Shown piece by piece: positions 1 through 64,000 of a stretch of 64,000 nt of DNA. Source of the DNA: Nitrospirota bacterium (GTDB taxonomy: Bacteria > Nitrospirota > Thermodesulfovibrionia > Thermodesulfovibrionales > Dissulfurispiraceae); NCBI GenBank assembly GCA_963710375.1, contig CAVPZX010000002.1:384001-448000 (forward strand). Reading direction: 5' to 3'. Each line of letters begins with the position of its first letter. The stretch's first letter is position 1. The position numbers and the translations under genes were made by a program. Under the pieces are notes generated by a model. It was given only the letters and a program-made list of their open reading frames with translations. It ran no database searches and was not told where the DNA came from.

Positions 1-1
1 A

Positions 2-1081
2 GAACTCATAAAAGTAAACTCCTCTTCATTACACGAAAGAGAGATAGGAGAATTGCTCGCGGTTGAATTACGCCAGGCCGGATGCAGCGTCACCATTCAG
101 GACTACGGCGATTCTTTTAATCTTATCGCTTTTAAAGAGAGCTCAAATCGGGCTGTCCCTACTCTTATTTTAAGCGCACATATGGATACAATAGAATCCT
201 CAGAAGGCATAATTTTCTCAATTGACAACGACACAATCAGGACTACAGGCCCAACCATCCTAGGCGCCGACGACAAGAGCGCCCTTGCCCAGATTATTGA
301 AGCACTCCTGGTCCTGCAAGAGCAGGGAATTCCTCATGGTGACATTGAAATTATTTTCAGCTCCGCAGAAGAAACAGGGCTGCTTGGTGCACGAAATCTT
401 GATTTCGCGGGCATAAGGGGCAGACATGCCATTGTTATGGACTCAAGCGGCAGCGTAGGCAGCCTGGTAGTTGCCGCCCCTACCCACGTCACCTATGAAA
501 TGCAGATTCTAGGAAAGTCGGCCCATGCCGGAATAGAGCCTGAGCGCGGTATCAGCGCAATACGGGTCGCTTCGCGTATCATCGCTGAAATCCCTGATGG
601 AAGGATAGACCCTGAAACCACGGCAAACATAGGCATTATAAAAGGTGGGTCGGCCACCAATGTTGTCCCTCAGGACGTCGTCATAAAAGGAGAGATCAGG
701 GGGCACAGCGCTGAGAAAATAGAACAGACAAAAAAAAGAATCTTTGGGACTGCCCGGGACATTACCGAACAACACCATGCCCTGATCACCATAGCAGAGC
801 GGGAAGAATATACTGCATACACTATTGACAGCAGCGCGCCGTTTCTTCTTTATCTCGCAAGCGTTTTAAAAAAATGCCAATTATCTCCTGCATATACAGT
901 TACGGGTGGAGGATCGGATGCGAACATCTTTAATCAAAAAGGCATACAAGCTATCAATATCTCAACAGGAATGCAGAAAGTGCATTCAACAGAGGAGTTT
1001 ATAAGCATTAAAGACCTTTATGCCGGTTGTATGGTTGTCATCAATGCCATAGCGGGCTTTGACAGTTTTTTAAACCAATAA
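2..1081 (+). CDS. M20/M25/M40 family metallopeptidase (peptidase T-like), 5'-truncated by window edge
   Basis: Motifs SAHMDT, GADDK, AEETG, GGGSDAN, VHSTEE. The frame is open from base 2 (ELIKVNSSSLHERE...), upstream of the listed TTG at 53. Confidence 0.9.
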   Translation, partial: ELIKVNSSSLHEREIGELLAVELRQAGCSVTIQDYGDSFNLIAFKESSNRAVPTLILSAHMDTIESSEGIIFSIDNDTIRTTGPTILGADDKSALAQIIEALLVLQEQGIPHGDIEIIFSSAEETGLLGARNLDFAGIRGRHAIVMDSSGSVGSLVVAAPTHVTYEMQILGKSAHAGIEPERGISAIRVASRIIAEIPDGRIDPETTANIGIIKGGSATNVVPQDVVIKGEIRGHSAEKIEQTKKRIFGTARDITEQHHALITIAEREEYTAYTIDSSAPFLLYLASVLKKCQLSPAYTVTGGGSDANIFNQKGIQAINISTGMQKVHSTEEFISIKDLYAGCMVVINAIAGFDSFLNQ

Positions 1082-1101
1082 AATGATTTCCCCCTGCATC
1101 T

Positions 1102-2556
1102 TCAAACTCTCCTCATCAGCATTCTGCGAATAGCGTTTTGTACACGTTGAATGGGTTCTCTGCGATAATCCCATTGTGAGCCTTGATCAGGTGGATTGAC
1201 AACCATCGTTGCGTTGGCTTCAAAGAGAAGGACTTCACCGTGATCGTTTAGACCAAAATCAATACCTGCATAATCGAGCTCAAGATGTTGTTGAATTTGC
1301 TTCAGAGCTTCCATGGCTTTTAAACCGATAGTATTAGGCATGTCTTCCAGAAATTTAGCATCTTCTGCACGGTTTTCCGGGTTGTTCGTCATATCTGCTG
1401 TAAAGTAATGGACTTTCCAGTTACGCGAAATAGCCGCGTGCAATGGATAGATTTCACCGTCAATGAACATGACTCGATATTTACGCATATAACCATCGGC
1501 ATTCACAGACTCGAGATATTCGATGACCATTAGTTCTTTGCCAGGTAAATTATTGATTATTTCATTCAGATCTTTTTCATTTTCAATTTTGAAAAAAAAT
1601 TTCCCTGTATGAAATCCCGGTTTGCGAATTAAAAACGGAAATTTAAAACCAATGTTCGAGAGAAAGTTATATGTGAGGTTTTCTCGCCTGATAGTATCTA
1701 TTTTAGGCGTTATTACTCCTGGGATATGGCTAAGTCTGGCTGCATTGTCAATGCGTCCTGTAACCTTAACAGCCGAAGGTTTATTGATGACTGGTTTAGT
1801 TGTAAGGGTAAGAATTTTTTCAGCTTGCTCCAAGGCTGTTTGACATAAATCAGCATCACCGACTGAGTTAAAAACCAAATGATGCGGTGGTAGAGGCAAT
1901 GATGTATCGAAATACTCTACAGCAAGGGCAGTGGTTAAAAATATTTGATCATCCAGATGATGGAGTAAAGGGATGTTTCCTCCGGTTGCGGAAAAAAGAA
2001 CAAGAATGTTAATTGGCGGCACTTTCCCACGATACGGAAATACGGTAATAGTGCGGTTCTGAAATCCTAATGCTCGGTGATATATTGCCTTTTCTTCCTC
2101 CCCGGTCTCCATTAAAACATAGGCAAGACCTTGATGAGCATTGGCCAGGTTTGGATCAAATTGAAGCGCAATTTCGTAGTGTTTTCGTGCATCAGTCAGC
2201 TCCGAGTCTTCTCTTAATACTGTGGCCAAATTAACGTGACCAATTGGATTATTTGGATGTTGCTTTACAGCTTCAGCGAATGCAATTCGTGCAGCATTTC
2301 TGAATCCCATCGAATAAGCTAACATCCCCAGATTAATAAGCGTATCAAAATCTGTTGGTTCTTCAACTAATATATTAAAGTAGACGTCTTTTGCTTTTTC
2401 TTTTTGACCTAATTCAACAAGGGTACGCGCATATTCCAAACGCAATGCGTTTGTTTTTTCTCCTGCATCCATACGTTTCTCAATTTGATCCAACTTTTCC
2501 TTAAGCAACAAGTATGGAATCCAGTTCTTCATTTTATGAGCAGGATTATTATCCAT
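1102..2556 (-). CDS. TPR-repeat protein with C-terminal RimK-like ATP-grasp domain
   Basis: N-terminal TPRs (e.g. ALQFDPNLANAHQGLA). ATP-grasp motifs FPFLIRKPGFHTG, KYRVMFIDG, LDYAGIDFG, LLFEAN. The ATG at 2556 overlaps the serC stop. Confidence 0.8.
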   Translation of the reverse strand: MDNNPAHKMKNWIPYLLLKEKLDQIEKRMDAGEKTNALRLEYARTLVELGQKEKAKDVYFNILVEEPTDFDTLINLGMLAYSMGFRNAARIAFAEAVKQHPNNPIGHVNLATVLREDSELTDARKHYEIALQFDPNLANAHQGLAYVLMETGEEEKAIYHRALGFQNRTITVFPYRGKVPPINILVLFSATGGNIPLLHHLDDQIFLTTALAVEYFDTSLPLPPHHLVFNSVGDADLCQTALEQAEKILTLTTKPVINKPSAVKVTGRIDNAARLSHIPGVITPKIDTIRRENLTYNFLSNIGFKFPFLIRKPGFHTGKFFFKIENEKDLNEIINNLPGKELMVIEYLESVNADGYMRKYRVMFIDGEIYPLHAAISRNWKVHYFTADMTNNPENRAEDAKFLEDMPNTIGLKAMEALKQIQQHLELDYAGIDFGLNDHGEVLLFEANATMVVNPPDQGSQWDYRREPIQRVQNAIRRMLMRRV

Positions 2557-3640
2557 GTAGACGAAGAAATTCAACTAACCAGGTAGACAGCGCATTAGCT
2601 GCATCCAGAGAAACGGCATTGTATAACGATACTCTCAGCCCCCCAATCGAACGATGGCCTTCAAGCCCATGAAATCCTTCTCGGTGAGAAGCCTCTAAAA
2701 ATAATGTTTCCAAAGACGGGTTCGGCAAGCTAAAAACAATATTCATTGTTGAGCGAAAAGGTCGTTGACTATGCACCCGATAAAACCCGGCATCCGTATC
2801 TAACGCGCCATAAATCAAATCCGCTTTTATCCGATTAATCGCACCCATAGCAGCCAGCCCCCCAATTTTATCTCGTAACCACCGCGTCACCAGCATGAGG
2901 ACGTAGATGGAAAAAACCGGCGGTGTATTAAATACGGACTTTGCTTGAATATGCGTACGGTAATCCAGCATACTAGGTAATGTTCTGTTGGCCCTCTTTA
3001 CAAACCCGTCCTCCAAGATACACACAGCGACTCCCGATGGTCCTAGATTTTTCTGAGCATGCGCATAGATAAAGGCATATTTGTCTATTGCAACAGTTGA
3101 AGCAAGCAAATTGGAAGACATATCGCACACGAGCGGAACATCGTTCAAACCTGGTATCCAGGTAAATTCAAGCCCCTCAACAGTCTCATTGGAAACGTAA
3201 TGAAGATAAGTCGCATCATGGGAAAGATCCAGATCATTTAAGCTGGGCAAACAGGTATAACCGGTATCCTCTCCATCCCACACCACCTTCGCATCACCTT
3301 CAATTTGACCCTCTCTGAATGCTTTAGCGCTCCAGTATCCCGACACAATATATTCTGCATGTCGGTTAGTGCCGCGCAAAAAATTCATCGGCAGCATGGA
3401 AAACTGCAGACTGCTGCCTCCTTGCATAAAAATTACATGATAGTTATCCGGGATCTCAAGTAACTTGCGTAAATTATTCTCTGCTTCATCAAGGACGTCT
3501 CGAAACCATGCAGAGCGATGGCTCATACATAGTACAGATATTCCCGTTTCGGGTAAAGCTTCTACCGCCTTGCTTGCTTCCAGGAGTACTTCTATGGGCA
3601 AGGCACCTGGACCGGCTGAGAAATTCATAGTATTGCTCAT
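2549..3640 (-). CDS. serC: phosphoserine aminotransferase
   Basis: NFSAGP, SHRS, QGGSSLQF, HAQKNLGP (PLP lysine), NTPP, GHRSIGGLRVSLYNA. Confidence 0.95.
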   Translation of the reverse strand: MSNTMNFSAGPGALPIEVLLEASKAVEALPETGISVLCMSHRSAWFRDVLDEAENNLRKLLEIPDNYHVIFMQGGSSLQFSMLPMNFLRGTNRHAEYIVSGYWSAKAFREGQIEGDAKVVWDGEDTGYTCLPSLNDLDLSHDATYLHYVSNETVEGLEFTWIPGLNDVPLVCDMSSNLLASTVAIDKYAFIYAHAQKNLGPSGVAVCILEDGFVKRANRTLPSMLDYRTHIQAKSVFNTPPVFSIYVLMLVTRWLRDKIGGLAAMGAINRIKADLIYGALDTDAGFYRVHSQRPFRSTMNIVFSLPNPSLETLFLEASHREGFHGLEGHRSIGGLRVSLYNAVSLDAANALSTWLVEFLRLHG

Positions 3641-3730
3641 TGAGTGGAACTCTCCATATGCTTAAGGTCTTGAACCTATCAAACGCTTCTTCTGAGCGTC
3701 TGAATGCCCAAGTTATTTATTCGCAGACCC

Positions 3731-4060
3731 TTAAAATCTATTTAAAATTAAAAGAGCTAAAACAACATAAAGGGTGAACCCGGTTGTCAGCGAGGGTAGA
3801 AAACCGAGGCGCGGCGTCAAAAAAATAACGGCAAAAATATACGTAAACCATGGGAGCATCATCATGACCAGACCCTTGGCATAAGGCACAATGGCCTTCT
3901 GCCCTGCTTCATTATAAATCATAAGAAACGTAACAAGTGTGATGACCGGCATATTTGCCAAAAAAGCCCCAAGGAGGGGTCTAGCATGACTCGCAAAATA
4001 AGTGACAACACTTATCACTATCCCGCCGACTAAGAAATAAAAAACGTATTTTAATTCCAT
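3731..4060 (-). CDS. small integral membrane protein (DUF3147-like)
   Basis: 109 aa with about 4 hydrophobic helices, F-x-x-GG start and GAFLANMP motif. Confidence 0.65.
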   Translation of the reverse strand: MELKYVFYFLVGGIVISVVTYFASHARPLLGAFLANMPVITLVTFLMIYNEAGQKAIVPYAKGLVMMMLPWFTYIFAVIFLTPRLGFLPSLTTGFTLYVVLALLILNRF

Positions 4061-4104
4061 AGGATATTATAACAGCATTATCACACTTGATACAGATGAA
4101 CTGC

Positions 4105-4286
4105 ATATGCGGTAGCGGGCCAGTTTGTTTTTGCTCTGTATCAATTAGCCGTTCAATTCAATCACTGGCCTGTATTTGGCATTATTTGTGGTCGCCACTT
4201 CTATATATGTGGACTCGGCGTTACTCGCCCACTACTGATAACCCAGGTGATACATAGCAAAAACAAACTGGTCCACTACCGCATAT
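4105..4286. repeat. ~182-bp MITE-like element A with 39-bp terminal inverted arms
   Basis: Left arm atatgcggtagcgggccagtttgtttttgctctgtatca matches the reverse complement of 4248-4286 with 3 mismatches. The internal core is shared with 51011-51191. Confidence 0.75.
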
Positions 4287-4317
4287 CCTGCAGATGTCAA
4301 AAAGGCAAAATTTTTTT

Positions 4318-4368
4318 AAGGGCGGCCAGGCTTTTTGCACTCTTACGAGCTACTTGCCTGCCGCCCTT
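4318..4368 (-). repeat. structured hairpin H7, near-identical copy of H2 (7447-7493)
   Basis: GGCGGCAGGC-AAGTA-GCTC-GTAA-GAGT-GCAAAAA-GCCTGGCCGCC on the minus strand. Confidence 0.75.
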
Positions 4369-4407
4369 GTTGCGATAGACTAATCCGGCCTTCAAGGATT
4401 TCTTTAT

Positions 4408-4725
4408 CTATTGGTGTTTTCGCGCAATCTTGTGGAGAAAGTCGTACACCTTTTCCCGCAAATACTTTGCTGTCCGCGACAGTGTCGCCAGCGCCTTTTG
4501 AATTTTTTCCAGGATACCGGGAAGAATGTCGTCGCACACATACACCCAGCCCTCGCTTATTCTCTCCCTAAGATATCCAAAACATCTTCCGATAGCTACG
4601 TGGAAATGTTCGATTACCCTTTCCAGAATATACGCGATATAAACTTCTACTGCGAGCCTGCCAAAGTTTGACAACTCCTCATGGTGGCTCAATATGTGTC
4701 CCACTACACGCTCGACTGCTTTCAT
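4408..4725 (-). CDS. hypothetical helical protein, 105 aa
   Basis: Strong RBS AGGAGG just upstream of the ATG, preceded by hairpin H6. No recognised family. Confidence 0.6.
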   Translation of the reverse strand: MKAVERVVGHILSHHEELSNFGRLAVEVYIAYILERVIEHFHVAIGRCFGYLRERISEGWVYVCDDILPGILEKIQKALATLSRTAKYLREKVYDFLHKIARKHQ

Positions 4726-4738
4726 TTATCCTCCTGTT

Positions 4739-4790
4739 AAAAAACCCGCCGGGGCGTTATACACTTCCAGGGCAGGCGTTAAGGGTTAGG
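4739..4790 (-). promoter_or_regulatory. hairpin + U-tract H6 upstream of the 105-aa ORF
   Basis: TAACCCTTAAC...CGCCCCGGCGGGTTTTTT followed by the RBS; related in sequence to H5. Confidence 0.6.
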
Positions 4791-4844
4791 GAAGCTGGAT
4801 TTTTTAGTCGGGTAGGTTAAATGTGGCACTTACAGGGCAACGGA

Positions 4845-5960
4845 CTATTCGTACTTCAAAACGAGCCCCTGAATATACTGCTCGAATTGGGCTGCGATTT
4901 CCCTGTCATACATCGTGATCATGTTCTCCGCGTTTTCGGTAGCGTTAGTAGAGAAGTTGAAACTTCCGGTCTTTACAACATACCCATCGACAACAAGCAA
5001 TTTGTCATGCATGAAATCATGGGGCCCATCTTCGCTATATGGCGTGGAATGCTTGGCAACCAATTCTTTACTTATGACATTCCACAGCTCGATTTTGGTC
5101 TTGCCGGCGCCATTGTTGCCCCTGTCAAAGGCCCTTACAATATGGTCCATCTCCGGCCCGTCATAGATGCCCCATATTTTTACGCCACGTCTTATTGCAG
5201 TGACCAGGGCATCCAAAACGTTACCGGAAGAAATAACCATCGAGGCAATGACGATCTCACTTTTCGCTGACGTTATCAGATCGGCGATACCTTGATCCAT
5301 AGCTGCGCCATCACCAGGTGCAAAATCTACTTCAACGTTGACCCCGTCGATTTCAGCATCGCCGTGATCGTCCTTGCCCGTTCCCGCAATGCGACCCGAC
5401 TCCCACAACTCCGCAAAGTCGGTCTCATAACATGCGGCGATATCCGGCGATTGCAGGATGACAATGTTGTTATCCTGAATGCTCCATGCGTCGGTGGTAA
5501 AATTGGCTGACCCCATCCAGACACGACGCGCGTCGGCGACTATGTACTTGCTGTGCATCAAGTGTCCACCGCCTTCAATCGGTAAGGCCTTGACATCAGG
5601 CGGAAGATCAAGTATTCCTTTGACCACCTTCACCTTTATATCTTGATGAAGACGCTGCAGGAAATTGCTGTCCGTTCCCGGAGCGGGGTCTTCTCCGGGT
5701 GCGGATTTTCGTTTCCTGTTTTGCTCGAAGTAGGCGACCCTAACATCCATTCCAGCTGCAGCCTTGTTGCTTAGAGCATCGATTACGATCTCAGCTTCGC
5801 CCTCATCAAGACGGAAATCGTAGATGGCGATGTGGACGCTCTCGCGAGCCTCGCCGACGAACTCACTGAATTTTTCAGTGACCTTCATTGCCTGTGCTTT
5901 TCTTGTATTTTCGGTATCCTGCGCTGTTAAAAGCGTCAGCTCAATATTGTTAGTCATCAT
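4845..5960 (-). CDS. phospholipase D superfamily protein with two HKD motifs (possible nuclease)
   Basis: HSKYIVAD...GSANFT and HDKLLVVD...GSFNFS. RBS AAGGAG. No signal peptide evident. Confidence 0.85.
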   Translation of the reverse strand: MMTNNIELTLLTAQDTENTRKAQAMKVTEKFSEFVGEARESVHIAIYDFRLDEGEAEIVIDALSNKAAAGMDVRVAYFEQNRKRKSAPGEDPAPGTDSNFLQRLHQDIKVKVVKGILDLPPDVKALPIEGGGHLMHSKYIVADARRVWMGSANFTTDAWSIQDNNIVILQSPDIAACYETDFAELWESGRIAGTGKDDHGDAEIDGVNVEVDFAPGDGAAMDQGIADLITSAKSEIVIASMVISSGNVLDALVTAIRRGVKIWGIYDGPEMDHIVRAFDRGNNGAGKTKIELWNVISKELVAKHSTPYSEDGPHDFMHDKLLVVDGYVVKTGSFNFSTNATENAENMITMYDREIAAQFEQYIQGLVLKYE

Positions 5961-5979
5961 TTTTTCTCCTTTTTGAGAT

Positions 5980-6029
5980 AAAAAAACCCGCTGGGCGTCA
6001 AACGCCGGACAGCGGGTGTTGAGGGTTAA
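5980..6029 (-). promoter_or_regulatory. hairpin + U-tract H5 upstream of the PLD gene
   Basis: TAACCCTCAACACCCGCTG...CGCCCAGCGGGTTTTTT followed by the RBS. Confidence 0.6.
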
Positions 6030-6051
6030 TGGTTGCTAAGATTTTGAACGC

Positions 6052-6120
6052 AAAAAAGCCGGTCACTCCGAAAACTCAAGCGCACAGAAAGCTGCGTGCC
6101 GAGTGTCCAGAATGCCGGCC
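6052..6120 (-). terminator. long imperfect hairpin + U-tract H4 downstream of the HD gene
   Basis: GCCGG-CATTCTGGA...TTCGGAGTG-A-CCGGC-TTTTTT. Confidence 0.6.
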
Positions 6121-6140
6121 TGAATGATGGTTTATACTTG

Positions 6141-7169
6141 TTAGTTGCTGCTCATTAACTGCACAGCAGCCTTTTCAAAACCGCCGTCACTCATTGAGGC
6201 GATGTAGTCCACTGCGATTCGCTGAGCCGGTGTTGTTCTGATATAAGATGCGCCGATGCCCTCAGCCCAGTTTCTGACTGGAAATAACTCTGATTCGGCA
6301 AGCTGTTCGCGGTACACCTGAAAGAGCATGTGGAACTTTCTCTCCCTCTCCTTCCTCAGTTCGTTTGAGATTGTTTTTGAGTAAATCGACCTGTAGCAGA
6401 ACTTCAGCAACCCTTCCAGTGCCTGGAATATGCTGTCAGAATAGCGGATAGCGGGTCTATTCCGGCTTTCACCTATAAGATCATTAATCAGGGCTTTCCG
6501 GATATTCGCCTCGCAGTTACCCAGCACAGCAACAGCTGCTTGAGGCAGGTCATCCCTTGTGATGAGCCCGAGCGAAATAGCATCCTCGATGTCCCTGCCG
6601 ATATAGGCGATAACATCCGAAGCCCTTACCACACAGCCTTCGAGCGTCATCGGCCTAATGTTCTTGCTAAAACCAGGCAACTCAAAACAGTTGTGAATTT
6701 CAGCGTGAAGCCTGCTGGCAGTTTTGTCGCAGTCCCGCTCAGACACCTGGCTAAGGGCCTCACCGTTATGGCATAGAACGCCATCTACTACAGACAGGGA
6801 AACGTTAAGGCCTTTTCCGCTCTTTTCAAGAAGCGTCAGGACTCTGGCGCTTTGGGCATTATGAGAAAAATAACCGCACCCTGAAGCTATACAGATATCA
6901 TTAAGATATTTTTCTCCCTCATGGCCATACGGCGGATGGCCGATATCGTGTGCAAGGGCTATAGCTTCGGCAAGACTTTCGTTAAGCCCCAGCGCCATGC
7001 TGATCTGCCGTGCTATATAACTGACAAACTGAACATGCAGCCACCTCCGTGTGATGCCTTCACCAGCAGACTCCGGAAATGCCTGCGTCTTATTGCATCT
7101 GGCATATGCCGCTGAATTAATGATCTCCCCTATTTCATAAAACAAGGTCTCTTTCCATATCTTTTTCAT
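6141..7169 (-). CDS. dgt: HD-domain dNTP triphosphohydrolase (dGTPase-like), divergent
   Basis: KTQAF, LHVQFVS, AIALAHDIGHPPYGHEGE, HN, TLEGCVVRASDVIAYIGRDIEDA, DYIASMSD. RBS GGAG supports the ATG at 7169 (MKKIW). Confidence 0.8.
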   Translation of the reverse strand: MKKIWKETLFYEIGEIINSAAYARCNKTQAFPESAGEGITRRWLHVQFVSYIARQISMALGLNESLAEAIALAHDIGHPPYGHEGEKYLNDICIASGCGYFSHNAQSARVLTLLEKSGKGLNVSLSVVDGVLCHNGEALSQVSERDCDKTASRLHAEIHNCFELPGFSKNIRPMTLEGCVVRASDVIAYIGRDIEDAISLGLITRDDLPQAAVAVLGNCEANIRKALINDLIGESRNRPAIRYSDSIFQALEGLLKFCYRSIYSKTISNELRKERERKFHMLFQVYREQLAESELFPVRNWAEGIGASYIRTTPAQRIAVDYIASMSDGGFEKAAVQLMSSN

Positions 7170-7188
7170 ACCGTTCTCCTTTCCAAAC

Positions 7189-7232
7189 AAAAAAGGCGGG
7201 CAGCCCGAAAAATCGAGCTGCCCGCCTTTTTT
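7189..7232. terminator. bidirectional terminator-like hairpin H3 just upstream of the dgt RBS
   Basis: aaaaaaggcgggcagcccgaaaaatcgagctgcccgcctttttt. Confidence 0.7.
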
Positions 7233-7250
7233 ATAGTTATTGCTGTTTGC

Positions 7251-7421
7251 CTATATTCTGCCTAAAACCCACTTCAGACTTTTCCTTTCTGCCTCAGTCA
7301 GTTCTGAAAGAGCCCTCACAACAAGCCAAGGGTTCTCCTTTATAAGAGTTTCAATCCTTTTATAGATGCCGGCTCCGGCAATTAGGCCCCTCTCTCTTGC
7401 AACGTGCTTGCCTCCGTTCAT
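7251..7421 (-). CDS. small hypothetical protein, 56 aa (below the ORF-track cutoff)
   Basis: Hand translation MNGGKHVARERGLIAGAGIYKRIETLIKENPWLVVRALSELTEAERKSLKWVLGRI. RBS AAAGGA. Fills the gap between H2 and H3. Confidence 0.55.
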   Translation of the reverse strand: MNGGKHVARERGLIAGAGIYKRIETLIKENPWLVVRALSELTEAERKSLKWVLGRI

Positions 7422-7446
7422 TGTGCACATCCTTTAAAAACAAAAA

Positions 7447-7493
7447 AAGGCGGCAGGCTTTTTCACTCATAAGAGTTACTTGCCTGCCGCCTT
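7447..7493 (-). promoter_or_regulatory. structured hairpin H2 + U-tract upstream of the 56-aa ORF
   Basis: GGCGGCAGGC-AAGTA-ACTC-TTAT-GAGT-GAAAAA-GCCTGCCGCC-TTTTTTT. Confidence 0.7.
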
Positions 7494-7556
7494 CGCTTAC
7501 TTCGTCTAAAAAGTTACTTCATCGCGCTAAAATTCCGAATGCCCTCCTCAATAAAC

Positions 7557-7600
7557 AAAAAAGGCACAGCCCCTTCCAAAGGTAGGGCAATGTGCTCTTT
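7557..7600 (-). promoter_or_regulatory. hairpin H1 + U-tract + RBS with no intact gene behind it
   Basis: GCACA-TT-GCCCT...GGGGC-TGTGC-CTTTTT then GAGGAGG; only ATG-AAG-TAA follows. Confidence 0.5.
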
Positions 7601-8118
7601 GCTGTAGCCGCCTATTCTGCAAACTCGTTAATAAAGTACTAACCTATTGTTTTTCAGTAAAAATAGAATACCTCTAAGGTGACAATTCCCCTACGCTGAT
7701 TTTTTGAGGTACTTTTGGCATGTCGCTTGAAGAGTGGATTGATCCAAGGTTTATATAAAACCTTATGAAAATCAATCAACAAAACTTTATAGAAATTGTA
7801 ATTAGATTTGACGGTTAAGGTTGTTTCTAAAAATAATGTAATGATAAAGGCCATCCCTGTAAATAGAAAAAATCCTTTAAAAACAAAACTAATTGAAATG
7901 TCGGCCAATTCTATTTAAAAAAAGTGAATCCCCCCCATTTGTCATAAAATGATGGACCAAACGTTAAGAAAACTCGGAAAAACAAGAATATCCATTTTAA
8001 AAAAACCATAAAAAACAAAAAACTCTTCGTTCAAATAAGAAGCACGCTAAACTCAGCACAGTAACATGATATGATTACGTTAATTTCTATTTGTCTTTCA
8101 TGTTGTTACCCGTTTCTC

Positions 8119-8184
8119 AATCACTCTTTCGTCACCTCTTCAGTCACTCGCTACTTTACGCTTTAGTCACTATGTCAGTCACCC
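8119..8184 (+). repeat. parC-like periodic repeats upstream of parM
   Basis: TCAC cores at 8121, 8132, 8144, (TTAC 8156), 8167 and 8179, spaced 11-12 bp. Confidence 0.5.
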
Positions 8185-8462
8185 GAACGCAATGAACTAT
8201 CAGTCCGCCTCCTGCCTTCCTTATGACCTACCACCCTGTAACGCTGAATGCACGACACTTGACGCTTTTAATGATGCTATCAACACGAAAGCTATAAGCT
8301 AACAAACAAGGCATCATGCCTCTTACTGAAAGCATATTGATAGCGAAAGTAATATCTCATAGCGTTCCATATTGAGCGCACAGCGTTATTGCTCAACAAT
8401 CCATGAAACATTAAGCATTTGCAACAGACCTATCATTTATTTCATATGGGAGGGAGAGTATT

Positions 8463-17009: not shown

Positions 17010-17187
17010 GTAAGGATGGACCCACCCACCGACGAAAAATGGACCCATTTACCGGTTTTTGGAGGACTGATGAACATTCGGAAAAACGGACCCACCACCA
17101 ACAAATTCTCGCAACTGTTCTGCTCAAGCCTTCTTTTCCTAAAAAACTGTTCCGTATGGGGTGGAAGTGAGTGTGCCTCCTGACACG
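17010..17187 (+). mobile_element. truncated end of a second IS (GTAA start as in IS66, or degenerate IS21-type end repeats)
   Basis: gtaaggatggacccacccacc with three GGACCCA repeats; abuts the IS21 left end. Confidence 0.4.
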
Positions 17188-17306
17188 TGTTAATCGGCGT
17201 GCAAAATTGACCCACTTACGGGGGTAATCGGCGTCCAAAATTGACCCACCTCAGCATAACGTGCACTCTATCTGGAAATAACTAGAAAGAGGAGCAACGG
17301 AAGGAG

Positions 17307-18824
17307 ATGCTGATAGTGGAAACAATCCGTAAGATTCGATGCGCGTACCATAGGGATAGGAAGTCGATTCGGCAAATAGCCCGAGAGTTGAATCTGTCCC
17401 GCAATACAGTTAAGAAGGTAATTCGGAGCGATGCCACCGAGTTCACGTATGATCGGAAAGATCAACCTCATCCAAAGCTTGCCCCATATCACGAGTTGCT
17501 ATCTGAATATCTTGCAACAGATGCCACGAAGCCGGACCGGGAACAACGGACTGCCATCCTGTTATTTGAGGAATTGCAGCGTCAGGGATTTGAAGGTGGA
17601 TATGACAGTGTCAGGCGGTATGTTCAGAAGTGGCGTAAAAGCGAGGGAGGCAGGAAGGTCACGGCATACATACCGCAGACCTTCGACCCTGGGGAAGCAT
17701 TCCAGTTCGACTGGAGCTATGAGCAGGTTGAACTCTGGGGTGTCGTTGTAACAATAAAAGTAGCCCACTTTCGCCTCTGCTACAGTCGGATGCCGTTTTG
17801 CGTTGCCTATGCCAGAGAGAGCCTTGAGATGGTGCTTGATGCCCATGTCCGGGCTTTTGAGTATTTTGGAGGCAGCTGCCGCAAGGGTATATATGACAAC
17901 CTTAAGACGGTAGTGACCAAGGTACTGATGGGAAAGGACCGGGTTTTAAACCGGCGTTTTCAGAACCTCTCATCGCACTACTTGTTTGAGCCTGTAGCCT
18001 GTACCCCAGCAGCGGGCTGGGAGAAAGGACAGGTAGAAAGTCAGGTCAAGTTCATCCGTAAGCGCCTATTCGTTCCCCGTTTGAAGTTCTCCGATCTTGA
18101 CGAACTGAACCGATGGTTGAGTGATAGCTGCCGAACTCTAGCCGCCGGGCATAAACACCCCGAGTTCAAAGACGGCACTGTGGCCGAATACTTCGCCAGG
18201 GAGAGGCAACAGTTGCTGATCCTGAGTTCCCCGTTTGACGGGTACAAAGAGACACCGGTTCGAGTATCACTTACTGCACTGGTTTCATTTGACCGCAATC
18301 GTTACAGTGTCAATGCTTCAGTTGTAGGCAGGACAGCCATGATACGGGCATATGCTGATAGGGTCGTCATTGTCCATGATGGTAACGTAATCGGAGATCA
18401 CCGACGCCAGTTCGGCCGGGACAAGATAATCTACGATGCCTGGCACTACGTTGAGGTACTGAAGCACAAACCGGGAGCCCTGCGTAACGGTGCTCCCTTT
18501 AAGGAATGGGCACTGCCTGAGCCGCTCATAGAGATACGGCAGCTACTCGGCAAGAGCCCAGATGGGGACCGGCAGTTCGTCGGGATCCTGAGTGCAGTAT
18601 CAATCTATGGCCTGGAAGCCGTGGTTACAGCATGTTCCGAAGCACTTTCTATCGGTGTGGCCAGCAGAGATGTGATACTTAACGCCTTGTCCCGCACACA
18701 CGATGACCCCGTAATATCCGAATACAAGATCCCACTCCATCTGCCTGAGCTAAAGTCCCTGCCTATTGCCAACTGCAGTCGTTACGACGATCTTCTGACG
18801 GGAGGTGAACATGCTACGAGATAA
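17307..18824 (+). CDS. istA: IS21 transposase IstA
   Basis: N-terminal HTH; QFDW, YDNLK, WEKGQVE DDE motifs. Confidence 0.95.
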
Positions 18825-19551
18825 ACTTCTGGAGGCGATGGAGAGCTTGAAGCTGTATGGCATGAGAAGTGTCTATGACGAGGTGTTCGCAGCCGGCATA
18901 AAGCAGCGACGCACGCCAGAAAAGATACTGCTGGATCTTCTGGAAGCTGAACTGGGAGAGCGGACTGCCCGGAGCATACGCTACCGCCTTGGGCAGGCAA
19001 GGTTCCCCGTAGACAAGGACATAGACCGCTTTGAGTTCGGCTCATCGCCGGTTAATGAGACCCAAATCCGTTCGCTTTACCAGGGCCAATTCCTCTCTGC
19101 AAATAGCAACGTTATCTTCGTTGGAGGCACTGGCACAGGTAAGTCTCACTTGGCGATAGCCATAGCCCGTCAGGCAATCAAAGACGGGAAAAGAGGGCGT
19201 TTCTTCAATGTGGTTGATCTGGTCAATCAGCTTGAACAAGAAAAACTGGCAGGACGTGGAGGCAAGCTGGCGGATAGCCTTGCACGGCTTCACCTTGTGG
19301 TGCTTGACGAATTGGGATATCTGCCGTTTTCAAAAAACGGCGGACAACTCTTGTTTCACTTGATATCAAAGCTCTACGAGCGAACCTCTCTGCTCATAAC
19401 TACCAATCTTACCTTCGGAGAATGGCCCCAGGTCTTTGGAGATAACAAGATGACTACTGCTCTTCTGGACAGAGTCACCCATCATTGTGATATCATCGAA
19501 ACAGGCAACGAGAGCTGGAGAATCAAGACCAGAAACTCAAAGAAAAACTAA
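18811..19551 (+). CDS. istB: IS21 helper ATPase IstB
   Basis: [36 protein letters not shown] before the ATG at 18811. Confidence 0.95.
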
Positions 19552-19714
19552 CCGCTGGGGTGGGTCAATTTTGGACGCCGATGGTGGGTCAATTTTCGAC
19601 GCCGATTAACATTTATGCCAAATAGGGGAAATATCACCCTTTGGCAAAGGAAGGTTATGAGGGATTTTATCGATAAAGTTGTTATTATTTTGCAACCGTT
19701 AATATAAACAAACT

Positions 19715-20254
19715 CTATTTAGAAATAGCCGACATAACTAGCTGACTGCATTTAAGCACCTTGCCGTATTCGCTAAAGTAAAGGTCAGCCTCTTCTCTGG
19801 ATCCGGCACATGCTATTACAACGCTGTGTGTGCCGTTCAAGCATTCAGCTTTGAAAAGTTTCATTCCCATAGAGCTGAGTTCAGAAACAAGCTCCTTAAG
19901 TATTTTATTTGAGAGTGTCCCTCTTCTCGTACACCCGTACATTTTCTCAAGCTCATTGATTGCAGGCGTCGAATAGTGCCCCTCCGCTATAATTCCCACT
20001 GCCTGCTTAAGTTTCGCCCTATCTTCCGGGTCTTTTATATAATCGTCCAACATACCTTCATAAGCTGCCAGGATCTTTGGCATATCACTCGAGACCCTTT
20101 TCTCCTTGTAACTGATATAAAGATACCCCGCACCTATTAGTGCCAGGATTAAAAGGAGAATCCCCATTACATGTATGCTCCCTCTACACCCCGCCAAGCA
20201 CTCGGCTGGGTAGGTGAGTGCCCGGCAGGGACCACGGTCATATAAATTTCTCAT
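19715..20254 (-). CDS. hypothetical membrane-anchored protein
   Basis: One TM segment (GILLLILALIGAGYLY). Start uncertain (20254 or the internal Met at 20167). Confidence 0.55.
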   Translation of the reverse strand: MRNLYDRGPCRALTYPAECLAGCRGSIHVMGILLLILALIGAGYLYISYKEKRVSSDMPKILAAYEGMLDDYIKDPEDRAKLKQAVGIIAEGHYSTPAINELEKMYGCTRRGTLSNKILKELVSELSSMGMKLFKAECLNGTHSVVIACAGSREEADLYFSEYGKVLKCSQLVMSAISK

Positions 20255-20365
20255 AAATAACGCTCCTTCAATAATTTCACTCTTTATAGTATATTACCCT
20301 TTATTTTTTCGATGTGTAGGTTGAGAAACGTTGCCGTATTCCGGCAGAAAGTATTAAAATTGCAT

Positions 20366-20791
20366 ATGAGATTTTTATTGGTTCTTTCATGCCTGATGTA
20401 TATTCTGATCTCATGTGCTAAGGGGCCTTCCTGCATCCAGGCCCCCTTTGACGGTTACACATCTGAAATAGATGTGAGCACCCTCATTCCAAAACAGCCC
20501 CGGTTCTATTCTTTGTCTATTGAGGGTAAAAATATCAGTTTTTTTCTTTTAATGGTCAATGGCGAAATCCAGTCATATTTTAATGCATGCAAGGAATGCT
20601 ATCCAAAAAAATTAGGGTTTAGCTTTGAGGAAGGATATATGAAATGCAGATCGTGCAATGAACGGTGGCCACTGGAGAGTTTACAGGATGGGATTGGAGG
20701 TTGTTATCCCATTCCGTTAAAGGGAGTTTTAAAAGGAGATAAATACGTTATTACCCAGGCAGCCCTCAAGGAGGGCATGCAATTTTTCTGA
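20366..20791 (+). CDS. DUF2318 Fe-S-containing (FtrD-like) lipoprotein
   Basis: NACKEC...MKCRSC...GGCYPIPL; lipobox LISC. Confidence 0.8.
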   Translation: MRFLLVLSCLMYILISCAKGPSCIQAPFDGYTSEIDVSTLIPKQPRFYSLSIEGKNISFFLLMVNGEIQSYFNACKECYPKKLGFSFEEGYMKCRSCNERWPLESLQDGIGGCYPIPLKGVLKGDKYVITQAALKEGMQFF

Positions 20792-20890
20792 AAATCCCCG
20801 GCATTTCCCGAAGTCCGGAACATTTTTGGCGTTGCAAACCGTTGGACTGTAATGTAGACTTTATTAAGACTATATGAGGGAGGTTATCTA

Positions 20891-21469
20891 ATGAAAAAAT
20901 CATTTGGCCCAAAAACACTGGCTTACCCGACTCCTGTATGGGTATTGGGGTCTTATGACAAGGACGGCAGACCGGACGTGATGACTTTCTCCTGGGGAGG
21001 AATATGCTGCTCCAAGCCGCCCTGCGTTTCGGTTTCGCTCAGGCAAGCCACCTATACCTATGGCAACATAATTGAACGAAAAGCATTTACGATAAATATA
21101 CCTTCGGAAAAATATGCCAGGGAGGCAGATTATTTCGGGATGGTCTCAGGCAGAACTATTGATAAGTTTTCAGTCACGGGTTTGACTCCGGTAAAAAGCG
21201 ACCTGGTCGATGCCCCTTATGTGAAGGAATTCCCTATGGTTTTGGAGTGCAAGGTTATCAAGATCGTTGAAATTGGATTGCACACCCAGTTTATCGGCGA
21301 AATCATTGATGTGAAAGCGGATGATTCTGTAATCGGCGATAAAGACTTGCCGGATATTGCCAAGGTAAGTCCAATTGTTTTTTGTCCTGAGGGACGGACT
21401 TATTGGAGCATTGGAGGACCTCTTGGAGAAGCCTTCTCGATAGGAAGGAGTTTTAATAATGTCAAATAG
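20891..21469 (+). CDS. flr: flavoredoxin / flavin reductase family protein
   Basis: YPTPV, WGGICCSKPP, DYFGMVSGR, LECKV, HTQFIGEI. Promoter TTGCAA-17-TAGACT upstream. Confidence 0.9.
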   Translation: MKKSFGPKTLAYPTPVWVLGSYDKDGRPDVMTFSWGGICCSKPPCVSVSLRQATYTYGNIIERKAFTINIPSEKYAREADYFGMVSGRTIDKFSVTGLTPVKSDLVDAPYVKEFPMVLECKVIKIVEIGLHTQFIGEIIDVKADDSVIGDKDLPDIAKVSPIVFCPEGRTYWSIGGPLGEAFSIGRSFNNVK

Positions 21470-21767
21470 GAAAATAACGTACGCTATCGGGTTTTTTATG
21501 ATTTTGATCTGTTCATTATTTTTCGCTTCGAGTTGCTGCAAGACCGACCGTTTAGGCCTGTGGGAGAGGCACTGTGCATCCTGCCATGATGGTAAAACCA
21601 TTCTAAACGGCACGGTTGTTATGAATAGGGACCAGATGAAATCAAAATACAAAACTCTGGATGAATTCTCAAATGCATGTGTCGGCACTGCATCGTGCAT
21701 GAATATACTAAAGCACGACAAAAAGTTGTTTATTGAGGTAGGCAAGGCAATTGGGATAGGCAGTTAG
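21459..21767 (+). CDS. small c-type cytochrome lipoprotein
   Basis: CASCH heme motif; signal peptide/lipobox FASSC. Confidence 0.75.
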   Translation: MSNRKITYAIGFFMILICSLFFASSCCKTDRLGLWERHCASCHDGKTILNGTVVMNRDQMKSKYKTLDEFSNACVGTASCMNILKHDKKLFIEVGKAIGIGS

Positions 21768-21807
21768 GATAGTGTTATACTAATAACTAAAAGAGGTGAA
21801 TACGGCA

Positions 21808-23022
21808 ATGAGAGCAGTAGAAATCAAAAACGGAATTTATTGGGTAGGCGCAATTGACTGGGCGATTCGCGATTTCCACGGTTACGTGACACCCCGTGGG
21901 ACTACCTATAACAATTATCTGATTATGGATGAAGAAATAACCCTGCTGGATACTGTCAAATGCGACTTCGCGGACACCACCATCAAGAATATACGGGGCG
22001 TCATCGATCCCGCCAGAATAAAAAACGTCATTATAAACCATATAGAAAATGACCATGTAACCAGTATCGACGCCATAATGGCTCTGGCTCCCAACGCAAC
22101 CATCTATATAACGGAAAAAGGCAGGAAAGGACTCGAAAGATTTTATGATCTGTCCAAATGGACTATCAAGACAGTAAAGACAGGAGATACCCTCAACATA
22201 GGCAAAAGGACGCTTCTTTTTCTGGAGACGCCCATGCTTCATTGGCCCGACTCGATGATGACCTATATAAAAGAAGAAAAGATACTGATCAGCCAGGATG
22301 GGTTCGGCCAGCATATAGCCTCTGCGGTGAGGTTCGATGACGAATTCATCACATGTCAGTCCATGGCCGAGCTGGACGACGCTGTCATAGACTACTACGC
22401 CAATATCCTCATGCCTTTCGGCCAGCTCATTAAGGCGAAGATCGCACAAGTGCAGAAACTCGGTCTCGAAATCGAGATGATTGCTCCCGACCACGGCATT
22501 ATATGGAGACGGGACCCCGGAAAAGTCATGCAGATGTATCTCGATATGGCAAATGGCAAAGCGCACCTCAGAGTTTCCATCATTTACGATACCATGTGGC
22601 ACAGCACGGAAATGATGACTTCGCCCATGATGCAGGGTATCAAGGACGAAGGTGTGGAATGCAACGTAATTAAGCTGAGAGCTACACCCATGAGCGTTGC
22701 TATTAAAGAATTCTGGAACTCAAGGGGGTGCCTTATTGGAACGCCGACCCTAAATAATATTATGTTTCCGAATGTGGCCGAGTTTTTGACCCACCTGAGG
22801 GGACTTCGTCCAAAAAACAGGATGGCCGGCGCTTTCGGAAGCTACGGATGGGGCGGCGGAGCTGTAAAAGAGGCTTACATGGAGCTAAAAAGAATGGGCC
22901 TTGAGCTTTACGAGCCCGGATTGGAGATACTGTACAAACCTTCTTTTGAGGATGAGACCAAATGCTATGATTTCGGCAGGGAATTCGCCAGACGTGTCAA
23001 AATATACCATGAGAAATTTTAA
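21808..23022 (+). CDS. fprA: flavodiiron protein (FprA/ROO, O2/NO reductase)
   Basis: GTTYNNY, HIENDH, LHWPD, DGFGQH, PDHG, flavodoxin domain GSYGWGG. Confidence 0.95.
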   Translation: MRAVEIKNGIYWVGAIDWAIRDFHGYVTPRGTTYNNYLIMDEEITLLDTVKCDFADTTIKNIRGVIDPARIKNVIINHIENDHVTSIDAIMALAPNATIYITEKGRKGLERFYDLSKWTIKTVKTGDTLNIGKRTLLFLETPMLHWPDSMMTYIKEEKILISQDGFGQHIASAVRFDDEFITCQSMAELDDAVIDYYANILMPFGQLIKAKIAQVQKLGLEIEMIAPDHGIIWRRDPGKVMQMYLDMANGKAHLRVSIIYDTMWHSTEMMTSPMMQGIKDEGVECNVIKLRATPMSVAIKEFWNSRGCLIGTPTLNNIMFPNVAEFLTHLRGLRPKNRMAGAFGSYGWGGGAVKEAYMELKRMGLELYEPGLEILYKPSFEDETKCYDFGREFARRVKIYHEKF

Positions 23023-23037
23023 AAGGAGATTACTACC

Positions 23038-23532
23038 ATGACTAAATCTGAAAAGGACTTGTTGGATGCATTTGCAGGAGAGAGCCAGGCAAACAGAAAA
23101 TATCTCGCTTTCGCGAAAAAGGCAGAAGCCGAGGGCTTCAAACAGATTGCGAAACTGTTCCGCGCTGCTGCTGCAGCTGAAACAATTCATGCCCATAACC
23201 ACCTCCGGGAGTTGGGCGGCATAAAGACTACAAAGGATAATTTGGCGTCCGCACTTCAGGGCGAGGTCTATGAGTTCCAGAAGATGTACCCATATATGAT
23301 TGCAGATGCTCAGGCTGAGGGCAATAAAGGCGCGCTGAGAACGTTCACGTATGCCAATGAGGTTGAGAAAGTTCATGCGGCACTCTACCAGAAGGCAATA
23401 GATGAATTCGGCAAGAACAGCGAGACCGACTATTATGTATGCGATGTCTGCGGACATACTGTGGAAGGCGAGCCACCTGACGAGTGCCCCGTCTGCAAGG
23501 CAAAGAAACAGGCCTTCAAAAAGGTTGAGTAG
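23038..23532 (+). CDS. rbr: rubrerythrin
   Basis: AFAGESQA, ETIHA, EKVH, C-terminal CDVCG...CPVC. Confidence 0.95.
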   Translation: MTKSEKDLLDAFAGESQANRKYLAFAKKAEAEGFKQIAKLFRAAAAAETIHAHNHLRELGGIKTTKDNLASALQGEVYEFQKMYPYMIADAQAEGNKGALRTFTYANEVEKVHAALYQKAIDEFGKNSETDYYVCDVCGHTVEGEPPDECPVCKAKKQAFKKVE

Positions 23533-23550
23533 GACACTCCCGGAAAGCAA

Positions 23551-24123
23551 ATGAATATAGTGGCATTTCTCGGCAGCCCTCGCGAACAAGGCAACTCCGA
23601 TATGTTGTTAAAGGAGGCTCTCAAGGCAGCGGAGAGCTCCGCGCATGATGTCCTGATTTTCAGACTCAACACCATGGACATAAAGCCTTGCCAGAATTGC
23701 GGAGGCTGTGATGAAACCGGCATATGCGTTGTCAACGATGATATGCAGGAAATAACCATTGCTATCCGCAAGGCTGACCGCATCATCCTTTCCTCACCTA
23801 TTTTCTTTTTCGGCCTCAGCGCTCAATCAAAAATCATGATTGACCGCTGCCAGTCCTTCTGGTGTGAAAAATACCTGTTAAAAAAAACCATCCCCTCAGG
23901 TCCGAATGGAAGAAAAGGGCTCCTCATGCTCGTGGGCGGTATGAAAAAAGAGATTGGCATTCAATGTTCCGAAGTGACGGCAAAGGCCTTTTTCAGGACC
24001 ATCAGCGTTCCTGATCACGAAACTCTGAGCTTTCTGGGGGTAGATGCGAAAGGGGCGATACGTAACCACCCGACAGCGCTGAACGATGCCTTTGAGGCAG
24101 GGAAAAGATTAGTAGCATACTAA
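23551..24123 (+). CDS. iron-sulfur flavoprotein / NADPH-dependent FMN reductase
   Basis: GSPR..GNS, CQNCGGC...C, DDM, SPIFF. Confidence 0.9.
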   Translation: MNIVAFLGSPREQGNSDMLLKEALKAAESSAHDVLIFRLNTMDIKPCQNCGGCDETGICVVNDDMQEITIAIRKADRIILSSPIFFFGLSAQSKIMIDRCQSFWCEKYLLKKTIPSGPNGRKGLLMLVGGMKKEIGIQCSEVTAKAFFRTISVPDHETLSFLGVDAKGAIRNHPTALNDAFEAGKRLVAY

Positions 24124-24137
24124 TTAAGGAGGGGACC

Positions 24138-24458
24138 ATGTCAGAATTACCAGGACAGTATATGAGCATCGCAAAGAGATTCAAAAAGTTCACCAAGGCT
24201 GTTGAAAACCTCGGAAAAGCAGCAAAAGACGCAGGCCCCATTGATGACAAAACTTCTCACTTAATCCAGATGGCCGCTGCCGCTGCCATAAGGTCAGAGG
24301 GGTCCGTCCACTCCCATGCGCGGAGGGCCCTGCAATCTGGCGCATCTCCTGATGAACTTCACCATGCCATCATACTGCTGTCCAGCACTATAGGGTTTCC
24401 CACTGTCTCCGCTGCCTTAAGCTGGGTGGATGATGTGATAAAAGGACACAAAGACTGA
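24138..24458 (+). CDS. carboxymuconolactone decarboxylase (AhpD-like) protein, no CxxC
   Basis: GPIDDKTSHLI...SHARRAL..GAS.DEL...TIGFP. Confidence 0.85.
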   Translation: MSELPGQYMSIAKRFKKFTKAVENLGKAAKDAGPIDDKTSHLIQMAAAAAIRSEGSVHSHARRALQSGASPDELHHAIILLSSTIGFPTVSAALSWVDDVIKGHKD

Positions 24459-25403
24459 TTGTATACTTCGGTTCCTGAGTATATACAATTCTTCCCTACA
24501 CTGAGGTGCAACCGGCATTGTGGGTTCTGCTTCAACCGGGGCTTAGAAACTGAAAGCGAAATTACGGCTGACGGTTTTGAGAGGCTCGCCGGTAAAATAC
24601 TGGACGCAGGGATAGGAGAGATAGACATCCTTGGCGGCGAGCCTACGCTGCATCCCGATATTGTCAGGCTTATCGACAAAGCTGCAACGCTCAAGCTCAG
24701 GCTGAATCTGAGCACCAATGGCACTAACGTTGCCCTGCTTGAACGCCTTTCGAGTGTATACGACAGGAATACGCTTAATATCGGCATCTCGCTCAACGAT
24801 AGCCGCGTGGCAAAAGAGCTCGAAGACTATATTGCCAAATACCGGCCCGTCATTAAAAGCATTTGCAAAAAATCGGCCATGCCGCAACCGGTAAATATCT
24901 ATTTCAACATGCCGGAAATAACCTGCTATCTGCTCTATATGGATACCATATCTGATAGCGATCTCATTAACAGTATGCCTTTCTATCAATTTTATAAACA
25001 GCTTTCTGATGCGCGAAACAAATACCCCAATATCTCCGGAGTCTACTGCGGTGGCTTTCTGCCTGACACTAAAAAACAACCCCTGTTAAGAAACGCAAGA
25101 TGCCCTGCAGGAACCACAAAACTGTCAGTTCTTCCTGATGGCTCGGTGTTTCCATGCTACCTTTTTTTCAGGAGCCAAAAGTTCAGGCTGGGCAATATTT
25201 TCTCCGAAAGCTTTGAAGACATCTGGGGAAGTCCGGTACTGAATTATTTTAGAAAGTTCCACGGCAACAAATGTCATGTTACTGCCTGCGAACTTTTTTC
25301 AGAGTGCCATGGGGGATGTCCTGCAGTGAGCCTCTTGATATGCAACGACATAGATGCACCTGACCCGAGGTGTACAAAAATTAATCGTTGCCTGCCTTTA
25401 TAG
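24459..25403 (+). CDS. radical SAM protein with SPASM domain
   Basis: CNRHCGFC, GGEP, STNG; C-terminal CPAG...VFPC...C..C...CHGGC. Confidence 0.9.
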   Translation: MYTSVPEYIQFFPTLRCNRHCGFCFNRGLETESEITADGFERLAGKILDAGIGEIDILGGEPTLHPDIVRLIDKAATLKLRLNLSTNGTNVALLERLSSVYDRNTLNIGISLNDSRVAKELEDYIAKYRPVIKSICKKSAMPQPVNIYFNMPEITCYLLYMDTISDSDLINSMPFYQFYKQLSDARNKYPNISGVYCGGFLPDTKKQPLLRNARCPAGTTKLSVLPDGSVFPCYLFFRSQKFRLGNIFSESFEDIWGSPVLNYFRKFHGNKCHVTACELFSECHGGCPAVSLLICNDIDAPDPRCTKINRCLPL

Positions 25404-27710
25404 TGACAAAACCTTGGAGATAGCCTCGCTCATCTGTTGAATCCTGTAGGGTTTCGTTATCACTCCGGCAAAGCCGTATTTTTTGAATTCGGACATTACA
25501 GGATCGGTAGAGTAGCCGCTCGACGCTATCGCCTTTGCCTCAGGGTCCATCTCCAGGATTTTCGCCACAGCCTCCTTACCACCCATCCCTCCGGGAATAG
25601 TCAGGTCCATTATCAATACCAGGAAGGGATTTTTCTCCTGAAGGGATTTCTTATAAAGGGCAACGGCCTTTTCTCCGTCTTCAGTGAATTGGACCTGGAA
25701 CCCCAGCATAGTCAGCATACCACCTGCTGTCTCTCTCACCAACTCTTCATCATCCATTACCAGTATGTTGCCATATCCCTTGGTCAGTGTGTCTTTTTCC
25801 GAATTGTCGGGATGGGCGTCTTCTCTCGTTGCGGGCAAGTATATAGTGAATGTTGTTCCCGCCCCGTCCTCTGACTCTACGGTTATATGCCCGCCGTGTT
25901 TTTTAAGTATGGAAAATACTGTGGCAAGCCCCAATCCGCTTCCGCGTGTTTTTGTGGTGAAGTAGGGGTCGAAGATCTTAGACAGGTGTTCTGAAGAAAT
26001 GCCTGTTCCGCTATCGGAGAAAACTATTTTTATGTAGTCCCCGGCAGGCAGGGTAGACACGATATTGGCCGAAAGGGTCAGGTTCTCCATCTTTACATTG
26101 ACTCTGCCGCCCTCTGGCATCGCGTGCATGGCGTTTATAGACAGGTTATTGAAGACCTGGGCCATCTGCCCCCTGTCTGCCTCAGTGTTCCATAAACCAT
26201 CGGATATGATGTAATTGCAACTAATATTGGAGCCTGAGAGCGCAAAATCAACTGACTCCCTGATCAGCTCAGCTATGGGGAGAGCCTTCTTTATAGGCGC
26301 ACCGCCTTTAGCAAAGGTCAATAGCTGCTGCGTCAGATCGGTCGCGCGTTTCGCTGCAGTCTCAGCAGCCGACAAGCGGGCATAGTCCTTATGTTCCGTA
26401 TCAAGATTGATTTTGACCAGGCTGATGTTGCCCATGATCCCTGTAAGCAAATTATTAAAATCATGGGCGATTCCCCCGGCCAGCAAGCCGAGTGACTCGA
26501 GTTTTTGCGAGCGGATTATTTCGTCCTGCAATTGCTTGTATTCTGACATGTCACGGAAAACACCCTCAATGCCTGCATATTGTCCGTTACGGTCAAACAA
26601 AAGATGACTGGACGCGGCGACAGGAACAGGCGTGCCGTCTTTTCGGCGCAGTGTGACCTCATAGTTATTAACCTTGCCTTTTTCGCGCAACTCACCTACC
26701 AGCGCGTCCCGCTCAACGGCATCGTAATAAAAAGTGTCACGTATGTTCCATCCCAGCACTTCTTCCAACGAATAGTATCCCAGGAGAATAATGCCCGAAG
26801 GACTGACCATGGTAAGCCTGCCTTCGGCGTCGCTCCTATAATAAACATCCTGCAAACTCTCAATTATGCCGCGAAAGCGCTGCTCGCTGTTTCTGAGATC
26901 TTCTTCCACATTTTTGGCTTCAGTTATGTCGGTGATAACGCCGACAAGCCCTGTCAGCTTTCCCTGTGTGTCTTCAAGTCTCTGAGCCGTCACGTATCCC
27001 CAGAAGGATGATCCATCCTTCCTTATGTAATGACGCTCACCGGCAACTGTTTTAAGGTCCCCGCTTATGAGGCAGCCCATCTTCCGTATGCTTTCGTCAA
27101 GGTCATCAGGATGAATATAATTGCCGTATGAAGACCCAATCACCTCATCAATAGAAAAACCCAGCATATCCGCCATTCTGCGGTTTGTGAAAATCAGTGT
27201 GCCATTCTGGTCGCCCAGCATGATGCCTGCCTGCGACGTTTCGAAGATGACGCGAAGCCGCTCCTCACTTTCCCGAAGAGCGTTTTCTCCCCTCTTGCGC
27301 TCGGTGATGTCGGTGAATGTCCTGACAAACCCTTTTCCGGGCAACGGATTGTGGGTCAGCAAACACCAGCGAGGTTCCCCATTTATCAGTTGCGGGAATT
27401 CGACTTGGAAAGTGGCGGGCTCATCGAGGTGAATGATGGCGCGGTCCAGCATTTGCTGGTCTTGCCCGGTCACTTCGGCCCATGTTTTCAGTATTTCCCG
27501 AAAATCGACACCCACCTCGACCGTGCCGTCCGGGAGTTGAAACATCTCCTCGAAATGCCGGTTAAAGGCCAACATGCGATAGTCCGGCCCAACTACTACC
27601 ATCCCATGAGTAATATGATCCAGAATAATATTCAGAACGTCTGATTGTTCAGAAAAACTTGTTTTATCGAACAAATTCCTGTGCTCGCCGGGTTCAGCCT
27701 TCATTGCCAT
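25398..27710 (-). CDS. multi-PAS hybrid sensor histidine kinase/response regulator
   Basis: Three PAS domains, GIAHDFNN, FDPYFTTK..GSGLGL, C-terminal receiver. Confidence 0.95.
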   Translation of the reverse strand: MAMKAEPGEHRNLFDKTSFSEQSDVLNIILDHITHGMVVVGPDYRMLAFNRHFEEMFQLPDGTVEVGVDFREILKTWAEVTGQDQQMLDRAIIHLDEPATFQVEFPQLINGEPRWCLLTHNPLPGKGFVRTFTDITERKRGENALRESEERLRVIFETSQAGIMLGDQNGTLIFTNRRMADMLGFSIDEVIGSSYGNYIHPDDLDESIRKMGCLISGDLKTVAGERHYIRKDGSSFWGYVTAQRLEDTQGKLTGLVGVITDITEAKNVEEDLRNSEQRFRGIIESLQDVYYRSDAEGRLTMVSPSGIILLGYYSLEEVLGWNIRDTFYYDAVERDALVGELREKGKVNNYEVTLRRKDGTPVPVAASSHLLFDRNGQYAGIEGVFRDMSEYKQLQDEIIRSQKLESLGLLAGGIAHDFNNLLTGIMGNISLVKINLDTEHKDYARLSAAETAAKRATDLTQQLLTFAKGGAPIKKALPIAELIRESVDFALSGSNISCNYIISDGLWNTEADRGQMAQVFNNLSINAMHAMPEGGRVNVKMENLTLSANIVSTLPAGDYIKIVFSDSGTGISSEHLSKIFDPYFTTKTRGSGLGLATVFSILKKHGGHITVESEDGAGTTFTIYLPATREDAHPDNSEKDTLTKGYGNILVMDDEELVRETAGGMLTMLGFQVQFTEDGEKAVALYKKSLQEKNPFLVLIMDLTIPGGMGGKEAVAKILEMDPEAKAIASSGYSTDPVMSEFKKYGFAGVITKPYRIQQMSEAISKVLSL

Positions 27711-27793
27711 CTCTCCAAGAGAAATATTATCAAGGATGCGCTTGAAACGAGGTGTACCAGAATAGGCCTATTCACAATAACAGGAGAGTTCGT

Positions 27794-29179
27794 CTACCCT
27801 ATTACAACGGAAGGCAAGATACCGATAACAAACACCATTACCACAGTAATAAGAAGGGCAAACCCTAGTGACGTAGAAGGGTGGATTACAGCCTCTCCTC
27901 CGGGCGCCTCCTTCATATACATGTTCATCACTACCCTTAGGTAGTAATAAGCAGAAATAACGCTGAAAATGACAGCTATGACTACCAGCCAGGTGTACCC
28001 GGCGTTGATTGCCGCCATAAAGATATTGAATTTTCCAACAAACCCCGCTGTCGGCGGTATCCCGGTAAGAGAAAACATAAATACGAGCATTAACGCTGCA
28101 ATAAGCGGACGGCTTTTTGCGAGACCATCGTAGTCCTTTATTTCTTCTCCCTTGTCGAGCATAATTACTACCGCAAAGGCGCCCATATTCATAAAAGCAT
28201 AGATAAGCATATACGTCATCATCGCCTGGCGGCCTGCGAGGGTCCCTGTAATAATTCCGAGAAGCATATAGCCGGCATGGGCAATAGACGAATAAGCCAA
28301 CATTCTTTTTATATTCGTCTGCACAAGGGCAAGGATGTTGCCTACTGCCATGGTGAGGATCGCGATGCCGATGAGCACGGCAGTCCAATCGGGCTGTACG
28401 TTCTGGAATGTCACATAAAATACCCTGCCGATAACCGCAAAACCTGCAGCCTTCGGACCAACCGACATGAAGGCTGTTATAGATGTGGGAGCGCCCTCAT
28501 AGACATCAGGGGCCCACATATGAAAAGGGACCGCCGCTATCTTAAAACAGAAAGAAACGGCAATTAGGAGCATACTCAGCAGCAGAGTTGTAGAAATTTC
28601 GGTCTGCTTCAATAGCTCTGCAATTTTATATAGATCTGTGGTTGCAGTTAATCCGTAAAGGAGTGATATTCCGTAAAGGAGTACTGCGGAGGAAAATGCC
28701 CCCAAAAGAAAATATTTCAGGGCTGCTTCGTTCGATTTGATATCATGACGCTTTATCCCGGCAAGTATATAAGTGCTCAGCGCCATGAGCTCGAGGCCCA
28801 AATAAAGGACAATAAAGTCCCTTGCCGATGCCATGATCATCATGCCGGCAGTGGCAAAGAGCAGCAGGCTGTAATATTCTCCGTATTCCGCTTTCTCCCG
28901 CTGTATATACTTTAGCGAAATCAATACGGTGAGGACCAAGTTGATAAGAAAGATCACTTTGAAATACATACTGTAGCTGTCGCTTATAAACATGCCGCCG
29001 AACGTTTCCCCGTAGCTTGCAGGCAGCACGTAGAATGTTGCGGCTGCAGCAATAATTCCAATAAGTGCAAGGACGCCTTTATCTTTAAATACAAGTTCGA
29101 GAATAAGAAGCAGCATTGCTGCTGAGGACACTATGATTTCGGGCTTCAGCGGCGCCAGATCAGGAAAGGGAATGTTCAT
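27794..29179 (-). CDS. nuoN: NADH-quinone oxidoreductase subunit N
   Basis: EAALKYF, PFHMWAPDVYEGAP, KRMLAYSSIAH. Confidence 0.95.
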   Translation of the reverse strand: MNIPFPDLAPLKPEIIVSSAAMLLLILELVFKDKGVLALIGIIAAAATFYVLPASYGETFGGMFISDSYSMYFKVIFLINLVLTVLISLKYIQREKAEYGEYYSLLLFATAGMMIMASARDFIVLYLGLELMALSTYILAGIKRHDIKSNEAALKYFLLGAFSSAVLLYGISLLYGLTATTDLYKIAELLKQTEISTTLLLSMLLIAVSFCFKIAAVPFHMWAPDVYEGAPTSITAFMSVGPKAAGFAVIGRVFYVTFQNVQPDWTAVLIGIAILTMAVGNILALVQTNIKRMLAYSSIAHAGYMLLGIITGTLAGRQAMMTYMLIYAFMNMGAFAVVIMLDKGEEIKDYDGLAKSRPLIAALMLVFMFSLTGIPPTAGFVGKFNIFMAAINAGYTWLVVIAVIFSVISAYYYLRVVMNMYMKEAPGGEAVIHPSTSLGFALLITVVMVFVIGILPSVVIG

Positions 29180-30684
29180 TGTATCACCTCAATTATATGC
29201 TGCGCCAAATTCTGCTGGACTGGCGTGTTGACTCTTGCAATCAGGTGCTGCACGGATACGTCCATAAAACTCAGAAAAGTATTGGGATACACCCCTATCC
29301 AGAAAACCAGGAGAATGAGCGGAAGGAGCGTCAGTATTTCCCTTAAATCTATGTCCTTGTGGCCCTGCATTTTCGGGTTAATCTCCAGGAAAAAGACCCT
29401 CTGGTATAGCCAGAGCATGTATGCAGCACCGATTATTATTCCGGTAGCAGATAGAGTTCCCATTAGTTTTGATGTGGTAAAACCTCCGAGGATTATAAGA
29501 AATTCACCGATGAAGCCGTTTGTACCCGGCAGTCCTATCGATGCAAGTGTGAGTACCATAAAAAGCGCTGCGTACACAGGAAAAACTGACGCTGCGCCGC
29601 CGTAATCGGCAATCTGTCTCGTGTGGGTCCTGTCATACACCATCCCTATGCAAAGGAACAGCCCGCCGGTTACGATCCCGTGGTTAATCATCTGCAGAAT
29701 GCCGCCCTGCAGACCCTGCATATTAAGCGCAAAGATGCCCAGGGTCACAAACCCCATATGGCTCACTGAACTGTAAGCAATAAGTCTTTTAAGGTCGGTC
29801 TGCCCGAGGCAAATTACCGCACCGTAAATAATTCCTATCACTGACAGTATCATCATTGCCGGCGCCATGGCCTTTGTCGCTTCCGGCAGTATGGGCATGC
29901 TGAATCTCAGGAATCCGTATGCCCCCATCTTTATCAGAATGCCGGCGAGGATAACACTTCCGGCAGTCGGCGCTTCGGTATGAGCGTCAGGCAGCCAGGT
30001 GTGCACCGGAAACATGGGGACTTTCACTGCAAATGCTGCGAAGAATGCCCAGAAAAGCATGACCTGTAGATTAAAAGGATAATTGGTTTCCATCATCTTC
30101 AGTACGTCAAAGCTATTTCCGGTGTTCAGATATAAGACGATAATGCCTATGAGCATAAGCACGCTGCCCACTAGCGTGAAAAGGAAAAACTTGATCGCTG
30201 CGTACACCCTGTTAGGCCCTCCCCATACCCCTATCAAAAGGAACATGGGTATAAGCATCGCCTCCCAAAAGATATAAAAGAGGAACATATCCAGGCTGCA
30301 GAATACGCCTATCATCGAGCCTTCAATTAGAAGCAGCGCGGCATAAAATTCCTTTGTTTTTAGTTTTATGCTTTTCCATGATACGGTCACGCAGAGGATG
30401 GTCAGCAGGGTGGAAAGCAGGACGAACAGGACACTTATGCCATCCACGCCCAGCGAATAATGTATGCCCCATGCCGGAATCCATTCACGCTTCTCCACAA
30501 ACTGCATGGCAGCCGTCGTTTTATCAAAACTGGTGAAAAGGGGCAGGCTCAGCACAAAATTGATTATGCTGACAGCCAGCGCCATCCACTTGATAAAAGT
30601 TTCGCTGGATCTCTTTGTTAAAAAGATAAGCAGCGCACCCAGTATGGGCAAGAAAATTACAGTGCTTAAAACCGGGTAATCCAT
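29176..30684 (-). CDS. nuoM: NADH-quinone oxidoreductase subunit M
   Basis: FWEAMLIPM, HTWLPDAHTEAP. Confidence 0.95.
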   Translation of the reverse strand: MDYPVLSTVIFLPILGALLIFLTKRSSETFIKWMALAVSIINFVLSLPLFTSFDKTTAAMQFVEKREWIPAWGIHYSLGVDGISVLFVLLSTLLTILCVTVSWKSIKLKTKEFYAALLLIEGSMIGVFCSLDMFLFYIFWEAMLIPMFLLIGVWGGPNRVYAAIKFFLFTLVGSVLMLIGIIVLYLNTGNSFDVLKMMETNYPFNLQVMLFWAFFAAFAVKVPMFPVHTWLPDAHTEAPTAGSVILAGILIKMGAYGFLRFSMPILPEATKAMAPAMMILSVIGIIYGAVICLGQTDLKRLIAYSSVSHMGFVTLGIFALNMQGLQGGILQMINHGIVTGGLFLCIGMVYDRTHTRQIADYGGAASVFPVYAALFMVLTLASIGLPGTNGFIGEFLIILGGFTTSKLMGTLSATGIIIGAAYMLWLYQRVFFLEINPKMQGHKDIDLREILTLLPLILLVFWIGVYPNTFLSFMDVSVQHLIARVNTPVQQNLAQHIIEVIQ

Positions 30685-30706
30685 CCATCCTCCTAACTTC
30701 AGCTAA

Positions 30707-32635
30707 TTATTTTCCTACAGAAATCATTACCAGCGAAAACAGAATAAAAAACCCTATAGCCATAATTAATGCATAGTCCTGCACAGAACCGGTCTGCAGC
30801 TTTCTCAACCTTTGTCCGAAATCGGCAATCGCTTTAGGCACCCCATTGACAATGCCTTCTATGATTGTACCGTCCGTCACTGGTATGAGTATGCTTTTGG
30901 CAAGCCACATCGTCGGCCTGACAATAATAGCATCATATAATTCGTCAACATAGTATTTATTCCACAATACTGTATAAATACCTTTGAAGCCGGCAGCCAG
31001 GTTCTTTGGAATTTCGGGCTTTAATACATAGAATATCCATGAAACCAGTATGCCGCCCACCGCGCAAGCGATTGAAATGCCCATCACCATCCATTCCTCG
31101 TCTTCGCCTGCATGCACATGCGGGTGGCCAAGCACCGGGTGGAGGAAGTGGCCTATGAAATTACCGCCGCCCAATGTTTCAGATATCCCCAACCATCCGG
31201 CAGATATCGCTCCGACAGCGAGCAACATAAGCGGTATAGTCATCGACTTGGGCGATTCATGGAGATGATGCTCCTGCTCGTGGGTGCCCCTGAATTTTCC
31301 ATGAAATGCCAGGAAAATTATCCTGAAGCTGTAGAATGCGGTGAGCGCGGCGACCAGCGTTCCCATGGCCCAGACAATCCTGCCTACAGTGCCGCCGTTG
31401 TATGCCAGCCAGAGGATCTCATCTTTGCTGAAAAAGCCTGCAAGACCGGGGATACCGGCAATGCTCAGTGAAGCAATTAAAAATGTCCAGTAAGTAACCG
31501 GCATGTATTTTTTGAGCCCGCCCATCTTCTGTATATCCAGTTCGCCTGACATGGCGTGCATGACGCTGCCGGCTCCGAGGAACAACAATGCCTTAAAGTA
31601 TGCATGAGTAAAGAGGTGAAAGATGCCTGCACCGTAAGCGCCAACGCCGCAAGCCAGGAACATGTAACCGAGCTGACTTACTGTGGAATATGCGACTATA
31701 CGCTTGATATCATTTTGCACCAGGGCAATGGTTGCGGCAAACAAGCTCGTTACCGCGCCAGTAATGGCCACAACACCCATTGCAACGGGCGAGAGACTGA
31801 ATACGGGGTTAAACCTTGCCACCATGAATACACCGGCTGTTACCATAGTGGCCGCGTGTATAAGCGCGCTAACCGGTGTCGGGCCCTCCATTGCATCAGG
31901 CAGCCAGACATGGAGCGGTATCTGTGCTGATTTGCCGACTGCCCCGCAAAACAGCAGCAGCGCAATAAGGGTTATAAGATCTACGTTATACCCGAAAAGA
32001 GGTATCGTCTGCCCCTGCAGCATTCCGACCTTGCTGAATATGTCGGCATAGTGGACACTGCCCAGGTTCAGGAAGATTAAGATGACTCCCAATCCAAAGC
32101 CGAAATCTCCAAACCTGTTTACAATAAAAGCCTTTTTGCCTGCATCGGATGCGCTCTTCTTATGAAAGTAATAGCCTATAAGAAAATAGGAGCACAACCC
32201 AACTGCCTCCCAGCCAAAATAGAGCTGAAGGAGATTATTGGCCAGAACAAGCATAAGCATCGAAAAGGTAAAGAGGCAAAGGTAAGCAAAGAAACGGTAA
32301 TACCCGTTGTCACCATGCATGTAGCCAATAGAGTAAATATATACGAGCAGGCTTATGCTCGTCACTACTATAAGCATTATGGCTGTTAGCGGGTCTATTA
32401 AAAACCCCACGCTCGCCTTGAAGCTGCCCGATATAATCCAGCTGTAGATATCCTGGTTTATCACCTTGCCGCCCATTACTTCAGCAAAAGTCATCACCGA
32501 GAGCACAACTGATCCGAGCAGCGCAAGGACCGCCGGCCAGTGGGCCTTGTTCCTTATGATCGATTTACCTAAGAGAATATTAATTACGAAAGCGATAAGC
32601 GGCAAGAGAGGAATTAAAACATATCGTTCCATCAT
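30707..32635 (-). CDS. nuoL: NADH-quinone oxidoreductase subunit L
   Basis: WLPDAMEGPTPVSALIHAATMV. Confidence 0.95.
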   Translation of the reverse strand: MMERYVLIPLLPLIAFVINILLGKSIIRNKAHWPAVLALLGSVVLSVMTFAEVMGGKVINQDIYSWIISGSFKASVGFLIDPLTAIMLIVVTSISLLVYIYSIGYMHGDNGYYRFFAYLCLFTFSMLMLVLANNLLQLYFGWEAVGLCSYFLIGYYFHKKSASDAGKKAFIVNRFGDFGFGLGVILIFLNLGSVHYADIFSKVGMLQGQTIPLFGYNVDLITLIALLLFCGAVGKSAQIPLHVWLPDAMEGPTPVSALIHAATMVTAGVFMVARFNPVFSLSPVAMGVVAITGAVTSLFAATIALVQNDIKRIVAYSTVSQLGYMFLACGVGAYGAGIFHLFTHAYFKALLFLGAGSVMHAMSGELDIQKMGGLKKYMPVTYWTFLIASLSIAGIPGLAGFFSKDEILWLAYNGGTVGRIVWAMGTLVAALTAFYSFRIIFLAFHGKFRGTHEQEHHLHESPKSMTIPLMLLAVGAISAGWLGISETLGGGNFIGHFLHPVLGHPHVHAGEDEEWMVMGISIACAVGGILVSWIFYVLKPEIPKNLAAGFKGIYTVLWNKYYVDELYDAIIVRPTMWLAKSILIPVTDGTIIEGIVNGVPKAIADFGQRLRKLQTGSVQDYALIMAIGFFILFSLVMISVGK

Positions 32636-32938
32636 CTATCCTTTCATTTCCATGACTTCGTCTGTGTGCAATACCGCCTTGTTTTTAAACATCGCCACCA
32701 CTATAGCCAGGCCTATAGCCGCCTCGGCGGCTGCCACGGTGATAATGAAAAGGACCAGAACCTGGCCCCTTACGTCCTGAAGGTAGTGGCTGAAAGCTAC
32801 AAGGCTGATATTCACCGAGTTCAGCATCAGTTCTATGGAAATTAGCATAATCATAATATTGCGCCTGATAAGAAACCCGACAGCGCCGATCGTGAAAATT
32901 ATTGCACTTAACTCTATATACCAGTTTAAAGGTACCAT
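32636..32938 (-). CDS. nuoK: NADH-quinone oxidoreductase subunit K
   Basis: IELMLN, AAAEAAIGL. Confidence 0.95.
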   Translation of the reverse strand: MVPLNWYIELSAIIFTIGAVGFLIRRNIMIMLISIELMLNSVNISLVAFSHYLQDVRGQVLVLFIITVAAAEAAIGLAIVVAMFKNKAVLHTDEVMEMKG

Positions 32939-32946
32939 CAGTCCTC

Positions 32947-33456
32947 CTATGTCCTCCTCTTCTTAGCCAGCACCAGGGCGCCGACGACTGCTATAAGCAA
33001 TATGAGCGATGCTATCTCAAAGGGGAAGAGATATTCAGTGTACAATACCCTGCCGAGCACCTTGGCATGAGTTTCGGCCTGGACAGCCGCTATGGTGTAA
33101 CTGCCGAGCGGACCGGGCGTCAATGTGCTAATCGCCAAAAGGATAAGAACCAGTACCGTGCCCCCGACAAAAACTGCCACCGCCCAATCCCCTGCAAACC
33201 GCTCATCAACGACCTCTTTCTTAATGTTCAGCATCATGATGACGAAAAGGAAAAGCACCAATATAGCACCGGCATACAATATCAACTGCACCGCTGCCAG
33301 AAACTCAGCGTTGAGAAACAAATATAAACCCGCAATGTGAAAGAACAGGGCCAGCATCCACAAAATGCTATGTACAGGGTTCTTCCGCGTTATGATCAAA
33401 AGCGAAATAACTACCATCACTATGGAAAAATATCCGAAATACAACTTAGGCAGCAT
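32947..33456 (-). CDS. nuoJ: NADH-quinone oxidoreductase subunit J
   Basis: NPVHS, YAGAILVLFLFVIM, PFE. Confidence 0.95.
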   Translation of the reverse strand: MLPKLYFGYFSIVMVVISLLIITRKNPVHSILWMLALFFHIAGLYLFLNAEFLAAVQLILYAGAILVLFLFVIMMLNIKKEVVDERFAGDWAVAVFVGGTVLVLILLAISTLTPGPLGSYTIAAVQAETHAKVLGRVLYTEYLFPFEIASLILLIAVVGALVLAKKRRT

Positions 33457-34018
33457 TACTCATTCCCTCCGTTTTCCCTCGGCTGCCCCTGAATACCGCT
33501 TGGTCCTCATGGGCTTTAAAGTCCTCGCTCATCGGCCTCCAGAAACGTTTGAAATACTCCTCTCCCTTCTTGCCGGCCATGTATTTGTCCCAATTTGCGA
33601 GGAGCTTTTCCTTGTCCATAAAAAGAGCTGCACGCGAAGTGTCGGAATACTCATAATGCCCTGTGAGCACCACAGCTTGAAAGGGGCAGGCCTCCACGCA
33701 AAACCCGCAATAGACACACCTGAGCACTTCAATCTCGTAACGGTCGACAACCTTTGTATGGTCATCAGCTTCGCTGGTGTAAATATCGATGCACCGGGAA
33801 GGACAAACTGCCGCGCACAAACCGCAACCCACACACCGTGCCGTCCCGTCTTCTTTCCTTGCGAGTGCATGCAGCCCACGGAAGGCGAGGAACATTACCC
33901 TCTTTTCCTTAGGGTATTGCCTCGTTACAGCCGGAGTGAGCATCATCCTGAAGGTCAAAGCCATACCTTTCACAATTTCGAGCAGAAAGACCTTTTTTGC
34001 AAAATTCTTTATTCCCAT
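33446..34018 (-). CDS. nuoI: NADH-quinone oxidoreductase subunit I
   Basis: Two CxxCxxCxxxCP motifs, TxQYP. Confidence 0.95.
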   Translation of the reverse strand: MGIKNFAKKVFLLEIVKGMALTFRMMLTPAVTRQYPKEKRVMFLAFRGLHALARKEDGTARCVGCGLCAAVCPSRCIDIYTSEADDHTKVVDRYEIEVLRCVYCGFCVEACPFQAVVLTGHYEYSDTSRAALFMDKEKLLANWDKYMAGKKGEEYFKRFWRPMSEDFKAHEDQAVFRGSRGKTEGMSNAA

Positions 34019-34041
34019 AGTCCTCTCTTACCTTTCAACCA

Positions 34042-35085
34042 TCAAGCAAAAAATTTAACAATGGAAGTCACGACTATATTGAGCAGTGCCAATGGCAACA
34101 GCACCTTCCATCCCAATGCCATAAGCTGATCGTACCGGTATCTGGGTACCGTCGCCCTTATCCAGTAGAAAAGAAAAATGTGAAAATATACTTTTGCCAG
34201 GAGCCATACTATCCCCGGCACTGCCAACAGAATGGGGACCGCGCCCGTAATAAACGGAGGCAAGGTCCAGCCGCCCATAAAACAAATCGCCGCCATCGAC
34301 GACATCACCAGCATGCCGATATATTCTGACATGTAATAAAGTGCAAATCGCATTCCGCTGTATTCGACAAAGTAGCCTGCCACCAGTTCGCTTTCTGCCT
34401 CAGGCAGATCAAAAGGAGTTCTGTTGGTCTCGGCAAAGGCGGCAACGATGAACACAAAGTAACCAAGGAACTGCGGTATAATAAACATGCCATACCAGTG
34501 CTGCTGCTGTGCATTTACAATCTCTGTAAGGTTCATTGACCCTGCCATCAGTATCACGCCTATAAGGCTCATGCCCATACAGACCTCATAACTGATGACC
34601 TGCGCGGACGCTCTCAGTCCGCCCAGGAACGAATACTTTGAATTGGACGACCATCCGGCCATTACTACTCCGTATGCCCCCAAAGAAGACATAGCAAGAA
34701 CGTAAAGGAGTCCAACATTAATATTGGCTATCACATACCAGTCGCCGGAGGAGAATGGTATTACCGCCAGGGCACTCATAGCGGCAAACGTAAAAATAAT
34801 GGGGGCCAGAATGAATACCGGCTTGTCCGCTTGAGCAGGAATAATGTCTTCTTTGAAAAACGATTTCAGGCCGTCTGCAATCGGCTGCCATATCCCGTGG
34901 GGGCCGGTCCTCATGGGTCCAAGCCTCACCTGCATATGCCCAATCACTTTTCTTTCAAAATAAGTTGCATACATAACATGTAACAGAATCACGCTTATGA
35001 CAATCGCTATTTTGACTAATATAATAATGAATTGCATTATGAAATGAAGATTCCCTGATGAGGCCGCCATATCGACTAAGTTCAC
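34042..35085 (-). CDS. nuoH: NADH-quinone oxidoreductase subunit H
   Basis: ERK..MQVRLGP, QVISYE, PFDLPEAESEL, RYRYDQL. Confidence 0.95.
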   Translation of the reverse strand: MNLVDMAASSGNLHFIMQFIIILVKIAIVISVILLHVMYATYFERKVIGHMQVRLGPMRTGPHGIWQPIADGLKSFFKEDIIPAQADKPVFILAPIIFTFAAMSALAVIPFSSGDWYVIANINVGLLYVLAMSSLGAYGVVMAGWSSNSKYSFLGGLRASAQVISYEVCMGMSLIGVILMAGSMNLTEIVNAQQQHWYGMFIIPQFLGYFVFIVAAFAETNRTPFDLPEAESELVAGYFVEYSGMRFALYYMSEYIGMLVMSSMAAICFMGGWTLPPFITGAVPILLAVPGIVWLLAKVYFHIFLFYWIRATVPRYRYDQLMALGWKVLLPLALLNIVVTSIVKFFA

Positions 35086-35122
35086 GCTGATACCTCCGAT
35101 GTAATCCTATAAACCTATATTG

Positions 35123-36322
35123 CTATCTGTCGCACTCCCCGAGCACTATATCCAGAGTGCCGATATTTGCAACAACGTCCGCTACCATGGCATCCCGGCA
35201 TAAAACCGGCAACGCTGCTAAATGGACAAATGAAGGCGCCCTTAGCCTCATCCTGTAGGGCCTTCCGCTTCCGTCGCTGACTATATAATAGCCCAGTTCG
35301 CCTTTGGGGACTTCGGTAGCCACATATATTTCACCTACGGGTGCGGCAATAGGGCCTTTTGTAATCAAGACAAATTGATGAATAAGCGATTCCATATCAG
35401 CCAATACCCTGTCCTTTGGAGGCAGGGTGAATTTAGGAGCATCAGGCGCCATGATGGCCCCCTTGGGCAACTGCTCGATGCACTGCCTTATAATCCAGTT
35501 CGACTGTTTCATCTCTTCCATACGGCAGAGATAGCGGTCATACACATCACCATTTTTTCCTACCGGCACATTGAACTCTACCTTTTCATAGGCATCATAG
35601 GGGGCATATTTCCTGACATCATAGGGCACGCCGGAGCCGCGCAGGTTAGGACCTGTAAGACCCCAACTTATTGCTTCTTCGGCACTTATAACGCCGATGC
35701 CCTGCGTGCGCTGCTTCCATATCCTATTTTCGTTCAGGAGGGTCTCATATTCACGTTCTATCGTTGCTGGAAATGTCTCGGTAAATGCGTATAATTTATC
35801 AAGAAACTCCTGGCTTACATCATTCCTCACACCGCCGATTCTCGGGTAGCTCACAGTAAGCCTTGCGCCGCAGGTCATCTCAAACAGGTCCAATAACGTT
35901 TCTCTGTCTCTGAATGAGTACAGAAAGAGAGTCATCGCGCCGATGTCGAGGGCATGAGTTGCAACACCTATTATATGACTGCTTATCCTCGTCATTTCCG
36001 ACATCATGGTCCGGATGTACTTTGCGCGCTCAGGCGCCTCGACTCCGAAAAGCCTTTCGCACGCCAAACAATATCCGACATTGTTCGCCATGCTGGAGAT
36101 ATAATCGAGCCTGTCAGTCAACGGCAGCGCAGAAAGGTAGGTACGGTTTTCAGAAAGCTTCTCCACTCCCCTGTGGAGATACCCTACATAGGGAGTTATC
36201 TTAACAACGCTTTCGCCGTCAAGTTCAAGCACGACCCTCAGCACGCCATGTGTAGCAGGGTGCTGAGGCCCCATGCTAATGGTCAACTCTTTAGTCTTAA
36301 GGTCCTTTTCTATGGCCGGCAT
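35123..36322 (-). CDS. nuoD: NADH-quinone oxidoreductase subunit D
   Basis: [22 protein letters not shown]-terminal GECDR. Confidence 0.95.
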
Positions 36323-36859
36323 CTATATTACCTCATATCCTTTGTTCTTTTTTGCAATTTCGACGATCTCTGTATATCCGCGCCATTCCTTCTCACCAAG
36401 ATCGCTCTTGAGCGGATAATCTTTTCTTAATGGATGCCCTTCCCAGTCTTCCGGCATGAGGATTCTCCTCAAGTCAGGATGGCCGTTGAAGGTAATGCCA
36501 AAGAGGTCAAAACACTCGCGCTCATGCCAATTGGCCCCTGCCCAGACATCAACAACACTGTCTATTGACGCATCTTCCTCCGGCACCTCAGCCTTAATCC
36601 GTATCATATGCCTGTGCCTCAGAGAGTACAAATGGTAAACCACTTCAAACCGAGTCTCCTTTTTGCCTAAGTAGTCCACACCGCATAGGTCTCTGAGAAA
36701 ATTGAAATAAAGCTCCGGAGTATCATGAAGGTACTGCATTATCTCCTTTATCCTGTCTTTTCTCAGCACAACCGATAACTGGCCGTGGAATTCCTTGGTC
36801 CCCCTCAACTCATCGGGATACCTGTCTTTTATCATCTCGGCAATATCATTCAGTTCCAT
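36323..36859 (-). CDS. nuoC: NADH-quinone oxidoreductase subunit C
   Basis: WHERE..DLFG..F.GHPDLRRIL...GHPLRKDYP. Confidence 0.95.
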   Translation of the reverse strand: MELNDIAEMIKDRYPDELRGTKEFHGQLSVVLRKDRIKEIMQYLHDTPELYFNFLRDLCGVDYLGKKETRFEVVYHLYSLRHRHMIRIKAEVPEEDASIDSVVDVWAGANWHERECFDLFGITFNGHPDLRRILMPEDWEGHPLRKDYPLKSDLGEKEWRGYTEIVEIAKKNKGYEVI

Positions 36860-36867
36860 AATTAATT

Positions 36868-36955
36868 CAGGTTAAGATTAAGGTTAAGGTTAAGAAACAC
36901 CTAAAAAAATTACCTTAGTCTTGGTCTTCTTGACCTCAGCCTTAACCTTTACCTG
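36868..36955. repeat. palindromic hexamer cassette (GGTTAA/AACCTT type) between nuoB and nuoC
   Basis: caggttaagattaaggttaagg...ccttaacctttacctg; similar copies at 49481-49596 and 54219-54321. Confidence 0.75.
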
Positions 36956-36959
36956 TCTT

Positions 36960-37484
36960 TTACCTCCACATACTCCACTTGAAGTGTTCTTTTTTTATCT
37001 TTTCCTGAAGCTTGATGATGCCGTCATAGAGAGCTTCAGGCCTTGGCGGGCATCCCGGCACATAAACATCTACGGGCAAAAAGGTATCGGCACCCTGAAC
37101 AGTGCTGTATGTATCGAAGATCCCTCCGCTGCAGGCACAACTGCCCATCGCTATTACATACCTGGGCAAGGCCATCTGGTCATAGACCCTGCGTATAATC
37201 GGGGTCATTTTCTTTGTGATGGTACCCGCGAGAATGATGACATCCGCCTGCCTCGGCGATCCCCTGAAAACTATTCCAAATCTGTCCAGATCATAGTGTG
37301 ACGCTCCCGAAGCCATCATTTCGATAGCGCAGCAGGCCAGTCCAAAACTCATAGGCCATAAGGAAGACAATCTGGCCCAGTCCACGACCTTGTCAAGAGT
37401 GGCTATTATGGTGTTTGCACCGGGAATTACCCGCACACCTTCTTCCACTTCAATCAAATCCGTAGTGTTTTCCAATACCATCAT
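36960..37484 (-). CDS. nuoB: NADH-quinone oxidoreductase subunit B
   Basis: [26 protein letters not shown]. Confidence 0.95.
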
Positions 37485-37512
37485 ATGCCTTTACCCCCCA
37501 CTAATCTGTGCT

Positions 37513-37896
37513 TCAATCCCATTCGAATGCCTCTTTTTTCCAGGCATAGACATATCCTATAAGCAGGACCGCTATGAAAAGCATCATTTCTATCAGCGCA
37601 TAAAGGCCGATTTTATCGTACACAAGTGCCCATGGATACAGGAAAACAGCTTCAACATCAAATATGACAAATAGCATGGCAATAATATAGAACCTGACAT
37701 TGAACCGCTGCCTTGCCTCTCCAATAGGAGGGTTCCCTGATTCATAAGCCATGAGTTTTTCCGGGTAAGGCCTTTTAAGCCTGAACAGCTGTCCGATCAA
37801 CAGCACTACGATTCCAAATAAGAAAGCGATAATCATAAATATTAATACGGGAAAGTATGCGGTGGGCACAAAATTACCTGGAACCATTGTATTCAT
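37513..37896 (-). CDS. nuoA: NADH-quinone oxidoreductase subunit A
   Basis: YESG, FDVEAVFLYPWA. TTGACA promoter at about 37963-37968. Confidence 0.95.
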   Translation of the reverse strand: MNTMVPGNFVPTAYFPVLIFMIIAFLFGIVVLLIGQLFRLKRPYPEKLMAYESGNPPIGEARQRFNVRFYIIAMLFVIFDVEAVFLYPWALVYDKIGLYALIEMMLFIAVLLIGYVYAWKKEAFEWD

Positions 37897-38071
37897 CTAT
37901 TACCTCATTTTTAGTCGTTTTTAAGAACCAAATTGCTATTTATAACTTAAGCTGCGGAGGCTTGTCAAGTTAATTAAATTGTATTTTTTTATAAAATTTT
38001 ATTATATTGCTCACTATTTTAGTATATGGCTTCCTTGTTTTTAGCGCGTCAGTTAAGTAAAATCACAGTAC

Positions 38072-38860
38072 ATGAATGTTCTTGAGAAAATAATGCAAAA
38101 AAAGGCCGAACGACTGGCAAACTCAAGAAATATTATTTCGCTTCGAGAGTTAAAACTCACCATCGCAGATGCTGACAATGAAGCGCGGGACTTAAAGAGT
38201 GCTTTGAGCGCCGGTAAGGGGGAAATACGGCTTATTGCCGAGTTAAAAAAGGCATCACCTTCCAAAGGCTTGATACGGCCCGTCTTTGATCCTGCCGAAA
38301 TCGCCTCGCTTTATGAAAGAAAGCGTGTCAGCGCCCTGTCAATCTTAACTGAAGAAGATTTTTTTCAGGGCAGCTTATCTTACCTGAGGACAGTCAGGGA
38401 CGTTACCTCAAAACCCATTTTGAGAAAAGATTTTATTTTTGATGAGTACCAGATATTTGAATCAAAAGCACACCGTGCAGATGCCCTTCTGCTTATTGCC
38501 GCAGCGCTTGAGAGGAACCAGGCCCAGGAATATCTGCATTTGGCCGGCGAATTACATCTCGGAGTCCTGTTTGAGGTGCACAATGAAGAAGACCTTGAAA
38601 AGGCGCTATTGGTAAAGGCTGAGATTATCGGCATAAACAATCGCGACCTCAAGACATTAAAAATCGATCTTTCAACAACGTTTAGGCTGATAAATGAGAT
38701 ACCGGAAGACCGCGTCGTAGTAAGCGAAAGCGGCATCAGAAACAGAAATGACGTTGTAACACTTATGGACGCGGGAGTGGATGCAATACTTGTCGGTACA
38801 TCGCTGATGGCGGCAAAAGATATCGGGGCAAAGATCGACGAACTGATGGGAAACGCCTAA
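38072..38860 (+). CDS. trpC: indole-3-glycerol phosphate synthase
   Basis: IAELKKASPSKG, LRKDFI, GINNRDL, SESGI. Confidence 0.95.
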   Translation: MNVLEKIMQKKAERLANSRNIISLRELKLTIADADNEARDLKSALSAGKGEIRLIAELKKASPSKGLIRPVFDPAEIASLYERKRVSALSILTEEDFFQGSLSYLRTVRDVTSKPILRKDFIFDEYQIFESKAHRADALLLIAAALERNQAQEYLHLAGELHLGVLFEVHNEEDLEKALLVKAEIIGINNRDLKTLKIDLSTTFRLINEIPEDRVVVSESGIRNRNDVVTLMDAGVDAILVGTSLMAAKDIGAKIDELMGNA

Positions 38861-38964
38861 ATACCGTGAATAGTGAAAAGTGAATAGTGAACGTAAAAGT
38901 CAGAAACAAAAAAAACGTGAGTGCTGTTGACCCTTCACCTTTCACTATTCACGATTCACGGTAT
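38861..38964. repeat. palindromic heptamer cassette (GTGAATA/TATTCAC)
   Basis: ataccgtgaatagtgaa...ttcactattcacgattcacggtat; same family at 42411-42525, 42695-42786 and 43230-43390. Confidence 0.75.
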
Positions 38965-39241
38965 TTTCTAGATACTCTTCCCATTCCATAGGGAGCAGAT
39001 ACTTCTTATTATTATTGCAGTTTTTGCAGGCGGTCACGATGTTGCCCTTTACAGACTTGCCGCCGCGGGCCAGCGGCACTATATGGTCCATGGTGAGCAG
39101 CCTGGCAGGAACCTTTGCATTACAGTAGTAACATGTGCCGGCGGCGCACTTCCTTTTCCACCAGGTGCTCTGGCGGAGGTCGCGGGCAATGTTGCGCTCT
39201 CTTTTAATATACTCTTCGGTGATATCCGATACGAAAACCAT
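38945..39241 (-). CDS. HNH endonuclease family protein
   Basis: CYYC...TMDHIVPLARGG...N...CKNCNN. Confidence 0.9.
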   Translation of the reverse strand: MVFVSDITEEYIKRERNIARDLRQSTWWKRKCAAGTCYYCNAKVPARLLTMDHIVPLARGGKSVKGNIVTACKNCNNNKKYLLPMEWEEYLENTVNRE

Positions 39242-39243
39242 AA

Positions 39244-39522
39244 CTACTTCCGGCCTTTTTTAGCGTCTTCCTCTTCAAAAAACTTTCTATACATGATTTC
39301 CCACTCGGGGCTGCCATCGACAAGCTTTTTAGTATAAGACTGAAGTTTTTTCCTCACTTCGGCATCAATGTCCTCGCCGACTTTTAACTCGTTGGTGATA
39401 GTTCGTTTTATTTCCCTCCTCACCAGGCCGTCATCCTCCTTCAGGGTAATCAAGCCCTTTTCCATCAGTCCTTTCAGCAGCATATGGGTAGTATGAGTTA
39501 TCTTATCGTCAGAGAGCATCAT
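39244..39522 (-). CDS. DUF507 family protein
   Basis: LSDDKI.H, EDID.EVR.KL, GSPEW..MY. Confidence 0.75.
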   Translation of the reverse strand: MMLSDDKITHTTHMLLKGLMEKGLITLKEDDGLVRREIKRTITNELKVGEDIDAEVRKKLQSYTKKLVDGSPEWEIMYRKFFEEEDAKKGRK

Positions 39523-39800
39523 AGTACTATGTTCCTTTCCCTGACAAGTTTATGTTTTGTCATATCGAAGAGTTTCCTGAAATCGAGTCTTCCTTTTTCT
39601 ATTTCGGATTCGTACTTCTTCAACAACTGGCGCACTTCTTCATTAAGCCTGTCTTCAGCCATGAGCTCATCGAGGAGCAAAGTCTCAGTTTCTTCAATGA
39701 GCCGCTCAACGGCAACCGCCGGCTCAATAAGGCCCTTGTTGACAAGATTATTGATAATCTGTTTTGCCATAAAAGGTACCCAACTCTTCGGTATGCGCAT
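39519..39800 (-). CDS. DUF507 family protein
   Basis: MRIPKSWV, EDRLNEEVR.LL, LF...K.KLVRER. Confidence 0.75.
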   Translation of the reverse strand: MRIPKSWVPFMAKQIINNLVNKGLIEPAVAVERLIEETETLLLDELMAEDRLNEEVRQLLKKYESEIEKGRLDFRKLFDMTKHKLVRERNIVL

Positions 39801-39801
39801 T

Positions 39802-40026
39802 CTATTTTTCCATAAAAGGCAAAAGTGCAATATACCGTGCTCTCTTGACTGCAGTGGTCAATTCCCGCTGATGGGCCGCACAGGTTCCGGTCATTTTCCT
39901 TGTAAGGATCTTCCCTCGCTCAGTCATATAACTTCTAAGGCCTTTTAAATCCTTATAGTCAATAAATGCTATCTTGTCGGCGCAATACCTGCAGAATTTC
40001 CTTTTCTGAAATCTCTTCTGTTGCAT
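39802..40026 (-). CDS. rpsR: 30S ribosomal protein S18 (zinc-binding form)
   Basis: [29 protein letters not shown]. Confidence 0.97.
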
Positions 40027-40040
40027 GTCATCTCCTTTCT

Positions 40041-40451
40041 TTAAAACGGCTCTAAATCCGTTGTTTCATCAGGCGGGGCCATATCAGCAATATTAGATCC
40101 TTCGGCATGGGCTTGTCCGCCCCGGGCGGAGTCCCGCTTTGGCATGAATCTAACGTCCCTCGCTATAACTTCAAATTTACTCTTCTGGACTCCTTCCGAC
40201 TCCCATTTGCGTTCACGGAGCCTGCCTTCCACAAGCACTGGATTGCCTTTGCTCAAGAATTTGCCGCAGCTCTCGGCCTGTTTGCCGAACACAACGGCAT
40301 TGATAAAAAGCACCTCTTCTTTTGTATCATCTCCCTGTTTGTACTTGGAGTTGACGGCAATTGAAATCGTGGTCACAGGCGTCCCGCCAGGCGTATACCG
40401 CACTTCAGGATCTCTTGTAAGGTTCCCTATAAGAATAATCCGGTTAAACAT
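40041..40451 (-). CDS. ssb: single-stranded DNA-binding protein
   Basis: [14 protein letters not shown], acidic C-terminus DLEPF. Confidence 0.97.
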
Positions 40452-40872
40452 CAGCGCCTGTTTTCACCTCTGCTGAGGGCTCAACCACGTGAGCTGCACC
40501 TCCAACAGTCTTCGACTTTTCGGGGACACCGGGTTCTGAGGCAGCAGTGACCCCAAGCACCTCTTTGGGAAGTGCTTCTATCTGTTTAGGGCCGAGTCTG
40601 ATAACCATGAACTTGAGAACAGGGTCAAAAACTTTAAAGAAACTTTCGATCTTGCCAATCGTGGAGGAAGGGGCCTTAAACAGGTAGAAGATATATATTC
40701 CCATCTTCTGTTTATTGAGTTCATAAGAGAGCTTCCTCCTCCCCCAGTTATCAGCCTTGAAAACCTCACCGTCAGACTTCGTTATCTGCTCTGAAACCTT
40801 ATCAATAGCGGATTTTATTTCCTCATCATTGAGGGCAGGATTCAGAATGACCATACTTTCGTACCAATTCAT
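40444..40872 (-). CDS. rpsF: 30S ribosomal protein S6
   Basis: YESMVILNP, WGRRKLSY; C-terminal extension overlaps the ssb start. Confidence 0.95.
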   Translation of the reverse strand: MNWYESMVILNPALNDEEIKSAIDKVSEQITKSDGEVFKADNWGRRKLSYELNKQKMGIYIFYLFKAPSSTIGKIESFFKVFDPVLKFMVIRLGPKQIEALPKEVLGVTAASEPGVPEKSKTVGGAAHVVEPSAEVKTGADV

Positions 40873-40878
40873 CAAACA

Positions 40879-40924
40879 CCTCCATATGGATATAAAGCCC
40901 TTTCACAAAGGAAGGGCATGGAGG
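40879..40924 (-). promoter_or_regulatory. probable S6:S18 autoregulatory leader RNA
   Basis: CCTCCAT pairs with ATGGAGG (the RBS) and encloses a GCCCTT...AAGGGC hairpin and a CC-containing loop, directly upstream of rpsF. Confidence 0.55.
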
Positions 40925-40997
40925 ATACACCAATTTCCAGAAGAAAAAATTTGGGGCACCCAAGAATGACTGTTATAGCATATTTAACACTTAAAAA

Positions 40998-42398
40998 TCA
41001 AATAAGTTTATACTCTTTCATCTTCTTATTAAGTGTATTTCTGTTGATTCCCAGGGCCTTGGCCGCCTTGACCTGGTTTCCCCCGGTCTCCTTCAACGCA
41101 ATGCCCAGGAGGGCTTTGTCAACTTCCGCTATGATCGTTTCATAGAGATTGGAATTCTCAATCCTGGTCATTTTTTTCAACAGGCCGTCAAGCTTTACCT
41201 CGAGAAACTCTTTTACAGAACACGCATTATAATCATTGGCAAAGAGTTCCTTTCTTTCAATCAGACTTCCCTTTGAAAGAATCGTCGCCCGTTTTACGCA
41301 ATTTTCAAGCTCCATCACATTGCCAGGCCAATCATAGCCGGAGAGAGACTTTTCGGCATCTTTGGAAAAATCTTTTGTAGGCAGCTCAAAGGCCTTTATT
41401 GACTCTTTAAGAAAATGACGCGCTAATGGAAGTATATCTTCTTTCCTTTCCCTTAGAGGGGGCAGCTTCATCTCAATATCGCTGAACCCGCGGTAAAGAT
41501 CCTCGCGGAAAAGGCCGCACTTCACGCACTCCTTGAGGTCCTTGTTGGTAGCACCAATAATCCTGACGTCGGCTTTGATAACATTGCTGCTCCCCAGCAG
41601 GCTGTACTCCCGCTCCTGCAAAAAGCGCAGGAGTTTCGACTGGAGGTGAGCATCAAATTCGGAAATTTCATCAAAGAACAACGTGCCGCCGTAAGCATGC
41701 TGTATCTTGCCTTCAGTTCTTTCCACTGCACCGGAAAAGGCGCCCTTCTCCCAGCCGAAAAGCTCAGCTTCTATGAGTTCCCCGGGAATCGAAGCGTAAT
41801 TGATAGCAACAAAGGGGCCTAATTTTCTTCTGCTGTTTTTATGGATGGTCCTCGCGACAAGCTCTTTGCCGGTACCGCTCTCGCCGGAGATGAGCACCGT
41901 ATTATCTTTTGGTGCAACTCTCCCGATTTCTTTGAATACTTTCAGAATGCTGCGGGATTTGCCTATAAGCTGTCCTCCATTATGAAAGGGCATGGAATCT
42001 TCTTTGATTTGCCTGAGCTTTAGGAGTTCTTCTCGTATATTTATGTCCCTGAAAGCCCTATCTGCAACGATTTTCAGTTCCTCAATGTCTAACGGCTTTT
42101 CCAGGTAATCATAGGCGCCCTCCTTCATGGCATCCATAGCGCTTTCCCTGCGTCCGTGAGCGGTAACCATAATCACGAGAGTATCGGGATTAAAAACCCT
42201 CATCTCCTTCAACGCATCAACACTGTTGCCGTCGGGAAGCGTGAGGTCAAGTAACATGAGCTTGTATTTGTCGGCAATCTTAATACCCGACCTGAGGTTG
42301 TTCCTTGTCTCTATCTCGTAGCCAAGTGGTTCCAATGCCTTCCGTACGACCCGGATCACGCTCTCATCATCATCTATAACCAGCAACCGTTTACTCAT
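40998..42398 (-). CDS. sigma54-dependent response regulator (NtrC family)
   Basis: Receiver, [21 protein letters not shown], Fis-type HTH. Confidence 0.9.
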   Translation of the reverse strand: MSKRLLVIDDDESVIRVVRKALEPLGYEIETRNNLRSGIKIADKYKLMLLDLTLPDGNSVDALKEMRVFNPDTLVIMVTAHGRRESAMDAMKEGAYDYLEKPLDIEELKIVADRAFRDINIREELLKLRQIKEDSMPFHNGGQLIGKSRSILKVFKEIGRVAPKDNTVLISGESGTGKELVARTIHKNSRRKLGPFVAINYASIPGELIEAELFGWEKGAFSGAVERTEGKIQHAYGGTLFFDEISEFDAHLQSKLLRFLQEREYSLLGSSNVIKADVRIIGATNKDLKECVKCGLFREDLYRGFSDIEMKLPPLRERKEDILPLARHFLKESIKAFELPTKDFSKDAEKSLSGYDWPGNVMELENCVKRATILSKGSLIERKELFANDYNACSVKEFLEVKLDGLLKKMTRIENSNLYETIIAEVDKALLGIALKETGGNQVKAAKALGINRNTLNKKMKEYKLI

Positions 42399-42508
42399 TT
42401 TCTCCTAAAGCCGTGAATAGTGAAAGGTGAAAAGTGAAAGGTAAAAGCAAACAATAAAGTGCCCTTACTCTTTCATCTTGCTTTATTCTATTCACATTTC
42501 ACTTTTAA

Positions 42509-43225
42509 CTATTCACTTTTCACTTTCTTTATTTGGTATAATTTATGTTTTTTTATATACCTTTCCACTGATGCAGGCAAAAGGTACTTGATACTCCTGT
42601 TCTCCTCAACGAGACGCCGTATGCCGGTCAACGATATATCCATCTGCGTAACCGGCACTAAAAAAGCGCTCCTGCCGCTCACCAACTTCAAAGTCCGTGA
42701 ACCGTGAATCGTGAATCGTGAATCGTTAGAGACACCGTGAACTTCTTCTTTTTTCAATTCACTATTCACTTCTTCACTATTCACATTTTTGATATAGGGT
42801 GAGCCTGCGATGGCATCGAAGCCGAATCCGGGACGCCCTACGATAATAAAATCCGTCATACCTGTGAGTTTTTCCGGCTCCCGCCATTTCGGCATATCGA
42901 GGAAGGCGTCGCTGCCGAGGATAAAAAACAGTTCATCTCCGGGATATCTCTTACAAAGCATTTCAAGAGTATCAACAGTATACGACTTACCCTGCCTGAC
43001 GGCCTCGAAATCGGAAACGATGAAGTCTTTATTGGAAGCAGCAGCAAGGGTTGCCATTGCATATCGGTGTGACGCAGCAACAGCATTGCGCTCCTTAAAA
43101 GGAGGATTCCCGGCGGGCACAAAAATCACTTTGTCAAGCCGGAGTTTATACCTCGCTTCCTCGGCAGTCCTCAGGTGTCCTGAATGAACAGGATTGAATG
43201 TGCCGCCAAAGATACCAAGCCTCAT
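42509..43225 (-). CDS. nadD: nicotinate-nucleotide adenylyltransferase with an in-frame repeat insertion
   Basis: GGTFNPVHSGH, SYTVDTL, FILGSD, W, ISLTGIR. Confidence 0.95.
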   Translation of the reverse strand: MRLGIFGGTFNPVHSGHLRTAEEARYKLRLDKVIFVPAGNPPFKERNAVAASHRYAMATLAAASNKDFIVSDFEAVRQGKSYTVDTLEMLCKRYPGDELFFILGSDAFLDMPKWREPEKLTGMTDFIIVGRPGFGFDAIAGSPYIKNVNSEEVNSELKKEEVHGVSNDSRFTIHGSRTLKLVSGRSAFLVPVTQMDISLTGIRRLVEENRSIKYLLPASVERYIKKHKLYQIKKVKSE

Positions 43226-43390
43226 AAAATCGTAAAACGTGAGAAAGAACGTGAATAGTGAATAGTGAATAGTGAAGGGTCAACGGCGTTCACTGCTTTT
43301 TTTCTTGTTTCACTTTCTTCTTTGTTTTTATTCACAGCTTTTTGTCTCTGACTTTCCTATTCACGTTTCACGATTCACGATTCACGTTTT

Positions 43391-43669
43391 TTACAGCCCC
43401 ATTTTTTTCAGCGCCTCGTCCCCCTGTCCTTTCATTGCAGGGGCATCTTCCGGGAGGTACAGCATAACTCCGCCCTTTACAGGCCTTATAACGATCTTGC
43501 CTTCATGAGAGAGCTGAGTTGTCACTTTGACCGGGTCTTCGCCTTCAAAGTACTTCTTAAACGCCTCGTTAAAGCCGGAATACACTGTATGTATCCCCTT
43601 ATACCCTTCTTTCCTGAGACTAACAATCGCCTTCTTTACAAAATCTTCGTGTCCCAGCTTCTCTGACAT
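43391..43669 (-). CDS. conserved hypothetical protein
   Basis: GYKGIHTVYSGFNEAFKKYF...GGVMLY; RBS AGGAGG; co-oriented between proA and nadD. Confidence 0.75.
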   Translation of the reverse strand: MSEKLGHEDFVKKAIVSLRKEGYKGIHTVYSGFNEAFKKYFEGEDPVKVTTQLSHEGKIVIRPVKGGVMLYLPEDAPAMKGQGDEALKKMGL

Positions 43670-43684
43670 TCTCAATGCCCTCCT

Positions 43685-44941
43685 TTATTCTCGTAATTGT
43701 CCGCACCCTAGGACGACAAACTTTGTACAGGTCAACTCTTCAAGCCCCATCGGCCCTCGCGCATGGATTTTGTCGGTGGATATGCCGATTTCTGCGCCGA
43801 GACCGAATTGATAGCCGTCATTTAAGCGGGTAGATGCATTCACCAGTACAGCAGAAGAGTCCACTTCCCTTAAAAACCTCATTGCCCTCTCATAGTTCGT
43901 GGTGACAATCGTATCAGAGTGGGCTGAACCGTACCTTGCAATATGCTCCATCGCCTCATCAATGTCACCCACTATTTTTACATTCAATACCAGATCAAGG
44001 TATTCGCGGTAATAGTCTTCGTCAGCAATGCCTTTGATATCAGGACACAGAGCAATAGCACGAGGGCACCCGTGCAATTCAACCCCGGCACCCGTGAACC
44101 GCTTTACCATTGGGAGAAGGAAACGCTCTGCAATGGCCTTGTCAACCAGCATTGTTTCCATTGCATTACAGGTCCCAGGTCTTTGCACCTTGGAATTAAA
44201 ACATATTGCCTCCGCCATTGCCAAATCCGCATCCCTGTCAACAAAGACATGACAGACCCCTTTATAATGCTTAAGTACAGGGATTCTCGAATTTTCCGTT
44301 ACAGCTCTAATAAGCCCTTCTCCTCCACGAGGGATAATGAGGTCTATGATGCCCTCCAGTTTCAACATCTCCATGATGGCTTCCCTTTCAGGAATATCTA
44401 TAAACGTGATAGCACCTTCATGAACCCCTTCCGCACTTGCAACGTTCCTTAAAATAGCTGCAGTGGCCCTGTTTGAGTGCAGGGCCTCGGAACCCCCTCT
44501 TAAAATTACCGCATTCCCTGCCTTCAAACACAAGCCGGTTGCATCAACTGTCACACTCGGACGCGCCTCATAAATTATGCCTATTACCCCTATCGGCACT
44601 CTCATCCTGCCAACGGCCATGCCGTTGGGCCGTTGCCGCATTTTGGATATTTCTCCAACGGGATCGGGAAGTTGAGCAACCTCTATGAGCCCTCCCGCCA
44701 TCTCCTCCACCCGTTTTTCAGTCAGGGTCAATCTGTCGATCAACGCCTTTGAAAGACCCTCCTTTTCAGCATATTCGATGTCTTTTTTATTTTCAGCAAT
44801 AAGCTCTTCCCCTCTGGTCCTGAGGGCCTCCGCCATCTTGATTAAAACAGCGTTTTTCCGGCTTGAAGAAGCTTTTGCAAGACTGCGTGCACCTTCTTTA
44901 GCCTCCCTCGCCTTTCCCAAAACAAACGCCTTTATATCCAT
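43685..44941 (-). CDS. proA: gamma-glutamyl phosphate reductase
   Basis: VPIGVIGIIYE, PRGG, CNAME, NASTR..DG..FGLGAEIGIST.K.HARGP. Confidence 0.97.
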   Translation of the reverse strand: MDIKAFVLGKAREAKEGARSLAKASSSRKNAVLIKMAEALRTRGEELIAENKKDIEYAEKEGLSKALIDRLTLTEKRVEEMAGGLIEVAQLPDPVGEISKMRQRPNGMAVGRMRVPIGVIGIIYEARPSVTVDATGLCLKAGNAVILRGGSEALHSNRATAAILRNVASAEGVHEGAITFIDIPEREAIMEMLKLEGIIDLIIPRGGEGLIRAVTENSRIPVLKHYKGVCHVFVDRDADLAMAEAICFNSKVQRPGTCNAMETMLVDKAIAERFLLPMVKRFTGAGVELHGCPRAIALCPDIKGIADEDYYREYLDLVLNVKIVGDIDEAMEHIARYGSAHSDTIVTTNYERAMRFLREVDSSAVLVNASTRLNDGYQFGLGAEIGISTDKIHARGPMGLEELTCTKFVVLGCGQLRE

Positions 44942-45145
44942 ACAGCCCCTCCGATGAGACAGGTAGTGGGTAACAAGGAAAGAATAGCATTACTTACTAC
45001 CGTATAACCTAATAACCTAATAGTAATACAATTATCAAGAAAACAGTGCTAAAAATCAATACATATTTAGACACCCTTACTTCTAAGGCACAGTTTTTAT
45101 AAATATTTGCTATAATAATCGATAACTACTTTTCAGGAGGTTTTT

Positions 45146-45325
45146 ATGGCAACACCTGTTGTTGATCTCGATTTATGCATAGGCTGTGGCTCATGCGTTG
45201 AAGTATGCCCCGAAGTCTTCGAACTCAGGGATGAGAAGGCCTGGGTAATCAGTGATAAGTGCGATACCTGCGATTGCACTGAAGCTGCCAATGTCTGCCC
45301 CAGTGAAGCAATCAAGATCGAGTAA
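45146..45325 (+). CDS. fdx: ferredoxin, 59 aa (below the ORF-track cutoff)
   Basis: MATPVVDLDLCIGCGSCVEVCPEVFELRDEKAWVISDKCDTCDCTEAANVCPSEAIKIE; RBS AGGAGG. Confidence 0.92.
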   Translation: MATPVVDLDLCIGCGSCVEVCPEVFELRDEKAWVISDKCDTCDCTEAANVCPSEAIKIE

Positions 45326-45393
45326 ATGAATTGATGAGGTAATGGGTATATGAGTTAATGAGAGACCATCCTCATACTCATATGCCCTCATAC

Positions 45394-45960
45394 TCAAATA
45401 CTTATTAGCTTTTTTTTCGCCAGTTCAGCAAGACCGTAAATTTTCAAATCTATAAAATCTCCTCTCTCCCGAAAAGCCGCAAGACGCTCATACATAGCCG
45501 AGAGCGGCATTCTTATTATTTCGATATCTTCGGACTCGTCCGGCAGGTATAGTTGTTTGAGCCGGTTAGGCGCAGGAGTTACGTTTTTCGCAAGGAAAAT
45601 AGTCAACACTTCTGTTGAAAGACCTGAAGAAATGGGGCCTTCGGCGAGCAAAATAAATTCCTCGGCAATGCAGCCTGTTTCTTCGACCAACTCCCGCCGG
45701 GCCGCTTCCTGGAGGCTTTCATCTCTGTCATTAAGTCCTGCCGGGAATTCCACGACAAAGCCGTCCATCACCGGCCTGAACTGCCGAACAAACAGGACAT
45801 CACCATCAGCCGTCAACGGAACAATACCAACAATACCCTTGCAGTTCACCCTCTCAATAGCTTCCCAGGTCCGCAAGCTGCCCGTTTTGTCTGCATAGTC
45901 GATGTTGACAGCTCTGAGAAAACTGCCCTCCCAGACAGTGCGCTTATTGATTATGTGCAT
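45394..45960 (-). CDS. NUDIX hydrolase (ADP-ribose pyrophosphatase-like)
   Basis: EFPAGL...AARRELVEETG Nudix box, DESEDI. Confidence 0.9.
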   Translation of the reverse strand: MHIINKRTVWEGSFLRAVNIDYADKTGSLRTWEAIERVNCKGIVGIVPLTADGDVLFVRQFRPVMDGFVVEFPAGLNDRDESLQEAARRELVEETGCIAEEFILLAEGPISSGLSTEVLTIFLAKNVTPAPNRLKQLYLPDESEDIEIIRMPLSAMYERLAAFRERGDFIDLKIYGLAELAKKKLISI

Positions 45961-45967
45961 ACCCTGA

Positions 45968-46312
45968 TCATCCCAGAGGCCCGTGCAGCTTGCGTCCGCC
46001 GAGCATATGCAGATGGAAATGATAAACTACCTGTCCGCCATCAGGGTTAGTGTTTGATACGATCCTGAAACCACGTTCTGCAATGCCCTTGTCCATCGCA
46101 AGTTTTTTACAAATTCCCATGAGATGACCCATCAACGCTTTATCCCCATCTCCGGTATCGACAATAGTGGGGATATGCCGTTTAGGAATAACCAGTATAT
46201 GCACAGGGGCCTGAGGGTTTACGTCTTCGAACGCAAGCGCATGCTCGTCCTCATATACTATCTTCGCAGGTATCTTCTTTTCAGCAATCTTACAGAAAAT
46301 ACAGTCACTCAT
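45968..46312 (-). CDS. hinT: histidine triad nucleotide-binding protein
   Basis: CIFCKI, GQVVYHFHLH. Confidence 0.92.
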   Translation of the reverse strand: MSDCIFCKIAEKKIPAKIVYEDEHALAFEDVNPQAPVHILVIPKRHIPTIVDTGDGDKALMGHLMGICKKLAMDKGIAERGFRIVSNTNPDGGQVVYHFHLHMLGGRKLHGPLG

Positions 46313-46428
46313 AAAACCTCCGAATTCAGAAATGTTGGATGTTGAATTTTGAATGTTAAATTGTGGAGTGCAAACATTAAATAAATTATTTCCTCCTTAA
46401 TTCGACATTCAGCATTCAACATTCAAAA

Positions 46429-46749
46429 TTATCCTATCCTTCGATAAAAGCAGGTGCGCTCACCCGTATGGCACGCGCCTTCACCATGCTGTATCACCTT
46501 TACGAGCAGAGTGTCGGCATCGCAGTCGTAGAAAATTTCCTTGACCTCCTGCAAGCTGCCTGATGTTTCGCCCTTTTTCCAGTACTTTTGCCTTGACCTC
46601 GACCAAAAATGAGTAAAGCCTGTCTCGATGGTCGTTTTCAGGGAGGTCTCATTCATATATGCCATCATCAGGATGTCCCCGCTCCGGGCGTCCTGAATAA
46701 TGGCTGGAATAAGACCGTTTGCATCATATTTAAGCTCCGGCAATATCAT
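46429..46749 (-). CDS. hisI: phosphoribosyl-AMP cyclohydrolase
   Basis: WSRSR..W.KGETSG, DCDAD, ACHTG..TCF. Confidence 0.95.
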
Positions 46750-46866
46750 TTATCCACCATCGTTTTATAATACCATTGGCCTGCTTGGTAAAATCAACAA
46801 CCTAACATGATCGGCGAGGGACATGGTACCTCTGTCTCTGTGGTATAATCAAAATAAATTTTTGAT

Positions 46867-47451
46867 ATGTCAAGGAAAAAATTATCAATAAGAATGCTGT
46901 CCCTGCTGTTGTTCCTTGAGCTGATGGTGTTTGTCAGAACAGGCACTGCGGCCGAAATATCCGAGATAAGTTACAAACTGTCTAATAATGAGCTCTATGT
47001 ATCAACCGTTATCAGGCCTGACCAGAAAATTGTGGATGAACTGACTGACGGGTTATCAAAGGAGTTCACTTTTTATATTGATCTCTTCCGGGTATGGCAT
47101 ATCTGGCCGGATGAGTTTGTCCTCGGTCAAAAAATAATAACAACGTTAAAAACCAATCCTATCAAGAGAGAATATACTGCCACCAGGGTCACCGGCAACA
47201 TTTCCCTGCAGAAGCGGTTTAACAACTTGGAAGCAATGATCAATTGGGCAATGGATCTTACCGATATCAAACTGACCAATGTTAAGGAACTTGAGTCTGG
47301 GACTTATTTCATAAAAGTGACTGCCGAATCACGCATTAGGCAGTTGCCACCGGTCATAGGCTACCTCCTCTTTTTTGTGCCGGACAAGGATTTTTCTATT
47401 TCTAAAGACTCCCAAACATTCAAGATAAACAAGAAGGGGACACAGCCATGA
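46867..47451 (+). CDS. DUF4390 domain exported protein
   Basis: Signal peptide, W..WPDE motif, typical position before ntrY. Confidence 0.75.
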   Translation: MSRKKLSIRMLSLLLFLELMVFVRTGTAAEISEISYKLSNNELYVSTVIRPDQKIVDELTDGLSKEFTFYIDLFRVWHIWPDEFVLGQKIITTLKTNPIKREYTATRVTGNISLQKRFNNLEAMINWAMDLTDIKLTNVKELESGTYFIKVTAESRIRQLPPVIGYLLFFVPDKDFSISKDSQTFKINKKGTQP

Positions 47452-49478
47452 GGCTGATGAAATATTTCTTAACAGTTTCCGGGCTTCTGCTGCTAATCTC
47501 GGCAATAACGACTGTTGAGCTACATTTTATTAAGCTGTCTTCCGTTGACATAACTACACGGTTCATTCTTATCAGCCTGCTCACATTCAATGTGGTCGCG
47601 CTCCTGACATTGATGTTTTTTGTGGGAAAAAACATCTTCAAGCTTTACATGGAAAAACGAAATAAAGTCCTCGGCTACAAGTTCAGAACGAAACTCATGA
47701 CCATTTTTGTCATCCTCACTCTCATACCCTCTTCTTTTCTTTTCATTGCGGCAAGCGGTCTCGCCACTAATTATATCAACCGCATTTTTTCTCCGCAGCT
47801 GAAAGAACCATTTAAAAAATCGATCGAACTCGTCAGGGCTTTTTACGATTTCGGGCGGCAGAGAGTGCTCGCCGCAGCGGAGCATGCCGCGAGCGGGGGC
47901 CAGCCCATTCCCAGCGACATGTCGGTCCATAAATATGCGTCATTGCCGAAGGATGCGACCGACATCGTAAAGGAAGCTTTTAAAGGCATTAAAGGGACCG
48001 AGATTGTCACAACGAGCAAAGGCGATATCATTAGGGCAGCGGTACCGGACCGCTCACATGGCGGCAAAGGAGTAGTAGTTGTAGAACTGCTCCTGCCCAT
48101 GAGTATTTCAGGGAAATCGGAAAGTCTGGAAGAACTCTATGAGGATTACCTGAAGATCGAGACTTTCAGGAACCCGCTGCGGCTGAATTATGTTCTTATA
48201 CTTGGATTTTTCACGCTCCTGATCGTCTTTGCAGGGCTTTGGGTTTCCCTGAAAATATCCGGGGGGATTACCACACCGATTCAGAACCTGGCGATGGCAA
48301 CTGAACAGGTAGCATCCGGCAATCTTGACGTCAAGGTCACTGCAAAGAGCGAAGATGAAATCGGCCTGCTGATTACCTCATTTAATGAAATGGTAAAACA
48401 ACTCAAAGACAGCAAGGAATCTCTCGAAAAGGCATACATTGAGTCGGACAAGAGGAGGCTCTATCTCGAGAACATCCTTGATAATATCAATTCCGGAGTT
48501 ATCTTTCTTGATAATAGCGGGACAATCCTTACCATCAACAAGGCGGCATGCTCCATTCTGAACATCAGGCCAGAGGCCGTTAAGGGGCATAATTACTTGT
48601 CGTTTATCTCGTCGCTTAATTCCAGGGACATTGCAAACATGGTAAAAGAGATGGAAAACAGGGTGGTACGTGAAATAAAACGTGAAGTCAAAGTCAATAT
48701 TGACGGCAGGATCGCCATACTCAGGCTTTTCGTGTCGGGCATCAGGGAATCGTACACATCAAAAGCCATCGGTATGCTCGTGGTCTTCGATGATCTTACC
48801 GATATAATAAAGGCTCAAAAGGTCACAGCCTGGCAGGAGGTTGCCAGGAGATTGGCCCACGAGATAAAAAACCCGCTGACACCTATCAAGCTTTCTACTG
48901 AACGGTTGATAAAGAAATGGCTGCATAAGGACGATGATTTTGACGCTGTGTTTGAGAAATCAACCCGGACGATCATCTCTGAAGTTGAGAGCCTGAGAAA
49001 ATTAGTCGATGTATTCTCCAGTTACGGCAAACTGCCGGAAGTGAACAAGGCACCGGTCAATCTCCCGGACGTGGTCGATTCTGTTGTCGGCCTGTATAAA
49101 GGGTTTAAGGACATAGAAATATCGACCTCAGTGCAGACCGAAATTCCTCTGTTGGAGCTCGATGCTGAGCAGTTCAAGCGGGTAATGGTCAATATCATCG
49201 ATAACGCCATCAAGGCAATGGAAAGCAAAGGCGCTATTGCTATTTCCTTAAATGCGCAAGAAAATAGTAAACTAATGATTGATATAGCCGATACAGGACC
49301 AGGCATAAAGGATGAGGTGAAAGAGAAGTTATTTTTACCCTATTTCTCAGGCAGAAAAGGCGGCACGGGGCTCGGTCTGGCCATAGCGAACAAGATAATA
49401 GCCGACCATGGGGGAAGAATACTGGTCAGGGACAATATCCCCAGGGGAAGCATATTTACCATAGAATTGCCGCTGTGA
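47448..49478 (+). CDS. ntrY: NtrY-like HAMP/PAS sensor histidine kinase
   Basis: AWQEVARRLAHEIKNPLTPI, GTGLGL. Confidence 0.9.
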   Translation: MRLMKYFLTVSGLLLLISAITTVELHFIKLSSVDITTRFILISLLTFNVVALLTLMFFVGKNIFKLYMEKRNKVLGYKFRTKLMTIFVILTLIPSSFLFIAASGLATNYINRIFSPQLKEPFKKSIELVRAFYDFGRQRVLAAAEHAASGGQPIPSDMSVHKYASLPKDATDIVKEAFKGIKGTEIVTTSKGDIIRAAVPDRSHGGKGVVVVELLLPMSISGKSESLEELYEDYLKIETFRNPLRLNYVLILGFFTLLIVFAGLWVSLKISGGITTPIQNLAMATEQVASGNLDVKVTAKSEDEIGLLITSFNEMVKQLKDSKESLEKAYIESDKRRLYLENILDNINSGVIFLDNSGTILTINKAACSILNIRPEAVKGHNYLSFISSLNSRDIANMVKEMENRVVREIKREVKVNIDGRIAILRLFVSGIRESYTSKAIGMLVVFDDLTDIIKAQKVTAWQEVARRLAHEIKNPLTPIKLSTERLIKKWLHKDDDFDAVFEKSTRTIISEVESLRKLVDVFSSYGKLPEVNKAPVNLPDVVDSVVGLYKGFKDIEISTSVQTEIPLLELDAEQFKRVMVNIIDNAIKAMESKGAIAISLNAQENSKLMIDIADTGPGIKDEVKEKLFLPYFSGRKGGTGLGLAIANKIIADHGGRILVRDNIPRGSIFTIELPL

Positions 49479-49612
49479 AAACAGGTTAAGATTGAGGTTA
49501 AGGTTAAGAAAAAACTAAAAACCATGAATCAAAAAATTCAGTTTTACATATTATCTGTTATGTATTATCTTAACCTCAACCTTAGCCTTAACCTGTCTTT
49601 AGGGAGTTTAGC

Positions 49613-51001
49613 GTGAATAAAGAAGTTATACTGATTGTAGATGACGAGGAAGGCATCAGAGAAAGCCTTTCCGGAATATTCGAGGACGAAGGGTATGAAG
49701 TAGTGACGGCTGCTTCCGGCGAGGAGGCGTTGGACATCATCAAAGAACATATGCCATATATTCTTCTTCTTGATGTCTGGCTGCCCGGAATGGACGGTCT
49801 TGAAACCCTGTCAAAAGTAAAAGAAATTGATAATGACATACCGGTCATTATCATTTCGGGGCACGGCAATATCGAACTCGCTGTCAAGGCGATCAGGCTG
49901 GGCGCCTATGACTTTCTCGAAAAACCCCTTTCCCTTGAAAAAGTGCTCATCGTCACAAAAAGGGCGCTCGAAAAAAAACAGCTCGAAACGGAAAACCGTG
50001 CCCTCAGGGCGGACTTAACAAAAAAATGCACTTTGATCGGGGATTCGCAAAAAATGACTGCGTTAAAACAACAGATAGACATGGCAGCCCAGAGCAACAG
50101 CAGGGTGCTTATATTGGGAGAAAGCGGTACCGGCAAAGAGCTTGTTGCCCGCCTGCTGCACGAGAATAGTGCCCGCGTCCGAGGGCCATTTGTAGAGGTA
50201 AACTGTGCTGCAATACCTCAGGAACTGATAGAAAGCGAATTGTTCGGCCACGAAAAAGGCTCGTTCACCGGTGCGACTGAGAGGAAAATTGGAAAGTTCG
50301 AGCTTGCTGACAAAGGCACATTGTTCCTCGATGAGGTTGGCGATATGACCCTTCAGACCCAGGCAAAGGTGCTCAGGGTGATTGAAACTCAGGTATTTCA
50401 GCGGGTAGGCGGCAGCAAGAACATAAAGGTTGATGTGAGGCTGATAGCCGCCACAAATAAAGACATTGCCGAGGAAGTCAGGAAGGGGAATTTCAGAGAG
50501 GACCTCTTCTTCAGGCTTAATGTGATTCCCCTGACATTGCCGACTTTGCGCGAACGTCTTGAGGACATACCGCAGCTTACTCATCACTTCATCGAATCGT
50601 TTGCTTTCGAAAACGGGATGAGACAGAAAAGTATAGCCCCTGATGCGCTTAAGCTCTTTCAAAACTATGATTGGCCCGGCAATATCAGAGAACTGAAAAA
50701 CATTGTCGAACGGCTTATAATAATGGTGCCTTCGCCAACCGTCACAGGGGAGGACATTGAAGCTCTGGGAATGTTCAGGCCATCCCGGACATCCGGGGAA
50801 GGGCTGTCCTTAAAAGAATATGACTATTTCAACCGTAAAACGCTGAAAGATGCACGGGACGCATTTGAAAAAGACTTTATTGTAAAAAAACTGGAAGAAA
50901 ACAACTGGAACATATCAAGGACCTCTGAAGCCATTGCCATAGAACGAAGCAATCTCCACAAAAAAATTAAAGCTTATGATATTAACGTTTCGCAGAACTG
51001 A
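49613..51001 (+). CDS. ntrX: NtrX-like sigma54 response regulator
   Basis: [43 protein letters not shown]. Confidence 0.9.
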
Positions 51002-51010
51002 TCCATGAGG

Positions 51011-51191
51011 GCAATTCAGACAATACAGGGTAATTTTTCTTTGCGAGCGATTAGCCCTATGTGCCAGTTCTGCTGTCTATACGGAAAATCATCCATGTTC
51101 GAGTTGTATATGTGGGCTCGGCGTTACTCGCCCACTGCAGATAACCCAGACGCTCGACTGCAGAAAAACAACCCTGCACTGTCCGAATTGC
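51011..51191. repeat. ~181-bp MITE-like element B, same family core as element A
   Basis: Arms gcaattcagacaatacagggtaatttttct / agaaaaacaaccctgcactgtccgaattgc; core tatatgtgggctcggcgttactcgcccactgcagataaccca. Confidence 0.75.
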
Positions 51192-51198
51192 AATATCA

Positions 51199-52545
51199 AT
51201 GAGCGCATTGGTTGCGATTGTCGGAAGACCAAACGTAGGGAAGTCGGCCCTCTTCAACCGTCTCGTCAAGTTGGGGAGAATCCCCTCCCAGTCAACAGCA
51301 ATTACAGAAAGCACGCCCGGTGTCACGCGGGACAGGAATTATGGGCGGACTGAATGGGAAGGGAAACTAATTACCATTGTCGACACAGGAGGTTTTTACG
51401 CGGAAGGTATACCCAATGAAACCTCTGAAATAGCAAGTCAGGTAAAGGAGCAGGCCCTTGTAGCAGTAAATGAAGCGGATGTGATAATCCATCTCCTCGA
51501 CGGCAAGGAGGGGCTGAATCCGGCAGACCTGGAACTTGCAGGAATACTCAGAAAATCAGGGAAAAAAATCCTTTGGGCAGTCAACAAGATCGACAGCATG
51601 GTAAAAGAAGAAAGGGCACTGGAGTTTTACAGTATCGGTGCGGAAAAAATTTTCCCCGTTTCCGCCATAACCGGTCTGGGAATTGACGATCTGATGGACG
51701 CGGTCATGACATGCCTTCCTGCCGGCTACGATACGGAAACCGCTGGATTGAAAGAAAGCAGTATTCCCAGGATTGCTGTTGTAGGCAGGCCTAACGTCGG
51801 AAAATCCACCCTTATCAATTCGCTCCTGGGCAAAAGCAGACATATTGTCAGCCCTGTTCCCGGGACAACGAGAGACCCTGTTGATTCCGTGTGCACCCAT
51901 TATCGTAAAAAATATCTCTTTGTTGATACTGCAGGGATCAGAAAAAAACAAAAAGAATATTCCCTCGAAAGTTTTTCCATGATCAGGGCGGTAAAGAGCA
52001 TAGAACGGGCGGACGTTGCCGTTATCGTTCTCGATGCCTCAGAAGGTATAACTGACCAGGACCAAAGAATTGCGGGCATTGTTGACGAGTATGGCAAGGG
52101 GGCGCTGTTTCTGCTTAACAAATGGGACCTGGTAAAAGATCCCGAAAATGCCTTTAAAGAAATCACGAACCAGCTCAACAGGAAAATGTGGTTTATGCAC
52201 TATGCTCCTGTCGTGACTGTTTCCGGCCTCGAAAAGACAAGAATAACCAAGATATTCTCCTTTATTGATGAAATCATCGCAGAAAGGAGGAAAAGGATCC
52301 CGACAGGGGAACTGAACAGATTCCTGGAAAAGCTGGCCTCAGCAGGACCGCTGCCGAGATATAAGGGCAAAGAGATCAAACTTCAATATATAACGCAGGC
52401 AGAGATTGACCCCCCGGTCTTCGCCATTTTTGCAAATTACCCATCAGTGCTCAAAGCGCCTCAACTCAACTATATAGAAAAAAAACTGAGGGAGGAATAC
52501 ACCTTCAAAGGGACTCCGATAAAAATTCATGTTAAGCCACGGTAA
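51199..52545 (+). CDS. der: ribosome biogenesis GTPase Der (EngA)
   Basis: Two GRPNVGKS G-domains, DTGG/DTAG, NKID/NKWD, KH-like C-terminus. Confidence 0.97.
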   Translation: MSALVAIVGRPNVGKSALFNRLVKLGRIPSQSTAITESTPGVTRDRNYGRTEWEGKLITIVDTGGFYAEGIPNETSEIASQVKEQALVAVNEADVIIHLLDGKEGLNPADLELAGILRKSGKKILWAVNKIDSMVKEERALEFYSIGAEKIFPVSAITGLGIDDLMDAVMTCLPAGYDTETAGLKESSIPRIAVVGRPNVGKSTLINSLLGKSRHIVSPVPGTTRDPVDSVCTHYRKKYLFVDTAGIRKKQKEYSLESFSMIRAVKSIERADVAVIVLDASEGITDQDQRIAGIVDEYGKGALFLLNKWDLVKDPENAFKEITNQLNRKMWFMHYAPVVTVSGLEKTRITKIFSFIDEIIAERRKRIPTGELNRFLEKLASAGPLPRYKGKEIKLQYITQAEIDPPVFAIFANYPSVLKAPQLNYIEKKLREEYTFKGTPIKIHVKPR

Positions 52546-52677
52546 AATATAGTAAAATATGGTAGAATATAACGCAATTACGAATTACGAATTGGAAATT
52601 AAGAATTGTGGAAAGAGATACTCCTCATTCATTCCTAATTCATAAGTATTAATTCCTAATTAGCACGGAGGGGAATA

Positions 52678-53097
52678 ATGCAAAAAATACTTGTTGCCCA
52701 TGATGGCTCTAAATCGTCCGACAAGGCCCTAAAAAAAGCCATCGAATTATCAATAGGCTTTAATGGATCGCTTACTGTAGTTGCTGTTGTTCCCGAGCTT
52801 TACCTTACGGAACTGCCCGATGTTGATAGAAATCGTATTTTCGAGTCATTATCGAATGAGACGCGGGACGCCATGGAAAAAATAAGAAAATCCCTGTCGG
52901 GCAAGTCAGTCGATGTCAAAACACTCATCAGGCAGGGAGATCCTGCTGAAAAGATATTGGAAACCGCACAAAAAATGAAGGTTGATCTTATTGTAACAGG
53001 ATCCCACGGCAGGCACGGAGCAAAAAAGTTCCTACTGGGCAGCGTCTCATCCAAAGTTGTCGATTATTCCAAATGCTCGGTCCTTGTAGTAAAATAA
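52678..53097 (+). CDS. universal stress protein
   Basis: ILVAHDGS, GDPAE.I, DLIVTGSHG, LLGSVS. Confidence 0.92.
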   Translation: MQKILVAHDGSKSSDKALKKAIELSIGFNGSLTVVAVVPELYLTELPDVDRNRIFESLSNETRDAMEKIRKSLSGKSVDVKTLIRQGDPAEKILETAQKMKVDLIVTGSHGRHGAKKFLLGSVSSKVVDYSKCSVLVVK

Positions 53098-53277
53098 GCA
53101 GTAGGCACTAAGCAGTAAGCACTAAGCAGTAAGCACTAAGCAGTAAGCAGTAGGCAGCAAAATATAAAAAAGAGACACTTCTAATTCTTTAAAATAATTT
53201 CTTTCTTTTTTTACCGGTCGTTTGTTCTTCACTGTTTTCTGCTTACTGTCTACTCCTTACTGCTTACTTTTTACTGT
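53096..53277. repeat. palindromic heptamer cassette (AGCAGTA/AGCACTA and complement)
   Basis: aagcagtaggcactaagcagtaagcactaag... and ...tgcttactgtctactccttactgcttac between convergent genes. Confidence 0.8.
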
Positions 53278-54204
53278 TTACCGCCTTTTGATAAACAGTC
53301 TTAGCGCTTCTTCGTAGCGGACCGGGACAAACCCGAAATGCCTTTCCACTGCATCCGTCTCACAAATATTATCGGTTTCCAGCAGCCGCAGCTGGTCGAG
53401 GGTGACAGATGGGATCTTTTTTCCCAACATGCCGGCAATCCCCTGAAAAATCCTCGATAAAGGCAGTCCCAGTTTGACCATCTCCATAGGGACATGAACA
53501 ATGTGCTTACGGGCGCCTGTTGCCTCCATAAGCAGGGAGAGAAGTTCATTATAGGTAAGATGTTCCGGACCTCCCAGTTCATATACAGGTGAAGCTGCCC
53601 TGTCAACAGGTGACGTGGACGAAAAAAGTTTGATAAAACATTTAACCAAGTCACCGACATAAATAGGCTGAAATTTTGCCTTTCCGTCTCCTGGGACAGG
53701 TACGACAGGACTGGATGCAATGAGGTCTTTAAGCTTTGAGGTAAACCCGTCCCCATCTCCCACAACAAGAGACGGCCTGAAAATAGCATATTGAATGCCG
53801 CTCGTCCTTACGATCTCTTCAGCCTCCGCTTTTGTCTTAAGATACCTTGACCAGGAAGAGGGCGATGCGCCTAGTGCGCTTTGATAAAAAAAATGCTTTA
53901 CCTTTGCTTTCTTTGCTTCGTTGACCAGATTCTCTGTGCCATTGACATGCACCAGGTCAAAACTAAGGCCTTCCTTTTCTTCTATTATGCCGACCAGATG
54001 GACGACCGTATCGCAGTTATCGAGTTTGCCTTTAAGACTTTCACGGTCGGTAATGTCCCCGATGACAACGTCAAAATCCGCTTTTTTGCATATCTCACTC
54101 TTAGCGGCAGATCGTGCCAGACACTTTGCCCGCAGCCCTGCCTCCCCGAGCGCTCTTACGAGATGACTGCCGATAAATCCGGTGCTACCGGCGATGAAAA
54201 ACAT
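53278..54204 (-). CDS. NDUFA9-like NAD(P)-binding SDR/epimerase
   Basis: GSTGFIG, HLVGII, SALGA, YLKTK, FQPIYV. Confidence 0.9.
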   Translation of the reverse strand: MFFIAGSTGFIGSHLVRALGEAGLRAKCLARSAAKSEICKKADFDVVIGDITDRESLKGKLDNCDTVVHLVGIIEEKEGLSFDLVHVNGTENLVNEAKKAKVKHFFYQSALGASPSSWSRYLKTKAEAEEIVRTSGIQYAIFRPSLVVGDGDGFTSKLKDLIASSPVVPVPGDGKAKFQPIYVGDLVKCFIKLFSSTSPVDRAASPVYELGGPEHLTYNELLSLLMEATGARKHIVHVPMEMVKLGLPLSRIFQGIAGMLGKKIPSVTLDQLRLLETDNICETDAVERHFGFVPVRYEEALRLFIKRR

Positions 54205-54327
54205 AAAACCCTCTCAAAACAGGTTAAGGCTGAGGTTGAGGTTGAGATAAAAAATAGAGGAAGTACAAAGTGACTTTTTAATTACCATATTCGTTGCTAG
54301 CTTTTTCTTAACCTTGACCTGAATTTT

Positions 54328-55188
54328 TTACCATATCAGCCTTCCCCTTCTGTGTGCCCAGCAGGCAAAGGAAACATCGACAAAATACGAATCAGGGTGA
54401 CGGTGCGCAGCCGAGATCTTTACGCCGAGCGCAGCGGTCTGCCCCACAACCCACGGAGGCCCGCTTTCGGGACCGTTTACTTCATTTAGTATCTTCACTT
54501 CAAGGCCGGCAATTGCCGAATCAGGGTTGACATCATGAAGCCTTCGCATCAACTGCTTTTTTGACATAAACGTCACCTGGTCCCTTGCACCGCCTATCGC
54601 CACCCCTATTGTGTAGGGAGGGCAACCTTCGCCCCGGGCCTTCGATACTGCATCGAGAACGCACTTCACAACACCGTCAAAATCCCTCCCGGCAGCGACT
54701 TCATTTCCATCAATGTTCAGCAATGCAGGGAGTTTATATATTTGCCCCAGGTTCTCGCTCTGCCCGCTTTTTAACATAAGATCAACCGTGAGCGTCTGCT
54801 CATCAGTCTCGTCTATGTACACCAGGGGGAATGCATCCCCGACATTGTCACCGGAATTAATATCCATAATGCTGCTAACGGCATTGGGAGTGAGAGGCAC
54901 TCTTTTCGTAGCCAACCGCGTTGCATCAGCAATAACCTCTCTTATGGCCCTGTGGCTCAGGCCCATCGGGACCTTGACGAAAAAAACCGGGAAACCCGTG
55001 TCCTGGCATATTGGACAGCTGCCTGTTCTTGCAAGGGATATTTTTTTCAGGACACTTTCAAGGGATTCCCCGGCAAGAACCCCGGTCTCCTTCGAACAGG
55101 CAGTTTTCAATGCCTCCTCTATGTCCTTTGGAACAGAGATTGCAACCTTCCTGTAAAGTTCGACTATACCGTCTCGCAGTTTCAGCAA
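54328..55188 (-). CDS. Fe-S hydro-lyase (fumarate hydratase/tartrate dehydratase) alpha subunit
   Basis: PICQDTG, SEN, GCPPY, C-terminal CWAHRR. Confidence 0.85.
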   Translation of the reverse strand: MLKLRDGIVELYRKVAISVPKDIEEALKTACSKETGVLAGESLESVLKKISLARTGSCPICQDTGFPVFFVKVPMGLSHRAIREVIADATRLATKRVPLTPNAVSSIMDINSGDNVGDAFPLVYIDETDEQTLTVDLMLKSGQSENLGQIYKLPALLNIDGNEVAAGRDFDGVVKCVLDAVSKARGEGCPPYTIGVAIGGARDQVTFMSKKQLMRRLHDVNPDSAIAGLEVKILNEVNGPESGPPWVVGQTAALGVKISAAHRHPDSYFVDVSFACWAHRRGRLIW

Positions 55189-55217
55189 ATTATTCTCCGG
55201 CAGTTCATGTCATAACC

Positions 55218-56000
55218 TCAGGATAAATCGGCGGGAGAAAAAATTACTTCATCCCTGAACGCCCGCACCATATAGACTGTTTTCATAGTCTCCGTCTGCG
55301 TAACATCTAGCAGCGCTGCATCCAGCCCTGCACCTGCAAGGTAGCTAAGAAGGGCCGAGTTCACATGGGGCTTGAGTGCCGTCTTCAGTCCGCTCGACAC
55401 GTTTGAAAGCCATACAATCGTGTTTATCGGCGGGTCAACCAGTTCGTTCAACGCTATAATGCATTCGTGTGCATTAAGAAGGTTCTCCTGCCCCATGCCC
55501 TCCGCTATATGGATCAGCGAGGGGTCGGCGAACAGGCGCTCGTTAGGGATATCAGCGGCATTTGCCTTCTCTATCAACGCCTCGAGTATAAGTAGCTTCG
55601 CCTCATAGGTCGCAGGTACAGCACCTTTCAATGCCCTGAGAATGAGGTTCGCTTTTGAATCCTTTACCAGGGACAGAATTTCATCGCTGTTTTCATCATC
55701 GCCTGAAAGATAATTTATTATAGGAGGCTCCATGCAGCATGCTACGGCCATTTTCAACGCCGCAGCATTCCGCGAATCGAGGCAGAGTGGCAGGCCGGAT
55801 GCCTTCTGAACTGCTTCCGCCACTACTGGAAGGGTTTTCTCGTCTCCAACGCCGTCGGAGGAGCACATTATATTAATAAGATCAGCACCCCTGCCGGCAA
55901 GGTCCTTTGCCATAGATTCAATCGCATTCTTGTCAAGACTCCTGACCGCCTGCATATACGCCTTGTTCCTTGTGTTCAAATTATCCGCAATAACCAGCAT
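55218..56000 (-). CDS. pterin-binding protein (AcsE/methyltetrahydrofolate methyltransferase-like)
   Basis: GADLI, PLCLDS, IINY, FADP, LSNVS.G, AGLDAA. Confidence 0.8.
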   Translation of the reverse strand: MLVIADNLNTRNKAYMQAVRSLDKNAIESMAKDLAGRGADLINIMCSSDGVGDEKTLPVVAEAVQKASGLPLCLDSRNAAALKMAVACCMEPPIINYLSGDDENSDEILSLVKDSKANLILRALKGAVPATYEAKLLILEALIEKANAADIPNERLFADPSLIHIAEGMGQENLLNAHECIIALNELVDPPINTIVWLSNVSSGLKTALKPHVNSALLSYLAGAGLDAALLDVTQTETMKTVYMVRAFRDEVIFSPADLS

Positions 56001-56194
56001 GGCACCCCTCCTTGAATTCAGGTAATAGGTAATGGGTTATAGGTAATAGAATATTATTACCCATGACCTATAGCCCATAGCCTATAACCGCTCTTTTACC
56101 AAAGTATATCAGAATAACGAAGATTTGGGAAATGCAGTTACCATTATAAGCATTAAAGATTTACCGAATTTTTATCATCGGGTATAATGTAACT

Positions 56195-56725
56195 ATGATA
56201 AGTCTTAAAGAATTCTTAAAGGTCTTCAGGGATACAGGCTTTGAACGTTCCTTATTAGAGAACTTTTACCGGTCAGTACGAAAATCGACAATCCTTTTGC
56301 ACGTCGGCAAACGCTCGTTATCTGAAATATTTCAGCAGGAAGAAATCCATCAATGGCCAGTATTGCATCGAATCGACAACCCCGACCTGCCACTCTACCG
56401 CGGCGCCGACAAAGTCCTGTTGGATGCGTTCATAAAAACTATTCAAAATGAAAAAACATTGAGAGAGCAAAAAAAACATATGGAAAGAGTCAAATATTGG
56501 AACTCGCTTCTTGAAATCATAGAGAAACGCGCAGAACTGTTCAGGAGTATCTTCAATTTTTGTAAAAAAGACGACCTGCACTGCGAAGCAGTAGCTGAGC
56601 GGTATAAGCGGATTCGAGACCGAAGAGCAAGAAAAAGGCGTACCGCATGGGGGCTGGGCATAGGTGCAGGAACTGCTGCAGGGGCAGCCGCTTTGTGGTA
56701 CATTAAGAAAAAAGAGAGGCAATAG
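56195..56725 (+). CDS. hypothetical protein with C-terminal Gly/Ala-rich TM
   Basis: 176-aa ORF; -10 box TATAAT 6 nt upstream of the ATG. Confidence 0.65.
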   Translation: MISLKEFLKVFRDTGFERSLLENFYRSVRKSTILLHVGKRSLSEIFQQEEIHQWPVLHRIDNPDLPLYRGADKVLLDAFIKTIQNEKTLREQKKHMERVKYWNSLLEIIEKRAELFRSIFNFCKKDDLHCEAVAERYKRIRDRRARKRRTAWGLGIGAGTAAGAAALWYIKKKERQ

Positions 56726-56745
56726 GCTGTTGCCTATTGCCTGTA

Positions 56746-59565
56746 TTATTTTATTTGCCCAAGTGTACGTCCTAACTCTTCAAGGGCCTTGCCTGCTTCT
56801 GCATACTTGCCCTGTCCCATCAGACTGCGGTATTGATCATAATACTTCACTGCAGATTTAATTAATTCTTTGCCGGGGACTTCAGCTTTAACTGTTGTCT
56901 CTTTGGCAGCCTGAGGCGTGTATCCGTTGACAAAAAACTTATTCAGGGCATCCTCGAAGCTGGAGCCATATGAGAGCTGGTCGCCGAATACAACTACCAC
57001 TCTTCTCAATTCAGGCATTTTACCTACCGATGCCTGAAGATAAATGGGCTGGACATACATCAATCTGTAATTTGATAAAGGGATGGCCAACAGATTTCCG
57101 AATACTACTGATGACCCCTGTTGGTTCCATAAGGTCAAATCCTTGCTTATAACCTCATCCTGGTTTATCCTGATGCCTATCTGGAGAGGACCGTACACAA
57201 GTTTGTCTTTCGGTAATTTGTAAAGCATGAGCTTGCCATATTTATCGCCGTCACATCTTGCTATGAGGAGGGCGACCATATTGTTTCGCGGATTGGCTTT
57301 ATCGGCGGAATAAGGAGAGAACGGCAGGGCAAGCACGAACTCTTCCGTTTCGCTGTCGGGCGGGCGCGATATCAGGTAGTAAGGCGCAACATGTGGTGCT
57401 TCCTCCGCCTTTGCCGCAGCGCGTGACACCTCCCAAGCATCTTCACGGTTATAAAAAACATGTGTATTCCGCATGTGATAGGTCGTGTATATTGAACTTT
57501 GGATGTTCAGCAGGTCCTCAGGGTATCTAATGTGCTTTCTGAGCGATGCCGGCATTTCTGCGATATCCATGAACATTCCAGGAAATGCCTTTGCATAAGC
57601 CCTCACAATCGGGTCTGTCTTGTCGGCGATATAAAAAGATACCGTCCCGTTGTATGCATCAACAACCACTTTAATGGAATTACGGATGTAGTTAGTCCTT
57701 TCGTTCGATACCGGCTGAGAATACGGATATGTATTTGCCGTTGTGTAAGCATCCCAGATGAAATATATCCTGCCGTCAGCTACAACATAGTAAATATCCG
57801 AATCATAGCTTAGAAACGGAGCAATCTCCTGGACCCTTGAGCGTATGTCCCTCCGGTACATCACACGGCTTTCAGGGGTGAATTCCTGAGTAGTGAACAT
57901 CCTGATGCCTTCGAATCTCAGGGCAAAGGCAAGCTTCTTGAGAAATGTATCAAGCTTAATCCCGCCTGTGCCGGCATAATTATACTCAACGTTTGTGTCT
58001 CCTTTCGGATAGTCGAATTCCTTGGCCTTTGTTTTTACATATATCGGGTTAAAAGTTTCCTCACCGAAATAAATCCTTGGCTGGTCGAGATTAAGTTCAG
58101 GATACGATGTTGTCGGCGGTATATCTTTCAACAGGTATTCGGGAAGTCCTTCCGGCCCAAATTTGTTGACAGCCGCAACAACAGCGCCATAGCCGTGGGT
58201 GTAGACAAGTCTCAGGTTCTGCCATGTCTTGGACTGAGGGGCAAGCCGGTCGACATTGAGTTCACGGAGGGACAGCATAAGCTGAGTTAGTTTTCCATTC
58301 AGGACATACCTGTCCACCGCAACGTCCGAAAAATAATAATAGAGACGTAATGCCTGGTTCTGATTGTTCGCGGCCTCCAGAATCTTGGGGTCCCAGAGCC
58401 TGATACTGTCCACAATGGCTTTGTCATTTTTTGATATAGGCTCAACAGAGGTGTTAACGGGGTAGTTTACCTCTGCAATTTCATTCAGTCCATAAGCGTC
58501 TCTTGTAAACGCAATATTCCTCTCCAGATAAGGGGTTTCAAGAGGGAGTTCGTTCGGGGACACTCTGAAATGCTGCATGACCTCCGGAATAATTCCTACG
58601 CCGAAGATTTTCACAACAAGGAACAAAGCTACTCCGATAACAAAAGTAGATATTGTTCTCTGCGTTGACTTCGCGAATGCCGAAATCAAAAAAGCAATAG
58701 CACAAATGCCAAGAACTGCAATCATCACATTGTACGCAGGCAGTTGCACATTCAGGTCGGTCCAGCCGGCCCCATAGACAACCCCGCGATGCGAATAGAG
58801 CAACTCCCACCTGCTTACCAGGGTATTAACCATTATGATAAGAGCGCCCACTACAGACAGTAAGGAGAGGTGAGTTATCAGCCTGTGAATAAAAGGGTCC
58901 ATCAGAGACCTCAGGGATATCCTTCTCAAGTTTCCATACTGCTCAAACAACGTAGAAACATCCCTGAACAACAATCCTTCAAGAAAATATAAACCGATAG
59001 TCAGGATTACGGTGTATAAAAAGATAGTTTCCGCAAAGCCGGCCAAGACCTTAATGAACGGCAGCGTAAAAATATAAAACCCTATGTCCGTGTTGAAGAC
59101 CGGCTCTATCTTTCCAAACGGCACTGCATTTTGGTAAAGCAGCAGTTCGTTCCAGTAAACTGACACCCCTAATCCGAACACAATAAAAGCAAAAAACTGT
59201 ACAAGTATGCCGGCCTTTATCAGAAGGACCCGATTGTGATGCAGGACAAACTCAGGTTTTGCCTTCTTGAAATAGTAATTCCATGTCAGGACCGTAATAA
59301 TCCCCATTATGGCGGCAAACAAACCGCCTATGGAAAACAGCGTTGCTTTTAGAAAGACCAACTTCCAGAAACGCTGCGTGTAGCCGACCTCCTGGAACCA
59401 CAGAAAGTCCGTATAGATGTCCTGGCCCAAGTATATCCCCTTAAAGACAAAAATCCCTGCAAGAGCAATCAAGACAGACTTAACATACTGTCTCCTGCCT
59501 GCGCTCCGAAATGCCGGCAGAAAGAACAGCAGGCATACGGCAATCAATATTATAAGATCCAGCAC
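56746..59565 (-). CDS. UPF0182 family membrane protein
   Basis: LWFQEVGY, DIGFYIFTLP, IRLWD, YTHGYG, PRIYFGE, NYIRNS. Confidence 0.95.
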   Translation of the reverse strand: MLDLIILIAVCLLFFLPAFRSAGRRQYVKSVLIALAGIFVFKGIYLGQDIYTDFLWFQEVGYTQRFWKLVFLKATLFSIGGLFAAIMGIITVLTWNYYFKKAKPEFVLHHNRVLLIKAGILVQFFAFIVFGLGVSVYWNELLLYQNAVPFGKIEPVFNTDIGFYIFTLPFIKVLAGFAETIFLYTVILTIGLYFLEGLLFRDVSTLFEQYGNLRRISLRSLMDPFIHRLITHLSLLSVVGALIIMVNTLVSRWELLYSHRGVVYGAGWTDLNVQLPAYNVMIAVLGICAIAFLISAFAKSTQRTISTFVIGVALFLVVKIFGVGIIPEVMQHFRVSPNELPLETPYLERNIAFTRDAYGLNEIAEVNYPVNTSVEPISKNDKAIVDSIRLWDPKILEAANNQNQALRLYYYFSDVAVDRYVLNGKLTQLMLSLRELNVDRLAPQSKTWQNLRLVYTHGYGAVVAAVNKFGPEGLPEYLLKDIPPTTSYPELNLDQPRIYFGEETFNPIYVKTKAKEFDYPKGDTNVEYNYAGTGGIKLDTFLKKLAFALRFEGIRMFTTQEFTPESRVMYRRDIRSRVQEIAPFLSYDSDIYYVVADGRIYFIWDAYTTANTYPYSQPVSNERTNYIRNSIKVVVDAYNGTVSFYIADKTDPIVRAYAKAFPGMFMDIAEMPASLRKHIRYPEDLLNIQSSIYTTYHMRNTHVFYNREDAWEVSRAAAKAEEAPHVAPYYLISRPPDSETEEFVLALPFSPYSADKANPRNNMVALLIARCDGDKYGKLMLYKLPKDKLVYGPLQIGIRINQDEVISKDLTLWNQQGSSVVFGNLLAIPLSNYRLMYVQPIYLQASVGKMPELRRVVVVFGDQLSYGSSFEDALNKFFVNGYTPQAAKETTVKAEVPGKELIKSAVKYYDQYRSLMGQGKYAEAGKALEELGRTLGQIK

Positions 59566-59605
59566 AACTTCCTCCTGTTAGTCAGGTGTTTAGAGTCTTC
59601 GCGAA

Positions 59606-61246
59606 TCAGCAGTAGAGTTTTCTCAATTTAACCTTGTTAATTTTACCCACACTGGTTTTCGGAATTTCATCAACGAACAAATATTTATCCGGCACACCAT
59701 ACTTGGGAATTTTCCCCTTGACCGCACAATCTTCCATGTATTTTTGAAATTCTTCGGCAGTTACCTTGCCCTTAAATTCAGGCCGCAAAACAATCATGAG
59801 CGCCGGCCTTTCTCCCCATTTGGGGTCAGGCAAGCCAATAGCTGCCGCTTCCAAAACAGCGGCGTGCTGACTTGCCAGATTTTCTAATTCCAGCGAAGAA
59901 ATCCATTCGCCGCCGGTTTTAATGACATCCTTAAGGCGGTCAGTTATCTGAATATATCCTTCCTTGTCAATATAGGCGACGTCTCCGGTATGCAACCAGC
60001 CGTCAATCCATAAATCCTTCGACCTTTCAGGTTCTTTTAAATATCCGTCAGTCAGCCATGGAGCTCTGAGAACCAATTCACCTGTTGCTTCACCATTATG
60101 GGGTAAATGTTTGCCGCAGGGATCAACAATACTTGCGTAAACCAACGGTGCCGGCAAACCTGTAGTAATCAATATATCGAGCTGTTTTTCCTTTTCCCAG
60201 TCAAGCATTGACGGCTTTAAATTGGCAATGGCCACAATGGGACATGTCTCCGACATCCCATATCCTGCATATGCCTGGATTCCCATTTGCATCGCCGCCA
60301 GTGCTAACCCCCTGGTCAACCTGGCCCCACCTATTATAACTTTCCATTTCGATAAGTCCACTCCCTTTACGGCAGGACTGGCCACCAGCATTTGAAGGAT
60401 CGTTGGCACACAATGAGAAAATGTGACCTTTTCCGTAACGATCAACTTCAGTAACATTGGCGGTTCGTATTTACCAGGATAGACTTGTTTTACTCCGAGC
60501 ATCGTTGCCACGTAGGGGACACCCCAGGCATGCACGTGGAACATAGGTGTCAGCGGCATATAGACGTCATTGGAACGAAAGCGGCCAACTGACTCATACG
60601 CTCCTCCCATCGTAGTGGCCATTGTGTGTAAAACCAATTGGCGATGGGAAAAGTAAACACCTTTTGGCAATCCTGTTGTGCCTGTCGTATAAAAAGCTGT
60701 GGCCCGTGTGTTTTCATCAAAATCTGGAAAATCATACTCGGCAGGCGCCGATTTGAGCAGTTCCTCATATTCGCTGTCAAAATGGATTTTGCTTTGAGGC
60801 TTGTCGCCGTTTTCCGAAATCACTATGATCTTCTCCACTGTCTTTAATTGATCCCTAACTGCTTCCAGAAGAGGCAGGAATTCGGAATTGATAATCACAA
60901 CTTTATCACCGGCATGATTCATTGTGTATAAAATCTGGTCCGAAGAAAGACGCCAGTTCTGCGTATGCAGAACAGCGCCCATCATCGGGATGGCAAAATA
61001 ACATTCCAGGTAACGATGACTGTCATAATCAAAAACGCAGATTGTATCCCCTTCTTTTACTCCCATCTTAGCCAGCCCGCCAGCCAATCTATGAATGCGC
61101 TCATTAAGTTGCTGATAAGTCAAACGGACTTTATCACGATAAACGATTTCTTGCTGGGGTGCAAAGAACAGCGGTGTGTGGAGCAAATGTTTAATTAATA
61201 ATTGATAATTGTAATTTTCTCCGGGTTCATAGGCTTTTTGGGTCAT
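59606..61246 (-). CDS. fatty acid--CoA ligase (AMP-binding)
   Basis: YTTGTTGLPKG, GYGMSET, GWLHTGD, DRLKDVIKTGGEWISS. Confidence 0.95.
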   Translation of the reverse strand: MTQKAYEPGENYNYQLLIKHLLHTPLFFAPQQEIVYRDKVRLTYQQLNERIHRLAGGLAKMGVKEGDTICVFDYDSHRYLECYFAIPMMGAVLHTQNWRLSSDQILYTMNHAGDKVVIINSEFLPLLEAVRDQLKTVEKIIVISENGDKPQSKIHFDSEYEELLKSAPAEYDFPDFDENTRATAFYTTGTTGLPKGVYFSHRQLVLHTMATTMGGAYESVGRFRSNDVYMPLTPMFHVHAWGVPYVATMLGVKQVYPGKYEPPMLLKLIVTEKVTFSHCVPTILQMLVASPAVKGVDLSKWKVIIGGARLTRGLALAAMQMGIQAYAGYGMSETCPIVAIANLKPSMLDWEKEKQLDILITTGLPAPLVYASIVDPCGKHLPHNGEATGELVLRAPWLTDGYLKEPERSKDLWIDGWLHTGDVAYIDKEGYIQITDRLKDVIKTGGEWISSLELENLASQHAAVLEAAAIGLPDPKWGERPALMIVLRPEFKGKVTAEEFQKYMEDCAVKGKIPKYGVPDKYLFVDEIPKTSVGKINKVKLRKLYC

Positions 61247-61433
61247 AACATTGCCTCCTTTTGAGCTGGTGCTTTTTTTCGTTGAAGTAAACCCTGCTTC
61301 GCAGTATATTAAGCAAATGTCTCCTTGCTGTCAATATCGGGAGCCTCTTTTGTGATACATAGCTGAAAATAACATTACTTTTGTTATACTAGGAAGCCTT
61401 ACCTATGACCTATGACTTAACATATGGTGCGCC

Positions 61434-62435
61434 TTGAGAAAGATTGCCCTAACAGGAATCGCCGTTTTGTTTATCTTGCTTGTCAATTCCTGCAATAAGA
61501 ATAAAATGGAAGCTTTCAGAGAAACACGCGTTTCACTCTATACCATTGTTACCATCACAGTATATTCTGAGTCCGAGCAGAAAGCAAAAGCTGCAATCGA
61601 TGCTACCTATACCGAATTGGACAGGCTCGGAAAGCTCCTGAACTTTTATTCTGAAGACAGTGAAGTATCAATGATCAACAGGTTTTCGGGTATCAGGCCG
61701 GTAAAGGTCTCAACAGACACCCTGGATGTAATCGACAGGGCGCTCTATATATCGCGGAGTACGGATGGAGCATTTGACATCACCATAGGCCCCATTGTCA
61801 AACTGTGGGATTTTGAGAAGAAAATCCTGCCGGATGACAAAGCAATTAAAGATAAATTATATCTTGTAAATTACCGAAACGTTGTGGTCGATAAGGTGCA
61901 CTCCACTGTTTTTCTTAGAAAAAAGGGAATGCAAATAGATTTGGGCGGCATTGAAAAAGGCTATGCTGCAGAGAGGGCAGCCCAAATATTAAAGAAAAAC
62001 GGAATCACAGCGGGTATTATAGCGGTAGGAGGAGAAGTCAAGCCTTTTGGGACAAAACCGGATGGCGGCCCCTGGAGAGTAGGAATCAAGAACCCACATC
62101 AGAAAGACAAAAACGACGAGATAATTGCGATAGTGAATCTTGCCGGCCAAGCTATATCAACATCGGGAGGGTATGAGAAGTTCTTCGTAAAAGATGGAAA
62201 ATGGTACCATCACATACTGGACCCTGCAACAGGCTATCCAGCTTATGAATGCCAAAGCGTGAGCGTAATTGCGAAGAATGCCCCCGATGGTTTTCCTACT
62301 GGAATATTCGTTCTCGGTCCTCAAAAAGGCCTGAAAATCCTCAAAAAGCTGGGGCTTGACGGCATAATAATAGACAAGTCCGGAGAAATCTTGACTACCG
62401 ACGGAATAAAGGACAAGCTGGAGATTGTCCACTGA
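61434..62435 (+). CDS. apbE: FAD:protein FMN transferase lipoprotein
   Basis: Lipobox VNSC, GAFDITIG, DLGGIEKGY, STSG.YE, HHILDP. Confidence 0.92.
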   Translation: MRKIALTGIAVLFILLVNSCNKNKMEAFRETRVSLYTIVTITVYSESEQKAKAAIDATYTELDRLGKLLNFYSEDSEVSMINRFSGIRPVKVSTDTLDVIDRALYISRSTDGAFDITIGPIVKLWDFEKKILPDDKAIKDKLYLVNYRNVVVDKVHSTVFLRKKGMQIDLGGIEKGYAAERAAQILKKNGITAGIIAVGGEVKPFGTKPDGGPWRVGIKNPHQKDKNDEIIAIVNLAGQAISTSGGYEKFFVKDGKWYHHILDPATGYPAYECQSVSVIAKNAPDGFPTGIFVLGPQKGLKILKKLGLDGIIIDKSGEILTTDGIKDKLEIVH

Positions 62436-62647
62436 CGCAACTCGTTTTTGCGGACTTGGAGGAAGAAAGAAGTTTGTATAAAATATTAATCAAAATAATG
62501 GTATTTTTACTTATATATTGGAATTAATCCATTTTAATGCTGCATAATATTCCTCAGAAATGCCAATAAATCAAGAAGATAATACATTGTCACGCTTGGT
62601 ATATACCTTGCATACTGATAATATTATACTTTTTACCGGGGGTCGTA

Positions 62648-64000
62648 ATGAAAAACTTTTTTCTCAATCTACGCATTAAATATAAGATTGGCTCTATTAT
62701 CCTTATGGCGGTCTTATGTGCAATAGCTTTTAGTATAGTATTCCTCACATTTTTACGGAGCAGTCTTGTCAGCGAGAAAAAGGACAAGCTCAGAAACGTT
62801 GTGGAAACAGCCTATGGGGTAATCGCTCACAATCACAAATTATTTACTGATGGCGCAATGCCTGAAGACCAGGCAAAGGCTGCCGCCATGGCTGCACTCA
62901 AAGCACTGCGCTATAACGAAGACGAATACTTTTGGGTCAACGATGACAAGCTCCCTTATCCTACCATGATCATGCACCCGCTGAATCCTGCTCTGGATGG
63001 AAAACCATTGGATGACGCCAAATACAACTGTGCTACCACCATTCAGGCGGGGTTGAAAGGCGCTGAAAACAAAACTGACGGAAAAAAGAACCTGTTCCAG
63101 GCGGGTGTTGAAGTAGCAAATGCGGCAGGCGAAGGATTCATTGCCTATCAGTGGCCTAAGCCGGTCACAGGCGGCGGGGTTTCCGAAGAGCGCTACCCAA
63201 AAATATCTTTCGTCAAGAAGTTTCCGGCATGGAACTGGATCATAGGAAGCGGGATCTATTGGGACGACATTAATACCATTTATTGGCATCAGGCAGAGTA
63301 CGTCGTAACTTTTATCATCGTGTTTATCATCCTGCTCGCCATTATCGGATGGTATGTATCAAATCATATCACCAACCCTCTTTCTGAAATAAGCCGAAAG
63401 GTAGAAGATTTGGCCAACGGAGATTTAACCGTGAAAATTGAGTATACCAGCAAAGATGAAGCAGGCTCCCTTGCCCAGAGCATGAACCTCATGGTTTCAT
63501 CTATCAGACAAATAGTCGGATCAATTATCGAATCCTCAGCAGACGTTATACATTCCGTTGGATCACTAAAGGCAGGCTCTGAAAGAACTCTGGAGGGAAC
63601 GAATAATCAGTCGTTGCAGGCCGCACAGATTGCGACCGCCGCAGAAGAGATGAGCCAGACCATCAGTGACATCGCTCGAAATTCTTCAATTGCAAGTGAG
63701 TCCTCAAAGGAAGCGATGGATACCGCTGCCAACGGCAAGGATGTGGCAGACGGAGCTGTTGAGACTGTTCATCGGGTCTATGCCTCAACTGTGGAACTCT
63801 CGACCATGGTGGATAAGCTCAACAGCAGAGCGCTCGAAATCGGCGAGATTGTCACAGTGATAAAAGATATCGCCGACCAGACCAACCTTCTGGCACTCAA
63901 TGCTGCCATTGAGGCTGCACGTGCTGGGGAACAAGGCCGCGGATTTTCCGTGGTGGCCGACGAGGTAAGGAAGCTTGCTGAAAGGACCATCAAGGCTACT
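62648..64000 (+). CDS. Cache-domain methyl-accepting chemotaxis protein, 3'-truncated by window edge
   Basis: ATG at 62648, TM, Cache ([17 protein letters not shown]), HAMP, then [26 protein letters not shown] in frame. Absent from the ORF track because no stop lies in the window. Confidence 0.93.

Follow-up and report, generated by a model that had tools for sequence, protein, structure and literature searches.

Predicted terminator hairpins ahead of cargo genes on a conjugative island of Dissulfurispiraceae, and a second RNA polymerase β′ subunit that may read through them

Introduction

Mobile elements are known to redirect the RNA polymerase of their hosts via sigma factors, activators or antiterminators, or to bring a whole polymerase with them. 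Phage-encoded sigma factors of the T4 gp55 type are divergent sigma-2 proteins with a single short promoter motif, and jumbo phages carry their own multisubunit polymerases. The locus described here likewise involves a mobile element bringing a divergent sigma-2 protein or polymerase subunits, but it differs in being a conjugative island with a cellular-type β′ and a sigma-like protein. No conjugative element with its own β′ was found in the literature (open-access full text). Upstream repeats of the CUP type are long (hundreds of bp), near-identical and placed before each operon.

The closest described systems share some features with the locus. As far as the account in PMC8191782 goes, the conAn system of pLS20 also operates on a conjugative element with many intrinsic terminators per operon, where read-through is needed and spurious expression is limited. 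However, its 23 terminators sit in the conjugation operon (PMC8191782), whereas here they precede each cargo gene; the host is also Gram-negative, the T4SS is F-type and the factor proposed is a core subunit of the polymerase. The put system of HK022 and the early and late operons of lambdoid phages have the same plan of a promoter, a short leader and terminator-preceded genes, and put acts via the β′ zinc-binding domain, the domain remodelled in the island β′. That phage uses the unmodified host β′, according to the part of PMC9378689 concerned. The EGeRS1 repeats of pLS20 are GC-rich, structured and promoterless, stand immediately upstream of RBSs within a conjugative element and block read-through, but in the description of PMC8708921 they are 420–750 bp long and 62–95% identical, while the present hairpins are of 30–64 nt, belong to four unrelated families and come without anti-restriction genes. 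Frpo/ssi leading-region anti-defence islands, as outlined in PMC11541004, also lie beside partition genes on conjugative elements with repeated structured DNA before small genes; here there are no anti-defence genes, the hairpins have terminator anatomy and a duplex promoter lies upstream.

The window analysed is a stretch of 64,000 nucleotides from the genome of a Nitrospirota bacterium.

Organisation of the hairpin array

The original prediction marked seven GC-rich hairpins (H1–H7), all on the minus strand, five of them with a nearby RBS. This description holds, a Shine–Dalgarno-like purine run being found 8–15 nt past the stem of H1, H2, H3, H5 and H6 and being absent after H4 (Table 1). 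The proposed hairpin–U-tract–RBS module stood as well, with a correction at H7. T-runs of 6–7 directly follow each of H1–H6, giving the GC-rich stem and U-tract of an intrinsic terminator; H4 has no RBS, and H7 is followed by CTTAAAAAAA instead of a U-tract, so that it is regarded as a decayed module. The near-identity of H2 and H7 (87.5% match over 48 nt) and the frame AACCCTYAAC...GCGGG common to H5 and H6 were recovered. The longest shared repeat is 48 nt, which speaks against repeats of the EGeRS1 or CUP type and against the suggested likeness to the conserved upstream repeats of IncN plasmids. Predicted folding energies are -18 (H1), -36 (H4) and -12 (H6) kcal/mol. In H2, both sides change in 5 of 13 pairs, and none of 500 shuffles was as high. 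On these sequence features, H1–H6 are likely to act as intrinsic terminators ahead of the array genes.

Such an arrangement is rare. Across the 3.19 Mb genome, strict calling yielded 105 terminators, of which only six were followed by an RBS, a start and an ORF of at least 40 aa; three of these six (H2, H3, H5) fall in the array, so the clustering is not due to chance. The array is the sole 3.5-kb segment with three strict calls, while with a looser caller (180 terminators) two segments reach three; both callers missed H1, H4 and H6. Further copies of the array hairpins were not found elsewhere in the genome. Rfam gave no family at gathering score for the hairpins or the leader, PLSDB had no match to this region, and the H2 pattern was absent from viral contigs. 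In 141 genomes of the order, an H2 covariance model returned, outside this genome, short generic hairpins of no more than 41 bits versus 86.6; clustered matches in G016 and G085 proved to be other arrangements. Across all GTDB species the exact H2 pattern occurs at seven loci, all in Nitrospirota records.

Table 1. Features of the array and of the island remnant in the window
Feature	Position	Strand	Remarks
Conserved end motif AAAAAATTTTGCC	4295..4317	minus	After the array; kept in this genome, six congeners and G194
H7, decayed H2 copy	4365-4321	minus	No U-tract; in G004 an intact copy, RBS and DUF6765 gene at the same place
orf105	4408..4725	minus	Unknown family; last core cassette
H6 hairpin, U-tract, RBS	4776-4745	minus	H5 family
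PLD-superfamily protein	4845..5960	minus	Two intact HxKxxxxD motifs; predicted nuclease
H5 hairpin, U-tract, RBS	6016-5987	minus	
H4 hairpin, U-tract	6119-6058	minus	RBS absent here, directly after H4 in G004
dGTPase-like HD protein	6141..7169	minus	342 aa; HD motif intact; below family cut-offs
H3 hairpin, U-tract, RBS	7226-7195	minus	Also called as terminator on the plus strand
orf56	7251..7421	minus	Small conserved protein, no family; dN/dS 0.07-0.21
H2 hairpin, U-tract, RBS	7491-7449	minus	10-bp stem, AGUA/GAA internal loop, inner tetraloop
H1 hairpin, U-tract, RBS	7595-7564	minus	Own gene missing here
Conserved leader	7718..7828	minus	Hairpin 7777-7737, then GCGACA (7729-7718)
Predicted host sigma70-type promoter	7863-7835	minus	Heads the array; TTTACA-17-TACATT here
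AAGTAATAT element motif	8347..8355	plus	Ahead of parM
ParM-like actin ATPase	8463-9446	plus	
Putative ParR partner	9450-9782	plus	
C-terminal stub of island β′ (rpoC) paralogue	13479..13676	minus	Remainder missing; 80% to G005 protein residues 1022-1088
Island pilus-region remnant gene	15611..16381	minus	76% identity to G005; upstream AAGTAATAT at 16830
Deletion-fusion ORF	19715..20254	minus	C-terminal half of sigma-like protein, no sigma-2 domain

Array genes and their conservation

The cargo is predicted to consist of DNA- and nucleotide-destroying enzymes, namely nucleases and a dNTPase. Anti-defence families were not found among it. An anti-phage dGTPase and DISARM DrmC were considered and set aside, with scores of 104 and 82 bits against family cut-offs of 400 and 133 bits and no DISARM partners in the array. 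An Atlas search with orf56 gave no usable match. In most relatives a gene for a 53-aa membrane peptide, missing here, precedes orf56, and downstream of H1 in G007 lies a gene whose 103-aa product begins much like a signal peptide. The end motif could mark either the end of the element or the next promoter.

Related genomes were searched as the original prediction had advised, and the array was found in eight of nine congeners (Dissulfurispiraceae), adjoining ParMR. The anticipated modularity was borne out: hairpin types and cassettes are swapped between relatives, the dGTPase-like gene has two exchangeable alleles within the genus, two EEP-family genes stand in place of the PLD gene in four related arrays, and G005 has lost the hairpin ahead of the dGTPase. 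The idea of recent variable cargo was not, as the core gene order is fixed throughout the genus. The dGTPase and PLD genes of this genome show dN/dS of 0.17–0.27 against congeners, compared with 0.23 between congeners. In this genus and in a second one orf56 directly follows the first terminators.

Promoter and leader of the array

The promoter reads TTTACA-17-TATAGT in most congeners. A site with the 17-bp spacing is present in all 13 homologous regions, with a varying spacer sequence, and its distance to the leader hairpin is fixed in the 12 regions where this could be anchored. The second genus keeps the 7-bp base of the leader hairpin and GCGACA. The predicted fold of the leader is weak (alignment energies of -7.9 and -3.4 kcal/mol; both-side change in 1 of 16 pairs), and it is a candidate antitermination RNA or oriT.

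Promoters downstream of each hairpin would have contradicted the original prediction. The stem-to-RBS distance within modules is 8–34 nt, and the full element motif AAGTAATAT (score 12 or more) was found in none of 44 modules. Since neither room nor a motif for per-gene promoters was found, expression of the array likely needs read-through of the terminators.

The conjugative island and its remnant

The suspected plasmid or ICE origin agrees with the context in relatives, where the array forms the end of a conjugative island with an F-type T4SS, type IV pili, a Replic_Relax-like relaxase and ParMR. The G005 island encodes TraE, TraK, TrbI, TraV, TraU, TraC and a coupling protein, and thus unites the T4SS, coupling protein and relaxase of an ICE; the relaxase-like protein scores 25.1 bits, just below the Replic_Relax cut-off of 25.3. 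In the present genome the island is a decayed remnant in which T4SS, coupling protein and relaxase are absent. Of the relaxase, oriT or antiterminator that the original prediction proposed to look for elsewhere, a relaxase-like gene exists on relatives' islands and is lacking here, and no known antiterminator family was detected in 46 island proteins. GTGAC repeats lie at about 8090–8180, near the parM motif. The ParM of G008 belongs to another element.

The parallel with pLS20-type operons does not extend to the transfer operons, which are nearly free of terminators: sense-strand calls number 0 in G005, G009 and G006, 1 in G003 and 2 each in G002 and G007 (per 35–70 kb). An integron cassette array was rejected, as no tyrosine recombinase (PF00589) occurs on or near the island in five genomes, and attC-type ends, judged by eye against the attC consensus, were not seen. 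An empty integration site was searched for and not found.

Island β′ and sigma-like protein

Intact islands encode a second RNA polymerase β′ and a protein with sigma region 2; these genes are not visible in the window because stubs alone remain. The second β′ occurs at the same locus in seven of nine congeners, as an open frame in G001 (cut by the contig end), G002, G005, G007 and G009 and split over frames in G003 and G006. It has the hallmarks of a bacterial β′ (NADFDGD, two zinc sites, bridge helix, trigger loop) and keeps, besides NADFDGD, the catalytic residues R731, R933 and H936. However, the bridge helix contains two prolines, the clamp helices, lid and zipper are altered, and in all six lineage sequences SI3 (3–16 residues versus about 180 in the host), the jaw (3–16 versus 66) and the basic residues of the zinc domain (0–2 versus 6) are reduced. 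Its dN/dS is 0.11–0.20. A quick tree placed the island β′ in one clade separate from host β′, with long branches of G050 and G011 that may attract. In PLSDB, 67 records with rpoC were counted in bulk, none of them reaching 60% identity. Second rpoC matches in G013 (C203) and G050 (C135) were not counted, having rpoB-like sequence beside them. A relaxase ahead of the second β′ is not a general rule, since G011 has an EcoRI-type system at that place. No island β or α is present among annotated island genes, which implies a hybrid with host subunits.

The sigma-like protein falls below the Pfam cut-off. Its region 2 aligns without gaps, by profile, to the corresponding region in four proteins of sigma70 type, and named sigma entries fill 18 of the top 19 rows of a fold search (best Z 8.4, rmsd 3.0 over 78 residues). 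Taken from four angles, the evidence identifies a sigma70-family region 2. The C-terminal domain, barely covered by the fold search, is modelled as alpha/beta; sigma70 proteins carry a helix-turn-helix in region 4. Complex prediction for residues 1–345 of the island β′ with the sigma-like protein scored 0.02 and 0.09, giving no answer either way. Relatives of the sigma-like protein were not found in viral contigs.

The short motif AAGTAATAT precedes the transfer operons; six islands totalling 319 kb contain 40 sense-strand sites, versus about 3 expected. In a blind 8-mer test AAGTAATA took first or second place for G006 and G007 but fell outside the top ten in G005. In the second genus the sigma-like gene occurs without AAGTAATAT, and no replacement motif was found there; TCTATAAG, top of the blind test, was rejected as a promoter motif, lying mostly inside coding sequence. 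Within the array, AAGTAA, a six-letter part of the element motif, occurs in the loop of H2, and a partial AAGTAAYTT site lies 27–30 nt ahead of H2.

How the terminators might be read through

Our main reading, to which we assign a probability of about 0.38, is that the island's own altered β′ builds a polymerase reading through the terminators of a single cargo operon. The host polymerase would start at the sigma70-type promoter and stop at H1/H2, leaving the harmful cargo silent. Upon induction of the island, its β′ would replace host β′ in some cores, and the hybrid core would pair with the island sigma at AAGTAATAT promoters. As its pauses at hairpins would be too slight for termination, this polymerase would express the array together with the transfer programme; the entry point may be the partial AAGTAAYTT site. 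In the present genome, where the machinery is lost, the array would stay off. More tentatively, we suggest a full subunit swap, in which the stripped-down β′ and a sigma-2-only factor would form a hybrid polymerase with private AAGTAATAT promoters that resists intrinsic termination, and terminators obeyed by the host would lock a nuclease/dNTPase arm that only the hybrid opens.

Terminator density tracks β′ type: 3–5 terminators are called per array in the genus without SI3 and jaw, whereas in G018, G050 and G011, which keep both, the calls are one before the first gene (as in G193 and G194), one, and none in 40 kb, respectively; the comparison draws on two or three lineages that are related and does not amount to a statistical test. 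Loss of SI3, jaw or positive exit-channel residues would be expected to lower pausing and termination. SI3 and the jaw are parts of the swivel module, and the positive residues of the exit channel are thought to aid hairpin formation, according to the relevant part of PMC9378689. A NusG paralogue of the RfaH/LoaP/UpxY kind was rejected as antiterminator, as PF02357 has no match on the islands or beside the operon in five genomes; matches exist on other contigs, and a distant host paralogue could act in trans.

Several observations oppose the hybrid polymerase. This genome has lost the β′ and the sigma-2 domain, yet the array ORFs and H1–H6 are intact and dN/dS is congener-like, so either the loss is recent or the array does without β′. 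The only strong promoter is of host sigma70 type and the clamp helices, lid and zipper are altered, so the island β′ may not start there. The modules have no full AAGTAATAT site, the second genus no AAGTAATAT at all, and G005 has lost a hairpin. Finally, clamp conformation affects termination mainly via elongation rate, as the passage concerned of 10.1101/453969 has it, so that the lost domains need not abolish termination.

It is possible, if doubtful, that the conserved leader RNA (put/EAR/conAn2-like) antiterminates the host polymerase instead, perhaps aided by a processivity factor such as orf56 or a different small protein of the island, in which case the β′/sigma pair would run the transfer operons only. 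The succession of promoter, leader and terminators is the classic plan of processive antitermination, promoter and leader are conserved in two genera, as is the place of orf56, and the array is intact where β′ is lost. H2 keeps its inner loop but varies in its outer stem, as an RNA bound by a protein would. Against this, the leader folds weakly and has no Rfam match, none of the island proteins belongs to a known antiterminator family, and orf56, sitting behind two terminators, could not alone start the switch.

The hairpins would less probably be leaky attenuators or processing or stabilising stem-loops that set a falling expression gradient along an ordinary operon without an antiterminator. 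Their types are interchangeable and losable, which suggests dose tuning, and small peptides come first and likely toxic enzymes later. But stems of -18 to -36 kcal/mol with 6–7 U in series would leave very little distal transcript, yet the distal genes are under purifying selection. It is improbable that a weak promoter overlapping the hairpin drives each gene, the hairpins merely ending the upstream unit: AAGTAA lies within the H2 loop and apparent ordinary promoters follow similar terminators in G016 and G085, but the gap between stem and RBS is short and the H3, H4 and H5/H6 families have no motif in or after the stem. Unlikely, and the least probable, is the leading region read from transferred ssDNA that the original prediction allowed for, with leader hairpin and GCGACA as oriT and the hairpins as Frpo-like promoters or recombination sites, for although an inverted repeat and short conserved word beside ParMR resemble an oriT and the island carries a relaxase-like gene and a coupling protein, the short hairpins have U-tracts and RNA-type (GNRA/UUCG) inner loops, a double-stranded sigma70-type promoter heads a cargo without anti-defence families, neither attC-type ends nor a nearby integrase is seen, and a leader acting as oriT in the usual orientation would bring the array in as the non-template strand.

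Implications

The hairpin array alone would be a fresh variation on a known kind of system, and the greater novelty would lie in the β′ and sigma content of the island. If read-through is driven by the leader, the finding of the β′/sigma island is unaffected, and the array would add an antitermination system that is new for a Gram-negative element. A natural β′ without SI3, jaw and the basic patch of the zinc domain offers a test of the surfaces needed for intrinsic termination, and it is a candidate orthogonal polymerase. Judging from its genes, the island may assemble a polymerase of its own that is not halted by these stops; if so, one replacement core subunit with a matching sigma on a conjugative island would be a further strategy by which mobile elements redirect transcription.

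The hairpin array and its conservation

The hairpin array of the minus strand is real and conserved, and belongs to a larger, unusual system that survives in the window as a remnant. Reading the strand and folding each unit confirmed the seven hairpins of the original prediction, five of them with a ribosome-binding site (RBS) no more than 15 nt away. The predicted U-tract is present in H1-H6, which end in six or seven T, but not in H7, which is, in agreement with the reported near-identity, an 87.5% copy of H2. A strict caller found 105 terminators in the whole genome (3.19 Mb); six are followed by an RBS, a start codon and an ORF, and three of these six are in the array. A looser caller found 180, with one other window equally dense. 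Both callers understate the locus, because they missed H1, H4 and H6. Intrinsic terminators are rare in this genome (0.03 per kb by the callers used), so the array stands out. No further copies of its hairpins were found in this genome, and no Rfam family matched them.

Each of the 13 homologous upstream regions examined has a σ70-type site, whose spacer is always 17 bp long but varies in sequence. In the 12 with an anchored leader hairpin, it lies 85-88 nt upstream of that hairpin in this genus and 46-47 nt upstream in the second genus with homologous arrays. The gap from stem to RBS, where an RBS was found, is 8-34 nt in 44 modules chosen by pattern (the list is incomplete and lacks, for example, the window's H3 and H5). 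This is too short for each gene to have its own promoter downstream of its hairpin, and suggests that the array would depend on one promoter and its distal genes on read-through, as had been supposed.

The array was matched in eight of nine congeners (G001-G009), the exception being G008, whose genome is 74% complete. The gene order is fixed: an optional secreted protein, a membrane peptide, orf56, dGTPase, PLD or an EEP pair, and orf105. The PLD variant occurs in this genome and seven congeners, two EEP-family genes take its place in G007 and three metagenome loci, and from one metagenome array the dGTPase is missing. This enzyme exists as two alleles, which share 77-90% and 52-57% identity with the copy of this genome and do not follow ParM divergence, which points to probable cassette replacement among relatives. 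The idea of modular cargo is supported, as cassette exchange, by these alleles and by the PLD/EEP swap, but not by the fixed order. The hairpin type ahead of a given gene also varies: the dGTPase is preceded by an H3-type hairpin here, an H2-type in G001, G004 and G009, an H4-type in G006 and none in G005. The gene missing after H1 here is present in G007, and the intact form of H7 leads into DUF6765 (G004). In 14 related rows both sides of the H2 stem change in 5 of 13 pairs (0 of 500 shuffles reached as many, a figure that is not a probability because the rows are related), and the inner loop keeps AGUA/GAA, some copies carrying GUAA or UUCG tetraloops; together, covariation and loop conservation favour a structure that would act at the RNA level. 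We take the inner loop to resemble the loop-E motif.

Features of the window and of extracted loci (L numbers) in related genomes
Feature	Location	Remarks
End of second dispersed repeat family, TGAATGCACAAGTTATTTATTCGC...	window 3701-3736	Dozens of genomic copies, often inverted pairs ~120-150 bp apart
MITE-like element	window 4105-4286	170-180 bp, 33-39 bp terminal inverted repeats; just past array end; >15 near-full copies genome-wide
AAGTA[AG]TA[TC] site	window 8347	
MoaD, ORF, aldehyde ferredoxin oxidoreductase, thioredoxin-like gene	window 9820-13285	Between parR and β′ stub; first three at same position in G003
Small toxin-antitoxin-like genes (VapC/VapB, DUF2283 pair)	window 13701-15614	Fill decayed island
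Two-gene insertion sequence, presumably IS21-like	window 17307-19551	505-aa transposase-like protein, 248-aa ATPase; within island remnant, adjoining deletion that took transfer genes
Restriction-modification and other defence-like genes	L015:8387-11853, L099:10210-11574, L013:4074-8019	Gathered past array end in several relatives
37-bp palindromic insertion in H5 bulge	L013:1870-1940, L021:11350-11420	G001 and G009; base stem and U-tract undamaged
GGCGGC...GCCGCC-TTTTTTGTTTG terminator arrays ahead of small genes	L062 (G085:C22:31232-34272), L063 (G016:C1:2112325-2115365)	G085: small genes resemble toxin-antitoxin genes; G016: units in tandem
Different ParM-bearing element	L123 (G008:C2:243000-250000)	Five terminator-like hairpins between small genes; ribonucleotide-reductase-like ORF
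More distant β′ paralogues	L041 (G050:C195), L039 (G011:C98), L045 (G012:C58)	Adjoin ParB-like genes, restriction-modification systems, lysozyme; in G012 (stub only) an integrase

The conjugative island and its remnant

In G005 the array ends a block of ~50 kb encoding ImmA-like and HTH regulators, TraE/K/B/V/U/F/C, a secretin, pilus ATPases, a coupling protein, a Replic_Relax-like protein, a paralogue of the RNA polymerase β′ subunit and ParMR; similar blocks occur in G002, G003, G006, G007 and G009. The Tra genes and coupling protein support the proposed plasmid or ICE origin, and the Replic_Relax-like protein of G005 is a candidate for the relaxase that was to be sought. This genome has kept no more of the island than stubs, which comprise a pilus gene, the final 66 codons of β′ and the part of a sigma-like gene that encodes its C-terminal half. 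Neither a tyrosine integrase nor a NusG paralogue was found on the island in the five genomes searched for each, which leaves its present mobility putative.

The array would work like processive-antitermination operons (conAn, put), and this layout is what stands of the suggested parallel with pLS20. The conAn terminators are located inside the conjugation operon, 23 being predicted for pLS20 (PMC8191782), whereas the island transfer regions have 0-2 sense-strand calls per 35-70 kb; on terminator location, a conAn-type system was rejected. EGeRS1 likewise has a read-through block ahead of RBSs, but differs in size and cargo. Frpo islands, to which it had also been likened, are an unlikely fit. 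In the terminator arrays of G085 and G016, the terminator tail seems to supply the -35 box of a downstream promoter.

Transcription factors of the island and proposed read-through

The second β′ is encoded by seven of nine congeners (two copies are split over frames, possibly by assembly error) and by G018, G011, G050, G193 and G194; with the more distant paralogues of G050, G011 and G012, the family extends beyond this genus. The second β′ retains its catalytic and zinc-binding residues, dN/dS being 0.11-0.20, and a quick tree placed the 13 island sequences on one side of a branch. The zipper, lid and clamp helices, which bind σ70, are remodelled in all of them. In the six sequences of this genus's lineage, SI3 and jaw are gone as well, and 0-2 residues of the zinc domain are basic, versus 6 in the host subunit. 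Losing these parts would be expected to lower pausing. According to PMC9378689, SI3 and jaw form part of the swivel module, and antitermination by put RNA goes through the zinc domain. No conjugative element with its own β′ was found in the literature searched (mainly open-access main texts) or in passages of PMC5512222; a prior mention is possible.

The sigma-like gene (250 aa) opens the transfer region; it was matched in 10 of the 68 genomes of the family and has 62 relatives among 50%-clusters. Against 350 other genomes of the phylum, its profile matched only four σ70-type proteins, gap-free over region 2; an atlas pointed to Sigma70_r2 clusters from viruses (34% of members), and the N-domain of the model matches sigma-2 structures with Z scores that reach 8.4, a modest value given that the domain is helical. 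This gene is present in G014, where a second β′ was not found. The motif AAGTA[AG]TA[TC], first spotted by eye in G005, has 40 sense-strand sites in 319 kb of six islands versus ~3 expected, mostly preceding operons; five of the ten antisense sites lie ahead of divergent parM. The second genus lacks it, and a search there for a substitute found none. We infer that the sigma-like factor reads this motif.

In the best explanation, the host polymerase would halt at H1/H2, leaving the cargo silent until read-through, to which the island β′ would be the key. We put the probability that this β′ enables read-through at roughly 40%. It is favoured because it is the only island transcription factor whose pause-related parts were lost, and because islands that keep those parts have one terminator or none at this place. 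A partial AAGTA[AG]TA[TC] motif lies 27-30 nt ahead of the first H2 in seven arrays. However, the array is intact in this genome despite the β′ loss, its strong promoter is of host type, and the lineage comparison is non-independent. Antitermination of the host polymerase, driven by the leader or by orf56, is nearly as likely; the leader hairpin and the downstream GCGACA are common to both genera, with weak folding.

Cargo of the array

Besides two small proteins of 56 and 105 aa, the array encodes a dGTPase-like protein with an HD domain and a PLD protein whose two HKD motifs are intact. Nuclease and dNTPase activities are predicted from family membership, and the scores of the dGTPase-like and PLD proteins stay below the thresholds for anti-phage dGTPases and for DrmC. 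A lytic transglycosylase is encoded in the equivalent arm of the second genus, and in G050 a lysozyme lies just upstream of an H2-like hairpin. This suggests, as a speculation, that the array cargo may be a late or self-destructive arm of the island.
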